Made by a program: the position numbers and the translations under genes. A stretch of DNA of 64,000 nucleotides from a virus, in IMG/VR virus record IMGVR_UViG_3300029957_000008, positions 27,977 to 91,976 of that record; one strand, given 5' to 3'. Every line of letters starts with the position of its first letter. Position 1 is the first letter of the stretch. Of this stretch, positions 1-64,000 are shown piece after piece. The notes beneath the pieces are model-generated. The model saw only the letters and a list, made by a program, of their open reading frames with translations, was not told the DNA's origin and ran no database searches.

Positions 1-606
1 TAGTGCAGCGGTCTCAAGGAGTGCAAGCAAGCTGACAATGACCAGAGCCAGGTTCTTCTTGATTGCCGACTCAACCACCACAGCTTCTTCCTTCATGTCC
101 ACTTCAATAGCCTTGACCTCGGCAACAACATTTTCAGGAAGCTTGCGGACTACGGCAACCACCTTATTGATTTCCGTCGTGGTCTTATCCATCCAAGAAG
201 CAAGTTCTTCCTGAACCCGCTTACGTTCATTGTTGACTGACGTCTCAAGCTCGGTCAGAACACCTGCAGCCTTAGTCTTGGCGGAATCAAGATTCTTCTG
301 CGCCGTATTGACTTCCTCGACTACGGCGCTAGCTGCCTTGGTAAGGTCTTCAACCGAAGTCTTAACAACGGCCTTGGCCTCAGTAACCGTGGCGGTTTCA
401 ACTTTGGCTGATACGGCCTCTGCAGTCTTGACTTCGGTTACAACAGCTTGGGTTGCTCCCGTCGTGACACTCTCCACCGTAGTCACAACTGGTGCAACTG
501 CGGCTTCTGCACTTTTAACCTCGGTAACAACCACATTTCCCGCCGTTACGGCGGCGTTTTCAACCTGTACTGCAACATTTCCTACGCTTGTATCAACTTC
601 GCTCAT
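1..606 (-). CDS. Ala/Val/Thr/Glu-rich coiled-coil protein with a hydrophobic segment at the window edge (3' partial)
   Basis: ATG at 606 after GAGGAG. My translation MSEVDTSVGNVAVQVENAAV...KKNLALVIVSLLALLETAAL stays open to base 1. Not in the supplied track because it has no stop in the window. Confidence 0.8.
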   Translation of the reverse strand, partial: MSEVDTSVGNVAVQVENAAVTAGNVVVTEVKSAEAAVAPVVTTVESVTTGATQAVVTEVKTAEAVSAKVETATVTEAKAVVKTSVEDLTKAASAVVEEVNTAQKNLDSAKTKAAGVLTELETSVNNERKRVQEELASWMDKTTTEINKVVAVVRKLPENVVAEVKAIEVDMKEEAVVVESAIKKNLALVIVSLLALLETAAL

Positions 607-941
607 GATTTCTTCTTCTCCTCAATGAATTGAATTCGGTAACTGTCACTTAATTCTGGGCACACCAACGGAAACAGGGTGTACGCAATCAAGCCTTTTA
701 TTTCTGCCATTTTACATATACAGAGATCTTTCCTGTTAAGAACCAACTTTCCTAAGATGTATTCTAATTTTCTAACCGCAGCAAGTAGCGTGCGTTCAAG
801 TTCCTTAACTTCTCCCTTCGCTACGTTTACAGAAACGGAATCTACTCGTTCTTTTGGACAAATAACCCAACCCGAGCCAAATCGATTCTGTCTAGGCTTT
901 CCATACCACAAATCCGTAATTTTAGTGTAATATTCTTTCAT
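603..941 (-). CDS. hypothetical protein
   Basis: AGGAG RBS; ATGA overlap with the next gene. Confidence 0.65.
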   Translation of the reverse strand: MKEYYTKITDLWYGKPRQNRFGSGWVICPKERVDSVSVNVAKGEVKELERTLLAAVRKLEYILGKLVLNRKDLCICKMAEIKGLIAYTLFPLVCPELSDSYRIQFIEEKKKS

Positions 942-958
942 GACAATTTCTATTTCTC

Positions 959-1348
959 CTAAAAGGTGTGATCATATTTTTCTAGAAACTTGTAATAGTC
1001 TTTTAATGCCTTCTTGTGCTCTTTCAAGAACTTTATGGAATCCTTTCCCAATTCAATAACTTGTCTTACAATATCCTTAGCCGTCCTCTTAGCGTTTTCT
1101 AGTGCTTGAACTTTGGTAATGATTTCCATGTCTCGACAACTAGGCATCGGGACGACCCCCGGCTCCGCCAGTTTTTGGCGGTGATACAGAGTATAGTCGG
1201 TTGGCGTATTACAGGCTCTTTCTACTGCCCGCTTACGGGCCTTTGCTCCAGCTAGATTCATTTGGGCATTATTAATGGCTTCCTCAACAATTTTGGCCGT
1301 ATCGGCCATTTTTTCTATGGCCAGCTTGTTTTTACTCTTACCATCCAT
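959..1348 (-). CDS. hypothetical coiled-coil protein
   Basis: Follows the groEL stop at 1351; start taken at MDGKSK (1348). Confidence 0.65.
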   Translation of the reverse strand: MDGKSKNKLAIEKMADTAKIVEEAINNAQMNLAGAKARKRAVERACNTPTDYTLYHRQKLAEPGVVPMPSCRDMEIITKVQALENAKRTAKDIVRQVIELGKDSIKFLKEHKKALKDYYKFLEKYDHTF

Positions 1349-1350
1349 TT

Positions 1351-3198
1351 CTACGCCCTCTCGTTTGCTGGGTTCCAACCGGAATCCCTAATAAAGCTAT
1401 TATAGTCCGCCCCTTCGATTTTGTCCACTTCTTTATCACGAGGATAAACAACACACCCACCAAGAGTTCCCAGCAAGGTGGCAATACTAATGCTGTTTTT
1501 CAAAGCTTCCCGGACTGCAGGAAGAGAATCGAGAATGCCGTTTTCGATGGCATTAACTACCTCGTTCTTACTAATATCCCGGACCATTACGTTTTCGAGC
1601 TTGCCGTTCTTCCGGAACGTGAAGTCCTTCGTCAAGGATTCGTAGCTGGTATCCAACCCGGCATTTTCGTACAGGGTGATGATGGGCATCCAAAGGGCCA
1701 GCTTAATAATTTCCGCCTGAACAGGATCGTTGTCATCCAGAGTATTAATAAGCTTTGCAAGCATCCAGCCACCCCCAATCAAAGCGCCGTGTTTAAGGGC
1801 GCCTCGAACCGCGCAAACCGCGTCTTCCGCCCTATCTCTGCGCTCTTTAAGCTCTCCATTGGAACTACCAATAACCTTTAGCTTCGCAATGCCGCCAGTA
1901 AGCTTCGCCACCCGTTCATTGGTAAGGTCTGCCTCAAGCTTGCTTTCCGAGCTGGCTAGTTGCTGTTTAACTACTTCCAATCGCTGCAGGAGTAGTTCTT
2001 CGTCGGCGAAACCAACAACGCTGCTGCGGTACCGGCCACACTCGTAGGTGGTAACCCCTGCAGGAACCCAAATAGGAGTTCCGGCATCATTTTCCTCGAT
2101 TTTGATGTTACCAAAGTCCGTCTTGTAGCTCCCCTCGCCATCATCGGGAACCATCTCGATTGTCTCAAGCGGACGGGTGACTTGGTCTAGGACCGTAGCA
2201 CCTGTGACTGCGGCAAGGTCGTCCAGGAAGTTCTTCTGGCCATTCATCAACGGAGACTGAGGAACAACTAGAGGAAAAACATTGATCTGTTCAGGATTAC
2301 CAGTGATAAAGGCAAACTGAGCAAGGACCGACTCCGAGAAGCCCGTAGCTACGACAACTAGGTTGTGGCTAGTAATCCAGCCATCCTTCCAGCCGTCAGC
2401 TACTTTAACCAAAGCGGGCAGGATATTCTGGAAATCGGTAATTCGACCAAGGTACAACAAAAACAACGGCTTGTCAGCGACAATTCGCTGGGTGGTGTTG
2501 TCGTTAATAAACGTAGGGAAGAACTTCGCACAGCTCTCCTCGTATCCCATAGCAATCGGGAAGCCCTTGATGGACTCGACTTCGTAGGAAGTAGGGCCAG
2601 AGCTTTCGATAATGGTCACATTTCCATCATCGCCACAAATATCAAAGCACTTCATGACGGCATCACCTAGTTCGGTGTCACCGTTGCCTGAAAGAGCGGC
2701 AACTGAATGCAGCAGCTTACGGCCAGTCTCTGTTCCTAGGGAGCAGGTTATGGCCGATTTGTCAATCAAGGGCTCCAGGACGTTCTTGTAGACATTTTGG
2801 ATGGTCTTAATAACCTTGATGGGCGGTACGCCCGGATTCTTCTTGCAGTATTCTAGGGTGTACCTGACAAATGCCTCAGCCAGAATGGTAGCTGTTGTGG
2901 TTCCATCGCCGGCCTCTACAGCGGTCCTTACGGACGCATCTCGGGCCGCTTCTAGGATGTTCTGGTCTACTGCATCGGGGAACCCAAGGGAGCGGAAGAC
3001 TGTAACTCCGTCTTTGGTAACCATCGGAGCCAGATCCATCTCCTGACGTTCAATCAGGACGGGGTGGCCACCAGGGCCGAGTGTGCCTCCAACGATTTTA
3101 GCGATTTTCTCCATCGTGGAGAGAATGTGGTTCTCTAACTTTTCAGAACGTGGTAAAACGGTCTTAAAGGCTGCGTGTGGCTTAACGGTAGATGCCAA
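1351..3198 (-). CDS. groEL: phage GroEL-like chaperonin (Cpn60)
   Basis: Motifs TLGPGG, TKDGVTV, AGDGTTTAT, ERVAKLTGGIA and EDAVCAVRGA; TTG start after AGGAG. Confidence 0.95.
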   Translation of the reverse strand: MASTVKPHAAFKTVLPRSEKLENHILSTMEKIAKIVGGTLGPGGHPVLIERQEMDLAPMVTKDGVTVFRSLGFPDAVDQNILEAARDASVRTAVEAGDGTTTATILAEAFVRYTLEYCKKNPGVPPIKVIKTIQNVYKNVLEPLIDKSAITCSLGTETGRKLLHSVAALSGNGDTELGDAVMKCFDICGDDGNVTIIESSGPTSYEVESIKGFPIAMGYEESCAKFFPTFINDNTTQRIVADKPLFLLYLGRITDFQNILPALVKVADGWKDGWITSHNLVVVATGFSESVLAQFAFITGNPEQINVFPLVVPQSPLMNGQKNFLDDLAAVTGATVLDQVTRPLETIEMVPDDGEGSYKTDFGNIKIEENDAGTPIWVPAGVTTYECGRYRSSVVGFADEELLLQRLEVVKQQLASSESKLEADLTNERVAKLTGGIAKLKVIGSSNGELKERRDRAEDAVCAVRGALKHGALIGGGWMLAKLINTLDDNDPVQAEIIKLALWMPIITLYENAGLDTSYESLTKDFTFRKNGKLENVMVRDISKNEVVNAIENGILDSLPAVREALKNSISIATLLGTLGGCVVYPRDKEVDKIEGADYNSFIRDSGWNPANERA

Positions 3199-3223
3199 AT
3201 TATACTCCTGAGTTGAAGAGGAT

Positions 3224-3252
3224 ATTGTATCACAACTTCACATCCGCGTCAA
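3224..3252 (-). promoter_or_regulatory. sigma70-type promoter for the groEL operon
   Basis: TTGACG-N17-TACAAT with extended -10 (TGA). Confidence 0.75.
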
Positions 3253-3437
3253 CAGGAAGTTATTACTTTTCACCATTTTGGTAGAAAGTTTGACCTTTCC
3301 ACCGTTTCGGTGGAATCCTACTTTCGGAGGTCGGCAGGTGTGATATTGTGAGCTGGTGTCGTCTAAAGTAAGTTACTAATAACTACCGAAATGTAGTTTG
3401 GTGTGGGAGGTATTCTTACCCGGAATTGCACAGGAAA

Positions 3438-3715
3438 GTGAACGGGTATTCACTTTTTGTGCATTTTGTGAACAGGTGTTCACTTTTTATTAGCAAGAAT
3501 TCAAATTCCTTTATGATTTCAAGGAGTTGCTGAAAAGTGAACGCTTGTTCGCACCCTAGTAGTTCTTACTCTTCTCTTTCTTAAGATCCGGATCTCAGAT
3601 CCTAGTTTGTGAATAGGCGTTCACTTTCGTGTGCCCACTTTCAAATTCCTCAATAAACTCACCTAGTTACAGGAAAGTGAATAAGTATTCACCTTAAAAG
3701 TGAATGCCTATTCAC
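3438..3715. repeat. six palindromic GTGAAY-N4-RTTCAC boxes; putative replication origin or operator array
   Basis: Copies start at 3438, 3468, 3537, 3609, 3677 and 3700. Non-coding, AT-rich, with a central AGATC cluster, directly upstream of the wHTH, initiator-like and helicase genes. Confidence 0.8.
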
Positions 3716-3723
3716 TTTTTGAC

Positions 3724-3753
3724 TTGATTTACTACTCGCCTTCCTGTTATAAT
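3724..3753 (+). promoter_or_regulatory. sigma70-type promoter for the replication operon
   Basis: TTGATT-N18-TATAAT with TGn extension, next to the last palindrome. Confidence 0.65.
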
Positions 3754-3765
3754 TCCATTCCTCAA

Positions 3766-4080
3766 ATGAACGAGAAATTAAAATACTTGGATGGGGCCGA
3801 ACTGGCCCCCGTTAAGATAATACCCCTTTTGCTCAGTCTAGGGTTTAAACACACTGAGACACTAGCCATCCTACTCTGTCTATCAGAGTTGGATGAGGCA
3901 AACCACCTACGGGTGTTTATCTCCGAAATAGCCGATAGAATAAAAGTAACGACAAGGGTAGTTTACTATGCTCTCGATAAAGCAAAAGGATTTGGCCTCA
4001 TGAAGGAAGACGGTCGTTATTTTTTGGGGGATTTTATCACGGAGTTGGTTTCTATTCAAAAAACACAGGAGGAAAGATAA
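3766..4080 (+). CDS. winged-HTH DNA-binding protein
   Basis: ISEIADRIKVTTRVVYYALDKAKGFGLM HTH-wing pattern. Start moved to ATG 3766, downstream of the promoter. Confidence 0.7.
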   Translation: MNEKLKYLDGAELAPVKIIPLLLSLGFKHTETLAILLCLSELDEANHLRVFISEIADRIKVTTRVVYYALDKAKGFGLMKEDGRYFLGDFITELVSIQKTQEER

Positions 4081-4082
4081 AT

Positions 4083-5276
4083 ATGGATTTCGATAGGATG
4101 TACGATGAAATTGATGCGCTCTGGCCTAAGACACGACCCTATGTTCAGAGGGTGCAAGAGAGAAACGTAATCGAGAAGTTCGTGAAAGATGAGGACGCCT
4201 TCGCTCGCCTAAAGAGTGCAGTTGAGATCAAGGTCGAAGATTCCCCCAACAAGCTACCCCTACTTTTCTCTTTCATAGAAAAATTCTTTCGAGTTACCAA
4301 TAAACCCGGTGACACTACCCCGGAACCCCAGTCTGCGGTAGAACATAAGTCATCGGTCCAATTACCTATTCAGGACAATCAAGATGTCGAAAACATCTTC
4401 TCGACCATCTTCGAGTGTTGGCCAGACAACCTAGGTATCACAGAACAGCGCAGCAAAGCGCTGGCTGCGTTTTCAGTCGCTTGTAGGACCGAGACACCAG
4501 AGAACATCCAAAAGGCTTGCCAGGCTTATTCTGATGCGTTTAACGCAGGTGGTATGACCTACCCCCAATTCCTTAGGAACTTCCTCTCCGATCCGGACAC
4601 AGTTGAGGAATGGCTGGCCAAGTTTAATAACAAGACCGGGTTTAGCGACTTTGTTATGAAGCAGTTCGAGGCCGCCTATGCTTGGTATCCGGAATTCACA
4701 TCAAAGTCCACCGAAAAAACCAAGAAGGCCAGTTTGGTAATGTGGTACCGTTCTGTTCCCAAGGATGAGCGATTGGACTTCATGCTCTCGTGTAAGTTCT
4801 ATGCTGAGCATAGAAGGAGCATGGCGGCTGACTTTGATCAGCCCATGGACGAGGAAGTGACGTTTACTAAAAGCTTCAATACTTTCGTTGGAGAGTGGAA
4901 GTCTTTGGTGGACAAGCACCAGGCAGCATTTGTCAAGCGAGACTTTATTAGTAAAGACGTCAAGCTCCTGGCTCTGGAGAACGACATAGATCTTACTAAT
5001 CTGTATGGAGGCGGTATGTGGGAAGACTTCTTTTCTGAAAAAGCCTTTCCTTGCTTCCTCCTGCGATGTCCGACCATCAAAGACGCCATCAAGGCCATGC
5101 TGGAGAAGACCCGTGAGTACGTGGCGGATATGGTTGCCGGGGAGAACAAGAGTATCGTGAACAAGGAACTCGCCATCCGCCAGACAGGCGCCATGGACGT
5201 CGAAAAAGTGACTGAAGCAATTTTTAGTAAGATAGTCGAAACCAAGAGTATTGTACTGCCAAGGCCAAGGAGTTAG
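4083..5276 (+). CDS. replication initiator-like protein with repeated helical domains
   Basis: Repeated F/Y-x(2-4)-W/Y-P...K-A...F-x-x-F modules (FECWP...RSKALAAF...YPQFLRNFL; YAWYP...KKASLVMW...SFNTFV), typical of phage initiator C-terminal domains; next to the putative origin. Confidence 0.55.
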   Translation: MDFDRMYDEIDALWPKTRPYVQRVQERNVIEKFVKDEDAFARLKSAVEIKVEDSPNKLPLLFSFIEKFFRVTNKPGDTTPEPQSAVEHKSSVQLPIQDNQDVENIFSTIFECWPDNLGITEQRSKALAAFSVACRTETPENIQKACQAYSDAFNAGGMTYPQFLRNFLSDPDTVEEWLAKFNNKTGFSDFVMKQFEAAYAWYPEFTSKSTEKTKKASLVMWYRSVPKDERLDFMLSCKFYAEHRRSMAADFDQPMDEEVTFTKSFNTFVGEWKSLVDKHQAAFVKRDFISKDVKLLALENDIDLTNLYGGGMWEDFFSEKAFPCFLLRCPTIKDAIKAMLEKTREYVADMVAGENKSIVNKELAIRQTGAMDVEKVTEAIFSKIVETKSIVLPRPRS

Positions 5277-5278
5277 TT

Positions 5279-6811
5279 TTGGAGCTTCGTCAGGTATCTC
5301 CTACAATTATTAGACTCCCTTCGGAAATAATTACAGAATCCCTAAAGGATTCGCTTACTTACGAGGATAAAAAAGTAACCTATGAATGGTTGAAGTGGCA
5401 CAAGATCCAGAAGCAAGACGACCAATGGCTCCTGAATCCTAAGGGGCGTTCCAGGAACTGGTACTTGGCCAAAAACAGCCGTTTTGATCTCGATGAGAAG
5501 ATACGGCTGCTTGATGGCCAAAGGTTTAAGTCCTTGCTGTTTCAGGACACCCACGGGTACTACACGTACTCTGGGCTAGCCACGATGTTAACAAAAGAAA
5601 CAGGCCTGCCAGTAGTCCGTACGTATGAGTTGCCAGCTTGGGGTAGTATTTGTTGGGCGTCTCCTCCAAAATATGAGGCTAGGTGGTACCAATCCAAGTC
5701 AGTAGACCTATTAGCACCGCTGGATGGCTCTAGGAGCCATGGGGCGATTGAAGTAGGTACTGGCCTAGGAAAAACTTTCATTATGGCTTCCATCATTAAG
5801 AGAATTGGGCTACCTACCGTAATCATGGTCCCAACCCTTTCGATCGCCCTTCAGGCACTAAAGGACTTCAAGGCGTGGTTTGGTAATGGCAAGGTCGGCC
5901 AGTTCTTTGGGGGAAAGAAGCAGTCCAATAAGTTCATCGTTGTCGCCGTGTCGAAGTCTTTGAGCAATGTGAAAAAGGGGGATGAACATTACGAGAATCT
6001 GACGACAAAAAAGATCGTGCTAACCGACGAGGCCCACCTAGCCCCCCCACAGTCTCTGTCCAGTGTTCTGTTTGGGTTGTTTTCTAATATTCCATATCGC
6101 TACTTTGTATCTGGTACGGTGCTTAGGAACGATGGTCTAGGGTTGCTCCTTGATGCTATTACTGGAGAGATCGTCTTCAAGATGTCAGTTGAGCAAGGGA
6201 TCAACGAGGGATTTCTATCTCCTCTGAAATTCTTTCAGGTGAGGGTTAAAAGCGACAGTAGTCTTGATACGGACGACGTTATCAAGATGAATCGTGCTCA
6301 CCTGCAGCAAAATAAAAATGTCTACCGCCATGCTGCGGAGCTTATTAACAAGGCGGTGCTGGAGAAGAAAAGACGGGTTTTGGTGCTGGTAGATACGGTT
6401 GACCAATACCAACGGTTGTTGGATGGTGGGCTCACCGCAACGTCGATGTTTGGTCACGGGCCACTTACTAAAGACAATAGAGATTTAGTTCCTGTAGCGC
6501 AGAGGAATTTTCATCCCATGGATTTGGTTGCCGACTTCGATCTTGGAAAATTCCCTGTATTGGTAGCAACAGGCGCCCTGTCCTGCGGGACGGATATTAG
6601 ATCCGCCGATCTTTTAGTGAACATTGTTGGTCTCACATCCGAGATAGAGACCCGACAGGGGGTTGGCCGGGGAACGAGGCTTTTTCCGGGTAAGACGGAC
6701 ACAATCTATATAGATTATGACGTGTACAACTGCGACATCATGCACCGTCATGCAGAAAAAAGGTTTAGGATTTATAATGAGATTTACGGTTCCTGCAAGG
6801 TCCTAGAATGA
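5279..6811 (+). CDS. superfamily 2 DNA helicase (UvsW/XPB-like)
   Basis: Walker A GTGLGKT, DEAH, SGT and motif VI QGVGRGTR. Confidence 0.9.
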   Translation: MELRQVSPTIIRLPSEIITESLKDSLTYEDKKVTYEWLKWHKIQKQDDQWLLNPKGRSRNWYLAKNSRFDLDEKIRLLDGQRFKSLLFQDTHGYYTYSGLATMLTKETGLPVVRTYELPAWGSICWASPPKYEARWYQSKSVDLLAPLDGSRSHGAIEVGTGLGKTFIMASIIKRIGLPTVIMVPTLSIALQALKDFKAWFGNGKVGQFFGGKKQSNKFIVVAVSKSLSNVKKGDEHYENLTTKKIVLTDEAHLAPPQSLSSVLFGLFSNIPYRYFVSGTVLRNDGLGLLLDAITGEIVFKMSVEQGINEGFLSPLKFFQVRVKSDSSLDTDDVIKMNRAHLQQNKNVYRHAAELINKAVLEKKRRVLVLVDTVDQYQRLLDGGLTATSMFGHGPLTKDNRDLVPVAQRNFHPMDLVADFDLGKFPVLVATGALSCGTDIRSADLLVNIVGLTSEIETRQGVGRGTRLFPGKTDTIYIDYDVYNCDIMHRHAEKRFRIYNEIYGSCKVLE

Positions 6812-6846
6812 ATACTTAAAAAGATATGAATGGACCGAGGAATATT

Positions 6847-6875
6847 TTGACGTTTTTAGAAGACCGTGGTAAGAT
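6847..6875 (+). promoter_or_regulatory. sigma70-type promoter (thyX)
   Basis: TTGACG-N17-TAAGAT with TGG extension. Confidence 0.7.
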
Positions 6876-6888
6876 TCGTTAAATCCAA

Positions 6889-7836
6889 ATGCGAGCCCAA
6901 TCCAACGAAACCTACCTAGATAAGCAAATTCCTGTTCTAGATCACGGGTTTGTAATCCTTCAAGATTATATGGGCGACGACGCGGCCATTGCAGCGGCAG
7001 CCCGCTGTAGTATGGCCGGTGAAGGAACTAAACAAGTGTCGGATGACGAGCGACTGATCCGTCGTTTGATGCGGGACAAACACACTTCACCGTTCGAAAT
7101 GTGCGAGTTGAAGTTCCTGTGCCAGATGCCGATCTTTGTTGCTCGGCAGTGGATCAGGCATCGGACGGCCAACGTAAATGAAATGTCTGGCCGCTACGGT
7201 GAGCTTCCTGAGCTGGTGTATGTGCCAAGCTCCGACAGGGTTGCATATCAAAGCCCCGTCAACAAGCAGGGATCTGGAAGGTTTGCGTCGAACGATGTGG
7301 CAAACGAGTTCAGGGAGCAGCTTGGTGACCTTGCGTCGGAGTCTTTTAGTGCGTACCACGAATTTCTTGGGCATGATGTAGAAACGGAGGAAGGTACGTT
7401 TGCTGGATTTTGTTTTACTGAGGAGGCATTTGAAGAAATCAAGGCCAACGGAGGCATCTCCAGGGAGCTTGCTCGAATCAACCTTCCTGTAGCCACCTAT
7501 ACCAAGTGGGTATGGAAGATTGACCTACACAACCTTCTCCACTTCCTGAAGCTTCGTCTGGACTCTCACGCTCAGTATGAGATTCGGGTGTATGCTGAGG
7601 CTATTGCTGAGATTGTTAAGACAATGTTTCCAATTACTTGGCAAGCATTTCAAGACTTTCAACTGGATGCTTTAACGTTTAGTGGACCAGAGGTCGAATG
7701 TGTCCGTCACTGGCGAATGGATCCCGACAGCATTGCCCCAAAGTTTACCAAGGCCGAAGAGGCTGACTTCCGAAAGAAGCTGGAGCGGCTAGGGTTGGAT
7801 CACGAAGCAATCCTGGGATTGGAGTATAAGGGGTAA
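6889..7836 (+). CDS. thyX: FAD-dependent thymidylate synthase
   Basis: HTSPFE, ThyX motif RHRTANVNEMSGRY, ELAR and HAQYEIR. Confidence 0.95.
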   Translation: MRAQSNETYLDKQIPVLDHGFVILQDYMGDDAAIAAAARCSMAGEGTKQVSDDERLIRRLMRDKHTSPFEMCELKFLCQMPIFVARQWIRHRTANVNEMSGRYGELPELVYVPSSDRVAYQSPVNKQGSGRFASNDVANEFREQLGDLASESFSAYHEFLGHDVETEEGTFAGFCFTEEAFEEIKANGGISRELARINLPVATYTKWVWKIDLHNLLHFLKLRLDSHAQYEIRVYAEAIAEIVKTMFPITWQAFQDFQLDALTFSGPEVECVRHWRMDPDSIAPKFTKAEEADFRKKLERLGLDHEAILGLEYKG

Positions 7837-7838
7837 CT

Positions 7839-8108
7839 ATGGCAGAACCAAAAGAGAATTGGGTTAACAAGATTCTGGATCAGAACAAGAGAGCTATACA
7901 AACCTGGCCCGATTACCTATTAAATCTTACAAACGGCAGTCACCAGCCGCACAGGACATTCCTGGAGCAGCATGTCGCACAGATTAATCGGATTCTTGGG
8001 CTTTTAACCTTCGACCAGAGGGTCGAAGTCATCAGCTCACTAGCCTATTGTATTAACTGCGGAGACGATAAACGCGGAAAGCCATGTAATTGCAGGAGAG
8101 ACGAATAA
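7839..8108 (+). CDS. hypothetical protein with C-terminal CxxC...CxC
   Basis: ORF tightly coupled to thyX. Confidence 0.6.
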   Translation: MAEPKENWVNKILDQNKRAIQTWPDYLLNLTNGSHQPHRTFLEQHVAQINRILGLLTFDQRVEVISSLAYCINCGDDKRGKPCNCRRDE

Positions 8109-8123
8109 TAATTATTTTTTAGC

Positions 8124-8152
8124 TTGCACTCCGCGTTATTACATGGTACAAT
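8124..8152 (+). promoter_or_regulatory. sigma70-type promoter for the phage sigma factor
   Basis: TTGCAC-N17-TACAAT with TGG extension. Confidence 0.7.
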
Positions 8153-8169
8153 ACAGTCATAGGTGAAAT

Positions 8170-9246
8170 TTGGTACTAGTTGAAGACGCCAAGCATTTTC
8201 AGTTCTTTGCAGCCCAGGTTAAAGATGCTATTGAGAAATATGGCACGCTTAACGACGAAACTCTTCTGCAACTGCAGAGGGAGAGGGTGGACGGTTTGTC
8301 TGCTCTGGAGGTGGACTTTAAGCAAGAGCTTCTAAAACACCCCCAGGTCAAGGAAGCCTTTGATGTCTTCTACGACTACATCCTGGTCGAGCGCAAGAAC
8401 CTCCTTTCAGCCAGGCCGTTTTTTCGTGAACGTCACGAGATCTTCGGCCTGGGAATAATGGAAAGTATTCGAACAAGAGACTATCTAAGTACCTGTAAGT
8501 ACAACCTAAATTACCACTTCATCTCGATCCTCGTCAAACGGTTTAAGTTCGAACAGAGCAGTAAGCTAACCAAAACCTTTAACAAGATCCTTGGGTTGCG
8601 CCAAGAGCTGGTTCTCATGAACCTCCCCTTGGTTATTAGTAGAGCCAGGATCTTCTTCTCTAAGACTCCTAAGTCCCACCTGTCCTTTATGGACCTTGTC
8701 CAGATAGGAGTTGGTGGCTTGCTGTCCGCAATTGACAAGTACTGCGGCCAGTACGCTAGAGTTTGGCGTGGTGTAGTTATTGGTAGAATTTCAGGTGACT
8801 ACATTGCCCGATACAATGAAACCTTCATCCACTTCTATCCTGACGAAAAACGGGCTCTGTACCGAGCCCACAAGTTCATGGCTAGGAATGTTGAAGGGGA
8901 GTACCAAGAAGAAACTCTCCTAGCCCAAATCAATGGAGACAACCGGAAGGACAAGTCCAAACCCCTACAGACCAAGGATGCTACAGGGGAAGAAGTCAGA
9001 AACCTGCTTCTAGCAGCCAGCATAGTATCATGTGATACTAGACCTCCACTTGATGATGAAGACGTCGGTGAAGAAAATGTCAACAGGCTCTCGGCACCAG
9101 CAGATACCCGGCCAGATGTCCGGCTCGAACGAGCCGAAAGCTTGGCCGTCATGTTCCACTTCGTTGGGACCTTAACCGTCCTCGAACAAAAAATCCTCAA
9201 ACTAAAGGGACTTGATTTTGATCTCAATCATCAGCACGTCTGCTAA
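8170..9246 (+). CDS. phage sigma70-family RNA polymerase sigma factor (probable late sigma)
   Basis: Region 2.1/2.2: LVLMNLPLVISRAR...SFMDLVQIGVGGLLSAIDKY. Ends after the region-4.1-like LTVLEQKILKLK with no 4.2 HTH. Confidence 0.85.
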   Translation: MVLVEDAKHFQFFAAQVKDAIEKYGTLNDETLLQLQRERVDGLSALEVDFKQELLKHPQVKEAFDVFYDYILVERKNLLSARPFFRERHEIFGLGIMESIRTRDYLSTCKYNLNYHFISILVKRFKFEQSSKLTKTFNKILGLRQELVLMNLPLVISRARIFFSKTPKSHLSFMDLVQIGVGGLLSAIDKYCGQYARVWRGVVIGRISGDYIARYNETFIHFYPDEKRALYRAHKFMARNVEGEYQEETLLAQINGDNRKDKSKPLQTKDATGEEVRNLLLAASIVSCDTRPPLDDEDVGEENVNRLSAPADTRPDVRLERAESLAVMFHFVGTLTVLEQKILKLKGLDFDLNHQHVC

Positions 9247-9472
9247 GGGAACTACCGTTACTGGCGTTCAATCTACCTGTCTAGGAGAGAATCCGTCACT
9301 GAATGATTCAGTACTTTTTAGTGACAGGATTGGAAACAAGCTACAGATTGACGCTCACCTGATGTACCTTGGACTGGTCCAGATTGCCAAGCATAGAAAC
9401 GTTAAGATCGTTGATATTATTGAGAAAATCTCTAAAACACTAGAGGAGACTACCAGTGCGGACGCTGAATAG
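9212..9472 (+). CDS. hypothetical protein
   Basis: Fills the gap between the sigma and GroES-like genes. Confidence 0.5.
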   Translation: MILISIISTSAKGTTVTGVQSTCLGENPSLNDSVLFSDRIGNKLQIDAHLMYLGLVQIAKHRNVKIVDIIEKISKTLEETTSADAE

Positions 9473-9812
9473 ACAAATTGCATGTAAGCCCCTTGAGAAC
9501 ACCGCAGTAAAGTCAAAGACAGTTGGCTCGTTGAGAGTGGGTGACTTCGGACATGGTGGAGTTCTTCTTCCACTGACCACGGTTATTGATTTTGAAGGAG
9601 TCATTAATGATCTGTTCCTCTCTATCGATGCCGGAAGTACCGTTTATGTTAAGGCTGACTGTATTCAGCACCCTTGGACCAAGGCGATCTGTACTTGTGG
9701 TGGTGTAGTGGGTGAAGACGGTAAGACCCCAGTTCCATTTATCTTGGTTCCAGGGGAACAAGTTGTTGTGTTGTCCAGCGCTCGCGAAGTAACGCCGAAG
9801 TATCCAGCATGA
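9456..9812 (+). CDS. GroES-like co-chaperonin candidate
   Basis: MRTLNRQIACKP ~ GroES IRPLHDRVIVKR; KSKTVGSLRV ~ mobile loop; IDAGSTVYV ~ VKVGDIVIF; FILVPGEQVVVL ~ C-terminal strand. Confidence 0.55.
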   Translation: MRTLNRQIACKPLENTAVKSKTVGSLRVGDFGHGGVLLPLTTVIDFEGVINDLFLSIDAGSTVYVKADCIQHPWTKAICTCGGVVGEDGKTPVPFILVPGEQVVVLSSAREVTPKYPA

Positions 9813-10798
9813 AAGTCCTTATCGTAGGAGATCCCCACGCCACTCCTCAGGAGCTTGGGGACTGTGAAACCCTTAAGGGGCTGGTGTACAAGTCCATTGA
9901 GGAATACAAGGTAGACACTACTATCATCCTTGGGGACATCTACAACTCCCATTCGGTGGTGAACACTCCTTGCATCCACTTTTGGAAGGAGTTTCTTGCT
10001 GGGCTGCCCAAGTCGATTGTGCTCGTAGGCAATCACGACTGTTTCAGCCCTACGATACAGATGCCCCATGCCTTGATTTGCCACAAGGGCAATCCCGACT
10101 GTACGATTGTGGATAAACCCGTGAAGCTCTTTCCGGGCGTAGCGGCGATGCCATACTATCACGACCCTGTAGAGTTTTTGGCCCAAGCTACGGCCCTTAG
10201 GGCCGAAAGTGGGCCATGTGTGCTGATTTGCCATCAGACATTTGATGGTGCGAAGCTGCAGGAAGGTTTTTATGCTAAGGACGGCGTCAATCCTGTGGCA
10301 GTGCCGTTTGAGAGCATTATTTCTGGGCACATCCACACTCCGATGAAGTTTAGCAAGGTGTTTTACCCAGGAAGTCCAAGGTGGAGGACTCTTTCTGACG
10401 CCAATCAGGAACGATACATCTACGTGGTTGAATTTAGTGAAGCTGGCACTTACAAAGGCATCAAGGCTATTCCCACAACGGGGACATGTAAGAGGATCTA
10501 CCGCTACGTGGACTCCGAGGAAGCTCCGGCCAAGATAGAAGCACCGGCAGAACGGTCGGACGTCAGGGTGGATATCTACGGGCCTCAGGAGTACATCTCA
10601 GGGCGGATGTTGGAATTGAAGGCATCTCACAATGCTAAGTGTCGGTCATTCCCCCTAAGGGCCAAGAAGTCTCAAATTTCTGAGAGTGATGGAATTGCGG
10701 TGTCTTTCAATAAATTCGTTGGTAATTTCGTGCCACCAAATGGCACAGATGTTGCATTGCTTAATAAAGTCGTGGGGGATAGACTGAATGGAATCTGA
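9809..10798 (+). CDS. Mre11/SbcD-like metallophosphoesterase nuclease
   Basis: Motifs GDPH, LGDIY, GNHD, CHQ, SGHIH and YPGSP. Confidence 0.85.
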   Translation: MKVLIVGDPHATPQELGDCETLKGLVYKSIEEYKVDTTIILGDIYNSHSVVNTPCIHFWKEFLAGLPKSIVLVGNHDCFSPTIQMPHALICHKGNPDCTIVDKPVKLFPGVAAMPYYHDPVEFLAQATALRAESGPCVLICHQTFDGAKLQEGFYAKDGVNPVAVPFESIISGHIHTPMKFSKVFYPGSPRWRTLSDANQERYIYVVEFSEAGTYKGIKAIPTTGTCKRIYRYVDSEEAPAKIEAPAERSDVRVDIYGPQEYISGRMLELKASHNAKCRSFPLRAKKSQISESDGIAVSFNKFVGNFVPPNGTDVALLNKVVGDRLNGI

Positions 10799-11240
10799 GA
10801 AACCACACACACCAGAGTGGGTTAACGAACACCCTCTGGAAAGCAAGCTGCTGCAGCTTAGGGACCTTACTAGGCGCTTTGGCACCCTAGACCCGCTACA
10901 GGAGGCTCAATTGCGCCTGTGGCCGTTTGCGGTCGATCCTGAACTCGACAACAACGTGGCGGATATCGATTTTGACACCTACACGGTTTACTACAAGTGG
11001 GTCCGCCCCAAGAAGAAACTCGACAAGAACTACGGCAAGCGACTCCTGGAGCTGGAGGACCAGATTCGATTTCTCCTAGGGGCTAACTGGAAGCTACAAA
11101 TTTTGTGTAACGGCCAGACAATCTTTACTTCAGGTAAAGATGTTGGAAAACCAGAACCCAAGCCAGCAAAAACCGTTAGAAGCAGAAATAGTCAGCGACG
11201 GAAGCCGGCAAGAAATAACCGCGCTAGACGCAAGCGTTAG
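10788..11240 (+). CDS. hypothetical protein with a basic C-terminal tail
   Basis: ORF overlapping both neighbours. Confidence 0.55.
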   Translation: MESEKPHTPEWVNEHPLESKLLQLRDLTRRFGTLDPLQEAQLRLWPFAVDPELDNNVADIDFDTYTVYYKWVRPKKKLDKNYGKRLLELEDQIRFLLGANWKLQILCNGQTIFTSGKDVGKPEPKPAKTVRSRNSQRRKPARNNRARRKR

Positions 11241-11847
11241 TTGGCTCACTGATTCTGAACGCGCAGCACTAGAAGTCTTCAAGAGGAACTTCCGCAAGGG
11301 CGGTCTAGAGAGCTTCCCCCTCGCCCCGCCCACAGCTATCCAGTTTTTTGCTCTGTATCTCCAAGGTAAGACTCTTACCGAAATTGCCGAACTCAATCCT
11401 CAGTACTCATTAGGCACAATCGTCAATTCTGCGGTCTTAGACCGCTGGGATGCAAAGTATCAGGACTACTTAGAGGAGTTGTATTTCAATGCCAAGAACC
11501 GGGTAGTCCAGACTGCAGCAGAGGGAGTAGGCTTTATCTCTGACCTTCTGGCCGTTACCCACATCAAGGACGGCACCAAACTCAAGAAGTACATTCAGAC
11601 CGAAGATCCTGAGTGCTTGAAGGGTAGCAACTTTGAAATAGCTTCCTTGCGCCAGTACAAAGAGGCCGTGGAAGTGCTTATGAAGCTAACCGGCCAAGAC
11701 AACATCAAGAAGATTCAGGTTTCTGATGTAACTGAGCCAAAACAGCAACTAGAGCCGGAAAAGAAGCCAGAACCTGCGAAGCTGCCTTCTTTGGGGGATC
11801 TGGTAGCTACTCGAAGGAACAAGATCCAGCAGGGTAAGGCGGAGTAA
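11140..11847 (+). CDS. terminase small subunit candidate
   Basis: HTH-like LYLQGKTLTEIAELNP...RW; TAATG-coupled to the large terminase; preceded by CAATCTTTA. Confidence 0.5.
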   Translation: MLENQNPSQQKPLEAEIVSDGSRQEITALDASVSWLTDSERAALEVFKRNFRKGGLESFPLAPPTAIQFFALYLQGKTLTEIAELNPQYSLGTIVNSAVLDRWDAKYQDYLEELYFNAKNRVVQTAAEGVGFISDLLAVTHIKDGTKLKKYIQTEDPECLKGSNFEIASLRQYKEAVEVLMKLTGQDNIKKIQVSDVTEPKQQLEPEKKPEPAKLPSLGDLVATRRNKIQQGKAE

Positions 11848-13889
11848 TGCCAATTACCTTTTCCGCTCAGGAAGAGCATCTACGGCGACTACTCTTTAGT
11901 CCTTGTAAGACCAGAGAGGAATGCCACCAGTGGGTTGAGTTCTTTCTAGACCTAGACCTTCCGGGGTGCATTGTTGACGAAGCCTCCAACTGCACACCCC
12001 TAGACATGGTTTGGGAGTGCTATTCCCACCAGGTCCACGGGCCTGAGAATGAGGACGTTTCCAGGATTCTGTACTACTCCTGTCGAGAAGGAGGCAAGTC
12101 CCTTGATGAATCAGTCATTGAGGTAATGCTCCTATTTCACGCAAGAAACAACATCTTCCACCTTGCGGCTATTAGAGAGCAGTCGGCTACCGTCCAGGGG
12201 TATATCAAAAAGTTCCTCAGTCGGCCACTCCTGAGGCCGTTCGTGGGTGGTGACAGTAGGGCTCTTACCGGCTTATTTTTCTATGTTCCTGTGGATGGGG
12301 TAGGGGTTTACCTGTCAGATGCTGAATGGCGAACTTTACCGCCAGAAGAGCAGGAAAAGTATCTGGCGGTAAACAACAACGTCGAAGTCCTTGTGGCAAC
12401 TGTTCAGTCGTGTAACTCAAAGCACGGCATGTTGGTCTTGGACGAGATCGACGTTATGTTGGGGGACGAGTCTAGGGCCGCTTATAGGCAGTCAAAGTTC
12501 ATTCCCTCAGAGTCCTATGCCGCAAATGGCGAACGCAGACTTCCCTTAACGGTGTTGACATCGACCAGGAAGACCGCGTTCGGTTTGGTTCAGGATGAGA
12601 TCAATGAGTCGGCCAGAACCGGATTGGTAATCCGCCACTGGAACATCCTCGACGTCACCCAGGCATGTCCTACCACCAGACATCAACCTGAAAAAGAGAA
12701 GGTAACGATCTACTCTTCGGATGAACTCCTCGCCACCAAAACGACAGAAGAGTACTTGAAGCTTCCTGTAATTGAGCAGTCAAAGTATGAGAAGCACGAG
12801 AATTGTCACAACGGCTGCCTGAATCGCTGCAAACTCTTCTTCGCCTGCAAAGGTCGGCTTGTTGATAAACAGACCTGCACATCCCCGTTTTTGAAGTCGA
12901 TTACGCACGTTCAGAACCAGTTTCGGAACGCGACAGTTGAAATGTCGACGTCCGAGCTGCTTTGTAAACACCCCTCAACGACGGGTTTGGTCTACCCAAG
13001 GTTCGCCCCTGAGAAGCACGTCATCAGGCCGGCAGAAGCCTATAAGAAGATCATGGGTGAGTATCCGCCCAACCTCAACATGACCAAGGCTGAGCTAGTT
13101 TCCTTCGTCAAAACAAGAGACGTCCCTTGGTATGGTGGCATGGACTTCGGTTACTCCCACAACTTCGCCTATGTTCAAGGTTTCAAGGATGTCTCCAAGC
13201 TCTTCGTCACTCACGCCCTAGCAATGCCCGAACTGGAGACGGACCAGAAGCTAGAAGCCATGGCTCCCTACAAGGGCTACTTCCCCGCCATCTATCCCGA
13301 CCCCGAAGATCCAGGAACCATCCGAATCCTTAAAAATAAGGGTTACCGGATGATCAAGTGGACTAAGGGCAGGGGGTCGGTTGTAGGAGGTATTGCCACA
13401 GTGCAAATGAAGCTCACTCCTCCATTGGGCGCCGAACCTGAACTGTACTTCGTCCATGATATCCTAGACGACCCAGGAATGGACATCTTACTAAAGCACC
13501 TTCAGGAGCACCACTGGAAGCTAGATGCAGGCCACAAGCCCACCGATCTAATCTCTGACGACAACAAGGACTTACCAGACGCACTAAGGTACATGGTTAT
13601 GGGAGTCTTCCCCTACAAGGGTAGGACAACCGTCGTCCAGGGCCATGATGGCCCCCAAAGTAGACCAACAGATGTGGATGGCCAGGTCCAGTACAGCGTA
13701 GACAACTGGATGTCTCAAAAGATAGCCGAGATCACAGGCCAGGAGATGCCCCCAACCCCTCAGTCCAGGCAGATTAAAATCCAGTCCTTGGACGGGAAAA
13801 CATTGAGTTTTGACTATAAAGATACTGAGGAACCAGAGCAGGATGATGACCTTCAGACCAGCTCCGGAATCATCTTCGAACTTGGGTAA
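11847..13889 (+). CDS. terL: terminase large subunit
   Basis: Walker A SCREGGKS, Walker B LVLDEID, nuclease motifs GMDFGYSH and DLPDALRY; Cys-rich insert. Confidence 0.9.
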   Translation: MPITFSAQEEHLRRLLFSPCKTREECHQWVEFFLDLDLPGCIVDEASNCTPLDMVWECYSHQVHGPENEDVSRILYYSCREGGKSLDESVIEVMLLFHARNNIFHLAAIREQSATVQGYIKKFLSRPLLRPFVGGDSRALTGLFFYVPVDGVGVYLSDAEWRTLPPEEQEKYLAVNNNVEVLVATVQSCNSKHGMLVLDEIDVMLGDESRAAYRQSKFIPSESYAANGERRLPLTVLTSTRKTAFGLVQDEINESARTGLVIRHWNILDVTQACPTTRHQPEKEKVTIYSSDELLATKTTEEYLKLPVIEQSKYEKHENCHNGCLNRCKLFFACKGRLVDKQTCTSPFLKSITHVQNQFRNATVEMSTSELLCKHPSTTGLVYPRFAPEKHVIRPAEAYKKIMGEYPPNLNMTKAELVSFVKTRDVPWYGGMDFGYSHNFAYVQGFKDVSKLFVTHALAMPELETDQKLEAMAPYKGYFPAIYPDPEDPGTIRILKNKGYRMIKWTKGRGSVVGGIATVQMKLTPPLGAEPELYFVHDILDDPGMDILLKHLQEHHWKLDAGHKPTDLISDDNKDLPDALRYMVMGVFPYKGRTTVVQGHDGPQSRPTDVDGQVQYSVDNWMSQKIAEITGQEMPPTPQSRQIKIQSLDGKTLSFDYKDTEEPEQDDDLQTSSGIIFELG

Positions 13890-13909
13890 CGAGCAATCTT
13901 TTAGGAGAA

Positions 13910-14884
13910 ATGCCTACTCTTAGTGTCTTCAAAAAGATCATTGCCTTTGACGATCAAAACCAGACAGCCGCACCCAAACTGGTAGCTGTTAACTGGACTC
14001 GGGATACCATTGTGGGGATTCCGGTAGAGGCTCCTTCAAACGATAGGTTCGTTTTGCCGTCGTTTGCGTCGAAGAACGTTTTCGACGGCACTGTGGCCCT
14101 TGCCTATGACAACACCACTCAGTTTTCTGTTTCTCTGTCAAACCTGTCCCCCAGCCGCTATAGGCTAGCTTGGGTAGGAGGAGCTGACCCACAGTTCCGC
14201 ACAAGTAGGGCCCTGTCGTTGTCGGGTGGAAGCTTGACGGTGGTTATTCAAGGCAATCAGACTGCTACAGTTACCCACAGTGCTGGATCGGTCTTTGGTA
14301 ACATCCAGGTTGGCGACGATGTTTTCATTCCAGGAGCCACAACGGGTGATACCAGCCTCTTTTCTCCAATGAATGAAGGTCACTGGGTCGTTTTGGCCGC
14401 ATCGGCCACTCAACTGACCCTGGTAAGAGAAACTGGCTCGGTTTTCTCCGGTGTCTCTGAAACAGAGGCCGTAACGGCCAATACCCAGTTCCTGGCGTAC
14501 TCGTCTGATGGTGTTCAGATTGACAATGTGGTTGGCTTTGTCTCTGGGTTTGCAATGAGTCTGCTCCACAACTATGAAATTGTAGAGGTGACGTCAAGCT
14601 TTATTGAGTTCCAATCCTCAGCACCCCTTCCTACGACAGTTTCAGTCGTTCCTGGTGCAGGCAGCTTGGTTGTATATGCTTCCGCGAAACAATACGTTTA
14701 CATTGAGTCAGACCAAGAAGTTTCAATCTCCCTGAACGGCCTTAGTTCGGGCGTAATCGTCCCGTTCCAGGCCGGCAACAGGGACTACCCAGGGCTCTAT
14801 GAGATTACAAGTGTTGTCTACTCATTGACCGTTACTAACAACTCGACCCAACAGGCCTCAGTTCGGGTTATTTCGGCAGAGTAA
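13910..14884 (+). CDS. virion structural protein (beta-rich)
   Basis: Ser/Thr/Val/Gly-rich; lies between terL and portal; AGGAG RBS and late motif. Confidence 0.6.
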   Translation: MPTLSVFKKIIAFDDQNQTAAPKLVAVNWTRDTIVGIPVEAPSNDRFVLPSFASKNVFDGTVALAYDNTTQFSVSLSNLSPSRYRLAWVGGADPQFRTSRALSLSGGSLTVVIQGNQTATVTHSAGSVFGNIQVGDDVFIPGATTGDTSLFSPMNEGHWVVLAASATQLTLVRETGSVFSGVSETEAVTANTQFLAYSSDGVQIDNVVGFVSGFAMSLLHNYEIVEVTSSFIEFQSSAPLPTTVSVVPGAGSLVVYASAKQYVYIESDQEVSISLNGLSSGVIVPFQAGNRDYPGLYEITSVVYSLTVTNNSTQQASVRVISAE

Positions 14885-14887
14885 CTT

Positions 14888-16885
14888 ATGATCAAAAAGA
14901 AAGCTAAGAGCGACGGGGTTGTTTGGGGAGAGACGCCAGAAGAGGCGGCACTTCTAAAGTCCTCCGTTAATGTCAGGACCACAAACAGTCTTACCAAGTC
15001 AATCCTGAACGTTCTAGATGGACCTAATCAGGAAGTTGAGCGGTTAGCTTTCGAAGTAGATCCTACGCGGGTCAATTCGTACGCCAACGTCTACAAGCCT
15101 AAGGCGAGACTACTCCCCGATTCAATCCTGAAGCGAATTGCAATTCAGGACTCCCTTGTTTCGAACATTGTAAGGGCCAGGCAAAATCACGTCTCCATCT
15201 TCGGCCATCCACGGCCGGATCGGTTTAGCTGTGGGTTCGTCATTAGACCAGACACAGGCGTACTTGACTCCCTGAAGGAGCAAGAGAAGCAAGAACTGAA
15301 TGGTAGGATTCAGGTTGCAGTAAAACTTCTGAATACCTGTGGTCATACTGAAGAGGCCAAAGACTATTGTCAAGCTAGCTTTTCGGAATACCTGTCGGTT
15401 TCGGCCAGAGACGCAGTCACTGTTGGCCGTATTGCGACAGAAATTGTGTACAAGACGGACTTAAAGACTGATGAGAAGAAGTTCGTCTACTTTGTGGCTA
15501 CTGATGCCGGTACGATCTACCAGGCAGTTCCTGAGGACAACGCTGCGAAACAGAGCATTCGTGAGCAGGCCTATGACCTGATTGTAAAGGTCACTGGCAA
15601 GAAACAAGTAAGAGAACCTAGAGGGATTCCCCAGCGTTACGACTGGGTGCAGGTTATTGAGGGGACACCCAAGCAGGTCTTCACTTCTGAGGAAATGAAG
15701 TGTCGGAACTTCTACCCGACAAACAACTACGAGTTAGATGGATATCCCGTCACGCCAATTGATACGGTGATGTCAGCCATCACTACGCACATCAACATCA
15801 CGACCCACAACAAGATGTACTTCCAGTCTGGCCGCGCAGCCAGAGGTATGCTTGTCATCAAGTCGGATGATACGAATCCTACTGTAATCCATAACATTAA
15901 GCAGCAGTTCGCCGCGAACATCAATGGAAGTCAGGCAGCTTTCCGAATGCCTATTTTCGGTATCTCCACTGATGCTGATATCAATTGGCAGCCGATGGAT
16001 ACGTCCGGCAGCCGGGACATGGAGTTCCAGTACCTGACTGACTTGAACGCCCGTGAAATTCTCACCGCGTTCATGATGTCTCCCGATGAACTTCCCGGCT
16101 GGTCGTTCTTGAGCCGTGGTACGTCTTCGCAGGCACTCTCGGAGTCCAACAAGGAGTTCCAACTAACAGCCGCTCGCGACGTGGGCATACGCCCCTTATT
16201 GAGCGGGTTTGAAGACTTCATCAACAAGGAAATCTTCCCTCTAATTGATCCTTATCTAGCTAAAATTTGTCGTGTTCAGTTCTTAGGACTAGACGCTGAC
16301 ACACCTGAGAAGGAAATTGTAAACATCCAGCAGAACTCTCAAGTCTGGATGACCTACAACAACATCCTTGAGCGAGTTGAGCAGCCTCTTCTAGACAAAC
16401 GTTGGTGTTCAGAGATTCCGCTCAACCCTGTCTACAAGGGCTACCTAGATAGCTACTTAATGGTCGGTGAGATCATGGAGAAGTTCATGGGTATTGAGGG
16501 AGCGGCCAAGGATCCTCGGTTCCAGTACTTCAGGGATCCTCTCTATTTTCAGTTCCTTCACTTTCAGCAACAACAGCAGCAAATGGCCATGCAACAGCAA
16601 CAGATGCAGCAGCAAGCCCAGCAGCCGCAGCAACAGCCCCAAGATCCAAATGTCCAACAACCTGCTGACCAAAGCAATCAGGGGCCTGAGGACCTAGCTA
16701 GGGGGGTGGACCAAGCCTACGAGCTAATGACCAAGTCTGAGGATAACCTCTCACCTGAGAAGCGTCGGATCCTACATACGCAGAATAAAGCAATGAAATT
16801 TATGATGCAGGGCTTTGAGGACGATGTCAAGGACGCCATCAAGGAAGTCCTGGAAGTTACTAAAAACATAAAACCGAGGAAGTAA
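14888..16885 (+). CDS. portal protein
   Basis: GYPVTPID, YFQSGRAARGML, RDMEF and RDVGIRPLLSGFEDFIN resemble Twort/HK97-type portals; poly-Q near the C-terminus. Confidence 0.9.
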   Translation: MIKKKAKSDGVVWGETPEEAALLKSSVNVRTTNSLTKSILNVLDGPNQEVERLAFEVDPTRVNSYANVYKPKARLLPDSILKRIAIQDSLVSNIVRARQNHVSIFGHPRPDRFSCGFVIRPDTGVLDSLKEQEKQELNGRIQVAVKLLNTCGHTEEAKDYCQASFSEYLSVSARDAVTVGRIATEIVYKTDLKTDEKKFVYFVATDAGTIYQAVPEDNAAKQSIREQAYDLIVKVTGKKQVREPRGIPQRYDWVQVIEGTPKQVFTSEEMKCRNFYPTNNYELDGYPVTPIDTVMSAITTHINITTHNKMYFQSGRAARGMLVIKSDDTNPTVIHNIKQQFAANINGSQAAFRMPIFGISTDADINWQPMDTSGSRDMEFQYLTDLNAREILTAFMMSPDELPGWSFLSRGTSSQALSESNKEFQLTAARDVGIRPLLSGFEDFINKEIFPLIDPYLAKICRVQFLGLDADTPEKEIVNIQQNSQVWMTYNNILERVEQPLLDKRWCSEIPLNPVYKGYLDSYLMVGEIMEKFMGIEGAAKDPRFQYFRDPLYFQFLHFQQQQQQMAMQQQQMQQQAQQPQQQPQDPNVQQPADQSNQGPEDLARGVDQAYELMTKSEDNLSPEKRRILHTQNKAMKFMMQGFEDDVKDAIKEVLEVTKNIKPRK

Positions 16886-17668
16886 TTGAGATACTTCATA
16901 CCAAAAAGCGGCGTGAAAGCCATTGATGCGGCCATTGAGGCTTTGTTCAACCGAATGAAGCTTAGGTTCCTTGGAAAGAACTTCGAACCTAAGCAGATTC
17001 GTTTCAGCGTGAAACCCGATAAGGCGGTGGACTACAGGGAAGACCTGGCACTGCCTAGCATCTTCGACAAGGCTGCCAGAAGCGAGGGGATGAAGCCTAA
17101 CGAGCCCCTTAAGCAGTCGGTCACAGAAATCATAGAGCAATACCTAGATGCTCATCAAGAGTCCGCTAAGGCCAAGATTCGCTCTACCGTGCAAACATTT
17201 TTGAGCGAGGCGGAGGCCGGTACGGAAGGTGGGGTCGAGAAGGTTCTTAAAGAAGAACTTTCGAACGTCATGGAGAAAGTAACGTCTGGCGTACAAAACG
17301 TGGTGGATAACGAAATGGGAAGAGCAAAGAACTTAAGCACCCTAGATGCAATTACGAAAATCAACGCATTCTCCAACATTTCCGATCCAACGGTGGTGTT
17401 CATTGGCCCGAACGATCAACACACCTGTAAGGACTGCCAGAGATTGTTCTACCTAGAAGACGGGATCACGCCAAGAGCGTGGAAAGTCTCAGAACTCAAG
17501 ATGGGGCTTGGAAAACACGGTGACACTTCTCCTTGTGCGGGCGGTCAGCATCCTCACTGTCGTCATTCATATGGCACAATGATGCCAGGTTTTGGTTTTA
17601 CATCGGGCGGCAAGATAACCTATATCGAGCCGGGGTTTGATATTTGGAAATTCCAGCATGGTGGTTGA
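16886..17668 (+). CDS. MuF/SPP1 gp7-like head morphogenesis protein
   Basis: TCKDC...HPHCRH motif; directly after the portal. Confidence 0.75.
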   Translation: MRYFIPKSGVKAIDAAIEALFNRMKLRFLGKNFEPKQIRFSVKPDKAVDYREDLALPSIFDKAARSEGMKPNEPLKQSVTEIIEQYLDAHQESAKAKIRSTVQTFLSEAEAGTEGGVEKVLKEELSNVMEKVTSGVQNVVDNEMGRAKNLSTLDAITKINAFSNISDPTVVFIGPNDQHTCKDCQRLFYLEDGITPRAWKVSELKMGLGKHGDTSPCAGGQHPHCRHSYGTMMPGFGFTSGGKITYIEPGFDIWKFQHGG

Positions 17669-18383
17669 CAATTTGAGTGACACGATAGATAAGACAACAG
17701 GGAAAACATGCGGAGGCTGTAACAGGGTTCTTCCTTTAGACTCATTTGGTAAACATTCGGCCGTCAAAAGCGGAAAAAGATCGCGATGTAAAGAATGTCG
17801 CCACGAAGAGGGTGTTAGATATAGAAAACAGAATCCGAATAATGGCCGAAACTACTACAAGAACAACAGAGAGAAACAAAGGGAATACGGTAGGAGATAT
17901 TATCAAGAAAACCGCGACTACCTTAAGAGTAAAACCAAGGCGTATAGACGAGACAATAAGGAAAAGCGAAACGCCAAAGAAAACGAGCGTTTTGCAACGG
18001 ACTTGCAGTACAGGCTGACTAAGAATATCCGAACCCGCCTGCGTAAATGCGTTAAACGTGGTTTTAAGGCTGGATCCTCAAGTGAGATGGGATGTACCGG
18101 CTTGGAATTTAAAGAATACATAGAGTCTCTGTTTTGGCCGAATATGACTTGGGATAATTACGGCAAGGAGTGGGAGCTTGACCACGTAAGTCCTTTATCA
18201 AAATCCGATCTTTGTAGCAGGGACAGCTTCCTTGCAGCAAATCACTTTACGAATGTCCAACCTTTGTGGAAGGACGATAACGAAAACAAGCTAGATCGTT
18301 TGGATTGGAGTCCTACTGAATCGGTCCACGAATTTCCTGAAAGACTGCGATATCTAATTATTCCCCAAGCAGCTAATGGTTGA
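17637..18383 (+). CDS. HNH-type homing endonuclease with an N-terminal Zn finger
   Basis: CGGC...CKEC; MTWDNYGKEWELDHVSPLS...HFTNVQPLWKDDN. Confidence 0.8.
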   Translation: MIFGNSSMVVDNLSDTIDKTTGKTCGGCNRVLPLDSFGKHSAVKSGKRSRCKECRHEEGVRYRKQNPNNGRNYYKNNREKQREYGRRYYQENRDYLKSKTKAYRRDNKEKRNAKENERFATDLQYRLTKNIRTRLRKCVKRGFKAGSSSEMGCTGLEFKEYIESLFWPNMTWDNYGKEWELDHVSPLSKSDLCSRDSFLAANHFTNVQPLWKDDNENKLDRLDWSPTESVHEFPERLRYLIIPQAANG

Positions 18384-18644
18384 GATCCAGGTTACGGGAC
18401 TGCTAAAGAAAGTTTCATACATGTATTCGTCGTCTCTCCAGCGAAGAGTTTCTTTTAGGCTTGACATATCCACGATAGTCCCTGGAGTGAGATCTTCCGC
18501 ACACTCATCAAGTGCCTGCCACAAGCTTTCTGAGTATCCGAGCGGGATCACCCGGTCTTCAATTTGCTTCGTGACTTTGACACCCTCTATGCTGTTTTCG
18601 AACGTGTACTTTTTCATTGTCATCCTATTTGGATCGAATCCCAC
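18354..18644 (-). CDS. hypothetical protein
   Basis: Last gene of the minus-strand island. Confidence 0.55.
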   Translation of the reverse strand: MGFDPNRMTMKKYTFENSIEGVKVTKQIEDRVIPLGYSESLWQALDECAEDLTPGTIVDMSSLKETLRWRDDEYMYETFFSSPVTWISTISCLGNN

Positions 18645-18994
18645 CCGGTGTTGGTCGAGTAAAACACTGTGTTAATAATCCCACTGGCCATAATGGCCGC
18701 CAAGCATTTTTCGCAAGGCTTGGAGAGTACAACCTCTCCTCTTGGAGAAACTCTAGCTACGTATAGGTTAACTGGTTTCTTGGTAGAAAGCAAGCGGGAC
18801 TTTGATTGAAGTTGTTTGATCGTTGCAATTTCGGCATGGGTGTTCATGCTGGCGTCAGGAGTGCAACTCTTACTAATGTTGGGTTTCTTAGTAAGAATCC
18901 TACCCCCACATTCCGTAACCGCACCGTGCCTAAAATGGGGGTACTTACTTCCCTTGGCGGTTTTAATGGCATATTGCGCTACCCAAGATTTCAT
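18620..18994 (-). CDS. Zn-dependent cytidine/dCMP deaminase-fold protein
   Basis: HGAV, HAE and SKPCEKC motifs. Confidence 0.8.
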   Translation of the reverse strand: MKSWVAQYAIKTAKGSKYPHFRHGAVTECGGRILTKKPNISKSCTPDASMNTHAEIATIKQLQSKSRLLSTKKPVNLYVARVSPRGEVVLSKPCEKCLAAIMASGIINTVFYSTNTGWDSIQIG

Positions 18995-19001
18995 TAGTTA
19001 C

Positions 19002-19030
19002 TTTGTATCGTATATTATATGGTCTGTCAA
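19002..19030 (-). promoter_or_regulatory. sigma70-type promoter, probably leaderless transcript
   Basis: TTGACA-N17-TACAAA; ATG 7 nt downstream with no SD. Confidence 0.6.
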
Positions 19031-19038
19031 CAAAAACG

Positions 19039-19506
19039 TTACTTACCAGTACTTCCAAAACCACCAGCACCCCGTTCGGTACTAGAAAGCTCCTCAACTT
19101 CCAAGATTACCGCCTGAACGACTGGAGTAATAACTAGCTGGGCGATTCGTTCACCCGGCTTCAAGTCGATACAATTATTAATCGTGCTGGCCAGGATTAC
19201 CTTGACTTCACCTCGGTAGTCACAGTCAATCGTACCAGGGCTGTTTAGGACCATTACGCCCATACATGCGAAGCTGCTTCTTGGGCGGATTTGGCCCTCG
19301 TAGCCATCAGGGATTTCAATAGCAAGCCCTGTGGACACCAGGTACGGCTCGTCCTTAATAAGATGTAGGGGGGCGTCGCCACAATAAGCCAAGTCCATGC
19401 CGGCCGCACCGGCCGTTTTGTATTGGGGAATAGTAGCGTTAGGGTTTAGCTTCTTAAAACGGATAGCGGGTTGCTGGGGGGATTTGAATTTGAAGGTAGG
19501 TTTCAT
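19039..19506 (-). CDS. dut: trimeric dUTPase
   Basis: AGMDL, RSS, GTIDCDYRGEV, RIAQL and RGAGGFGSTG. Confidence 0.95.
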   Translation of the reverse strand: MKPTFKFKSPQQPAIRFKKLNPNATIPQYKTAGAAGMDLAYCGDAPLHLIKDEPYLVSTGLAIEIPDGYEGQIRPRSSFACMGVMVLNSPGTIDCDYRGEVKVILASTINNCIDLKPGERIAQLVITPVVQAVILEVEELSSTERGAGGFGSTGK

Positions 19507-19518
19507 TTGTTTCCTGTA

Positions 19519-19740
19519 TTAAACGATAATAAACATCTTGACGATTAAATCTCGTTCTCCTCCTAGGGAGACATTTATTGTGTGTGGGGGAAGGTTTCCA
19601 TCCAATAGAGCCCATACACGGAGATTTCTGATATTCCTGAGTGCCGTAAACTCATTGTAGTCTTGACTTCCTTTGGATGAGAGATATTTGGTCCGTGGAG
19701 GGTCTTTTCTTAGGAGATCTCGGAGCTTTGATCTGATCAG
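19519..19740 (-). CDS. hypothetical 73-aa protein, probable CTG start
   Basis: My translation (M)IRSKLRDLLRKDPPRTKYLSSKG...RDLIVKMFIIV. CTGA overlaps the upstream stop and the ORF fills the gap to the dut RBS. Confidence 0.45.
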   Translation of the reverse strand: MIRSKLRDLLRKDPPRTKYLSSKGSQDYNEFTALRNIRNLRVWALLDGNLPPHTINVSLGGERDLIVKMFIIV

Positions 19741-20192
19741 ATGCTCTGCTGCACGGAAAACTTCTTGGGTGGCCCAGTTTCCGGGAAGCGTCTAGATCGA
19801 GCCACTCTTTTTCTGTCATTTTGTCTCGCCTGAAGGGGTTTATCGTAGCATTTGGAGTTTGGACAGGTTGTTGGTGCACCACCGGAGGGGCCACACCATT
19901 GATATCCACACATAGGGCAGTATAAAGCGCTAGTGACGTTTCTTTTGCCTAGCAGTATCTGGTCGCATGTTAGTTCTGGGCCGCTTCGGTCTTCTCGGTA
20001 CGGAAGGGCGCCTTTCCAATTTTGTGGCAAAGCTTCTATACAGGGAACGATTTCTGCAGTTTTGAGCTTTGCCCGACAAAGTTCCTCTTCTCCTAGCCAT
20101 TTTGCTGCAAACTCAATGTCTTTGAGATCTTTGTTGGTCATGTCGATATCAAGCATGACTTCCATGTCAAGATGGCACAGTACGAGGGTCAC
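19737..20192 (-). CDS. hypothetical protein with a Zn ribbon
   Basis: CPMCGYQW...CPNSKC. Confidence 0.6.
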   Translation of the reverse strand: MTLVLCHLDMEVMLDIDMTNKDLKDIEFAAKWLGEEELCRAKLKTAEIVPCIEALPQNWKGALPYREDRSGPELTCDQILLGKRNVTSALYCPMCGYQWCGPSGGAPTTCPNSKCYDKPLQARQNDRKRVARSRRFPETGPPKKFSVQQSI

Positions 20193-20402
20193 TTATTCCT
20201 CCGGACAAGCCAAGGCTGTGACGGTCTTGATTATGGTTACTCTCCAGAGTTTTTCTCCCGGATATACACAACCTGGGCGCTGGCGATCCCCGATAGCGTC
20301 CTCTTTTGTATCCCACGGATCATATTCTCCAGAGTGAGTAGCGTTGATTAGGGCTTCCTCTTCGTTTTTAGCATACACCCAAACTTTTACGGTTTTGGTC
20401 AC
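20193..20402 (-). CDS. small hypothetical protein
   Basis: GTGA-coupled start (TKTVKVWVYAKNEEEA). Confidence 0.55.
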   Translation of the reverse strand: MTKTVKVWVYAKNEEEALINATHSGEYDPWDTKEDAIGDRQRPGCVYPGEKLWRVTIIKTVTALACPEE

Positions 20403-20569
20403 TTCTTCGTCTCCGTCTTGTATTGGACTTGCCACTTTTGTATGCAGCAATAATCGTCATTTATTTCAATTCGTCGTGCTTCTGCAGCATCTTCAGTGGC
20501 CCAGATACTGTCTAGCATATCGCCTTCGTGCATCTCCTCAAAGACGACTACATACACATACCTGTTCAT
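20399..20569 (-). CDS. small hypothetical protein (56 aa)
   Basis: My translation MNRYVYVVVFEEMHEGDMLDSIWATEDAAEARR...; start/stop overlaps at both ends. Confidence 0.6.
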   Translation of the reverse strand: MNRYVYVVVFEEMHEGDMLDSIWATEDAAEARRIEINDDYCCIQKWQVQYKTETKK

Positions 20570-20742
20570 TCCACACTCGCCAAATCCAAAGCTTCCTGAA
20601 TTGCAGCCGCTTCTGATGGGTCTAGTTCACAGTTGTCTAAAAGGTATTCTAGGTATTCCGGCTCTTCCTCAAGTACATCCTCAAGATTTTCAAATTTAAA
20701 TCGGCCCTTAGTAAATTGGTTATGTTGGTTCAAAAAACTCAT
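20566..20742 (-). CDS. small acidic protein, DUF3820-like (58 aa)
   Basis: My translation MSFLNQHNQFTKGRFKFENLEDVLEEEPEYLEYLLDN...; AAGGAG RBS. Confidence 0.6.
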   Translation of the reverse strand: MSFLNQHNQFTKGRFKFENLEDVLEEEPEYLEYLLDNCELDPSEAAAIQEALDLASVE

Positions 20743-21191
20743 ACTTCTACTCCTTTGTTAATAACTTCAATAGCTCGTTCTACGTGTTCGTCTAAAAGTC
20801 CAAGATCCCAAGTAGTTTCAACTAGATGCGGCCACAAATGGACCATGTCTTCGCAATCGTCCAGGATTACAAACCTGTCGTGGCCGGGGTTCTCGTCCAA
20901 CCACTTCTGGATTTCATAACCTCTAGGACCGCCAAGGCGTGGAGTCTTGTCAATAATAGTAACTTTGCCGCCAGCATCGTTAATAACGTTTTCAATGAAG
21001 TCCAAGTGGAGCATGATTCGCCAGGTAGACGAAATAACAACATCAGCCCCGGTGGCTTCTACGATCTTATTCAGTCGCTCCACCGCTTTGCGATCCACTT
21101 CGTTCATTGTCCACTGGTCGCCAAGAAGATCTACAAACTCTTGGCTGTTCAGAACGCCATCAATGTCTAGGAAGATAATTGGCTTGGTCAT
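20739..21191 (-). CDS. HAD phosphatase (Swiss-army-knife RNA-repair HAD type)
   Basis: FLDIDGVLNS, ISSTWR, RGYEIQKWL and FVILDD. Confidence 0.85.
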   Translation of the reverse strand: MTKPIIFLDIDGVLNSQEFVDLLGDQWTMNEVDRKAVERLNKIVEATGADVVISSTWRIMLHLDFIENVINDAGGKVTIIDKTPRLGGPRGYEIQKWLDENPGHDRFVILDDCEDMVHLWPHLVETTWDLGLLDEHVERAIEVINKGVEV

Positions 21192-21382
21192 TAAAAAACT
21201 CTATTGAGGGAGTCGAGAAACACTTGCCGGGGCCAAGGGACACTCAGTCTGTGGTGCCACTGGTGCTGTTCACAGGCGTCTTTGATGCCGGCAACGGTTT
21301 TATCTATTTGGTCGTAATCAATAACTGTGGTAGCTACTAGTTCGTTTTTTGCGTCATAAACGGTAAGAATGGTTGGTGTCAA
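21191..21382 (-). CDS. small hypothetical protein
   Basis: AGGAGGT RBS with a TTG start. Confidence 0.6.
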   Translation of the reverse strand: MTPTILTVYDAKNELVATTVIDYDQIDKTVAGIKDACEQHQWHHRLSVPWPRQVFLDSLNRVF

Positions 21383-21437
21383 TGAGCGGTACCTCCTGAA
21401 TGTTTGTAATTATCTGTGTTTGTTCTAAGAAAGTCAA

Positions 21438-22010
21438 TTATTTTCTGCAACCAAATTCAGAATCCTGAGTTACTAATGTTTTTAGGTATCGGAATCGTTT
21501 GGTGACAGTGTAGGTGTATCTAGAGATCGTGGGATCGTTAATCCAGTTTCCATACCCCTTGTTGTAAATGGTCAAAGCCTTCAGTAGGTTGCGCTGTTCT
21601 CCTATTAGTTCGGCCAGGTAGGCTATTCCTAGGTAGATGTTGTTCCTAATGTCGTAAAACGGATCCCCCACGATCTTGAACTTCTCCACCAAGTACTTGC
21701 TGGTCCGTTTGGATAGCTGAATCAGTCCCCGACAGCCTTTCTTAGACTTTGCTCTCTTATCGTACCGGCTTTCGACTTCTATAAGGGCTACAACAAATAC
21801 CGGGCTAAGCCCGAACTCCCTACCTACTTCAGTTGCAGCTATTGCCATCTCCTTGGCGTCTGAGGAGTCTAGCTTGGTCTGCAGGACGTAGGAGCGTTTA
21901 GCTATTAGCTCCTGAAGAGGCACCACATCGGCGGATTCCGGTGCTAAGCACCTATTACCGCCGTTCATGCCATTTAGAAACATTAGAAGAGTTAGTATCT
22001 GTAGGTTCAT
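21438..22010 (-). CDS. lytic transglycosylase (SLT domain) with an N-terminal hydrophobic segment
   Basis: VESRYD...AKSKKGCRGLIQL...NIYLGIAYL...YNKG. Confidence 0.9.
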   Translation of the reverse strand: MNLQILTLLMFLNGMNGGNRCLAPESADVVPLQELIAKRSYVLQTKLDSSDAKEMAIAATEVGREFGLSPVFVVALIEVESRYDKRAKSKKGCRGLIQLSKRTSKYLVEKFKIVGDPFYDIRNNIYLGIAYLAELIGEQRNLLKALTIYNKGYGNWINDPTISRYTYTVTKRFRYLKTLVTQDSEFGCRK

Positions 22011-22152
22011 TGCACACCTTGTGGGATAAATAGGTTACTTTAGCGCAAGTGACAAAGTTTTCAAATGACGCGGCCTTTTTGGCGCATAGCGCCATGTTGA
22101 AGGCCGTAGGAAAGGCGAAGAAGGCAAGCAAAAACATTCCAATAGTTTTCAT
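21955..22152 (-). CDS. small membrane or secreted protein
   Basis: MKTIGMFLLAFFAF; ATG 7 nt after TTGACA-N17-TAGCGT (22160-22188). Confidence 0.55.
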   Translation of the reverse strand: MKTIGMFLLAFFAFPTAFNMALCAKKAASFENFVTCAKVTYLSHKVCNEPTDTNSSNVSKWHERR

Positions 22153-22190
22153 GTGAAGAACGCTACTTTCTATTCTCCTTTGTGTCAAGT

Positions 22191-22199
22191 CAATCTTTA
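22191..22199 (+). promoter_or_regulatory. putative late promoter CAATCTTTA (representative copy)
   Basis: Same AATCTT core at 11119, 13894, 28914, 35548, 36831, 42556, 48446, 51565, 52630 and 58128, each just upstream of a morphogenesis gene. Confidence 0.7.
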
Positions 22200-22205
22200 T
22201 TGTAA

Positions 22206-24389
22206 ATGCTGTGCCCCAACATTAAAGATTCCAAGGGAATGCTCATCGATGGAGTTTTTTCATCGGAGGCCATCGACTCTTCAGGAGAAGTTGTAAAACT
22301 TGAAGGTATTGATATCTCCTCTATGGAAGAGGGGCACGGGGTTGCCAATTACGAGCACAAGGGAATAGACGCTGGAGGCTTTGGCCGGGAGATCGTAGGA
22401 AGGATCATCTACGTCCACAAGGTTTTTAAGGCTTCGGACTGCGAAGATGACCGCCAAAGGATGTTTTGGAAGAAAGTCAAGGAGCAGCCCTTTCTCTACG
22501 GTATGGTCCGGCTTTACGATGCTGCGGGCCACACCGGAGCAGAGGCCCTAGCGGCCCAAATCCGGGATGCTGTCTACCACGATGATGAAATTACGGTTAG
22601 GTACTCCGTAGAGGGTACAACCCTTGAGCGGGATGGAAACATCATTAAGACCTCCATCGCTAGGAAGGTTGCTCTAATCATTGGCCCCTGCAATAAGACC
22701 TGTCTATCCGGTGTGGTTAAAGACACCAACGCCCCTAAGGGATACCAAAAAGAGGACATCGAGAAGTCTGAATTATTGTCCGATCCTTCAAGCCGAAGCA
22801 TCGGTGACGCCCCAGAGTACCAGTACAACCCAATCGTGTCGGATTTTACCAAGAACCCGCTTATTGATCTGGTCCAGAGCTTAGAGCTACTAAAGAGCAT
22901 GACGGCGGGTGGTGGAGACGCAGCCCCTTCTACTCTTACTGGCGGCCAAGCTCTACAAAGGGAAGAGCTAGGTGGCGTCTACAAGAACCACATCGTTGAC
23001 GCCATCAAGGACTACAAAGACCCTTGGGACCACGGTAAGTTTCGAAAGTTTCTAAAAGCTCGGTTGGACAAAGCTGACCTTCCTGAGGTTTCTGACTCGT
23101 TCTTGGACTACTTCATGGGGATCGCCAAGGACTACCAGATTAAGAAGCATCAGGACATTAACCAGGAGTACATTACTAATACTTCGCTGGTTGGCCAAGT
23201 CCATCAGTTAGAAGGATATCTGGTTGAGCTGAGGAAGTCCATCAGAGACGAGCTAGAGGGGTACCAAGTTAGCCTTCCTGAGGTTTACGCCGTCAAGATG
23301 AAGGTGGGTAATGATTACCTACCCGCTGGTCGGTTCATGGTGGTTCAAAACGCAGTCCACCACCTAGAAGACTACCATGGGATCCTAGCAGCTATGATTC
23401 CCGAAGGGCCTTTGGGTGTAGACGGCCAGACTGGAATAGAAGCCCTCAAGATGGTCCCCGAGTTCTCGGTTACCGAGCATCAGATTCCTGAGCCGGTAGC
23501 CAATACAGTACCTGGTATTGTTGGGGTGGTTTCCAACAAGCTTCAAGCCCCACAAAGGGCCGCTGTTTTTGAATATATTCGGCCCGGTATGGGGCAGTCC
23601 CATATTGTTGAGTTTAGTGAGCATGGCGCAGCCCTGGATGGTGAAAAGCTGACAGATGATGAGCTGAATCTCATTGTCTCCAATGTTGAAAGCGGTTTGG
23701 CTACTCTCAAGTGGAAGCAGAATAGCAACCAGGACTTGAGTAAGTCTGACATGGGCGTGCATGAGGCTATGGCTGGTTTAAGAGCGGCCGTATCGGCCGG
23801 ACATGTGCATCCTGATGTCGAAAGGGCGTTTACCAAGCACGTCTTTGAGGACCACATGGTTCCTGGGGTGGGTAATAAGTTCGCTTGGAATGAATTTCAA
23901 CGACAGAACAAGCCAGGAGTACTTGGGTCTATTGATCTTAACTCTTTTAAGCACATTAACGATACTCGCGGCCATATTGCCGGCGATAGCGCGATCAAGG
24001 CCGTTGGTGGGGCACTGAAGAGTGCTGCTGAGAAGGTTGGGACAGTAAAGCTGTTTAGGACTGGTGGAGACGAGTTTGCCATTCACAGCCCTACTCAAGA
24101 AGATGCTCATAGGTTTATGAGAGAAGCAAGGTCTCACATGGCTCAAATACCGCCAGTTGGCGGGGTACATAAGCCATCGTTCAGTATCGGCTTGGGCCAG
24201 GACTTTGGGACGGCAGACAAGGCTTTGTATCTAGCCAAGAAGCAAAAGGTCGATCCTGTGACGGGTAAGAACGCCTATCACCCTGCCAGAACTCCTCACT
24301 TGGGGCACTCTTTGCTGCCAGGATCGGAAGGGCCGATCAATATGTCTGAAGCACCTACGGCTTCGACTGGGTCAAAGGTAGCGGCGTAG
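22206..24389 (+). CDS. prohead serine protease fused to a C-terminal GGDEF diguanylate cyclase domain
   Basis: Protease: DSSGEVV, NYEH, YSVEG, ALIIGPCN. GGDEF: DLNSFKHINDTRGHIAGD, FRTGGDEF (24063-24077), ADKALYLAK. Confidence 0.9.
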   Translation: MLCPNIKDSKGMLIDGVFSSEAIDSSGEVVKLEGIDISSMEEGHGVANYEHKGIDAGGFGREIVGRIIYVHKVFKASDCEDDRQRMFWKKVKEQPFLYGMVRLYDAAGHTGAEALAAQIRDAVYHDDEITVRYSVEGTTLERDGNIIKTSIARKVALIIGPCNKTCLSGVVKDTNAPKGYQKEDIEKSELLSDPSSRSIGDAPEYQYNPIVSDFTKNPLIDLVQSLELLKSMTAGGGDAAPSTLTGGQALQREELGGVYKNHIVDAIKDYKDPWDHGKFRKFLKARLDKADLPEVSDSFLDYFMGIAKDYQIKKHQDINQEYITNTSLVGQVHQLEGYLVELRKSIRDELEGYQVSLPEVYAVKMKVGNDYLPAGRFMVVQNAVHHLEDYHGILAAMIPEGPLGVDGQTGIEALKMVPEFSVTEHQIPEPVANTVPGIVGVVSNKLQAPQRAAVFEYIRPGMGQSHIVEFSEHGAALDGEKLTDDELNLIVSNVESGLATLKWKQNSNQDLSKSDMGVHEAMAGLRAAVSAGHVHPDVERAFTKHVFEDHMVPGVGNKFAWNEFQRQNKPGVLGSIDLNSFKHINDTRGHIAGDSAIKAVGGALKSAAEKVGTVKLFRTGGDEFAIHSPTQEDAHRFMREARSHMAQIPPVGGVHKPSFSIGLGQDFGTADKALYLAKKQKVDPVTGKNAYHPARTPHLGHSLLPGSEGPINMSEAPTASTGSKVAA

Positions 24390-24765
24390 TCTTTCGGCAG
24401 CTTTTGCAGGTTCGTTCGCGTTGAGTGAACGATAAGAACATTGGCAGGACCTTGTTGCAGGCGTAGCACTCTCTGAGGCCGCTGTCCGCATTGCATTTGC
24501 TGCATAGGCCGTTGCTGTTCAGTTTTCGGTGTTTGAGGCAGCAGGCGCAGACTGTATCTGGCCACTTTTTGACCATTATGTCCTCTTTCCTGCAGGATTT
24601 ACACTTTGAAGTGACGGGTCTAGCTGTGCCCTCCCGGATGAACTCATGGAAGGCCCTCCTGGGAAGGGCTTTCTTGCATCCAGAGCATCTGTAGGTCTCG
24701 TCAGCGGTCACTATTGGTAAGATTAGTGTTTTATACATTTTTTGTAGCTCACTAATGTCAATCAT
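24355..24765 (-). CDS. multi-Zn-finger protein (three CxxC...CxxC units)
   Basis: Six CxxC motifs; antisense insertion within the head cluster. Confidence 0.55.
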   Translation of the reverse strand: MIDISELQKMYKTLILPIVTADETYRCSGCKKALPRRAFHEFIREGTARPVTSKCKSCRKEDIMVKKWPDTVCACCLKHRKLNSNGLCSKCNADSGLRECYACNKVLPMFLSFTQRERTCKSCRKTTPLPLTQSKP

Positions 24766-24803
24766 TAATAAGAGCAGTTTGCTCGTAACTTTAAGGAGAC
24801 TCC

Positions 24804-25283
24804 ATGGCTACATCGCGAAAAGCACAAGATATTGCACGAGACCTACTCGATACTTTCGGTAAGCAGGTCGCGGCTACTCTGCCCGTTCAAGTTCAGACGG
24901 CAGACAGTTCGGGCAACCCCATTCTAACCCTTTCGGCAGACTCCACCCCGGCGACTGGTGAAAAGGTCGTTGTCATTGTTGTCTCGCCTTATGCGAGCGG
25001 CACGGCGTACGACATCTTTGGTAATGCGGCTCTCAATTACTCGCCCACCAAGATTCAGTTCTGCACTGAAGCGAACTACGCGGCTACCACGGACAACGTT
25101 GCTGACATCCTTACTCCTACCGAGCTTCTCCCCATTATCTCGGAGATTTCGAAGAGGGGTACTCTTGTTGAGTGGCACGTGACCGCGAACGGCACCGTTC
25201 CTTCGGCCGCCGCCATCGCAGCGGGTACTGTTCTCAGCGCAACGTTTGCTCCGCTATACAACGGCGTTCAATCTGCGATCTAA
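24804..25283 (+). CDS. head-associated structural protein (decoration candidate)
   Basis: AAGGAG RBS; Ala/Thr/Val-rich; upstream of scaffold and capsid. Confidence 0.55.
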   Translation: MATSRKAQDIARDLLDTFGKQVAATLPVQVQTADSSGNPILTLSADSTPATGEKVVVIVVSPYASGTAYDIFGNAALNYSPTKIQFCTEANYAATTDNVADILTPTELLPIISEISKRGTLVEWHVTANGTVPSAAAIAAGTVLSATFAPLYNGVQSAI

Positions 25284-25310
25284 TTGGGCACTTGATTTAA
25301 GGAGCCCACA

Positions 25311-26243
25311 ATGGACATGAAAAATCTAACAAAGAAAGGTCTGGAGAAACTCATTGATGATGTTTCTTTGGGTCTTACGGCCGTCTTGGCAAAAGCCGAG
25401 GCGGAAGGCGCTGTTGAAGGACAGACGCTAGCGAAAGCAGACCCAGGGCAGGAAGCTCCTGCGGAAAAGGTCCCTGCTGGTTCGTCTAGCGAAAGTTCCG
25501 ATTCCAGCCCCGCCAAAGAGGAATCTAGTCCTGCAGCCCCGGCCGCAGATGCTAGTCCTGCTGAGGAAACTCCTGGTGAAGTACCTGTTGCAGAAGGGGC
25601 GCCTGCTCCTAGTGCCGAAGGTTCGGAACCAGCAGAAGACACGGGTGGTACGGTTGAGCAGCTTCAGGCTGAATACGCCGCACTTCCTGTCGAGGAACAG
25701 AAGATGCACTTGCTAGCTCTCAAAGCTGCTTTGATGTCGACGTTGGCATCTCAGGGTGGCGAAGGCGATGCCGGTGTTGCTCCTGAAGGTATGCCTGCTC
25801 CAGACGCTTCTGCGGCTCCCGCCGCTCCCGAAGCTGCTGCCCCAGCGCCTGCCCCAGAGCAAACAGAAATGCCTCCGATGGCTAAGTCCGAAGACCGAGC
25901 ACTTGCTCTAGAACTTGAGACCCTTAAGAAGGCCTTGAGTGACAAGGAAGAGATTATTGCAAGCACCAATCAAATGGCGGCTGCTTTCAAGAACTTCCTT
26001 GAGCGAAACAACGGTCGTCGGCTTTCAGTCGCTGCGGCTTCGGTTATGCCGAAGACTCAGACCGACCTAGCCAAGTCAGAAGGTATTGACGTCACCTCTC
26101 TTTCCCCAGTGGAAATCAACCGGAAGCTCACAGAGGTAGCGGCTTCGGGAACCCTCAAGAAATCAGATAAAGACCTCGTCCTTAAGTATGTAGCTGGCAG
26201 GGACAAAAAAGATGTCGGCTCAATCGCACATCTTTTAAAGTAA
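25311..26243 (+). CDS. scaffold/internal head protein
   Basis: Acidic Ala/Pro/Glu-rich with coiled coil; directly before the MCP; many LxK[AS] motifs. Confidence 0.7.
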   Translation: MDMKNLTKKGLEKLIDDVSLGLTAVLAKAEAEGAVEGQTLAKADPGQEAPAEKVPAGSSSESSDSSPAKEESSPAAPAADASPAEETPGEVPVAEGAPAPSAEGSEPAEDTGGTVEQLQAEYAALPVEEQKMHLLALKAALMSTLASQGGEGDAGVAPEGMPAPDASAAPAAPEAAAPAPAPEQTEMPPMAKSEDRALALELETLKKALSDKEEIIASTNQMAAAFKNFLERNNGRRLSVAAASVMPKTQTDLAKSEGIDVTSLSPVEINRKLTEVAASGTLKKSDKDLVLKYVAGRDKKDVGSIAHLLK

Positions 26244-26259
26244 TAAGGAGACCCTTCAC

Positions 26260-27675
26260 ATGAATCCATTGTCGCAAATTCAAGACCTCGTAAAGGCACT
26301 AGAGGCCGGCAACTATGATGCCGCCCCCAGCACACTAGAGCAAGGCTCTGCCCTGCAGATTGAAGACCTCAATCCTGTCATGGTCATGGTCACAGCAGAA
26401 GAAAAACACATTAAGCTCCAGAAGCTGATTCCTGTTGAGTCGTCTAAGTCGACGACTTTTCAGTTCAACCGTCAGCTCTCGGTTGGTATCATGGGTGGCA
26501 GCGCTCAGATGGAAGGTAACGTTGGTCAAGAGGAAACTTCTGACTACGTACGTATCACCATCCCAATGACGTACTACTCGCACATTCGTCGGGTGACTGT
26601 TGCTTCGACCTTGGTTGCCAGCTCTGATGGTAAGAAGTCAGATGAACGGGCGGCTCAGGATGCGGCTAAGAAAGTCTCCTTTGACGTTGAGTTCGACCTC
26701 TTCCGTGGTCTTGAGTGTTTCAGCAACGCCGGTACTTTCGACGGCAACCCGCTGACCACCTCGAACCTTCTCCCCAACATGCATGGCCTTTCGCTCCAGG
26801 TTCGTCAGTCGGACTTCCAGGTGAACAGCCGTGATGCAATGTTCGCCGAGTTCGGTTCGGATCAGACGGTTGTTCTTTCAGCCGGTGGTTCGACTCTAAC
26901 CCAGGGTATCATTGAAGACGGCGCTCTCCGTAGCTCTTTGGGCTTCGGCGAAGCGGACAAGCTCATTGTGGATCCCGTGGTTCTCGCTAACTACAACAAG
27001 ATCACGTTCGGCAAAGAGCGTATCATCCTCGCGGGTAGCCCGCAAGATGCGACTGCCGGTGACCTTCGTCGTCAGTGGGTCTCGGGCGGCACTGTGAACA
27101 TTGAAGCTTCGCAGTTCCTCCGTGGCAAGTTCAAGCCCGCTCCTGTGCGTGCGAACAGCCCCGTGGCTCCTGCTAGCATCACTGTGACCCCGGCTTCGGC
27201 CACCAACCCGACCGGCCTCGCCGCTGGTGTTTATTACTACTTCGCTACCGCTGGTAACGAAGTTGGTGAGTCGGTTGCTTGTACGGCAGTGTCTTCGGGC
27301 AGCGTGACGAAGGACTACAAGGTTACGGTTGTGGTTACCCAGCCCGCGTCTGGCGTCTACCGCTTCTACAACATCTACCGTTCGCCTGTCGGCGGTACGG
27401 CAGCTCAGGCCAAGTTCATTGGTCGCGTTGTTCCGACCCAGGGCTCGTCCACGACTAACTTCGTTGACCTCAACGGCATGAATCCTGCAGCGGTTACTGG
27501 TTACTTCCTTCAGAAGGACGGAGCCAGCATTCGTGAACTGGCTTCTTACAGCCGCCTCAAGCTGGCCGTCTCGGACCTCAGCATGCCGGAAGCTCACTTC
27601 CGCTTCCTGGGCCTAGCGGTTGAGACTCCTCGCAAGTTCGTCCTCATCGACAACTTGAATGGTACCATCAGCTAA
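26260..27675 (+). CDS. major capsid protein (Twort/SPO1-like, with an FN3-like insertion)
   Basis: N-terminal LVKALEAG...GSALQIEDL; YYYFATAGNEVGES and YNIYRS insert; strong RBS; followed by a terminator. Confidence 0.9.
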   Translation: MNPLSQIQDLVKALEAGNYDAAPSTLEQGSALQIEDLNPVMVMVTAEEKHIKLQKLIPVESSKSTTFQFNRQLSVGIMGGSAQMEGNVGQEETSDYVRITIPMTYYSHIRRVTVASTLVASSDGKKSDERAAQDAAKKVSFDVEFDLFRGLECFSNAGTFDGNPLTTSNLLPNMHGLSLQVRQSDFQVNSRDAMFAEFGSDQTVVLSAGGSTLTQGIIEDGALRSSLGFGEADKLIVDPVVLANYNKITFGKERIILAGSPQDATAGDLRRQWVSGGTVNIEASQFLRGKFKPAPVRANSPVAPASITVTPASATNPTGLAAGVYYYFATAGNEVGESVACTAVSSGSVTKDYKVTVVVTQPASGVYRFYNIYRSPVGGTAAQAKFIGRVVPTQGSSTTNFVDLNGMNPAAVTGYFLQKDGASIRELASYSRLKLAVSDLSMPEAHFRFLGLAVETPRKFVLIDNLNGTIS

Positions 27676-27703
27676 TAACTAAAGCTTACATAGCTTAAGA
27701 AAC

Positions 27704-27729
27704 AAGGCCCGCAAGGGCCTTTTTCTTTT
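27704..27729 (+). terminator. rho-independent terminator
   Basis: AAGGCCC-GCAA-GGGCCTT followed by a T tract. Confidence 0.9.
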
Positions 27730-27793
27730 GTTAAACAAGTACTTGACAAGGTCTCTCCTTTTTGTTAAACATTGTTCCTTGGAAAGGGTTTTC

Positions 27794-28036
27794 ATGCAAA
27801 CATTGGGAAAGACAGAAAAAGAGAGGGATTTTCTTGCTGGATATCAGGCTGGTGGCATTAATTACCTGAAGGTGGTCGTTGGGATTTTAGAATCCGCCGC
27901 CTCCGAAGTATACGAAGAGGCCTACCCCAAAGAAGAAGACAGGCAAACATACGGTGTGTTGTGTGGGCTGATTAATGATGTGAAAAAAGAAATAAACTAT
28001 ATTATTGCCGAAAGGATTGTAAGTAGTTCTAAATAG
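27794..28036 (+). CDS. hypothetical protein
   Basis: MQTLGK start downstream of a TTGACA element at about 27743. Confidence 0.55.
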   Translation: MQTLGKTEKERDFLAGYQAGGINYLKVVVGILESAASEVYEEAYPKEEDRQTYGVLCGLINDVKKEINYIIAERIVSSSK

Positions 28037-28050
28037 AGGGCTTTATCTAC

Positions 28051-28078
28051 TTGACGCCATGGGTGGTTGTGATACAAT
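28051..28078 (+). promoter_or_regulatory. sigma70-type promoter, leaderless transcript
   Basis: TTGACG-N16-TACAAT with TGA extension; ATG 6 nt downstream. Confidence 0.7.
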
Positions 28079-28084
28079 AATCCC

Positions 28085-28648
28085 ATGATTCGCGTTCTAA
28101 TTTGTTCAGCTTACGGCAACCAGCCTTCAAATCTGGTTAAGGCCCTTAAATATTCACGATACGCCTTATATAAGGGTTATGCCACCTTTGCTCCACACAT
28201 CGAGTACTCTTCTTGTCTTTCCGATTCCGATGAGGACGAACGGGAGATGGGTATTAATGCCGGACTGGCATTTTTATTAGTGTGTGGGGAGATGTGGGTC
28301 TTTGTGGTTGATGGCGTTCTCTCAACTGGCATGAAGAAAGAGATCAAAACAGCGATTAAGAACAACGTCCTAATCCGTTGGTTTGATGCCTCGAACGACG
28401 AGGATATTAAAGAGCTAATGCACATTCCTTCAGACAGAGTACCCCTCAAGAGAGACTTCGTTACCGACCTAGGAAAGGCTACGGTCAGCAAGTTTTCCGA
28501 GATCGAAGCCTTGCTTAAGAGTGGGGCTAAGTATGGAGACTTGGTAGACAGCATTGACGATCTCCTTGGAACCGCCATGCCAGACAGGGATCTTGAGGCC
28601 GAGCAAATCTACGAAAACACAGTTAAGGATCGAGATGAAGAAATATAA
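28085..28648 (+). CDS. nucleoside deoxyribosyltransferase-like Rossmann protein (DUF4406/DUF7768-like)
   Basis: VLICSAY...FAPH...EREMGI...CGEMWVF...STGMKKEI pattern. Confidence 0.65.
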   Translation: MIRVLICSAYGNQPSNLVKALKYSRYALYKGYATFAPHIEYSSCLSDSDEDEREMGINAGLAFLLVCGEMWVFVVDGVLSTGMKKEIKTAIKNNVLIRWFDASNDEDIKELMHIPSDRVPLKRDFVTDLGKATVSKFSEIEALLKSGAKYGDLVDSIDDLLGTAMPDRDLEAEQIYENTVKDRDEEI

Positions 28649-28907
28649 GTGGAAAGAATCATCCGTAGTCTTGCAGCTTCTGCGGGATGACGCACAGTCA
28701 AAGATCCTGGTGGATGCTCTCCGTCAGAGACAGCTCAAATCGGATGTGACGGTAAAGCTGGACGGGAAAACCTACCGACTCGTTGAAGCGTTCCCGTGTA
28801 GGGCATCCTCCGACAAGATCTGGAAGGAACAGGTTAAATACTGTCTACGGAAATTACGAGATTTCTTGAATCGATTTCTAGGTCGTCCGATTCCCTCACA
28901 TAGCTAA
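28635..28907 (+). CDS. hypothetical protein
   Basis: AAGGA RBS before ATG 28635. Confidence 0.5.
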   Translation: MKKYKWKESSVVLQLLRDDAQSKILVDALRQRQLKSDVTVKLDGKTYRLVEAFPCRASSDKIWKEQVKYCLRKLRDFLNRFLGRPIPSHS

Positions 28908-28926
28908 TCCCAACAATCTTTATTGC

Positions 28927-29352
28927 ATGAAGCTTTCGGCACGTCCTCTCATTGATGTTTCGTCTGTTAACGACTACGGTACGTCCGAACAGTTAGAGAT
29001 GACGGCCGGTGACAGCCCCACTCTTTACCTGCAACTCATTGATTTAGAAAAGAATCTAGCCAAATACGGCTACGAGCCGGCAGGGCTAAGGTATATGCCC
29101 CTGGCGACCACAACGCCTACCTTGGCTGTTACCTTTACCCATATTGACGACGCCAAGCAGTTCACCAGATTTGCCACACAGCCCTTTACTCAGGATCCTT
29201 CGATTTGGGCCTGTCCAATCCTAGCAAGCGATCCAATTGCCGGCACCGTTACAATCAAGTGTGTTTTGACTGAAAACAAAGGCACCTCCCTAGCCCCTAT
29301 TCCGGTTCAGAAGACCTTTACGATGCACGCTGCAGTGCTGGTTGGCGTATAA
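28927..29352 (+). CDS. virion structural protein
   Basis: Late motif ends just upstream; precedes the neck gene. Confidence 0.55.
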   Translation: MKLSARPLIDVSSVNDYGTSEQLEMTAGDSPTLYLQLIDLEKNLAKYGYEPAGLRYMPLATTTPTLAVTFTHIDDAKQFTRFATQPFTQDPSIWACPILASDPIAGTVTIKCVLTENKGTSLAPIPVQKTFTMHAAVLVGV

Positions 29353-30199
29353 TATGGCTGATTTCTCAAATTCCAAGGACGGCTTAGGTCGGGTTCTATC
29401 AGAGAACGCGGTTGCCGTCCAGTGGGAGGACTTAGAACCCCTCCTTTCTCCCCAACAGCTGATCAGGCTCCATCTCTTTGGTCTACCCCTCGTTTCTGGT
29501 GTAAGGAATCCTATCACCAGAAAATTTGACGTAATGACGAGCGATATTCTCAAGGAGCATATTCTCAATGCGATTGCCCTTGCGGAAGAGGAAGCCAGGA
29601 TTGACATCTTCCCTCGTCAGTACAAGGAGAAGCAGGCGTTCGACAGAGTAGCCTATCAGAACTTTGGCTACTTTCAACTGCGCCACCTTCCTGTAGACAG
29701 CATCCAAGACCTCGTAGTTGCTACCTCGTCTGAAGACCAAGTCTATAGAGTCCCCTTGGACTGGATCGACGTGGGATATCTCAGGCAAGGGCAGATGAAC
29801 ATTCTACCCCTAACCCTCAAGATTCAAAACGGTGTTATGTCCCCTCTTTTGGCCGGTCCAGGCGGCAGCGCCTTCCTGGCCATCTTTGGGAACTATCCAT
29901 GGCTGGCTTCTTTCTGGGAGGTTTTCTACACTACCGGCTTCAAGGATGGAACGCTCCCTAAGATCGTCAATCAGTACATCGGCACCATTGCGGCCATGGA
30001 GGTCATCTCGGCCCTGGCCGCAACCTATTCAAGGACAACTTCCAATAGCTTGAATATTGATGGTTTAGGACAGTCGATTTCTGGTCCTGGTCCTGAGCTG
30101 TATAAGACCCGACTGAACGATCTTGAAGTGAAGCGCAAGATGCTCTGTGGCCGCCTCAAGAACCGCCTTGGAGTCGGAATTTTAGTGAATAACGTTTAA
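29342..30199 (+). CDS. head-tail adaptor/neck protein
   Basis: AIALAEEEARIDI, YTTGF and SLNIDGLGQSIS, typical of Twort-like adaptors. Confidence 0.75.
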   Translation: MAYNMADFSNSKDGLGRVLSENAVAVQWEDLEPLLSPQQLIRLHLFGLPLVSGVRNPITRKFDVMTSDILKEHILNAIALAEEEARIDIFPRQYKEKQAFDRVAYQNFGYFQLRHLPVDSIQDLVVATSSEDQVYRVPLDWIDVGYLRQGQMNILPLTLKIQNGVMSPLLAGPGGSAFLAIFGNYPWLASFWEVFYTTGFKDGTLPKIVNQYIGTIAAMEVISALAATYSRTTSNSLNIDGLGQSISGPGPELYKTRLNDLEVKRKMLCGRLKNRLGVGILVNNV

Positions 30200-33100
30200 A
30201 TGGATCAAGACACCAAACCCAAGGAGTTTTCTGTCGTCATCATTTCTGATGGCCAAGGGAAAGTTCTGTTTGGCAAGCGAAACGACAATAAGAAGTGGAC
30301 GTTGGCTGCAGGCGGCCTTAATCCGGGCGAAACGCCCGAAGAAGGAGCCTTAAGAGAAATGTTCGAGGAGACAGGGTTAAGACCGAAGAAGCTGTCCTTT
30401 GTAACGACAAAAAAGACTCCCAACAATACAGTCCACTTCTTCTCATGTCAATGCCCCGGTGAGCCTACTACCGAAAACGATCCCGACAAGGAATGCTCCA
30501 AGCTTCAATGGGTTGATGTTCGTGGTGGAGTCCCTTCCAACATATGGAACAACCTCCATGGTCCAAAGGGCGATGAAAACATCGTAAGACAAGTCTACGA
30601 CCTCAAGAAGTCGGAGCAAGTTTGGCTAGAGGATTGTGGATTCCTAGACCTATCTAAGTCAGAAAACGAGTCAGAGGTTTCGACACTTCTAAGGCACCCA
30701 AATCCCTCTGAACGATCTCTAGCCCTTAAGCTCAACACCGTCACACCTCACGATCTAGCCGTGGCTATCCTAGATCCAGATCCTAAGGTCTGGGGAACGG
30801 CGTTTGACCACAAAGATGCTACCCACGCTCACACAATTCTCTCTTCTAATACTAGGGATGCTGCGGGAAACCCTCTTTGGGAACGACACAACCTGCTACT
30901 AAAAGACCCCAGGTTCAATAAAGAGCATCTTACGCTCATGGCTCATGCCGTCCGCAAAGACTCCTCGTTATCCCCTAAAGACCAAGCTGACAGACTTAAG
31001 GTCTTGGCCCTCAATGGGTACTCGGATCTCAAGAAGTCTTCTGCGTGGGCACATCATCTGTTATACGCAGGTTCCACCCAAGGACAAGATCTTGCCGACT
31101 CAAGTGCCGAACCTGTTCACGAGACCCTAAAGCCTCTCAAACACGAGTATGAATCGGCTCTATCGTCTGAGGACGCTATTGAGCCGCACAACGCTGGTTT
31201 GCATGACATTGGCCAGGTGTCTCATAAGGTGGTCTACAAGGTTGGATCTAACAAGCTCATGGTGAAGCCCTATGCCGAAGAAGAACAGCCTTTGTCTGGT
31301 TGGTCTGAAGGGGCTTCTCAAGCTATCTACCATGCCGCCGGTTTGGGACACCTACATCAAAGGTCCTTTGTGTCCCATCACGGCGGTGGGAAGTACAACA
31401 TTCCGGCTACTGTGATTCATTTGGATGCTGAGGCAACGCCTATCCATAAGGCTCCCTTAGGGACAGTCAGGGAGCAGAATCCGGCTTTGGATGACGAAGC
31501 CAGGAAGATGTCTGTGATGGACTTCCTTACGGCGAACCACGACCGGCACACCAACAACCTCATGGTCCAAAAGAACGGCCATTTGTTGGCCGTGGATAAC
31601 GCCAGTGCGTTTGGAAGCCACCCGTACACATTTCCTTACTACACCAATAAGGGTGTAAGCGTAGTTCTTGGAAAAAATCATGACATGCTGCCTGAAGGGA
31701 AGCAGGCCTATACACGGCTATTAGCCGATTGGTGGCCTGGGATTAGTACGGATGTGAAGTCTGAGCTGAATAAGCGGGTCGCCCAGATTAAGCACCCGGC
31801 TCACAGTCGGAGAATCAAGGAGGCCTTTGACCAAAGGGCTGCTTGGCTAGACCGAAAGTCTCAGGAAGCCAAAGCTGGAAATGTTAGTGGGTTTGATGAC
31901 TTTGCTCCTGCTCCGTTAGAGAAAAGGATGGAGGAAGCCGAGTTTCTTGGCGATCACCCTAAGATGAAAATCGAAGGGTTGCACGAGAATCTTTTGGACA
32001 AGCACCCGGCGTCAATGAACGCCGACGTAGAGCACTTTGAGAAGAACGTCAATACCTCTAAGCACAATGTACGCCCTTTGAAGGAGAAGCTCAAGGGGGC
32101 CGACATGAAGGCTGTTTACGGCCATGCGGATAAGAAGTACTTGGTTAAGCCGTCTGTTTTCAATAATGAAGAGCTGACCCACCTCAATACGCCACTTTCT
32201 GCCTGGTCAGAGCTTACACACCAGGCGATGTACCACGCTGGTGGTATCGGACACCTACACCAGAAGGTTCATGCCACTGTTGCCAAGAATGTGTTTCCTG
32301 ATGCTCATGGGCTCGTAGTCCACATGGAGCCAGGAGCCAAGGAAGTCCGGGAGCTTAATGATAAGGAGAAGACTGCGCTAACCAACCATCCTGACTTCAA
32401 GAAGATCCCCTTTATGGACTTTGTGACTTTTAACAAGGACCGTCACGAAGGAAATCTGATGGTTAAGCCTGACGGTACTCCGCTTGCGATTGACCACAGT
32501 CTTGTTTTTGGGAAAGACGCCGACTCCAAGTTCTCCTTAGAGAACCAAGATCTGCATTATGAAGAGCCGGGGTATGGATTCAGAACGCCTATGCAGACTG
32601 CGTCCAAACCGGATGCTAGCACTTGGGCTTGGTGGGACGCAAACAAAGACAAGATCAAAGAGTCTTTCCACAAGCACGCGGACCTTATTCCTCACAAAGA
32701 GACCCGGAACAGACTAAAAGACTCGTTCAACTACAGAATGGACATGCTGGAAGATGGCGCTACGCCCATGGGCCAGCCAATTAGGGAAGGCCTACATAAG
32801 ACACTTGAAGGTGCTGACTTCCTTCATAAACAGCACGATCAGCCGTCTTTAATCAAGCCCATCAACGTTGCTGGCGTCCATGACAAGCTCAAGGTCTCTA
32901 CTCCTGACGCCATAAAGATTCACAGGCAGAAGTTTGAGCTTGGGTTAAATCAGCACCCAACTGTGGCTAAGCCTGTAATGAGCTACGATCCTTCGGTCAA
33001 GCGAACACTTGCAGGTGAAGAACCTAAGGCTATCTACAAGATGGGCAATGACCACGTAATGGTTAAACCCCAGGCCGCTCCAACATCAAGGCTTTCGGCC

Positions 33101-33979
33101 TGGAACGAAATGACTTCCCAGGCGATGTACCACGCTGGAGGTATTGGGCATCTACACCAGAAGGTTCACGCAACAACTTTGGCCAATCAGGGGGGTAAGA
33201 CTGTTCTTGGCAAGGACCCCCACGCAATCGTGGTGCACATGGCGCCTAACGTCCGACCCGTTTCGGAGGCATTGAAGGACGATCAAGATACCAGCTTAGA
33301 CAGCATGGCCAGCAATCCAGAACACCTACAGTCTCTCAAGAAAATCGGGGTTATGGACTGGTTGACATCGAATCCTGATAGGCATGAGGGGAATATTATG
33401 ATTGCTCCCGATGGGTCTCCCTTGGCTATCGATCACGGTCGAGCTTTTTCAAGCGATAGAGTTCACGCTTTTGGTGGTGAGTATGATCGTGATTTGGAGG
33501 CTCAAGGTCGAATTGCTTTGGCCGGACACCTCAATCACCCCGACATGCCTAAGGCGACCAGTCAAATTATGGAAAGTGTTGGGAAGCAAAAGGCTTGGGA
33601 CGAAGCTGTGAACAAAGACCCTCACAAGCAGTTGGATGGGTTTGACAATTTTAGTGGGTATGGTGGTGGAGACTTTTTCTCCGACGCCACCAAAATGGGC
33701 GGATCCCCAGATGAGGAAACCTGGAACTGGTTTGACGCAAACAAAGATAAAATGCATGAGGCTTTTAGGAAGCACGCTAACATGCTCCCCGACCAAGACG
33801 CCCGAAACAAAATGATGGGGTCGTTTAATGTCAGGATGGAACACCTAAAGCAAGTTCGAGAGAATAGCCGAGGTAAGGATCCTAACAAGTTAGATGTTCA
33901 AAACCACTCACCCGTAGCTTATCGGCCTACGGCCCCAAGCATGGTTGAATCTCATCCAACGGAAAGAAGGGTAGCCTAA
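30200..33979 (+). CDS. polyprotein: NUDIX hydrolase + helical domain + three PI3/PI4K-HipA-like kinase domains
   Basis: Nudix box GGLNPGETPEEGALREMFEETGL. Three VKP...E...DRH[TE][NG]N...[VI]D[HN] units with catalytic loops at 31541, 32438 and 33377. Confidence 0.85.
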   Translation: MDQDTKPKEFSVVIISDGQGKVLFGKRNDNKKWTLAAGGLNPGETPEEGALREMFEETGLRPKKLSFVTTKKTPNNTVHFFSCQCPGEPTTENDPDKECSKLQWVDVRGGVPSNIWNNLHGPKGDENIVRQVYDLKKSEQVWLEDCGFLDLSKSENESEVSTLLRHPNPSERSLALKLNTVTPHDLAVAILDPDPKVWGTAFDHKDATHAHTILSSNTRDAAGNPLWERHNLLLKDPRFNKEHLTLMAHAVRKDSSLSPKDQADRLKVLALNGYSDLKKSSAWAHHLLYAGSTQGQDLADSSAEPVHETLKPLKHEYESALSSEDAIEPHNAGLHDIGQVSHKVVYKVGSNKLMVKPYAEEEQPLSGWSEGASQAIYHAAGLGHLHQRSFVSHHGGGKYNIPATVIHLDAEATPIHKAPLGTVREQNPALDDEARKMSVMDFLTANHDRHTNNLMVQKNGHLLAVDNASAFGSHPYTFPYYTNKGVSVVLGKNHDMLPEGKQAYTRLLADWWPGISTDVKSELNKRVAQIKHPAHSRRIKEAFDQRAAWLDRKSQEAKAGNVSGFDDFAPAPLEKRMEEAEFLGDHPKMKIEGLHENLLDKHPASMNADVEHFEKNVNTSKHNVRPLKEKLKGADMKAVYGHADKKYLVKPSVFNNEELTHLNTPLSAWSELTHQAMYHAGGIGHLHQKVHATVAKNVFPDAHGLVVHMEPGAKEVRELNDKEKTALTNHPDFKKIPFMDFVTFNKDRHEGNLMVKPDGTPLAIDHSLVFGKDADSKFSLENQDLHYEEPGYGFRTPMQTASKPDASTWAWWDANKDKIKESFHKHADLIPHKETRNRLKDSFNYRMDMLEDGATPMGQPIREGLHKTLEGADFLHKQHDQPSLIKPINVAGVHDKLKVSTPDAIKIHRQKFELGLNQHPTVAKPVMSYDPSVKRTLAGEEPKAIYKMGNDHVMVKPQAAPTSRLSAWNEMTSQAMYHAGGIGHLHQKVHATTLANQGGKTVLGKDPHAIVVHMAPNVRPVSEALKDDQDTSLDSMASNPEHLQSLKKIGVMDWLTSNPDRHEGNIMIAPDGSPLAIDHGRAFSSDRVHAFGGEYDRDLEAQGRIALAGHLNHPDMPKATSQIMESVGKQKAWDEAVNKDPHKQLDGFDNFSGYGGGDFFSDATKMGGSPDEETWNWFDANKDKMHEAFRKHANMLPDQDARNKMMGSFNVRMEHLKQVRENSRGKDPNKLDVQNHSPVAYRPTAPSMVESHPTERRVA

Positions 33980-33982
33980 GTG

Positions 33983-34011
33983 TTGACTTTTTGTAACGGT
34001 ATTGATATAGT
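33983..34011 (+). promoter_or_regulatory. sigma70-type promoter
   Basis: TTGACT-N17-TATAGT with TGA extension. Confidence 0.7.
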
Positions 34012-34019
34012 AGGACAAA

Positions 34020-34205
34020 ATGACTATTAAGGTCTATCACGCATCGAATAACTCAACCAAAAGCTACTCCGGGAGCCCTGAACAGGTTCTTGAGCAGTTG
34101 ATGGCTACCTATACGTTCCTCAAGCGCTATCCAACCCATTCCTTGGCTTGCGCGTTGAAGAACCTAGGTCGGCAGCAGAATTACTTCGTTGAGATCGAGG
34201 AATAG
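34020..34205 (+). CDS. small protein paralogous to the N-terminal domain of the downstream kinase
   Basis: KVYH...KSYSGSPEQV...LKNLGRQQN versus TVHN...QVYEGTEQDV...VKDLDRSQN. Confidence 0.65.
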   Translation: MTIKVYHASNNSTKSYSGSPEQVLEQLMATYTFLKRYPTHSLACALKNLGRQQNYFVEIEE

Positions 34206-35527
34206 TGCAAGTCACAGTCCACAACCACTTCAACGACCAGAAGCAGGTCTACGAAGGCACCGAACAGGATGTTCGATTTGAAATCTTTAATGATTTCCCG
34301 TATTTACTATCTAAATACGGTTCGGACGCCAATGTAGATCTTCTAGTTAAGGACCTTGATCGTTCCCAGAACCTTTCTGCCGTGATTTCTTCAATCACCC
34401 TAGCAAAAACCGAGGTAGAGCTACCTCAAACTCCTGAAGCTCAGTTCTTCCCCAAGGACCAGTATCTAGAACTGGTAAGGGAAGCCGCAGAGTTCCTGTC
34501 TGGCATTCCATGTGACAAAGAAATGCTACGCAGGACTCTCCAGGAGAACGATGGCGACGAGAAGGTTGCTTGTCTGGTATCTGTAGGTCTGGAGCCCTCT
34601 GAAGCCAACCTAGCGGCCCTAAGGGCCGTAATGAACGTTAGGTTAGCCAAGTCTGAAGAAGAGCCAATTGTCTTTAGTAAAGTTGAGGCTTTTAGTGATT
34701 CTGGCACAGATTTTGCCGAGATGATTAAAAGGGCCGTTACGGCCCAAACTATTAAGGAAATTCAATTCAAGGCCGGCAAGCATTCCAAGGGAACACTCCT
34801 AGCCAAGGACCCAGAGACCTTCACGCAGTTACTATTAAAGCCAGGAGCTGGCAAGCAAAATCCTGCACTTGGAGAAAGCCAAGTTCAAGCGTCCCAGAGC
34901 GTCCGGGAAGCGGCGTTTTACGCCGTAGCGGACGCATGGGGACTGGCCAAAGACCTGCCAGAGTGCAAGCTGCTGTATATTGACGATCAAGAGTATGCGG
35001 CTATGCAGTTTCTACCCCAGAAGTGGGTTAACGGCAACGATCTAAGGCGACAGGATCCCAATGCAGCCAGAAGATACCTGAGCCCCTACTTGATTCAGGG
35101 AGATGTCCATCGTTGGGCTGTATTAGACTATATTTTGGCCAATCCGGACAGGAACGCTGGAAATATCATGTTCCGGGATGGCCATATCAAGCTGATTGAC
35201 CATGGGTCGGCTTTGGCCGGGATCGACTTCAGTCCAGCTATTGACAACCACGCCTTTGTTCCTTACTACCTAAGAGTTTTTGCTTCTGGCGGTTTTGGCA
35301 AGATGGAGCCAGAGCAACGTCTGAAGGCGCTACCTCGACTGAATTCTGAGGGCGAAAAGAAGCTGGCCGAGTGGATTGGTAGGCTCAACAAGGAAGTCGT
35401 ACAAAAGATTCTAATTCCCTACGGGATCGATCCCACTCCTGAATTGGCTAGGTTGGAACTGTTGAAATTTGCGTGCAGTGTCCAGTCGGCCGATTTGGCT
35501 GTGTTAAGTGTGTGGACGATAGGATAG
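34205..35527 (+). CDS. PI3/PI4K-HipA-like kinase with N-terminal accessory domains
   Basis: GKHSKG, LLKPG, REAAFY, DYILANPDRNAGNIM and LIDHGSAL. Confidence 0.85.
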   Translation: MQVTVHNHFNDQKQVYEGTEQDVRFEIFNDFPYLLSKYGSDANVDLLVKDLDRSQNLSAVISSITLAKTEVELPQTPEAQFFPKDQYLELVREAAEFLSGIPCDKEMLRRTLQENDGDEKVACLVSVGLEPSEANLAALRAVMNVRLAKSEEEPIVFSKVEAFSDSGTDFAEMIKRAVTAQTIKEIQFKAGKHSKGTLLAKDPETFTQLLLKPGAGKQNPALGESQVQASQSVREAAFYAVADAWGLAKDLPECKLLYIDDQEYAAMQFLPQKWVNGNDLRRQDPNAARRYLSPYLIQGDVHRWAVLDYILANPDRNAGNIMFRDGHIKLIDHGSALAGIDFSPAIDNHAFVPYYLRVFASGGFGKMEPEQRLKALPRLNSEGEKKLAEWIGRLNKEVVQKILIPYGIDPTPELARLELLKFACSVQSADLAVLSVWTIG

Positions 35528-35574
35528 CTGCTACAAGTTTTGAATAGTAATCTTAGGTTAGAGGTACAACATCT

Positions 35575-35973
35575 ATGGCACTAGCGAGTTCGGTTCAGTT
35601 TGAACTTAATATGAAGGGTTCTGTCACAGGTCGTGAGTATGTGGGCCTTTTCGAGGCTAAGACCAAGACCTCGGTGATGGACACTCTTGAGGAGAATCGC
35701 GTTTACCGTAGGGTTCTAGGTGAAAACCCCCAGGATGCAGCGGAAGACATTAAGCGGATTGCTGAGGCGTATGCCTATTTACAGATCCGGCTGATTAAGT
35801 TCCCGGACTGGTGGAAGGAAGCTGGTCACGGTTTGGGCCTTGAGGACCTTGAAGTTCTGGCTAAGGTGAACAATACTGCCCGAGAGAAGATCGGCGCAGA
35901 GTACGAAAAGCTCGCTGCAGAGGCCGATGCGGCCAAGAAGGGGCTTAAGGAAGAGGCGGCTAAGTTAGGGTAA
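35575..35973 (+). CDS. tail assembly chaperone
   Basis: AYAYLQIRLIKFPDWW pattern; upstream of the tape measure gene. Confidence 0.6.
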   Translation: MALASSVQFELNMKGSVTGREYVGLFEAKTKTSVMDTLEENRVYRRVLGENPQDAAEDIKRIAEAYAYLQIRLIKFPDWWKEAGHGLGLEDLEVLAKVNNTAREKIGAEYEKLAAEADAAKKGLKEEAAKLG

Positions 35974-35977
35974 TCGT

Positions 35978-36589
35978 GTGGCTACAGAGTGGCCCCAAGC
36001 TCTTAGAATCATAGCATTCAAAGAGGCATTATCTAAAAATCCGTCTGCCGATTTTAGCTTGAGAAAGCTATTTCGGTGGTATTCAGTTAAGTACTGTACT
36101 CCTCTACATGTAGTAGAGACGTTGCCACTGTTTGATATCTTGCGCCATCACTATGAGGATACGGCGGTCGCTATGGTCGACTCGGACGATCAAGAGATGC
36201 AGATGAAACTGCAGGAAGAGCTGCTAAACCTCTGTAAGAGCGAATCGGAGTTAGCCCAAGAGAAGATTGAGAAAGACAGGGAAGAAGTGTCTGAAAGAAA
36301 GATGCTTTCGGATATGGAAAAACACAACAAATCCGGCTCGGAAATGGCGAAGGCCAAAAAGCGCCGGGAGTTAGATGCAAAGATCCAAAGGGACCGCAAG
36401 GTAGCCGAACAAGTAGAAAAGCTCCTTGGAAAGGACGCTTTGGGCTCTAAGGTGGATATCGGCGCTACGCCCACGTATCTTCCACCTGAAGACTTTCAGC
36501 CAGAGCCAGAAGACATCAACATGTCGTTTACCGGCCTAGACGAGATTGGAGATATTGATGGGTTGAGCAGTCTCACGGGATTGAAGTAG
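35978..36589 (+). CDS. second tail chaperone-like protein
   Basis: FRWYSVKYCTP motif; position between the chaperone and the tape measure gene. Confidence 0.5.
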   Translation: MATEWPQALRIIAFKEALSKNPSADFSLRKLFRWYSVKYCTPLHVVETLPLFDILRHHYEDTAVAMVDSDDQEMQMKLQEELLNLCKSESELAQEKIEKDREEVSERKMLSDMEKHNKSGSEMAKAKKRRELDAKIQRDRKVAEQVEKLLGKDALGSKVDIGATPTYLPPEDFQPEPEDINMSFTGLDEIGDIDGLSSLTGLK

Positions 36590-36590
36590 T

Positions 36591-36665
36591 TGGTTCTCCG
36601 GGTGTGGATCGAACACACTTGAGCCGCTTATAAAGCGGCCATTTTAACCATTAAATTACCGGAGA
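36591..36665 (-). tRNA. tRNA-Ile(UAU)
   Basis: Acceptor TCTCCGG/CCGGAGA, anticodon arm GCCGC-TTTATAA-GCGGC, T arm GTGTG-TTCGATC-CACAC, encoded ACCA. Confidence 0.9.
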
Positions 36666-36670
36666 GTATT

Positions 36671-36765
36671 TGGTCGGGATGGAGGATTCGATACCTCAGT
36701 GATGACCATTGCTGAGTCCATCGCCAGCCCCCATGGCTGGTGCATTTAACTTCTGCCACATCCCA
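36671..36765 (-). tRNA. atypical tRNA-Pro(UGG)-like gene with a long variable arm
   Basis: Acceptor TGGGATG/CATCCCG + ACCA; anticodon arm CCAGC-CATGGGG-GCTGG; ~26-nt extra arm; T arm GAGG-TATCGAAT-CCTC. Confidence 0.7.
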
Positions 36766-36772
36766 AGACCGA

Positions 36773-36801
36773 ATAGTACCGCATCCTCGTTTTCCTGTCA
36801 A
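36773..36801 (-). promoter_or_regulatory. sigma70-type promoter for the tRNA pair
   Basis: TTGACA-N17-TACTAT, 7 nt before the first tRNA. Confidence 0.8.
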
Positions 36802-36850
36802 CCAAATTTATTAGTAAGTTCTCCCTCCGACAATCTTTCTAGGGTAGATT

Positions 36851-39598
36851 ATGGCTTCCGAAGACAAAGTAGTCAAGATTAAGATCTCCACCGATGACTC
36901 CTCGGTGTACAAGTTTAAATCCATGATCGAGTCCATGACTGCCAGTGTCCAGAAGCTGGCGTCAACACTGGACAAAGTTACAAGGAGCCTTGAGGGGTTT
37001 AATAAGGCCCAGGGTAAGGGCGGAAAGCCCAATGTAGGGCCTACGACTACACCTGGAGGTAAATCTGGAGGTATTGCCGAGACGATTCTAGGTGGTGGCG
37101 ATGGGTCTGGCGTAAACAACGCTGCAAGGGCTACTGAGAAGGCCCTGCAGTCTACTGGCGAGAACATCAAGCGGTTTGTTGATAAGGCCATCCAAGACAT
37201 CACACGTCTTAACCAAGCCACTAAGGGCGCTGGACAAGGTCCCAGCTATTCTGGCTGGACGTCTTCTACAGGTGCTTATGGTGGTGGAGGTGGGGGTGCA
37301 GGACCAGGGTATTCAGGTTTTGAACGGGAAATTGTTGGGGTTGAGCCGCCTGGAGGCGGATCTAAAAGACATAGGGGTGGTTTTTGGACCGGCAGAAGGT
37401 CTATCTTCAATCCCGGCGAGGTGATGGACGATGAAGCGTCCGCCAGTAAGCTTTGGGGGCCAAGAGGGTTTGCTGGGTATGCTGAGGGTCGTGGTCAGGC
37501 ATTGGGCAGAATGCTTGGTTTGCCTACGGGTGGCCAAAACATGCTTGGCAATGCCGGCAAGGCCATTGGTGGAAGTGTGGGGTTGGTTGGGGGTGTTGCG
37601 TTGGGAGGAGCAGCCCTGTGGAATTACGGAGCTGGAGCCTTTGAGGATGTGCGCCCCGCCCAGATAGCATTTACTCAAAACTCACCGTTCATTAAAAGGC
37701 AGGCCGCTTCTGCTGGTCTAGGACTGTTTCGGGAGCAGTTTGATGCTGCACAGTCCGGAAGTGTTTCAAGAGTGATGGCCTTCAGGAAGGCAATGAGCGA
37801 TCCTGAAGTCATGAAGTCTATCAATAGCACTCAATTAGACAAAGAGCTGTTGATGAATAAATTCAGTCAATCACCTCTAAGTTTAGGATCGGCCTATAAG
37901 AAGGGGAAGGATTGGCTTCAGAATGTTGCTTCTGAAGGCTTCCAGTCGGCGGCCCAAGGACTTTCATTTATGGGTCTGTTTGCACGGGTTCAGAATGCCA
38001 GCCTGACCGAACTTCCTGCAGAGGCAAGGAAGAGCATCCTAGATTTGGGAATGGCTCAGGCTTATGGCGGCTTGACCGAGGATAAGGTCAATAAGCTGAG
38101 ACAAGCTGCTCGATTCGAGGAATTACGCCAAGATCCAAGAACCGCCATGATGGCGGATAGGATTTACGGTGGCGCAGAAGGTCGCCTCAATACGGCCAGG
38201 ATGGCCGGTAGAGGCGTAGGCTTTAATAAAGACGGTGGGTTGAAGTATGAACTTTGGGAGTCTCGACTAAAGAGAGGTGGCTGGTCTCCCGAAAATGAAG
38301 CCGCTGGACACCAGCAATTGTTGCAGATCGGTGCTGGATACAGCAAGGCCGTCGATCCAGTAACGTTGGGCGCTTTAGGTATGGCAGGCTTAACAAGTGC
38401 CGGAAGTATCGCTCAGATGGGCGGTATTCTTGGTGGGTCTGTTGGAGCTGGGAGCCTGAAGTCTGGTCTTTTGGGACAACTTCAAAAAAGTATTGGCTCT
38501 GGCGGGCTAGACGTGGCTGTTGGTAGAGATTTGTTCTCCACTCTGGGAAGCCAAATGATTCAGTCCGGTAGTTGGGGGGCTGGGAACACAGGCGCCTCAG
38601 CTTTGAATATGGCCGCCAGTATGGTCGGTATGGTTGATGCGAATGGTCATTCCACAATAGATGTTGCTCAGCAGCAGCGTATGATGGGTCTGTATTCTCA
38701 AAGCAACGCCACCCTCGGTAGTTTTACGAAGGGTACGGGTGCTCCAATCTACAATGCGATGAGCACCCTGAATGCAATTGCGGCTACGGGTGGCAAATAC
38801 GGCATTGATACAGAAAATCTAAGAGCTATGGATCCCACGCTCCTTTTGGCCATCGCCAATGGAGCCGCCGTTCCCTCTTTTTACGGTGAAGGGATTAATC
38901 AAGAGTCCGCGAAAAAATTCTTAAGGCTTAGCGCCCCGATGGGGTTGTCGACATTCGCTGATAAGAACTTGGTGACGTCTGGTCCAAACAGAGACTTGAT
39001 GAACCGAATTCGGGCGGAAGAGGGTAGAGGCGGAAGCATCGCCTCCATGATTAAGGGTGAGACATCCGGGTGGTCTACCGCCGCTACTAACGTATATACT
39101 ATGAACGTAGCTTCGCGCTACGCCGGAATGATTGCAAGAGGGAATAATATGAGTCCTGAGCAAGCGCTCAGCTCCCTGCTTCCCGTACTGCAGTCAGAGG
39201 GACTTTATACAACACGCCTAAATGGTGGAGGCGTCGGGGTCGCTGGACCGGCCGGGCTGGAGAAGCTCTCTCTTGAAGAGAAAGCAAAGATCCTAAATAA
39301 AGAAGGAAATCACTTTGAGAAGACCGATAGAAAGGGAATTGAAGATGCATTCTCTCAGATGTTGGAATCTCAAGATGCTGACAGGTTGGCCATTAAGGCG
39401 GTGGGGGGATCTGCCGCTGGAGACATTGAGGCTGTATCAAACGGCTTGATTACAGCCATTCAAGCCTACGGTAATTGGTTCAAGGCCCATGGTGGTTCGG
39501 GCTCGGGGGCTCCCATTAAGGCAAGTCCAAAAGGGGGGCAAAAGGGAGGGCGCGAAACCTCTAATGGAATGAAGCGGGTTAACGGTCACTGGGAGTAA
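36851..39598 (+). CDS. tape measure protein candidate
   Basis: 915 aa, Gly/Ala-rich and helical, between the tail chaperones and the baseplate hub. Confidence 0.65.
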   Translation: MASEDKVVKIKISTDDSSVYKFKSMIESMTASVQKLASTLDKVTRSLEGFNKAQGKGGKPNVGPTTTPGGKSGGIAETILGGGDGSGVNNAARATEKALQSTGENIKRFVDKAIQDITRLNQATKGAGQGPSYSGWTSSTGAYGGGGGGAGPGYSGFEREIVGVEPPGGGSKRHRGGFWTGRRSIFNPGEVMDDEASASKLWGPRGFAGYAEGRGQALGRMLGLPTGGQNMLGNAGKAIGGSVGLVGGVALGGAALWNYGAGAFEDVRPAQIAFTQNSPFIKRQAASAGLGLFREQFDAAQSGSVSRVMAFRKAMSDPEVMKSINSTQLDKELLMNKFSQSPLSLGSAYKKGKDWLQNVASEGFQSAAQGLSFMGLFARVQNASLTELPAEARKSILDLGMAQAYGGLTEDKVNKLRQAARFEELRQDPRTAMMADRIYGGAEGRLNTARMAGRGVGFNKDGGLKYELWESRLKRGGWSPENEAAGHQQLLQIGAGYSKAVDPVTLGALGMAGLTSAGSIAQMGGILGGSVGAGSLKSGLLGQLQKSIGSGGLDVAVGRDLFSTLGSQMIQSGSWGAGNTGASALNMAASMVGMVDANGHSTIDVAQQQRMMGLYSQSNATLGSFTKGTGAPIYNAMSTLNAIAATGGKYGIDTENLRAMDPTLLLAIANGAAVPSFYGEGINQESAKKFLRLSAPMGLSTFADKNLVTSGPNRDLMNRIRAEEGRGGSIASMIKGETSGWSTAATNVYTMNVASRYAGMIARGNNMSPEQALSSLLPVLQSEGLYTTRLNGGGVGVAGPAGLEKLSLEEKAKILNKEGNHFEKTDRKGIEDAFSQMLESQDADRLAIKAVGGSAAGDIEAVSNGLITAIQAYGNWFKAHGGSGSGAPIKASPKGGQKGGRETSNGMKRVNGHWE

Positions 39599-41655
39599 TG
39601 GGCGTGTTTGATTTACCCAAAGGGTCATTGACAGCCTTACTACAACAGGAGTCCTTTGGTGGGCCTGAGGCAACAGCAGACCCAGGTGCAGCCAACGATC
39701 CGTCGTCTGTCAAGAAGCCTAATTTTCGCTCCACTAATGCTCCTAGATATGAAGTGGTCCAGGAGTATGAAATAACGGACGAGTGCATCAGCACTTCTCC
39801 GGGCTGGGTAATGGCGGTGATCCGCCTAGCAAAGCCTCTTACCTATTCTAGGAGATTGAATAAGTCCGTAGGAGATCCTTCATCTGGTGCTTTCTTAAGA
39901 CAGAGCCAGCCACTAATCATATTTGATGATTGTACGCAGCTTTCAATTTCAAGACCCACAGGGCAGCCTCTCAAGAACCTCAACGCCACCATCAAAAGCG
40001 CTTCGGTCAACTACCTGTCCGCCAACGCTATTCTTCCGGGTGACTGGATCTTTGCGTGGTGTCATAATGACATAGAGTATACAAAGAAGTTGATTCCAAG
40101 AATCCTCAAAGGAGAGGCCTGCAATAAGTTTGATGACGGTCTGAAGTTCTTTGGTCGGGTTCACAATATCCGTAAACGAGTCTCTGTAAACGAGAAAGTC
40201 AAGACGGCCAGCTATTCCCTTCAGGCAATTGGCTTTAGTGAGCTTGAGACATCGTTCTTTTACGACATCCACTTGGCTACTGCAGCCGCCATGGGCGGGG
40301 CAGAGAACATCGGTTTGTTTATGAGCCAAATCGGTCTTGACTACATTGACTTCATTGGAAAGACCTTGAACTCTGGTGGAACCATAGAAGACAACATGTC
40401 GGAACTTATCCCGGCATTGCTCGATTCGGTTATTGGTAAGGGGAATTCCAGTCAAGGGGACATCGCCCTCTCGCATGCTTATGAGCAAGCTAAATTGGAC
40501 ATCCCGCAAGTCCATCTTACCAATCCCACCCGTGCGGAAGCTCCCTATTCGTATTTGGTTCCTTCTTTTGTAGCGCAGCTTCTAGGTAAAACTCCAGTAG
40601 ACAAGAGCCGCCAGGAGCAAGTGTTCTGTTGTGCAGACCTATTCCATCTCTTGATTGGAGTACAACAATACAACCACCTCGACAAGGATTCTCCCCATAA
40701 GGGTTTTTGGCCCGTTGTAGGTCCAAGGAGTACAGCCAACAGGTCCATCCTTGTAGACCCTATCAAGGGAACGTTTCTGCCTCAGGCTATTGAGGTTATC
40801 AATATCCCCGTTTGGAAGATGATTGCCGAACAATTTCTCAACCAAGCGATCAATCAGGCATACACAGCCTTGAAAGTAGGTCCGGACGGGACCATTACTC
40901 CAACAATAGTTGTGCGTCAGATTCCACTATCCAGTAACCAAGTCAATATCAAGGTTGGGAAGAATGGGAAAATCATAACCGACGCCAAGGTTGCCGGCAT
41001 GGATGTAGCCTTGACGAAGTTTCTTCACTTACCAAGGTGGGTTATCGATCCCGTGATGGTGAGGGAGTTTGATGTTGGTCGCTCTGATGCCACCAAGTTC
41101 AACATGATTAAGATCCTTGGAGATCCCAAGTATTTTCCCCATGGAGCATCCTCGCAACCAGCAGATGAGATGGTTAGAAACCCTCCTGTGTTTGATACGG
41201 TAGACATTGCGAGGTGTGGCATAAAGCCGTACACTCAGACAGTAAACTGCACCCCTGGAGACATTACACGTCCTGACGGTCTGGAAGTTTGGACTCGAAT
41301 GGTGGCTGACTGGTGGATTGGGTCTCAACATACGCTCAATGGAACTGTTCAGTGTGTAGGTATTCAATCGCCAATTGCTGAGGGTGACAATATTGAGTTT
41401 GAAGGGATTGTCTATCACATTGACTCAATTTCCGACTCCTGTGTAATTTCTCCTGATGGGATCAAGCGATTTATGACATCTCTATCTTTAACCCATGGGA
41501 TGCCTGTAATGCAGGACAATGATGCTGAATTCCCAACCTATCCAGGTTTTGCTTCCTTGGAAATGATTACTTCAAACAACTCCAGTGCTCCCGTTGGCGG
41601 AGACGATACTGCCTTGACATCACAAGACCCCGGAATGTCAGAGGATCGAACATAA
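39598..41655 (+). CDS. baseplate hub protein
   Basis: FFGRVHNIR, DIARCGIK, NGTVQCVG...EGDNI...YHIDSIS...TSLSLTHG (gp27/late-control-D-like). Confidence 0.65.
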   Translation: MGVFDLPKGSLTALLQQESFGGPEATADPGAANDPSSVKKPNFRSTNAPRYEVVQEYEITDECISTSPGWVMAVIRLAKPLTYSRRLNKSVGDPSSGAFLRQSQPLIIFDDCTQLSISRPTGQPLKNLNATIKSASVNYLSANAILPGDWIFAWCHNDIEYTKKLIPRILKGEACNKFDDGLKFFGRVHNIRKRVSVNEKVKTASYSLQAIGFSELETSFFYDIHLATAAAMGGAENIGLFMSQIGLDYIDFIGKTLNSGGTIEDNMSELIPALLDSVIGKGNSSQGDIALSHAYEQAKLDIPQVHLTNPTRAEAPYSYLVPSFVAQLLGKTPVDKSRQEQVFCCADLFHLLIGVQQYNHLDKDSPHKGFWPVVGPRSTANRSILVDPIKGTFLPQAIEVINIPVWKMIAEQFLNQAINQAYTALKVGPDGTITPTIVVRQIPLSSNQVNIKVGKNGKIITDAKVAGMDVALTKFLHLPRWVIDPVMVREFDVGRSDATKFNMIKILGDPKYFPHGASSQPADEMVRNPPVFDTVDIARCGIKPYTQTVNCTPGDITRPDGLEVWTRMVADWWIGSQHTLNGTVQCVGIQSPIAEGDNIEFEGIVYHIDSISDSCVISPDGIKRFMTSLSLTHGMPVMQDNDAEFPTYPGFASLEMITSNNSSAPVGGDDTALTSQDPGMSEDRT

Positions 41656-42554
41656 TGCCCGATGTTATTTCATCAATCCTAGATCAGGGTGGTTTTGGAA
41701 GCCCATTTTTCTCAGGGGCATTCAGCAACTACATCCTCAGGCAGGGTGAGGTTATCAAGATAGTCTACCCTACTTCCCAGGAGTCGGTGTCGAAGACTTT
41801 TACTGAGTACAACGTTCTTGTGGCCCACTATGAAAGTGGAATGATAGGCCACAAGATCTACAAGAACTGCAGGCTCATCAATCCCCTTGGTGGTGGCGCG
41901 GATCAGTGCAGTTGGACCCTTAGAGCGTCCACCAAGCCAATCAAGGACTATAAGTCCAGTGATGGCTCCAGAGTTCTCATCCTGTGTGTCGAAGGCTCTT
42001 ACAATAGAGCTGTGATCCTTGGTGGGGCGAGAGATGAACGTTGTGGTGGAGATAGTGAGAAAGACGGCCACCACCTAAACTGGAATTTCAACGGAGTCAA
42101 CTTCAAAGTCAATGACGATGGCTCTTGGGAGATCGTCAACAATGGGAAGAACACAAACCTAGGCTCCCTAGATGGCAGCGTGGACAAGGACGGCATTGGA
42201 ACGACAGTCAAGGTAGAAGCCAATGGTAACTTCAATGTTACGTCGGCTAAGAAGAGCCAGAGTATTACTATTGACAACGCCAACGACACAATCACCATTC
42301 AGGGTGACAGCGATGTCATAGTGGATGGAAAGACAATTCACTTAGGCACCAACGCCGGCCAACAGGCCGTATTGGGGAACCAGTTAGTGGAGATCCTTCA
42401 GGAGCTTATTACCGCGATTACGGCAATGACAAGTTTCACCTTTGGTGTGCCAGGAACCATTACTAGCCCCCCAATAAACGCCCCGCAATTCTTAGCTATC
42501 GCTGCGAAATTACAGATGATTTTGTCCAACCAAACTTTCGTTAAGCAAGGCTAG
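41655..42554 (+). CDS. baseplate spike (gpV/gp5-like)
   Basis: OB-like GSRVLILCVEG...AVILG, then beta-helix repeats and AVLGNQL. Confidence 0.7.
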   Translation: MPDVISSILDQGGFGSPFFSGAFSNYILRQGEVIKIVYPTSQESVSKTFTEYNVLVAHYESGMIGHKIYKNCRLINPLGGGADQCSWTLRASTKPIKDYKSSDGSRVLILCVEGSYNRAVILGGARDERCGGDSEKDGHHLNWNFNGVNFKVNDDGSWEIVNNGKNTNLGSLDGSVDKDGIGTTVKVEANGNFNVTSAKKSQSITIDNANDTITIQGDSDVIVDGKTIHLGTNAGQQAVLGNQLVEILQELITAITAMTSFTFGVPGTITSPPINAPQFLAIAAKLQMILSNQTFVKQG

Positions 42555-42568
42555 CCAATCTTTTTAAT

Positions 42569-45064
42569 ATGGCCACACCGCTGTCCGCATTCCAAACTCC
42601 GACCACTTCGGGCCGGGCTGCGCTTGCCGATTTGCCAGTTGATTCTCAAGGCCTCCTAACCCTTGCTGCAGACAATGCCGCTTTAGAGACCCCAGACGAC
42701 AAGTTCTGGCCATCCCCCACTTTTGACATCGTCAAGTGGAACAAGCTCTACCCCTACCAGCTCATAGTAGTTGACGCCACAAAAGACTCTTCAGGCAACG
42801 TTAAGTATGCTCAGCACGGCAAGGCAGCCTTTACTCTTCCATTTCCTCCAGAGTCCCTAAGACGAACCAAGCCCATCGCCATGAACTTGACGGTGACTCT
42901 TGGTGGTGTGGTCGAAGAGTCCAACGGCGCTCCAATCGAGTACTTGTCCTTGAGCGGCACCACAGGTCACCTCCCCTCAAGATCTACCTCTCCAGACAAT
43001 CAACCTCTCAAGAATCTTGACAACCTTACAGGCGGCTTCATCCAGGGCACAATCAACCAGCTTGCTGGCACCCTAACAGACCTAGCCTCTTTCACCAAGA
43101 CGTTCTTCGCCAACGCCAACAACGTCCACCTAGAGTCCGACTTTACTCCAGACTCAAGACTATCTAAGACTTCAGGCTACTACCAGATTAACCTCCTAAG
43201 GAAGTTCCTAGAGAAGTACATCGCAGCCAAGAAAACGGCCACGGGCCGATCTTTACGGCTGGCATTTGCAATGTGGAAGGATTCTGAAGTACTTTTAGTA
43301 ACCCCTTCAGTTTTCGTCACAACCAAAGACGTCTCCTCGCCAGTAGAGGCAAGGTACTCCATGGAGTTAAAAGCCTGGAAGAGAATTACCCTAGGAGTCA
43401 GTGATTCTTCCTTTCAAGCACCTACACCTATCAGGAACAGCCCGTCAACCCTGGCCCGTGCCATCAACACTCTTTCCAACGCCAGGAAGATAGTCCAGGA
43501 CATTGGCAACATCCCCCAAGCCGTTCTTGGCGATGTGACTCATATCAATGAGGTCTTTCGCCAAAGTATCGGCTTTTGCAAGGACATTGCTGGAACCATC
43601 CAGACCTTTGCGGACTTCCCGTCCAACGTCAAGGAGTCTATTGTCAACAAGGTATATGAGGACGGAAGAGACTTCAAGCAGGCAGGTAGGCAGATATCTA
43701 GCAGCTCCAGCAACCTGAAGAAGAACTGGCTAGATCAGTCCTCGCCTTCTACACCTACCAATAAGAGTGTAATAAAGAGATCCAACAATCCAGTAATCAA
43801 AGGCATCCAGCAAAAGGGCTTTGACGACAAGACTCTAGACACCCTTTTGCCCTACATGAATGCTTCTGACAAGTCCAATATCACGGCCGATACGGCCCGA
43901 TTGAGGGGGTTGGTAAGGGCTGACTTTGAACGACTTAGGGATGACCTAAAGGCCTTCTCTGCACGACTAGCGTTTATCCTGGGTGCTGGCAATGAAACGT
44001 ATCGAGACACCTATGGGCTTGGGGCGATAGCTCCCATCAAAAAAGAGCCCACAGATAGTGACTGGGATCTCCTATACGCCCTGAACGACTCCTTGAGTGT
44101 CCTGGACTCCTTGGCGGCAACTGGTAATGGTGAGCCTTCTGAGCCAGCTCGACTGATGGACAATATGGCCACGTTGGCCAGGGGTTCGGGAATTGCCTTC
44201 AAGGTGCCAGTCAGCAAGTTTGCGGTGCCGTTCCCTTACGGTATTACACTTGAGGCTTTGGCATCTAAATACCTTGGCGACCCGAATAGGGCGCTCGAAA
44301 TCATCACCCTTAATGGGCTCAGAGAGCCCTATGTGGATGAGCTAGGGTTTGACCTGCCATTCCTAGTAAACGGTAGTGAGAACACAGCTATTGTCCAGTA
44401 CACAACGAACCTATATGTAGGTCAGCGTGTGCACGTTGGATCCAACGGGGTTACCCGAACCAACAGGAAGATCTCGGGGCTTACCAAGACTTTGGATGGC
44501 AAGCTGGAAGTAACCCTGGACGGAGACAGGGATCTGAACAGGTACCGGGTTAATGACGGCGCGGTCTTGCACGCCTATCTGCCTGACACCATCAACTCCC
44601 AGCAGCTGGTCTACATTCCGTCTGACCAAGACGCCCTGGACAACGAGTATCTAACCAAGGACATTCCAACGGTCGATACGACCGATCCTATGGTAGTGGC
44701 TGGTGGGGTGGACCTTCTACTTGATTCTCAAAAGAATCTAGTGATCACACCTGAGGGAGATAGTCCATACGCGACTGGACTAACTAACATCATTCAGGGT
44801 GTACAAATAGCTTTTGCCGTCAACCAAGGCAAACTACCTTTACACAAAGGATTTGGTTTGCCTGTAAAGGTCGGGGACAGCGTAGCGGATATCAACGCCA
44901 CTTCCATTGTGAAGGCCGTCCGAGACATGCTCCAGAACGACTCATCGTTTTCTAGCGTGGACATGGTGAAGGTAAGGATCAACGGTAACAGTGCCCGTAT
45001 TGATACTTCGGCCACAGTGGCCGGCACCAGTGCGCCGTTACCTTTGAGTTTTGGGATTGGGTGA
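42569..45064 (+). CDS. baseplate protein with LysM-like and gp25-like C-terminal domains
   Basis: TLEALASKYLGDPNRALEIITLNGL; GLTNIIQ...GKLPLHKGFG. Confidence 0.65.
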   Translation: MATPLSAFQTPTTSGRAALADLPVDSQGLLTLAADNAALETPDDKFWPSPTFDIVKWNKLYPYQLIVVDATKDSSGNVKYAQHGKAAFTLPFPPESLRRTKPIAMNLTVTLGGVVEESNGAPIEYLSLSGTTGHLPSRSTSPDNQPLKNLDNLTGGFIQGTINQLAGTLTDLASFTKTFFANANNVHLESDFTPDSRLSKTSGYYQINLLRKFLEKYIAAKKTATGRSLRLAFAMWKDSEVLLVTPSVFVTTKDVSSPVEARYSMELKAWKRITLGVSDSSFQAPTPIRNSPSTLARAINTLSNARKIVQDIGNIPQAVLGDVTHINEVFRQSIGFCKDIAGTIQTFADFPSNVKESIVNKVYEDGRDFKQAGRQISSSSSNLKKNWLDQSSPSTPTNKSVIKRSNNPVIKGIQQKGFDDKTLDTLLPYMNASDKSNITADTARLRGLVRADFERLRDDLKAFSARLAFILGAGNETYRDTYGLGAIAPIKKEPTDSDWDLLYALNDSLSVLDSLAATGNGEPSEPARLMDNMATLARGSGIAFKVPVSKFAVPFPYGITLEALASKYLGDPNRALEIITLNGLREPYVDELGFDLPFLVNGSENTAIVQYTTNLYVGQRVHVGSNGVTRTNRKISGLTKTLDGKLEVTLDGDRDLNRYRVNDGAVLHAYLPDTINSQQLVYIPSDQDALDNEYLTKDIPTVDTTDPMVVAGGVDLLLDSQKNLVITPEGDSPYATGLTNIIQGVQIAFAVNQGKLPLHKGFGLPVKVGDSVADINATSIVKAVRDMLQNDSSFSSVDMVKVRINGNSARIDTSATVAGTSAPLPLSFGIG

Positions 45065-45466
45065 TTCGCTGTAGGCTAGTGATTCGCTGTAGGCTAGTGA
45101 ATCCCTGGCATCTACTCTGTCTAGAAGATTTTGCAGTCTATCCAAGACGTCATTGATTGGGATGTCATAATCCGGAAGGTCCGTGATTTTCTCCATAAAC
45201 TTCTCAATTCCCGTTCGAAGTTCCTCAGCTTCGGCTCCGTGGATAAAGTCGTGCTTCTTGCAAAGCTTTCCGTTGATTGAGCACGCACTACGTATTTTTG
45301 CCGCATGCTCTCCAAGCTTGCGGACCTTAAACCGCAACTGGTCGATCTCTTCCGCAACCATGTTTAGGAAGAATGCGGGAGTTGTTTCTGCAAGAAGTGT
45401 CCCAAATTCGAATTTTGAGGCAAGGTTTAGTATAGCCTTTTGAAGGGCGCCGTTTTTCTTTGACAT
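45038..45466 (-). CDS. hypothetical protein
   Basis: CKKHDFIHGAEAEELR; last gene of the minus-strand operon. Confidence 0.6.
   Translation of the reverse strand: MSKKNGALQKAILNLASKFEFGTLLAETTPAFFLNMVAEEIDQLRFKVRKLGEHAAKIRSACSINGKLCKKHDFIHGAEAEELRTGIEKFMEKITDLPDYDIPINDVLDRLQNLLDRVDARDSLAYSESLAYSESPNPKTQR
45061..45100. repeat. 18-bp tandem duplication
   Basis: GTGATTCGCTGTAGGCTA x2, encoding SLAYSE x2. Confidence 0.9.
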
Positions 45467-45469
45467 AGT

Positions 45470-45643
45470 TTACCCCTTAATCCATTCGCGTCCGCAGTCT
45501 TTGCAGCGGTAACAGGTCTCTTCCCATACCCAGTCGTGCCACAGGCATTCAATATTGGTTGATTCGCACTTTTCGTTTCGGCATTCCTGTTTTGGTAAGG
45601 AAACGAAAAGCTTGCTTGCGGGTGTCTCAAATGAGCCAAGCAT
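45470..45643 (-). CDS. 57-aa Zn-ribbon protein
   Basis: My translation ...ECRNEKCESTNIECLWHDWVWEETCYRCKDCGREWIKG. Confidence 0.6.
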   Translation of the reverse strand: MLGSFETPASKLFVSLPKQECRNEKCESTNIECLWHDWVWEETCYRCKDCGREWIKG

Positions 45644-45646
45644 TGG

Positions 45647-45745
45647 TTACTTCCTACTAAGCCAGTTTTCGATTCCGTTAAAAAGCATTAGAGCACATAT
45701 TGCCTCAAGTAACCAGTGATTATCTGCCCAAGTCCAAAAGTTCAT
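45647..45745 (-). CDS. 32-aa hydrophobic peptide
   Basis: MNFWTWADNHWLLEAICALMLFNGIENWLSRK; ATGA-coupled. Confidence 0.45.
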   Translation of the reverse strand: MNFWTWADNHWLLEAICALMLFNGIENWLSRK

Positions 45746-45846
45746 AGTTTTTTCCAAATAGGTTCAATGAAGATGCACAGGAATGCACATCCGGTAAGGA
45801 CACCCCAGGTAAAAGCACAGAAATGAGTTGCGAAACTGTGGAACAC
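45742..45846 (-). CDS. 34-aa membrane peptide
   Basis: GTG start after GGAG; hydrophobic; coupled to its neighbours. Confidence 0.4.
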   Translation of the reverse strand: MFHSFATHFCAFTWGVLTGCAFLCIFIEPIWKKL

Positions 45847-45850
45847 TCTT

Positions 45851-46648
45851 TTACTCCATCGGCTCAATATAGGTTTCGCGAGCCAGAACCGTCTCAAAGG
45901 TAATTTCTTTCGTTTCTCCGTCAATGATCATTGCCGTCAACTTATTCCCATAGACCACACCTGTGTCAAGACCATATGTTCTGTTGACGACATGGATATC
46001 CGAGCGGTTTTCATGTCCATAGACGATCTTAATGTCGTCAGTGTAGACTGCAGACCAGTGAACCGACGTCTCAGGGTGGTGCCACTTGCCATCTTTGTAC
46101 CATGAGGCTGCACAGACCCACTTGTCACCTTTCCGTTCCACGAAGCGGTTGCAGACCAAACCCTTAAGCTCCTGCCTCAGGCCCACACCTGGAATCATTC
46201 CAGCGTGCATAAACTGGAAGCCATTCCACTGAATTACAGCGGGAAAGGTCGCAATGTACTCAAGGTCCAGTGAGTCTAGCTGTGCGTAGCTTCTAAGGAA
46301 GTTGTCGCTAACCCGCACTGGGTTCTTGCAGCCAGGATTCTCAAGCCGCTTCTCTTCGTGTTGGCGATACCGAAGCATTTTAAGATCATGGTTGCCCATA
46401 ATAATGTGCGTAGGAGTATCTAAAGAGCACGCGATCATGGCCGATACGGCCATATGCGAATCGGGTCCTCGATCTACAAGGTCTCCAAGCTGGATTACAA
46501 TGTCGTTAGGTGTAGGCTTTACTTTTTCAAGAAGTTCAATAAGCTCCTTGTAACACCCGTGAACGTCACCGATAGCAATAACTCGGTCGGGTGTATCGTT
46601 AAGGGTTTTGAGTAAGGGGTATTTGGAAAATGGTAGGATCGTCGTCAT
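45851..46648 (-). CDS. calcineurin-like phosphoesterase (PrpE/ApaH/lambda-phosphatase family)
   Basis: GDVHGC, GDLVDRGPDS, GNHD, HAG, YGH and LDTGVVYG. Confidence 0.9.
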   Translation of the reverse strand: MTTILPFSKYPLLKTLNDTPDRVIAIGDVHGCYKELIELLEKVKPTPNDIVIQLGDLVDRGPDSHMAVSAMIACSLDTPTHIIMGNHDLKMLRYRQHEEKRLENPGCKNPVRVSDNFLRSYAQLDSLDLEYIATFPAVIQWNGFQFMHAGMIPGVGLRQELKGLVCNRFVERKGDKWVCAASWYKDGKWHHPETSVHWSAVYTDDIKIVYGHENRSDIHVVNRTYGLDTGVVYGNKLTAMIIDGETKEITFETVLARETYIEPME

Positions 46649-47003
46649 GGAAGTTAGGATATTCCTCACTAAAGAAGCCGTCAAGATCGAAGAACGCCTT
46701 GTTATAGACTTGGTTGCACTTTGAATTTCCGTAGTACCGTTCATAACTGCGGATTCGTTCAACAATGGCCTTAACAACCTTCAGGTCTCCTACCCAGTAG
46801 AGGCCACATTGTCCGGGAGGGATGGACCGACCGTATCGCAAAGCTAAGATCTTGGAAATAGCTAGCTCACGCCCCTTCTTTCGAGAGCCGTTGTCGCTCT
46901 TTTGAGCAAGAGCCATTCCTAGGATGTAGTCTCCTTCTTCGGTTTTGGATGACGCAATAGTTAGGCCGATACGGCCGTTGGAATGGAAGTGCAGGATCTT
47001 CGT
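46599..47003 (-). CDS. hypothetical protein, probable ACG start
   Basis: AAGGAG-N7-ACG in frame gives (M)KILHFHSNGRIGLTIASS...GMALAQKSDNGSRKKGRELA. Confidence 0.55.
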   Translation of the reverse strand, partial: TKILHFHSNGRIGLTIASSKTEEGDYILGMALAQKSDNGSRKKGRELAISKILALRYGRSIPPGQCGLYWVGDLKVVKAIVERIRSYERYYGNSKCNQVYNKAFFDLDGFFSEEYPNFHDDDPTIFQIPLTQNP

Positions 47004-47014
47004 GTAATTTCTCC

Positions 47015-47227
47015 TTATGGTGTTGCGCAGTATGTAATTGCCGTTCCGTCATCTAGGACGTCGATTTGCCATCGTCCGTCGTCGCAGTAATAAGTGTTGT
47101 TGTCCCCACACCTGTCAAATCCAGATACCACACCTAGGGTCTCAGAGTCTATTAATTTGCTTTGTTCGGCCGGGTCCACAACCATTGGGTTCTTTCCGGC
47201 CAGGAAGGTCTTTAATGAGCTTTTCAC
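47015..47227 (-). CDS. microprotein paralogue D (KSSLKTFLAGKNP...DVLDDGTAITYC family)
   Basis: GTG start 1 nt after the stop of paralogue C; conserved termini. Confidence 0.8.
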   Translation of the reverse strand: MKSSLKTFLAGKNPMVVDPAEQSKLIDSETLGVVSGFDRCGDNNTYYCDDGRWQIDVLDDGTAITYCATP

Positions 47228-47228
47228 G

Positions 47229-47420
47229 TTAATCAGCACAGTAAGTAATTGCTGTGCCGTCATCAAGGACGTCGACATACCAATCGTCCTCTCCGAGTTC
47301 TTGAGTGCTGTCAGTGTATGGGCTGCCGTTAACAGCCGTTGCTAGGGTAATGGAGTTTCTTAATTTTAAAATATTAAGAGGGTTTTTCCCAGCCAGGAAC
47401 GTCTTCAATGAGCTTTTCAT
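47229..47420 (-). CDS. microprotein paralogue C
   Basis: TAATG-coupled to the kinase gene; conserved termini. Confidence 0.85.
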   Translation of the reverse strand: MKSSLKTFLAGKNPLNILKLRNSITLATAVNGSPYTDSTQELGEDDWYVDVLDDGTAITYCAD

Positions 47421-47938
47421 TATTTCACCACGTAATGTGTAATGTTTTCGGGTAGTTCGGTTTTGATCAGTCTGTTGTACATTTCGATTACCCTGTCTTG
47501 GGGTACTCCATGGATGTTTCTTGCAGCAGCAACAAATGGATTAGTAAGGAGAGTGACAGCAATTACGTCCAAATCCATTTCCTTGGCCCGGTTGATGTAC
47601 TGCTCCATTTCCTTCATTGTAGTGTTCGTGTTGTCTACGATTATATATAGCGGACGTTTGTCTCCGTGTAAAGAGGTAAAATACTCAAAGTTCTCATAGC
47701 AGGCCGCGTGGGCCTGGCCCAATAGGTGCTTGTTAAAAACGTAGTCTCCCGTTTCCTTTTCTACGAAGTAGTGGTCTGCAGACACAACCTCAAAAGGCGC
47801 ATGAGGAGACCCTAGATACTTCTCTAACAGGTCTACAAAATAACTCTTTCCCGCGCCGGGACAACCCCGAAGGAGAATTACGGCGCGGTGTGGGAGCTTG
47901 AACAGGACTTCTTCGGTTGTGGCTAAAATTGTACTCAT
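47420..47938 (-). CDS. P-loop polynucleotide-kinase-like protein (AAA_33/N4BP2-like)
   Basis: LRGCPGAGKS, SADHYF, IVDNTN and RNIHGVP. Confidence 0.85.
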   Translation of the reverse strand: MSTILATTEEVLFKLPHRAVILLRGCPGAGKSYFVDLLEKYLGSPHAPFEVVSADHYFVEKETGDYVFNKHLLGQAHAACYENFEYFTSLHGDKRPLYIIVDNTNTTMKEMEQYINRAKEMDLDVIAVTLLTNPFVAAARNIHGVPQDRVIEMYNRLIKTELPENITHYVVK

Positions 47939-47955
47939 CTAAATTTGAAACTCCT

Positions 47956-48165
47956 CTAGAAAATTAGAGAAACGCTGTAGGTGATAGCGACTCCGTCATC
48001 CAAAACGTCGGTAAACCAAAGACTTCCCGTTTCTCCTACTCCCGCAGCATTTCCCGTACCCCAAAAATCTACCGCTTCGTCTAGGCTCATTGCGTTCTTC
48101 AGTCTGGCCGTCTTTGGGTTGTAGCGGTTCTTGCCCTTGAGAAACGTCTTTAGTGAACTCTTCAT
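47956..48165 (-). CDS. microprotein paralogue B
   Basis: AAGGA RBS; conserved termini. Confidence 0.85.
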   Translation of the reverse strand: MKSSLKTFLKGKNRYNPKTARLKNAMSLDEAVDFWGTGNAAGVGETGSLWFTDVLDDGVAITYSVSLIF

Positions 48166-48180
48166 GTTAGTCCTTTATTG

Positions 48181-48387
48181 TTATTTATCAGGGCAGTAGG
48201 TAATAGCTGTTCCATCGTCTAGAACATCAAGACATTGGACGATTCCATTAGAAAACCACTGATCCTCAGGTTTGCTCCCTTTGAGCTTAAAATATGGCTG
48301 CTCATTGTTTGGAAGCCAGCCTTTTTTGTAGATAGTACGGAGAAATGGATTCTCCCCCGCCAGAAACGTCTTTAGTGAACTTTTCAT
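48181..48387 (-). CDS. microprotein paralogue A
   Basis: AGGAG RBS; first gene after the promoter; conserved termini. Confidence 0.85.
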   Translation of the reverse strand: MKSSLKTFLAGENPFLRTIYKKGWLPNNEQPYFKLKGSKPEDQWFSNGIVQCLDVLDDGTAITYCPDK

Positions 48388-48407
48388 GAACAACTCCTAT
48401 TCCTTGA

Positions 48408-48436
48408 ATATTAACGTAATTCCTACCCGTTGTCAA
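48408..48436 (-). promoter_or_regulatory. sigma70-type promoter for the microprotein/kinase/phosphoesterase operon
   Basis: TTGACA-N17-TAATAT. Confidence 0.75.
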
Positions 48437-48458
48437 CTATCAAGTCAATCTTTATGGT

Positions 48459-50549
48459 ATGCTTCTGTTCCTGATAGCTAATGGTGACGGTTTAACTAAA
48501 AAACTGAACCAAGCCAAAGTTTTTAATAACGTCGAAGAGATCCGTAGAGTATCAGCAAGTATCTCAAAAGGCAACTCCCTTTTCGCTTCTTGGGCTCTAA
48601 GAGCCCTCGGTTCGACCATTGAAGAACAAGGTGACGAGATTTTAGTAGAATTGGATGCAGCACAGCTCTTAGAGCTGGAGAGCATCCGGAAGCAATACGT
48701 TACAGCCACAGAGTGCACGGTTAGTGTAGGTATTGGTAAGAAAGTATCAGAAGCCACTAGGGCACTCCTAGCAGCCAAGCTAAAGGGTGGAAATTGTTCA
48801 GTTTTTTACGATAAGGACGTTGAGAAAGAAATTCAAGAAGCCGAAGCTTCCGCCAAAGAAGACCGTTCAGAAATCGTACACCAGTACCTAGCCAAAGCCC
48901 AGAAAAACAATGCGGGCGGAGAAGGGGCGCACGTTACTAATATGGACGCTACGTCCCTAAATACGGTTATCTCCCCAGCCGCCCCGTTAACTCAGGCAGA
49001 TACCGACGAAGCTCTTAATAACAACGCCATCCCCGCTACTGGAGACGCCCAGGGTGGCCCAGAAGCTCTACAGCCCCAAGTCACCCCTACCCCTCAGATG
49101 GATCTTCCCCAGTTTGAGCAGAAGTTTAGAGAGCACGCAGACCAACATGAAGCCTCGGAAAAGGCAAAAAACCTAAGCGAATCAGAGGGTTACAACCAAA
49201 TTAAGCAGCAAGTAGCCGAAGCTCTATTAAACATTAAGTCTCAAATGGGAGTTATTTCTTCCCTGAGGACCCAAGCTCCAGACACCTACGAAGCCATCAT
49301 GGGCGTTGTTAGGGGCCTGATTATGCTCGGAAGAGAAATCACCAATACGGACGACAGGATCGAGAAGGCTGAGCTGTCAAAAGGCATCGCTTCGCCGATG
49401 GGTAATTTGAGGGGTGTAGGAACCGAAGCCGACATGGCATCTACCATCGGAATCGTTGGCTCAGATGCCCTAGACAAGACTTCCCTAGACCCTACAGACT
49501 TTGACCAAGAGCAGCTAGCCATTGGAATCCAGGTCGAGATCCAGGAACACGGTCTAGACGTAGAGGAAGCCAAGAAGCTGGTCATGGATCACCTGAAAGA
49601 GGATCCCGACTACTACAAGAAGGAAACCTTAGCTAAGACGGAATTTTTTTTTGACAGCGGCAACGAGATAAAGAAGCTGCAGTACGATGGTCCGGCCAAT
49701 ATGGCCGGAAATAATCAAAAGCACCTGTTTGTCAACCCAGTAGATAAGACAAGCTATGTCTATAGGGAGCTTGAATCCCCCCAGCAGGCTTTAGCGGCCG
49801 AATCGGCCAGTAGACTAGCCGAAGCTATCCTGCCCGTCCACTCCAACTATCCCGTCAGAGCACATAACCTAGTGGGCCATGTGGGTATTATGCAGCCAGT
49901 GGTCCAAGGCGCCCATGACTTACAGAACGTAAGCCCTCAAGAGCTAACCGTTACGGAACTAAACGACCTTCTGGGAGAGTTCGTTGTTGACTTTCTCATT
50001 GGTAACGCCTCCACGACCGGAAGAGACCTTTTAAGGACGGTTTCCGGCGATGTGGTTGGAATTGATAAGAAGGACTCCTACAAAGACTTTGATACTGTTG
50101 GGCCATACTACCAGGCGCTTCTAGAGTCCGTAAAGGGCGGAAGTCTGAAAGTGGATGTTGCCGCCCTAAACGGGGTGCTTCAAGTCGTCCAAGGAATCTC
50201 AGAAGACGAGTATCTAGACAATGTAGGTGAGTTTGCCCAGTCAGCCATGCCTCCAGATGGACACATTGAGTTCTGCAAGCAACTGCTAGCGCGCAAGAGG
50301 AACATCTCTTCTCTCTTCATGGACATGTTTAAGAACTCCTTGCAGAAGGGCGAGCGTCCAGAGTTTGGTAAGATGAGAGCCCACATTGACCTACCCGTTG
50401 GCAGCACTGTCTTTGGTAAGGTTAAAGTGAGGCACTGGGACGGTTTAGAAAGTTGGAAGTCAGTCAAGGCCGGCGCAATCCAAGGAATGGATCCTGGTAT
50501 GGCCGGTGAAGGACATCCCGTTTCGGCCAAGAACCCATCGGCTAAATAA
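48459..50549 (+). CDS. polyprotein: mCpol-like cyclase domain + helical domain + DUF5661-like + degenerate kinase domain
   Basis: LIANGDG...EEQGDEILV...TVSVGIG...ALLAAKLKG; FDQEQLAIGIQVEIQEH...MDHLKEDPDYY; VVDFLIGNAS...VVGID. Confidence 0.7.
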   Translation: MLLFLIANGDGLTKKLNQAKVFNNVEEIRRVSASISKGNSLFASWALRALGSTIEEQGDEILVELDAAQLLELESIRKQYVTATECTVSVGIGKKVSEATRALLAAKLKGGNCSVFYDKDVEKEIQEAEASAKEDRSEIVHQYLAKAQKNNAGGEGAHVTNMDATSLNTVISPAAPLTQADTDEALNNNAIPATGDAQGGPEALQPQVTPTPQMDLPQFEQKFREHADQHEASEKAKNLSESEGYNQIKQQVAEALLNIKSQMGVISSLRTQAPDTYEAIMGVVRGLIMLGREITNTDDRIEKAELSKGIASPMGNLRGVGTEADMASTIGIVGSDALDKTSLDPTDFDQEQLAIGIQVEIQEHGLDVEEAKKLVMDHLKEDPDYYKKETLAKTEFFFDSGNEIKKLQYDGPANMAGNNQKHLFVNPVDKTSYVYRELESPQQALAAESASRLAEAILPVHSNYPVRAHNLVGHVGIMQPVVQGAHDLQNVSPQELTVTELNDLLGEFVVDFLIGNASTTGRDLLRTVSGDVVGIDKKDSYKDFDTVGPYYQALLESVKGGSLKVDVAALNGVLQVVQGISEDEYLDNVGEFAQSAMPPDGHIEFCKQLLARKRNISSLFMDMFKNSLQKGERPEFGKMRAHIDLPVGSTVFGKVKVRHWDGLESWKSVKAGAIQGMDPGMAGEGHPVSAKNPSAK

Positions 50550-50752
50550 TGGACATTACAAGCTTAAGAAACGAGAGGTGTTGGCTTTTAACAAAGCGCC
50601 GGTTAGAGTTCCTAAATGAAAAGGAGCAAAGCAGGCTTTTAGATATAGAAAAAGATATGGAAGTCCTGCAGTCTGCGGAAGTTGAAGCTGAGGCTAGTAG
50701 GTACCGAGAGTTGATTGATAGGTGTGAGAAAGTTTTAGCCAAGGCTAAGTAA
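50549..50752 (+). CDS. small coiled-coil protein
   Basis: Translationally coupled ORF. Confidence 0.55.
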   Translation: MDITSLRNERCWLLTKRRLEFLNEKEQSRLLDIEKDMEVLQSAEVEAEASRYRELIDRCEKVLAKAK

Positions 50753-50754
50753 AA

Positions 50755-51567
50755 ATGGGGATGTTCAAGTGTGAAGTCGATCTAAGCGACCTAGCTAACC
50801 TAGGCACTGACGTTCAAGCCAAGGTCAAAGTCCTGGCAGAACAGGCTCAGCACGATCTTGGAGCAGCCACCTTTGTTAGGATTAAGCAAATAGCCCACGA
50901 GAAGCTCCACACCCGATATACCATGTTTACGGATAAATTCTCGATTGATGAGAAAGACGGCGAAGTAATTCTCACTCTAGAAGCTTCTGCAGTCTGGATT
51001 GATGAAGGTCTTAAGCCCAACTACCTGCTGGACGCCTTACTAAAGTCCCCCAAGGCGAAAACAGCAGCTGACGGGTCTACCTATGTAGTTGTGCCGTTCA
51101 TTAACAAGCCTGGCATGGGTCCTACAAATACTACCCCATACAACATGGATCTCCTTGAGGCTGTCAAGGGAGAGATGAAGAAAAACAAGCTCCCTTGGGC
51201 CAAAGCACAGCGCGACGCTCAAGGAAGGCCCTTGTGGGGGAAGGTAGCTGAGCTAAGCAACATTAAGACTCCTTTAAAGACCCATGAAGGCCCTGGAATG
51301 GGCCAAGGTGGGATCGGTGATGAACGACAGAGCAGGAACAAGATTCCCTACCTAAAAGGAGCCGCTGTTTATCAGCATGAAGGGCCTGGAGGAAAGATTC
51401 AGCGGTCGGTAATTACCTACAGGACAGCATCTTCCAACCATCCAGAGAACTTCCAACATCCAGGTCTACCGGCCACCAATATCATTGAGGACGGGTATGA
51501 CTGGGCAATGAATGAGCTGGAAACGAGCATTCTGCCTAAGCTGATACAAAAAGTGCTCAATACCTAA
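50755..51567 (+). CDS. neck/tail-completion-like structural protein
   Basis: YVVVPF, ITYRTASS and FQHPG pattern, as in Twort-like neck proteins. Confidence 0.55.
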   Translation: MGMFKCEVDLSDLANLGTDVQAKVKVLAEQAQHDLGAATFVRIKQIAHEKLHTRYTMFTDKFSIDEKDGEVILTLEASAVWIDEGLKPNYLLDALLKSPKAKTAADGSTYVVVPFINKPGMGPTNTTPYNMDLLEAVKGEMKKNKLPWAKAQRDAQGRPLWGKVAELSNIKTPLKTHEGPGMGQGGIGDERQSRNKIPYLKGAAVYQHEGPGGKIQRSVITYRTASSNHPENFQHPGLPATNIIEDGYDWAMNELETSILPKLIQKVLNT

Positions 51568-51582
51568 TCTTTTAGTGGCCAC

Positions 51583-52599
51583 ATGTCGATTGTGAATCCG
51601 GACCTATTAGTCAAACCCTCAGCTACTGGTTGGTCCATCGTCGAGGGCATCTTTCCCGACGACCTTATCATTAAGTCCACCCTGGAGCAAGGCCTGAAGG
51701 AACTCAGGGCTAACCAGTGGGAACTAAAGCTTGTATTCGCTGCCCTGACTATAGACCCTGTCACCCAAAGCCTATATGGCGAAAAAGAATGCCAAAGGGC
51801 CATTGACTGGTTTAACAACACCCAAATCCCAGTCCTGTGGGACCTTAGGGTGGCTGCGGACAAAATCCCCGCTATTTCATACTCGATACAGTCCTGTGAG
51901 CAAACAGAGGAAACCCTTGCGGATGCTCATTATGATATGCAAGAAGACCGTACGGCTGAATGGGAGGCCGTTACGGCCAAGATGCAGCCGGATTATGTTC
52001 CGGTTACTGGATTAGTGACAATTCCTTCGGAGTCAATTCTAGGACCTATTACCGAAGGAATGCACCTGGTTACCAAGACGGGTCAGAAATACCCGATCCT
52101 GGATGTTTCTTCTCTTACTCAGTTCACCATTGCCAAGAACCAGTTGGTTGACCTGAATGATAGCTATGTAATGACCGGAACACCAAGTCTAGTGTCCGGT
52201 ATTGAAGGCGACAGATTTAAGGAGACACTGAAAATCGGATGTCACGTTGTTGGAGATCCAATTACTTTAACCTACTTGCATTCTATTGTCTTCTATATCT
52301 TGCTAAAGTACAGAAAAACGCTGCTAGAAGCCCGTGGATTTGAAAGGTCTACCATTAGCGCTGGGCCTTACATGAGAGACCCCAGCTTTGGTGATGGTGC
52401 AGGCAACTTTTTTACCCGCTACATCAACCTGATCGGGACAGTGACAATGACCTGGGCGGCAACCCAGACCAAGAGAATTCAGACAGTTGCTACTACGGAG
52501 AACGTTTCTCCTGTGAATGGTAGCTCAACCAATTTTATCAGTGAACCGGGGAACGAAGACCCCGCGTGGTTATCTGCAGACATGAACGGCGCTCTGTAG
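51583..52599 (+). CDS. tail terminator/structural protein
   Basis: IPAISYSI, LEARGF and FTRYINL; upstream of the sheath; late motif. Confidence 0.55.
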   Translation: MSIVNPDLLVKPSATGWSIVEGIFPDDLIIKSTLEQGLKELRANQWELKLVFAALTIDPVTQSLYGEKECQRAIDWFNNTQIPVLWDLRVAADKIPAISYSIQSCEQTEETLADAHYDMQEDRTAEWEAVTAKMQPDYVPVTGLVTIPSESILGPITEGMHLVTKTGQKYPILDVSSLTQFTIAKNQLVDLNDSYVMTGTPSLVSGIEGDRFKETLKIGCHVVGDPITLTYLHSIVFYILLKYRKTLLEARGFERSTISAGPYMRDPSFGDGAGNFFTRYINLIGTVTMTWAATQTKRIQTVATTENVSPVNGSSTNFISEPGNEDPAWLSADMNGAL

Positions 52600-52656
52600 G
52601 CGTATACAGTTTTTGTAGCATTGACCACCAAATCTTTAATAAAGGACGCTAGACAC

Positions 52657-53919
52657 ATGGACAAAATTTCCAAGGAAGATCTCCGTAAGGGCATCTTACA
52701 GCTTCTCAAGAAAACCGAAGCTAATATTATTTCTATGCAGGCCCGTGAGGCCAAGGGCATGGCTAAACTAGAGAAGCGTCTGAAGAAAGACGAAGCTCTT
52801 CCCGATCTCAACAAAGACGATATGGCCCTGGCTCCCCAAGGCCAGCCTGAAGCTCCTGTTCCTCCAATGGACAAGGCTCAAGGCGGGATTTGTCTTAGTT
52901 GCACTGGGGCCAATCTAGAGCCAATTGGCTCGCTTGGTGGCCAGGATCATCACATCTGCAAAGACTGTGGTGAAGTAGGCCAGACCATTCGTGAGCAGAA
53001 CGAAGCTGCAGAAGTTGAAGCGGCTCAGGAAGGCCTTGTTAGGTCTGACGATTTTGCCGCAGGTGGCGCTGGTGCCGTTGGTGGTGGCCCGGATTTGAAT
53101 AAAGCCGCCCTCCCCGAGAAAAAGCTGCCCACAGTCAACACCGTAAAGCAAGCTGTCGGTCTTTCAAACAAGCCAAAGATCCCCTCAGTCAAGAAGCCCT
53201 CTATTCCTATGACTGGCGCTACCGCCCCTAAGAAGGACGCTTTCAACACTGGTGGCAAGAACCCTGTTTCGGACTCTTTCGCCAAGAAGGACGTTCCTAT
53301 GTCGGATGTCGATCTGAATGACGGCAAGGCTCGTCCAGGGACCAAGATGCCTGTTGCAGGTAAGAAAATTGATGCTCCCGGCTCTGGTGGAATGGCCAAA
53401 ACAGAACTCCGCAAGGACTTCAAAGCCATGGACCAAAAGGCTGCTTCAGTAAAAGCCTCCGCTCCAGCTCCCGTTGCCGCAGCTCCGGCTCAGAAACCAG
53501 CTCCCCAATCGCCTTACGGCAAGGGACTCAATATGGCCGCTCCCCCACCGAAGCGCGAATACGACCCCGTTGACCCACAGAACCCCTCAGTCCGTTCAGT
53601 CGCCAACAAGAAGCTAGCTACCATTCAAGGTCCAGCAAAGGCTACTTCAGTTGCTACGATTCGTCAGAAGTTCAACTCCGCTGTCAATGACAAGGTCCAG
53701 CAGACCAAGCGTAACTCCTACCACGACATCAAACGGCACTCACAAGGACTTCCCGCCACTCAACCAGCTCCAGTAGCTAAGTCGGAAGGCCTTATCAAAG
53801 CTGGCATCCCAAAAGCTCCTACAGCCCCTAAGGCTCCTGAATCCAAAATGCCCGCTGCGCCAGCGGCTTTGCCTTCAGTGAAAAACCCTAATGTTACTCC
53901 AACCGGCACCAAGCTCTAA
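52657..53919 (+). CDS. Lys/Pro/Ala-rich, probably disordered internal head protein with a Zn ribbon
   Basis: Start at MDKISK (AAGGA RBS, late motif at 52630); many [LM]xK[ASTD] motifs; CLSC...CKDCG. Confidence 0.6.
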   Translation: MDKISKEDLRKGILQLLKKTEANIISMQAREAKGMAKLEKRLKKDEALPDLNKDDMALAPQGQPEAPVPPMDKAQGGICLSCTGANLEPIGSLGGQDHHICKDCGEVGQTIREQNEAAEVEAAQEGLVRSDDFAAGGAGAVGGGPDLNKAALPEKKLPTVNTVKQAVGLSNKPKIPSVKKPSIPMTGATAPKKDAFNTGGKNPVSDSFAKKDVPMSDVDLNDGKARPGTKMPVAGKKIDAPGSGGMAKTELRKDFKAMDQKAASVKASAPAPVAAAPAQKPAPQSPYGKGLNMAAPPPKREYDPVDPQNPSVRSVANKKLATIQGPAKATSVATIRQKFNSAVNDKVQQTKRNSYHDIKRHSQGLPATQPAPVAKSEGLIKAGIPKAPTAPKAPESKMPAAPAALPSVKNPNVTPTGTKL

Positions 53920-53931
53920 GAGGAAAAAATA

Positions 53932-56445
53932 ATGGCACTTCAATATGTTACTCCAGATGGAACTTTAATTGTACCCGGCGCATACGCCTCGTACAAGGTT
54001 GCCCCTAACAATGCCGGTTTGGCAACTACTGGCGTCCTCATGCTCGTAGGCGAAGCCGATGCAGGTCCTTCCTACGCCGATGAAGGCAATACCCTCTACC
54101 AGAACGCCTTTGGCCCCGATCAGGAAGCTGACATTGTAGCCAAGTACTCGTCCGGCGCCCTGGTTGATGCCTACAATATGGCGGTGGCCGCCCTCAATGA
54201 CTCTAATATCCCCGGCGCATTCAGCCGAGCTATTATGGTCAAGACCAACACTGGCGTCAAGTCAAGTTCCCCCCTCACTTCTCTCTCCGCTGGCGCCTAC
54301 GGCACTCTACAGGCCAAGCTCTCTGGCAAGAACGGCAACCTGATCTCTCAGTCGGTTACCGCTGCTACCACAGAAGTTCTTCCTACTACCGGCCCAATGG
54401 TGCTGGCTTCGCCTTCGGCTTCTACTACTGTTAACTTTCGAGTCAACGGTGGTTCGGCTGTAACAGCTTCGTTTACTACCGGCATGACTCCTGCCGCAAT
54501 GGTTTCCGCGATTGACGCCCTTTCAGGCGTAGCCGCTACGGGCGGTGTCTCAAGAGGCACGGTTATCTCCACTGGTAGCGTGACACTTACTCACGACACC
54601 GGAATGGCCGCCCACATCACAGGAACCTTCCTGCTTGCCCCAACGATTGGCGACACGGTCCTTCTTCCTACGGGCTCGGCTTTCGCTGTAGCCAACGAAG
54701 GTACCTATGTTGTTACTGCGGCTACTACTAGCCGAATCGACATCTACAAGCTCATTGACGCTGCAGCCACCACGACCACAGCGCCGACTACGGAAACTGT
54801 CACCATCGGTGCTTCTACTGATATTAGCGCTTTCTCTCCCTCGGTTATCTCTCTTGAAGCCGGTAACCCCTCCGCAGGTCTTGGCAAGTCTCTAGAAATT
54901 GCTGAAACCTCCACAGGAACAGTTAGCAGCCTCTGCTACGTTGCTCTTGCGGCCAGCCTGATGAACTCTGGGGCTACACCGGCCTCTAAGGCCACTTTCG
55001 TCTCTACGACTGCCAGCCCTCAGCTGATTGTCTCTAGCTCGGAATACAAAGCCTCAATCAACCTGATTCGCCAAGTCGACAACACCAACCAGCCCATTAC
55101 GGTCGGTGGCGATGTCATCCTGTCGATGGGCTACGCAGGTACGACTGCCAGCGCGGTTGTTCTTGGCACCACAATGACAATCACCCTTACTGGCGGATCA
55201 AGTTCGTCCTTATCGCCCATCACTGTCAACCTGAGCAACTACAATACTGTTGCTGACCTTTGTCAATACCTCGGCACCTTGGGTGGCTTTACGGCCGCAC
55301 CGGCCGTGGCGTCTAAGGGCTGGGTTCCTTCCATCAACTTGGATGACGGTACCTACACCTTCGCAACTGACAAGGGCGTGAACACTGGTCGCATCAAGGC
55401 TGACGGTTACTTCGTGGCTTCTGCGGTCATCAACGGTTCTACACTAACGAACATCGTTCCTCCTGGTGTGGCTACCAAGCTTGACGGGCTTCCTGCTGTT
55501 TCGGCTGCCCAGTTCTTCACTGGCGGATCCAGGGGGGCTACCACCCAGGCCGCCATTCAAGGTGCGTTCGACGCTCTTGTGGACGTGCGAGGGAACTTCC
55601 TCGTGCCCCTGTTTAGCAACGATGCCGCCCTGGACATCAGCAACGGTGTAACGGACCCTAGCAGCTCCTACTCGATTGCTTCAACCATTAGCGCGGCTCG
55701 TGCCCACGTTCTACAGTGTTCTACACTGAAGCGGGGCAAACCGCGCCAAGCGTTCCTTTCAGTTTGGGATACGTTCTTGAATGATAAGAACACTGCCAGC
55801 AACGTCAATAGCGCTCGCTGCGTAGTCTTTTTCCAGGGGGTTAAGGACACTGACGCCAACGGCAATTTGAGGTCCTTTAGCCCCTGGGGAATGGCGGTGA
55901 AGGCCGCTGCAGGACAGGCTGCTGGTGGATACCGAGACATGACTGGCAAATTTATTAGCATCAGCGGAGTCATCGATCCCGTTGGTTACAACAACCAGTC
56001 CTTAAGCAATCGTGAAGATGCTCTATTGGCGGGGCTGTGCCCCGTGATCCATGAGGAAGACGGCGGGTACACGTTCGTAAGTGACCAGACGACATATACT
56101 CAAGATTCAAACTTCCTTCTTAATTCCTTCCAAGGGATCTATGGGGCCGATGTCGTTGCGATGACGGCTCAGAAGAGAATGAATTCCGCCTTCAAGGGCG
56201 CTTCTCTTGCTGACGTTTCTGCATCTACGGGTGTTTGGACTCTAGGAAACATTCTAGACGATTTGAAGGCTGCGAAGTATTTGGCTCCCGATGATACTAC
56301 ACCGAAGGGTTACAAGAATCTTGTGGTGAAGATAGTCCAGGGGAATACGATGGTGTGTTCGGCTGAAATCAAGGTGGCTACGGGCATTAAATTTATCGCG
56401 GTCTCCTTTTTGGTAACCGCGATCCAACAATCGGCCCAAGGGTAA
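53932..56445 (+). CDS. contractile tail sheath protein
   Basis: IVPGAY, MLVGEADAGP, AHVLQCS and LLAGLCPV...SDQTTY; 837 aa. Confidence 0.9.
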   Translation: MALQYVTPDGTLIVPGAYASYKVAPNNAGLATTGVLMLVGEADAGPSYADEGNTLYQNAFGPDQEADIVAKYSSGALVDAYNMAVAALNDSNIPGAFSRAIMVKTNTGVKSSSPLTSLSAGAYGTLQAKLSGKNGNLISQSVTAATTEVLPTTGPMVLASPSASTTVNFRVNGGSAVTASFTTGMTPAAMVSAIDALSGVAATGGVSRGTVISTGSVTLTHDTGMAAHITGTFLLAPTIGDTVLLPTGSAFAVANEGTYVVTAATTSRIDIYKLIDAAATTTTAPTTETVTIGASTDISAFSPSVISLEAGNPSAGLGKSLEIAETSTGTVSSLCYVALAASLMNSGATPASKATFVSTTASPQLIVSSSEYKASINLIRQVDNTNQPITVGGDVILSMGYAGTTASAVVLGTTMTITLTGGSSSSLSPITVNLSNYNTVADLCQYLGTLGGFTAAPAVASKGWVPSINLDDGTYTFATDKGVNTGRIKADGYFVASAVINGSTLTNIVPPGVATKLDGLPAVSAAQFFTGGSRGATTQAAIQGAFDALVDVRGNFLVPLFSNDAALDISNGVTDPSSSYSIASTISAARAHVLQCSTLKRGKPRQAFLSVWDTFLNDKNTASNVNSARCVVFFQGVKDTDANGNLRSFSPWGMAVKAAAGQAAGGYRDMTGKFISISGVIDPVGYNNQSLSNREDALLAGLCPVIHEEDGGYTFVSDQTTYTQDSNFLLNSFQGIYGADVVAMTAQKRMNSAFKGASLADVSASTGVWTLGNILDDLKAAKYLAPDDTTPKGYKNLVVKIVQGNTMVCSAEIKVATGIKFIAVSFLVTAIQQSAQG

Positions 56446-56457
56446 TAGGAGAATACG

Positions 56458-56937
56458 ATGGCAACTGGAATTATGAATGGTGCCCGAGCCAAAGTTGGTT
56501 TCTGGGACAGTACGACTTCAAGCATTCGTTTTATTGGCATATATTCGTCAATTAGCTATAACTACAGTTTAGACCAGCAGGGAGCGTTCATACTCGGCCG
56601 CTATTCGGCCGCAAGTATTGATACTGTTGCGGCCGACTTGGTCCACATTTCAGCGTCCGGGTTCCGTGTCGTTAACCACGGCCCGATGGTTGAAGGGCAC
56701 TTTCCAAGACTTGATCAATTAGCGAAAGCTGGCTATCTAAGCCTAGCGGTCATGGATCGTCAAAGCGATACCATCGTTGCCAATATTACCAATGTCCGCC
56801 CGATGAGTTACTCCTCAGGGTTCACCATGAGAACCTTGTCGACCGTGGATATGACCTATGTAGGTATTTTGGTAAGTGACGAGTCAGCTCCTGATAATGA
56901 CGAAGACGCAACCGCAATGCGGCTACCCCAAGACTAA
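56458..56937 (+). CDS. tail tube protein
   Basis: Directly after the sheath; MNGARAKV and ILGRYS; 159 aa. Confidence 0.85.
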   Translation: MATGIMNGARAKVGFWDSTTSSIRFIGIYSSISYNYSLDQQGAFILGRYSAASIDTVAADLVHISASGFRVVNHGPMVEGHFPRLDQLAKAGYLSLAVMDRQSDTIVANITNVRPMSYSSGFTMRTLSTVDMTYVGILVSDESAPDNDEDATAMRLPQD

Positions 56938-56957
56938 TACGGGCTGAACACAATCTT

Positions 56958-56991
56958 AAAAGCGAGACTCTTGATTGGGTCTCGCTTTTTT
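56958..56991 (+). terminator. rho-independent terminator (possibly bidirectional)
   Basis: AAAAGCGAGAC...GTCTCGCTTTTTT. Confidence 0.85.
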
Positions 56992-57003
56992 ATTGGAGTA
57001 ATT

Positions 57004-58137
57004 GTGGAACGGTGCAAAGTCTGCTTTCGGTGTAAGAAAACAAAAAATCTAAGTGCGTTTCCCAAGCGTTTAGAAGGAAGTAGCGATGGCCATCGTGGAA
57101 TTTGTTTTGAGTGTGAGGGCGAACGAAAGACACTAATTTCGGAAGTGTTGGTTAAGCAGGAGACGTCTTCTGAAACAAAGGTTTGTGATAGATGTAATAC
57201 CGAGAAGCTTCTTAGAGATTTCTGTAAGGGCTCTAGATCGAAAGATGGCCGAAGAGGATATTGTAATGAGTGTCGGAATAAGAAGACACCGACTGTTAAA
57301 AGGCCAAGTAAAATAGTCGATCTTGAAGACGGAACCAGAATTTGCAACAAATGCCACATTGCTAAGCCTCTTCTTACTGCATTCAGAAGTTCTCCTTCGT
57401 CAAAGCTTGGAAAAGAGGGACAGTGCCGAGACTGTGTTCAAAAGGCAATGAAAATACATATTGCCAACAAAATGGTCCTTAAAACCGAAGGAACAAAGGT
57501 CTGTTTTAGTTGCAAGAAAGAAAAAGACGTCAACGATTTTGGTAAGTGCAAGACATTTCTTGATGGAAGACAGGTGTATTGCTTAGAGTGCACAAGAAAG
57601 AAGGAGAATGAGTGGAGGACTTCACATCCTGAAGAAATAAAGGCTATTTCTAAAAGGAAGCATCAAAGAAACAAAACGAATGTTCAGGCTAAAATCAAGA
57701 ATTGTCTTAGGCAGGCCGTAAGAAGAAGGATACGGCAGATTCGAGGAGATGATGATAAGGCCGGTTCTGGAGTAGAAGATAAGGCCGGTTCTGGAGTAGA
57801 AGATCTTGGGTGTTCACTAGAATTTTTTCAAACCTATATCGAAAGTCTTTGGCAGCCGGGTATGACCTGGGCTAATTGGTCCCGCTGGGGGTGGCACGTT
57901 GACCACATTCAGCCTGTATCTTCTTTTGATCTTACTATTCGGGAGGACCTTTTGATGGCTTGCCACTACACCAATTTGCGTCCTCTGTGGTGGAATGACA
58001 ACGTCTCAAAGGGATGTAAGCCTCCTGAGGAGTTCACAACCCCCCTCTCTTCTGGCCCAGCACTTCGTCCGGCCGAGCGTCAGCTAGACATTATCCCCGA
58101 CGATCCTCTCCCCGAGCCCCTTCCCGACAATCTTTAA
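57004..58137 (+). CDS. HNH-type homing endonuclease with four Zn fingers
   Basis: Four CxxC...CxxC units; MTWANW...WHVDHIQPVS...CHYTNLRPLW; paralogue of 17637-18383. Confidence 0.8.
   Translation: MERCKVCFRCKKTKNLSAFPKRLEGSSDGHRGICFECEGERKTLISEVLVKQETSSETKVCDRCNTEKLLRDFCKGSRSKDGRRGYCNECRNKKTPTVKRPSKIVDLEDGTRICNKCHIAKPLLTAFRSSPSSKLGKEGQCRDCVQKAMKIHIANKMVLKTEGTKVCFSCKKEKDVNDFGKCKTFLDGRQVYCLECTRKKENEWRTSHPEEIKAISKRKHQRNKTNVQAKIKNCLRQAVRRRIRQIRGDDDKAGSGVEDKAGSGVEDLGCSLEFFQTYIESLWQPGMTWANWSRWGWHVDHIQPVSSFDLTIREDLLMACHYTNLRPLWWNDNVSKGCKPPEEFTTPLSSGPALRPAERQLDIIPDDPLPEPLPDNL
57754..57804. repeat. 24-bp perfect tandem duplication
   Basis: GATAAGGCCGGTTCTGGAGTAGAA x2, encoding DKAGSGVE x2. Confidence 0.9.
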
Positions 58138-58144
58138 GCTGAGC

Positions 58145-61100
58145 ATGTCCCCCAACACCGGCAATCTAGGTCTAGATCTAAGGGGCGCGCTACCGAGGGC
58201 TTCGGTAATAGCCCTTACAGACCGTCCCGGCAATCGCAAGCCCATCAGGGAACTAATTGAAAATCTTTACCTTAAGGTAGAGGACGGCGAGATTGTATGT
58301 AGGCCCGTAGGTCCTGGCGGCCCCGGCTCCGGCCTGACCCCAAGCTTCCTAGTGCCCCCTCCTGACAGTCTTCTGGGATCTATAGGCACTGACGAAACGA
58401 AGTACGCTCAAGAAGGCCACTCCCACCTCCTAAACATCTCCCCCACAGCTCTTCCTCTCCCCAACGGCGTAGCCTCTATTGGCAACGGGTATACATATGC
58501 CGACATATACCACACGCACCCTATTGAACCTGTCACTGTCACAGGTTCCTATTTGTACCCCGCTTTAGTAATCGATCCCAAGGTCCGCCAGTCCTGCAAG
58601 GGGATGGTGCCCAACGGTTCTGGCGTTGGTTTTGGGATGAGTTGGGGGCCTATTGGCGGGGGGATGTGGCAACATTCGGCTGCTGGCCAGCTTCCCATTC
58701 AAACTGCTGGGACTGATGTTACCGAGTTCAAAGCCCAAGATGGCGACAGGCTGTTTGCTTATAGTCCTGCCTATTCCGATTCTGAGCGTCAGTACTACGG
58801 CATCTACGAAGTCCTTGACTGTGGCTTTCACATGGTGCCGACTCCAGGGCATCCCGAAACCCTTATGGGGGTTTCGACTCAAGCAGTAATCCGTCGTGCT
58901 TTAGATTGTAACACTCCTGAGACTTTATGTCATGGAATGGTCGTCCAAATTGAAGGCCCGGTAGGGGTCCAACACAATGGCGACTACTTCACCCTAAGCA
59001 CAGCCGACCCTATAGCGGTCGATACGACCGATCTTACTTTTTCTATTATAACCAGCTATACAGCTGCACGAGATTACCCGCTACTTACTCAAGCTCAGCT
59101 TACCACTACTGACAACCTGTCTCCAACGACTCAGATTGAGACAGCAAGTGCTACCAATACGACAGCTTACCTGCAGTCTTTTGAGACTACCGTAGGAATC
59201 CCTGGAGTCACCCTATTCCCTGCTGGAACTGTTACCTTTACCTTTGAAGGGGCTTGGGTTGATGTTAACTTAGACGGCCTTACGTTCCTGGGGTGTGAGC
59301 TGTGGGTTGATTCGGGTACAACCCTATCCTCTCTCGGCCAACCAACGCTCCAATGGCGTGCTCTGGCCGCAGCACCTAATGGCGACATGTATGCCGCCGT
59401 CAACGGCGGAGACCTATACAAGCAAACAGGTGGAGTAGGCAATTTCGTAGCTTTAGGCCAAACGCCCCGAAACTGGACGGGATTGGCCGTATCGGCCACA
59501 GGCGTCCTATACGGGGCGGTAGCTGGTGGGGATATCTACAAGACTGAAAGCACGACTGCCTTAAATCAGTCGATGTTCCAGTGGTCCGCTTTAGCTGCAG
59601 CACCTAATGGAGATATGTATGCCGCCGTTAACGGCGGTGATGTATATAAGCAAACAGCTGGAGTTGGCAATTTCGTAGCTTTGGGCCAAACGCCTCGACC
59701 CTGGACGGGATTGGCGGTTTCCGCCACAGGCGTCCTATACGGGGCGGTAGCTGGTGGAGATATCTACTATATGGTTGCTGGGACGCTTGTTGCCCTCAGT
59801 CAGCCATCTTTACAGTGGTCGGCTTTAGCTGCAGCTCCTAATGGCGACATGTATGCCGCCGTTGACGGCGGTGATGTTTATCTTCAGGCAGGTGGTAGTG
59901 GAAGTTTCGTAGCCCAGGGGCAGACATCTCGAAGTTGGACGGGATTGGCCGTATCGGCCACAGGCGTCCTTTACTCTGGTGTTGCGGGTGGGACGGTCTA
60001 CCATGGTGGTGGCTCTCTTATTTGTACTGGGGAATCTCAGCCACTAAACGCTATAGAGAAACAAGTTGTCTTTCAGTCTATTGTAGGGACTCCTATAGCT
60101 ATTCCGGTTACGGCAAGGTTAATAGCTAAGCCATATATTCGGACGACGTCCACATTCAACGTAACTTTGAGTGTACGGTATGGGACTCCTTACATTACGA
60201 AGATCGAAGTTCCTTTCTCGATTTCTTCTGGAACAACTATTGACCACAGGAAGCTTACCTTTAGGGATGCTCCCAATCAGCACCCGGCTACTTCGGTATC
60301 TACGGATGTCACGAATTTTAACCACAATTTAAGTGCTGCGGATTCGACTGTCCAGAAGGCTTTAGATACTCTTGACAACCTAATAATACCGCCACCGGCT
60401 ACGGTTCCTACGGCCAGCACGGCCATTCCTTTGGCGGATGCACTTGTTGGCTCTGCAGGATCTAATCCTTACAAGTTCACACAAGAGGGACATATTCACC
60501 CTCTTAATCCGGCACCACCACCACCGTCCTTGGCGTCTTCGACTCTTTACACGGCCAAAGTGGGAGGTACGCTGTTCAAGGGTGACGTATACTGTCCATT
60601 TAAGGGTTCGGAACTTCTTTACCCCTGCTATATTCCCGACCCGACGGTAGCGCTGGTTCAGGCGGACTTCGTGTACCAAGGGGGTTCCGGGTGTCTTTCG
60701 TATTTCTTTCCAGGCTGGAACGAACTGTCTCCGGGTGTGTGGCAAGACAGCGGCGACGCGTACCATTCTTACGGTATATTCGCGAGTCAGTGCGATGGGC
60801 ACGCCCCGGTCGACGGTGAGTTCTTCATTGCGTACACTTTCGATCCGGCACCTGGCGAGATTCCAAAGCAGCAGATTTACCAGGTGGTAGACTGTGGATA
60901 CCACATAGTCGGCGGCTCGACTATTGAGACGAAGGTCACGGTTCAGCGCGCGACCGACTATCAGACGGGAGCCGCGTACGTCGCTAATCTGCATCTCTAC
61001 GTCCGCAACGGCCTTCTGTACGCAGGGAAATGGTTCCACCTGCTGACGTCGCAGCCGATCACGCTGGACACCACGGACATGTACTGGGAGGTTCTATCGA

Positions 61101-62980
61101 GCTACACCCAGATTCCCGCGAAGGAAGAGATCCTGTCGTCCGCGCAGATGGTCGCCGAGGGAGCTTCCAACCGCCTGACTATTGCTCAGCAAGTAGCAAA
61201 CTCAAGTGCCGAGCCAGGCGGGATCCAGATGGGGCCAACGTTCACGAGCCAGCCGCTGGGTGTGACGTCGATTCCTGCGGGTCAATTCACCGCGTGGCTT
61301 CTTCTGCGAAACAATATAGCGGCGACGTCATTCGTCGAGGTCCGATGGTGGATCAAGCACAGCGGCGGTTCGACCGATGCACCGTTTTTGTCGATGACTT
61401 CTGCGGCCATCATCGAGACTTACGATGACATCTACGAAATTCACGGTACACTTGCAACGCCTGTGACAACGGTCTCAACGGACGTTGTCCAAATGGCTGT
61501 CTTCACGCACTCGCCGGTCGATATTAGAGCGGGGCTCCAGGTTACCTGGACATTCCAGGAGCCTTCGCGCTTCTCCCGCTTTCGGGGCACCTGGCAGCCT
61601 GACGGCGTTATTGCTCTCTTCGCTGGCTGGACGGAAATTTCTCCTGGGATCATGCAGAGAAATACCACAGGTCCGCTGTCTTTGGTCCAGTTAGATGGCG
61701 TTCCCGTAAATGAGGACAACCCGACGGGTGTCTCTCGGATGATTGGGCAGACAGTCTTTGCTTACGATGTGTTTATCGACGACGCTAGCAAAAAGCTGAC
61801 AGGACCATGGATCATTGACGACGTTGGCGGCCACATTGAGAACTATGGCACGCCCGATCAAATCTTCGTTCAGACGCACGCCCGCATGCACCGAGTGCCG
61901 GACTATTCGTACTCGGCAGCCTTCGTCCACGGGATGATGTTTCAGTGCGACAACGGCGACACGTACGGAGGTGGATATTTCACTCTTAACAGTTCGTCCG
62001 TGGTTCTAGGAACGACGGCAATGGATTGGTCGTGGACCGCAGGCGCAGCTCCCACAACTGACGATAAATACGAAGCACTCACTGGCCCGCAGCTCACGAG
62101 TGAAGGTGCGCTGACGACAGTTCTTGAGCAGTCTGTAACCACAGCCAGCAGTGGCGGTGGGGCATTTGCTGAGGCCCCGTTTCCTCACGCCTTCGTTACG
62201 CTTGCGGGAACGCCTGGAGTTGCATCGCTTGCGGCCGGGCCTTATACATTCGACGTTGAAGCTGTGCGCGTATTTGGCTCGCCAGATCTTGGGTCGCTGA
62301 CGTTTCTCCGCGTGCGAATCCAAGACGTCGACAACGGTAGCGCTGAAATCCTAGTAGCTGACTCCGATCCTCCGCCCGCCGGGGGGGGCTACGCTCCACT
62401 CCACTTCGTCAAAGAGTTAGCTACCGCGTATGGCTTCGCTCCAGATCGGAGATTTCTGGTCCAATATTATCTGCGCACCAACAGCACCGGGCCGGTCACT
62501 ATGACCATGCGCTACAACAGCGCCACTAGAGGCACAAAGCTAACCGTTCCTTTTGTAATTCCCGTCTCTGGAGCATCTGACGGCGTTCACGATCACTTAT
62601 CTGGAAGAAACACTGTCAACAATCACTACGGTGTAGGAACTTGTACTACAGTCAGTGGTGTTATTCCTACTCCTACTCAAAAGAATATGGTCGTTACCGT
62701 TTCCGGAACAACAACCTTGACTGAGATGGGTACTACAGGGCTTGAGGATGGGGTTGATGTGGATCTAGTGTTCCTTCAAGCTTGCAAAATTCTTAATCAC
62801 GCTACGCCCGCAACGGGGAACGCCTGCTTTATCTTTGATACTATGGTTGATGGAACGCCTAATGACATTGATTGGACGCTGCCGACTCCACGTTCTAATG
62901 GTCGTTTTGGGGTCAAGTTCTACAAGACGGCACTGCCACAATCTCCTTGTTTTCTGCTTATGAAAGGACCGATTATCTAA
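58145..62980 (+). CDS. modular tail fibre/receptor-binding protein
   Basis: 1611 aa; EGHxH motifs, three large internal repeats and a beta-propeller-like insert. Confidence 0.75.
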   Translation: MSPNTGNLGLDLRGALPRASVIALTDRPGNRKPIRELIENLYLKVEDGEIVCRPVGPGGPGSGLTPSFLVPPPDSLLGSIGTDETKYAQEGHSHLLNISPTALPLPNGVASIGNGYTYADIYHTHPIEPVTVTGSYLYPALVIDPKVRQSCKGMVPNGSGVGFGMSWGPIGGGMWQHSAAGQLPIQTAGTDVTEFKAQDGDRLFAYSPAYSDSERQYYGIYEVLDCGFHMVPTPGHPETLMGVSTQAVIRRALDCNTPETLCHGMVVQIEGPVGVQHNGDYFTLSTADPIAVDTTDLTFSIITSYTAARDYPLLTQAQLTTTDNLSPTTQIETASATNTTAYLQSFETTVGIPGVTLFPAGTVTFTFEGAWVDVNLDGLTFLGCELWVDSGTTLSSLGQPTLQWRALAAAPNGDMYAAVNGGDLYKQTGGVGNFVALGQTPRNWTGLAVSATGVLYGAVAGGDIYKTESTTALNQSMFQWSALAAAPNGDMYAAVNGGDVYKQTAGVGNFVALGQTPRPWTGLAVSATGVLYGAVAGGDIYYMVAGTLVALSQPSLQWSALAAAPNGDMYAAVDGGDVYLQAGGSGSFVAQGQTSRSWTGLAVSATGVLYSGVAGGTVYHGGGSLICTGESQPLNAIEKQVVFQSIVGTPIAIPVTARLIAKPYIRTTSTFNVTLSVRYGTPYITKIEVPFSISSGTTIDHRKLTFRDAPNQHPATSVSTDVTNFNHNLSAADSTVQKALDTLDNLIIPPPATVPTASTAIPLADALVGSAGSNPYKFTQEGHIHPLNPAPPPPSLASSTLYTAKVGGTLFKGDVYCPFKGSELLYPCYIPDPTVALVQADFVYQGGSGCLSYFFPGWNELSPGVWQDSGDAYHSYGIFASQCDGHAPVDGEFFIAYTFDPAPGEIPKQQIYQVVDCGYHIVGGSTIETKVTVQRATDYQTGAAYVANLHLYVRNGLLYAGKWFHLLTSQPITLDTTDMYWEVLSSYTQIPAKEEILSSAQMVAEGASNRLTIAQQVANSSAEPGGIQMGPTFTSQPLGVTSIPAGQFTAWLLLRNNIAATSFVEVRWWIKHSGGSTDAPFLSMTSAAIIETYDDIYEIHGTLATPVTTVSTDVVQMAVFTHSPVDIRAGLQVTWTFQEPSRFSRFRGTWQPDGVIALFAGWTEISPGIMQRNTTGPLSLVQLDGVPVNEDNPTGVSRMIGQTVFAYDVFIDDASKKLTGPWIIDDVGGHIENYGTPDQIFVQTHARMHRVPDYSYSAAFVHGMMFQCDNGDTYGGGYFTLNSSSVVLGTTAMDWSWTAGAAPTTDDKYEALTGPQLTSEGALTTVLEQSVTTASSGGGAFAEAPFPHAFVTLAGTPGVASLAAGPYTFDVEAVRVFGSPDLGSLTFLRVRIQDVDNGSAEILVADSDPPPAGGGYAPLHFVKELATAYGFAPDRRFLVQYYLRTNSTGPVTMTMRYNSATRGTKLTVPFVIPVSGASDGVHDHLSGRNTVNNHYGVGTCTTVSGVIPTPTQKNMVVTVSGTTTLTEMGTTGLEDGVDVDLVFLQACKILNHATPATGNACFIFDTMVDGTPNDIDWTLPTPRSNGRFGVKFYKTALPQSPCFLLMKGPII
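59350..60005 (+). repeat. three ~75-80-aa near-identical repeats (six propeller-like blades)
   Basis: W[RS]ALAAAPNGDMYAAV[ND]GGD...WTGLAVSATGVLY x3. Confidence 0.85.
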
Positions 62981-64000
62981 TGAAACGCATTTTAGCATTC
63001 TTTTTTGGGCTTGTGTTGACCCTTTCTATAGCAAGGGTGGGTAATACGGACAGCTTTGTTAGCTCCGCCCACATTTGCTCTAGTACGGGGAAAGTGTGCT
63101 TGAATGAGCTTCCTCCGTTGCTTTCGCCGGGGACTGAGTCGCCGAGGACGAATTTCTACGCGCACTGGGTTGGGACTAGCTACTTCTACGGTCTCAACCC
63201 CGCTGGAGGGGCCACGACGTCTTCAACTGCCATCTCCGTGACGTCGACCCCTGCTGTGGTGATGTCGGCTAGCGCAAACGTATCCAATAATCCCAATCTG
63301 AAAGTGTGGCCGGCGGGTACGTACCGGCTGCATCTTTACGCCAATATGGCCAGTACGCCAGGCAGCGTTTACTTTGTGTTGTACGCTGGGTCCACGGTCC
63401 TCGCAACGAGTTCGACCGTGACTGTGGCGACGGGAAGCCTTGCCACCTATGACATCACTGTGACGGTGGCAACTGACTACGCGCCATCCGTGTCAACGGA
63501 CGCCCTGGGCATCTTTGTCTACGCCAGCTCGGCCAGTACAAACAATCTGACCATCGGGTACGACGGGGCAAATTCCACGTTCCTGAGCGCGCCTTGGGCG
63601 GCATTCAGTGCGAATAACCCACTCGTAGCTGGGACGGCATCGCCGGGGACGTCGCGAGTCCCTGCCATGTCCGACCACAGCCATCCCAAGGAAGGGACAG
63701 CTACGCCAACTGCCAACGGGACCGTGGCCGCCGACAGCGATGGGAAGATCGATCCGGGGTGGCTGCCGCCTGCGACGCCCTACACTCTCCCCGTCGCCAC
63801 GGGCAGCACTCTCGGTGGCGTGAAGTGCGGCTCAGGGATAACGTGCGCGGGTGACGGGACAGCATCGGTGTCGACGACCACCATCGGGGCAGTCCCAAGC
63901 GCCTGTGCCACTACGGATGCTTTGATCAAGCGCGATGGGGCGTGTGCCAACATCGCTTCCGACGGCTTGGGACGCGTTGCAATCGGCGCGACATCTGCAG
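62980..64000 (+). CDS. fibre-like protein with an N-terminal signal-peptide-like segment (3' partial)
   Basis: TAATG-coupled. My translation MKRILAFFFGLVLTLSIARVG...WPAGTYRLHLYA...SDHSHP...YTLPVATGSTLGGVK stays open to the edge. Confidence 0.75.
   Translation, partial: MKRILAFFFGLVLTLSIARVGNTDSFVSSAHICSSTGKVCLNELPPLLSPGTESPRTNFYAHWVGTSYFYGLNPAGGATTSSTAISVTSTPAVVMSASANVSNNPNLKVWPAGTYRLHLYANMASTPGSVYFVLYAGSTVLATSSTVTVATGSLATYDITVTVATDYAPSVSTDALGIFVYASSASTNNLTIGYDGANSTFLSAPWAAFSANNPLVAGTASPGTSRVPAMSDHSHPKEGTATPTANGTVAADSDGKIDPGWLPPATPYTLPVATGSTLGGVKCGSGITCAGDGTASVSTTTIGAVPSACATTDALIKRDGACANIASDGLGRVAIGATSA

Follow-up and report, generated by a model that had tools for sequence, protein, structure and literature searches.

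What kind of protein keeps both of its ends nearly unchanged from copy to copy while the sequence between them diverges, and what could such a design be for? The question is raised by four miniprotein genes of the window—the whole stretch of 64,000 nucleotides of viral DNA that was analysed—which the initial annotation had described as an array of microproteins of a family that it did not recognise.

The miniprotein array and its neighbours

ORF calling on the window places the four genes, named A to D, around a PNK-like kinase (4/4 on the minus strand). Together with the domain matches it returns the claimed order of A, B, kinase, C, D, an ORF of no assigned family and a phosphoesterase:

48408..48436, minus strand: sigma-70-like promoter match upstream of A, TTGACA-17 nt-TAATAT (consensus match only)
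48181..48387, minus strand: copy A, 68 aa, with constant N end and constant C end (profile E 4e-20)
47956..48165, minus strand: copy B, 69 aa, with the C end DVLDDGVAITYS
47420..47938, minus strand: AAA_33 P-loop kinase of the polynucleotide-kinase type, 172 aa, between B and C
47229..47420, minus strand: copy C, 63 aa, whose ATG overlaps the kinase stop
47015..47227, minus strand: copy D, 70 aa, with a GTG start 1 base past the copy C stop
46599..46916, minus strand: orf105, a conserved downstream neighbour within the same phage lineage
45851..46777, minus strand: calcineurin-like metallophosphoesterase of the NinI/lambda-phosphatase type (PF00149 E 2e-19; phrog_246 E 6e-27)

The four-way alignment confirms the shared end motifs, with S3–L9, G11, N13 and D-V-L-D-D-G-x-A-I-T-Y invariant in A–D and an overall identity of 42–58%. 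The loose motif [KR]L-x-[ND]-[SA]-x-[TS]-L noted earlier is likewise found in the centres, and the Trp before DVL sits at position −3 in B, C and D. Copy A has an atypical centre, in which the LKGS motif is displaced toward the C end, and carries AGGAG 7 nt upstream of its ATG. The GTG start supplies copy D with the family N-terminus M-K-S-S-L. Since the start codon of copy C overlaps the kinase stop, translational coupling of the two genes is suggested. A longer ATG ORF from 47278 is unlikely to mark the true start of copy D. When the family profile is run against the 92-kb record, it finds exactly these four copies with E-values from 1e-9 to 2e-40—and, as more than 100 relatives exist elsewhere, the similarity of A–D is far above chance.

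The kinase matches PF13671 (E 9e-10) and phrog_2071 (E 1e-25), and its profile matches PSTK (6.5e-11), the kinase domain of CthPnkp from C. thermocellum (2.8e-9) and T4 PNK (3e-9). Among 67 homologues, G28, G30, K31, D55 and R140 show little or no variation. With a P-loop, a catalytic Asp, a lid Arg and profile similarity to PNK/Pnkp, it is a predicted polynucleotide 5'-kinase. The Pnkp-like phrog_8238 is matched by the kinase (residues 2–150) as well as by the metallophosphoesterase (residues 168–380), and the two proteins appear to resemble a split Pnkp end-healing pair. The start codon of the metallophosphoesterase is uncertain because its ORF overlaps orf105, which has no Pfam or PHROG match and whose homologues lie 3' of the miniprotein in three further loci (L005, L007 and L014).

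The miniprotein genes run on the strand opposite the structural genes, and the surroundings of the array comprise the promoter-like site, an mCpol-like protein, the PNK-like kinase and the phosphoesterase. The promoter-like site lies in a 71-bp divergent intergenic region that is 97% conserved in locus L016. As regards the claimed host-sigma70 transcript, a TTGACA-17-TAATAT match does stand directly before A, but the region has only as many such sites as shuffled sequence would be expected to have.

A family of small phage proteins

A search of 5.8 billion proteins (E ≤ 0.01) yields no fewer than 114 family clusters at 90% identity, with lengths of 53–112 aa throughout, and an exhaustive HMMER scan gives 96 representatives at 50% identity. 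Members come from viral or metagenomic DNA only, and most are acidic (median pI 4.7). The nearest relatives of copy B outside the window are the members P0013 (87%) and P0022 (76%). Copy D is nearly identical in L014 and L015.

Searches in Pfam, PHROGs, NCBIfam and PDB sequences agree with the earlier failure to recognise the family. Copies A–D have 0 matches at E ≤ 0.1 in Pfam or PHROGs; among 119 members scanned singly, no Pfam family is matched by more than one member and no NCBIfam model by more than two; and the family has neither a PDB-sequence match nor a convincing fold match. Neither DNA nor protein searches gave a match among 50,697 deposited phage genomes, a literature search with generic terms returned nothing relevant, and the C-end motif, written as a degenerate DNA pattern, retrieved three IMG/VR contigs, all already known. 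The four genes are real and probably translated, and belong to a hitherto undescribed family, confined to phages, whose members of ~65 aa are predicted to be folded.

Several matches were rejected as coincidences of motif. Among 185,579 species genomes, a single match came up, to a repeat lipoprotein of Maribacter with the motif 'LDDGTAITY', whose sharing was put down to chance. The long matches of the exhaustive search—P0115 with cadherin-like repeats (18 stretches), P0129, and P0130 with a repeated 'VDVLDDGNCG'—were set aside on the same ground, as were matches to antibody VH domains (E 0.01).

Constant ends and variable centres

The constant ends, KSSLKTFL-G-N at the N terminus and DVLDDGTAITYC at the C terminus, are almost invariant over more than 100 relatives, with K2, S3, S4, K6, T7, N13, D, D, D, G, T, T and Y conserved at 81–99%. 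Invariant end residues use 2–7 different codons each. Synonymous sites in the ends are saturated (pS 0.78–0.84) whereas pN is as low as 0.08–0.12; among A–D themselves, pS is 0.78 and pN 0.08. Hence, selection acts on the protein and not on a DNA repeat—as had been proposed from the mostly synonymous differences between the copies—and strong purifying selection is shown for the N-terminal 13 residues and the C-terminal β-hairpin.

The centres span 35–50 residues, and 114 of them form 95 clusters at 50% identity. Their median pairwise identity is 0.20, compared with 0.15 for shuffled centres. The description of the centres as barely aligning is overstated, since hydrophobic anchors are kept across 119 members (Leu in 87%, Leu in 82%, Phe in 50% and Trp in 80%). 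Carrying the proposed comparison of ends and centre further, dN/dS in the centres is ~0.3 for two pairs only, which indicates constraint and not the positive selection expected at an arms-race interface. The centres are extremely diverse yet still constrained.

This pattern brings up the possibility, which we hold to be rather less likely, that the function lies entirely in the constant ends. These would form one site for a conserved partner or small ligand, such as a nucleotide or a host or phage hub protein, and the centre would be a tolerant connector that drifts and is passively swapped, with multiple copies serving dosage or being neutral duplicates. The conserved end residues are unusually polar, as they typically are where a ligand or partner binds, the centres give no sign of positive selection, and the window phage is rich in nucleotide-signalling enzymes. 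Yet the constraint on the centres and their retained anchors are not those of neutral sequence, and further evidence on this point comes from the comparison of phages.

Exchange of centres between phages

The number of copies per phage varies from 1 to at least 5 in the profile search. The window record holds 4, and five other viral records (12–89% complete, one of them 168 kb and 89% complete) hold 1, 1, 1, 2 and 2; the predominance of single copies there would suit a function residing in the ends. Metagenome contigs carry runs of 2, 3 and at least 5 copies.

Locus L015 is near-identical to the window, with 97–100% identity in the kinase and copy D (27–30/30 identical). In the centre of slot C, this falls to 8–17/30 and comes back to 28–30/30 at both constant ends. 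Synonymous divergence between near-identical phages is 0.105 for the kinase, 0.72 for the C centre and 0.52 for the B centre. In L023, an identity of 93.6% extends to nt 38 of copy A, after which similarity is lost until the C-end motif, and L016 has an extra copy inserted after the promoter-like site. Whole centres are thereby shown to have been exchanged by recombination between near-identical phages, with breakpoints in the constant ends. That the breakpoints lie at the constant ends and that the centre is saturated even synonymously speaks for cassette exchange instead of hypermutation. DGR-type hypermutation was also considered and rejected: the centres differ in length, with indels, and at all base types, whereas the variable region of a DGR target would keep its length and change at template adenines alone.

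The earlier suggestion of loop swapping by recombination hence stands for near-identical phages. Within one genome, on the other hand, the ends are poor substrates for exchange, because their synonymous sites are saturated between paralogues. The paralogues of the window are nearer to copies of other phages (81%, 87%) than to their array neighbours (38–57%). The four go back to old lineages that are separate from one another; each has orthologues of its own elsewhere, and they are kept side by side. Such maintenance argues against a function of the ends alone, and that near-identical phages differ specifically in the centres they carry is hard to explain if centres are irrelevant.

Genomic context in other phages

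An array that surrounds a PNK-like kinase is a true description of the window but no property of the family: the linkage is found at 5 of ~25 loci, all within a single phage lineage. There, start and stop codons of miniprotein and kinase overlap or nearly abut in the window, L005 and L007, and the kinase adjoins copies in L014 and L015 too. At the ~20 other loci, no homologue of the kinase occurs in the flanking DNA covered, which reaches up to 5–6 kb to either side if the contig is long enough (many contigs are 1–8 kb). Neighbours in other phages include NADAR, SLOG, endonuclease VII and ribonucleotide-reductase genes—the last assigned by reading translations and not by profile scan—and many small ORFs.

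The close packing with the kinase might be read as a sign that the miniproteins serve an end-healing module of kinase and phosphoesterase as accessory subunits, as regulators or as its substrates, for example as adaptors that guide the module to different RNAs. The invariant Ser, Thr and Tyr residues in both ends would agree with this, as would the joint presence of kinase and phosphoesterase in the manner of a split Pnkp. We nevertheless consider such a role unlikely given the kinase-free loci, where the neighbours are unrelated. Furthermore, a search for RNA ligases gave nothing in the 92-kb record, which is 56% complete and for which the control for one of the two ligase families gave no match.

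Predicted fold

AlphaFold2 (AF2) models of copies C and A were made with the 119-sequence alignment, and reach a pLDDT of 85.6 and a pTM of 0.70 for copy C, and a pLDDT of 87.1 and a pTM of 0.69 for copy A, which is modelled as one helix and five strands. Both models have an N-terminal helix at residues 5–9 and a C-terminal hairpin, and in both the confidence is lowest in part of the variable centre. The idea of a small scaffold with variable loops is thus partly upheld: the predicted fold is compact and its least-confident stretch falls into the centre, but this centre is not free-form.

Fold searches of both models against the PDB (Foldseek, VIA-align wide) gave nothing above noise. The best structural Z among 48,161 PDB chains is 2.5 for copy C (40 residues aligned, rmsd 3.1) and 2.9 for copy A (39 residues aligned, rmsd 2.4), with best Foldseek E-values of 1.0 and 0.19, respectively. 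Against BFVD, the sole match of the copy C model above noise is an uncharacterised member of the family. No relative by structure (best Z 2.5–2.9) or sequence points to a binding function.

In the ESM Atlas, the nearest clusters are RiPP precursors for copy C (0.81–0.85) and WD40-type fragments for copy A (feature score 0.86). As the two copies disagree and the scores stay below 0.9, these leads are taken as noise level. The former nonetheless touches on an explanation in which the miniproteins are RiPP precursors, the ends being leader and follower recognition sequences and the centre a hypervariable core. The constant–variable–constant layout in multiple copies, a Cys in 81/114 centres and a radical-SAM gene two genes from the L006 copy could be accommodated by it. 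However, this radical-SAM gene occurs once, as does an S8 peptidase (L037), and neighbour clustering over 27 loci gave no recurrent maturase, protease or exporter. Any NCBIfam RiPP model matches at most 1/119 members (E 0.14), and TIGR04149 matches 0/119. A core of 35–50 residues would be long for a RiPP, and the confident globular AF2 fold with conserved hydrophobic anchors also argues against it, as does the lack of robustness of the lead, which copy A does not share. A RiPP origin is hence regarded as highly improbable.

Proposed role

Our best guess, drawn from sequence and neighbourhood, is that the miniproteins are small early-expressed binding proteins with a constant core and exchangeable specificity loops that might act in host takeover or counter-defence. 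To the wider statement—a family of phage miniproteins with constant ends and exchangeable centres that forms a putative repertoire of small binders for these purposes—we assign a probability of about 0.45. The anti-defence or host-inhibitor part of it would be guilt by association, as the genes lie in poorly annotated accessory regions, and is likewise a best guess.

In the proposed mechanism, the two ends would pack with a few hydrophobic anchors of the centre into a core that all copies have in common, and polar residues of the ends (K, S, S, K, T and D, D, G, T, T, Y) would build a surface, likewise common to all, to which a single partner or ligand may bind. What each paralogue recognises would then depend on its variable strands and loops. 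Given the early-type promoter match and the nucleotide-signalling and RNA-end-healing neighbours, the array would most likely supply a diversified set of small binders for taking over the host or countering its defences. The miniproteins might be co-translated with the PNK-like kinase in this lineage, while the family would be independent of it.

A bolder version, which we hold to be possible but rather less likely, is a natural system of framework plus exchangeable cassette that gives each phage a re-assortable binder repertoire. The 65-residue scaffold would have ends that are invariant at the protein level and double as recombination landmarks, and centres from a pool of ~100 or more types would move among phages and array slots. 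The binders of each phage would be aimed at variable host targets, and copies might even hetero-oligomerise through their constant ends.

New anti-defence and host-takeover factors come mainly from small early phage proteins, most of which belong to no recognisable family. Here, two near-invariant motifs provide handles for easy recovery from metagenomes. With roughly 100 or more variants of the centre on a single predicted scaffold, the family amounts to a natural library, and it offers clear evidence that phages which are otherwise identical exchange centres. Should target specificity reside in the centres, the family would provide a compact binder scaffold of natural origin, and the conflict between phages and hosts in peat and wetland communities could be read from it. 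If they have no role in specificity, the invariant composite surface should indicate a single important partner or ligand.

Comparison with known systems

The C end DVLDDGTAITYC is near the E–F hairpin of Ig-like domains ('EDTAVYYC' in VH, 'ATDPDGTAVTYS' in cadherin-like domains), which gives rise to profile matches. This likeness is confined to ~12 residues and amplified by repeats, as in the 18 stretches of P0115, and the Maribacter repeat protein is similar. It is judged a convergent local motif, not homology. As for SH3, Tudor and Sm-like domains and WD40-like blades, copy A is also modelled as an all-β meander that follows a short helix. The uppermost entries of the fold searches, all of them weak, are SH3, Tudor, Cren7/Sso7d and WYL-containing chains; they stay at noise level (Z ≤ 2.9, Foldseek E ≥ 0.19), and the miniproteins have no sequence-family match.

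The precursor families of cyanobactins (PatE), prochlorosins and MSDIN peptides have conserved flanks around a hypervariable core. Like RiPP precursors (PatE, prochlorosins, TIGR04149), the miniproteins come from short multi-copy genes with constant flanks around a variable middle. Unlike them, they have a predicted folded domain, no associated maturases and no model match.

The internal proteins IPI, IPII and IPIII of T-even phages are small and polymorphic and share a short constant terminal segment. Their hyperplastic ip locus differs in content between close relatives, and at least one of the proteins, IPI*, is an anti-restriction factor. The miniproteins are likewise small polymorphic phage proteins with a shared constant terminal segment of ~13 residues from a hyperplastic locus, and might by analogy be packaged into the virion, with the N end as capsid-targeting signal, and injected with the DNA against host defences. 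The C end is equally conserved, however, which a targeting leader does not explain, and the genes lie on the strand opposite the head and other structural genes, behind an early-type promoter match. The same motif occurs in phages with different surroundings, no protease-site pattern is apparent by eye, and no sequence similarity to the internal proteins was found. Packaging therefore seems very unlikely for the miniproteins.

The adhesin gp38 of T4-like phages is a virion protein of roughly 260 aa, in which conserved glycine-rich motifs flank several hypervariable segments. Phages are assumed to exchange the segments that determine specificity by recombination, with the constant segments as mediators. 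Although the miniprotein has 65 aa, is non-structural, bears one variable block and shows no homology to gp38, it is similarly built as a mosaic of constant and variable segments.

Organization of the miniprotein array

The four miniprotein ORFs of the window—copies A to D—are coding genes under selection. They belong to a phage-restricted family: its ends are constant, its centres are diverse yet constrained and undergo recombinational replacement, and its copy number varies. The 91,976-bp IMG/VR record, of which the window makes up the 3′-most 64 kb, bears head and tail genes of a tailed phage and two tRNAs at a CheckV completeness of 56%, and a search of the whole record returns exactly these four copies. 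The tRNA genes, tRNA-Ile(TAT) and tRNA-Pro(TGG), are adjacent at 36591–36766 on the minus strand, the tRNA-Pro call being unusually long (95 nt). The array block lies on the minus strand, and the plus-strand gene of a 696-aa protein diverges from it. In minus-strand order, the features are:

48436–48408, minus: promoter-like site, TTGACA-17-TAATAT, ahead of copy A
48181–48387, minus: copy A
47956–48165, minus: copy B
47420–47938, minus: kinase, 172 aa, between copies B and C
47229–47420, minus: copy C, its ATG overlapping the kinase stop
47015–47227, minus: copy D, GTG start, one base past the copy C stop
46599–46916, minus: orf105, the next ORF after copy D
45851–46777, minus: metallophosphoesterase, last, after orf105

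Shine-Dalgarno-like sequences precede copies A and B. The promoter-like site is a consensus match only, and such matches are no more frequent in the region than in shuffles of it.

Constant ends and variable centres

As the initial annotation had described, the four ORFs share constant ends: S-S-L-K-T-F-L, G11, N13 and D-V-L-D-D-G-x-A-I-T-Y are invariant in all four, at an overall identity of only 42–58%. Its proposal that selection acts on the protein also holds, since the ends differ mostly at synonymous sites—78% against 8% of non-synonymous sites over the 23 end codons of the four copies, and 84% against 12% across 31 distinct copies with DNA sequence—with two to seven different codons for each invariant residue. 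Conservation is hence at the protein level.

Searched with a profile, 5.8 billion proteins yielded 114 clusters, all of 53–112 aa and every one unnamed or "hypothetical"; HMMER, run exhaustively over 1.84 billion representatives, returned 96. The long proteins in the latter list were judged coincidental, being only repeat proteins or sharers of a motif of about ten residues, as were weak matches to antibody VH framework 3 and a Maribacter repeat protein, the sole match among 185,579 species genomes. No match was found in 50,697 deposited phage genomes, and none of the four copies matches any Pfam or PHROG family. Among 119 members scanned, a given Pfam family is matched by one at most, and a given NCBIfam family by two at most. 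So far, the family is confined to uncultured viruses and viral-looking metagenome contigs.

The consensus reads M-K-S-S-L-K-T-F-L-A-G-K-N-P, a variable stretch, L-K-G-S-x-x-L, a second variable stretch and W-x-I-D-V-L-D-D-G-T-A-I-T-Y-C, with column conservation of 81–99% in the ends. Most members are acidic (median pI 4.7). The centres keep two leucines (87% and 82%), a phenylalanine (50%) and a tryptophan (80%), and are otherwise close to random: their median pairwise identity is 0.20, against 0.15 in shuffled controls, and 114 of them fall into 95 clusters at 50% identity. In the main rival account, which we regard as unlikely, the function lies wholly in the ends, and the centre is no more than a connector that is tolerated between them.

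Two kinds of deviating members were seen. P0120, a 112-aa variant, fills the first array slots of near-identical phages (L015 181–528, L016 613–960) and is longer at both termini, by about 28 residues at the N-terminus and about 33 at the C-terminus; its N motif is degenerate (SSLETFLRGEN). In the other kind, a frameshift directly past KTFLAGK divides a member into two halves in overlapping frames, on three contigs (L032 1286–1541, L033, L034) from three related metagenome samples; a pseudogene, a slippery run and a single assembly error common to all three are possible explanations.

Copy number and genomic neighbours

Five other viral records carry 1, 1, 1, 2 and 2 copies, the pairs being dispersed; one single-copy record is 168 kb long and 89% complete. 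Tandem runs on metagenome contigs comprise two (L017, L018), three (L029, L030) or two plus one copies (L026), and L015, a 1.8-kb contig of a near-identical phage, holds at least five.

The initial annotation had described the array as surrounding a PNK-like kinase. The kinase adjoins a copy only within the window's own lineage (L005, L007, L014, L015), where synteny extends to the mCpol-like gene and orf105. Outside this lineage, the surroundings comprise small unknown ORFs, endonuclease VII, NADAR and a SLOG domain, a radical-SAM protein and an S8 peptidase (these two seen once each), and, as read from translations, putative ribonucleotide-reductase genes. Thus, the family is a general resident of early/accessory regions and no fixed partner of the kinase, and miniproteins acting as kinase accessories—an idea that the local gene order invites—are improbable.

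The kinase itself is PNK-like, with profile matches to PSTK, the Clostridium thermocellum Pnkp kinase domain and T4 PNK. It and the lambda-phosphatase-type esterase encoded downstream correspond to the kinase and phosphatase domains of Pnkp, respectively, and the two proteins match consecutive parts of the Pnkp-like phrog_8238 (residues 2–150 and 168–380). Judged from these matches, kinase and metallophosphoesterase resemble an end-healing enzyme in two pieces, with copies C and D and orf105 lying in between. A search of the 92-kb record, 56% complete, returned no RNA ligase.

The divergent 696-aa protein (48459–50549, plus) combines an N-terminal mCpol domain (minimal CRISPR polymerase, PF18182, E 2e-11) with a DUF5661 segment. 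Its gene always adjoins the miniprotein locus in the window's lineage, with 46–48% identity in L005 and L007 and, at the DNA level, about 94–97% in L016 and L023. Between this gene and the kinase of L005, a syntenic relative, the place of copies A and B (4055–4480) is taken by an ORF of 148 aa and a long simple repeat of trinucleotide type, reading poly-Q, poly-A or poly-L by frame.

Cassette exchange between phages

In 30-nt bins, L015 and the window are identical at 27–30 positions throughout the kinase and nearly all of copy D. In slot C, identity falls to 8–17 of 30 in the centre, while both constant ends remain at 28–30; the centre of copy B shows a similar dip. The kinase shows a synonymous divergence of 0.105, as against 0.72 for the C centre and 0.52 for the B centre; dN/dS is about 0.3 in both centres. 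Fast point mutation would raise dN, not dS; the ancestry of the centres is therefore much deeper than that of their flanks, and recombination brought them in. L023 shares 93.6% identity with the window from the mCpol-like gene across the intergenic region and up to nt 38 of copy A, past which similarity is gone until the C-terminal motif. L016, 97% identical upstream, bears an extra family member behind the promoter, followed by an A-slot variant other than the window's.

Each paralogue of the window has nearer kin in other phages (81% for C, 87% for B) than among its array neighbours (38–57%). Hence, the array is a re-assorted set of old allelic lineages and not a recent local amplification. 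Loop swapping by recombination, as initially suggested, fits the documented exchanges, which are between related phages. Within one genome the suggestion fares worse, as synonymous sites in the ends of the four local copies are saturated, which makes these ends poor substrates for exchange.

Predicted fold

With a 119-sequence alignment, AlphaFold2 gave confident models for copy C (pLDDT 85.6, pTM 0.70) and copy A (pLDDT 87.1, pTM 0.69). Both display a short helix at residues 5–9 and a C-terminal hairpin from the DVL/DDG/TAITY motif—in copy A within five strands altogether—and are least confident in part of the centre. Neither Foldseek against the PDB (best E 0.19–1.0) nor VIA-align against 48,161 chains (best Z 2.5–2.9) gave anything above noise; the weak rows, at noise-level scores, were mostly SH3-, Tudor- and Sm-like barrels. 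The sole match in a viral structure library was an uncharacterised family member. The family is undescribed, and its predicted fold appears to be so too. Language-model neighbours were RiPP precursors for copy C and WD40 fragments for copy A, all below 0.9 and of little weight; that the miniproteins are RiPP precursors is the least probable of the accounts considered.

Possible function and known parallels

Our favoured reading, at a probability of roughly 0.45, is that the ends, with a few anchors, form one common core along with an invariant polar surface that would serve a shared partner, and that specificity comes from the variable strands and loops. It includes a role in host takeover or counter-defence, to which the early-type location amid signalling and RNA-repair genes points; that the miniproteins are instead packaged internal proteins is very improbable. 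Both the pattern of conservation and the clean mosaic stand out and are open to experiment. Precedents in kind exist for constant segments framing exchangeable variable ones within a hyperplastic phage locus: the T-even ip locus and the gp38 mosaics.
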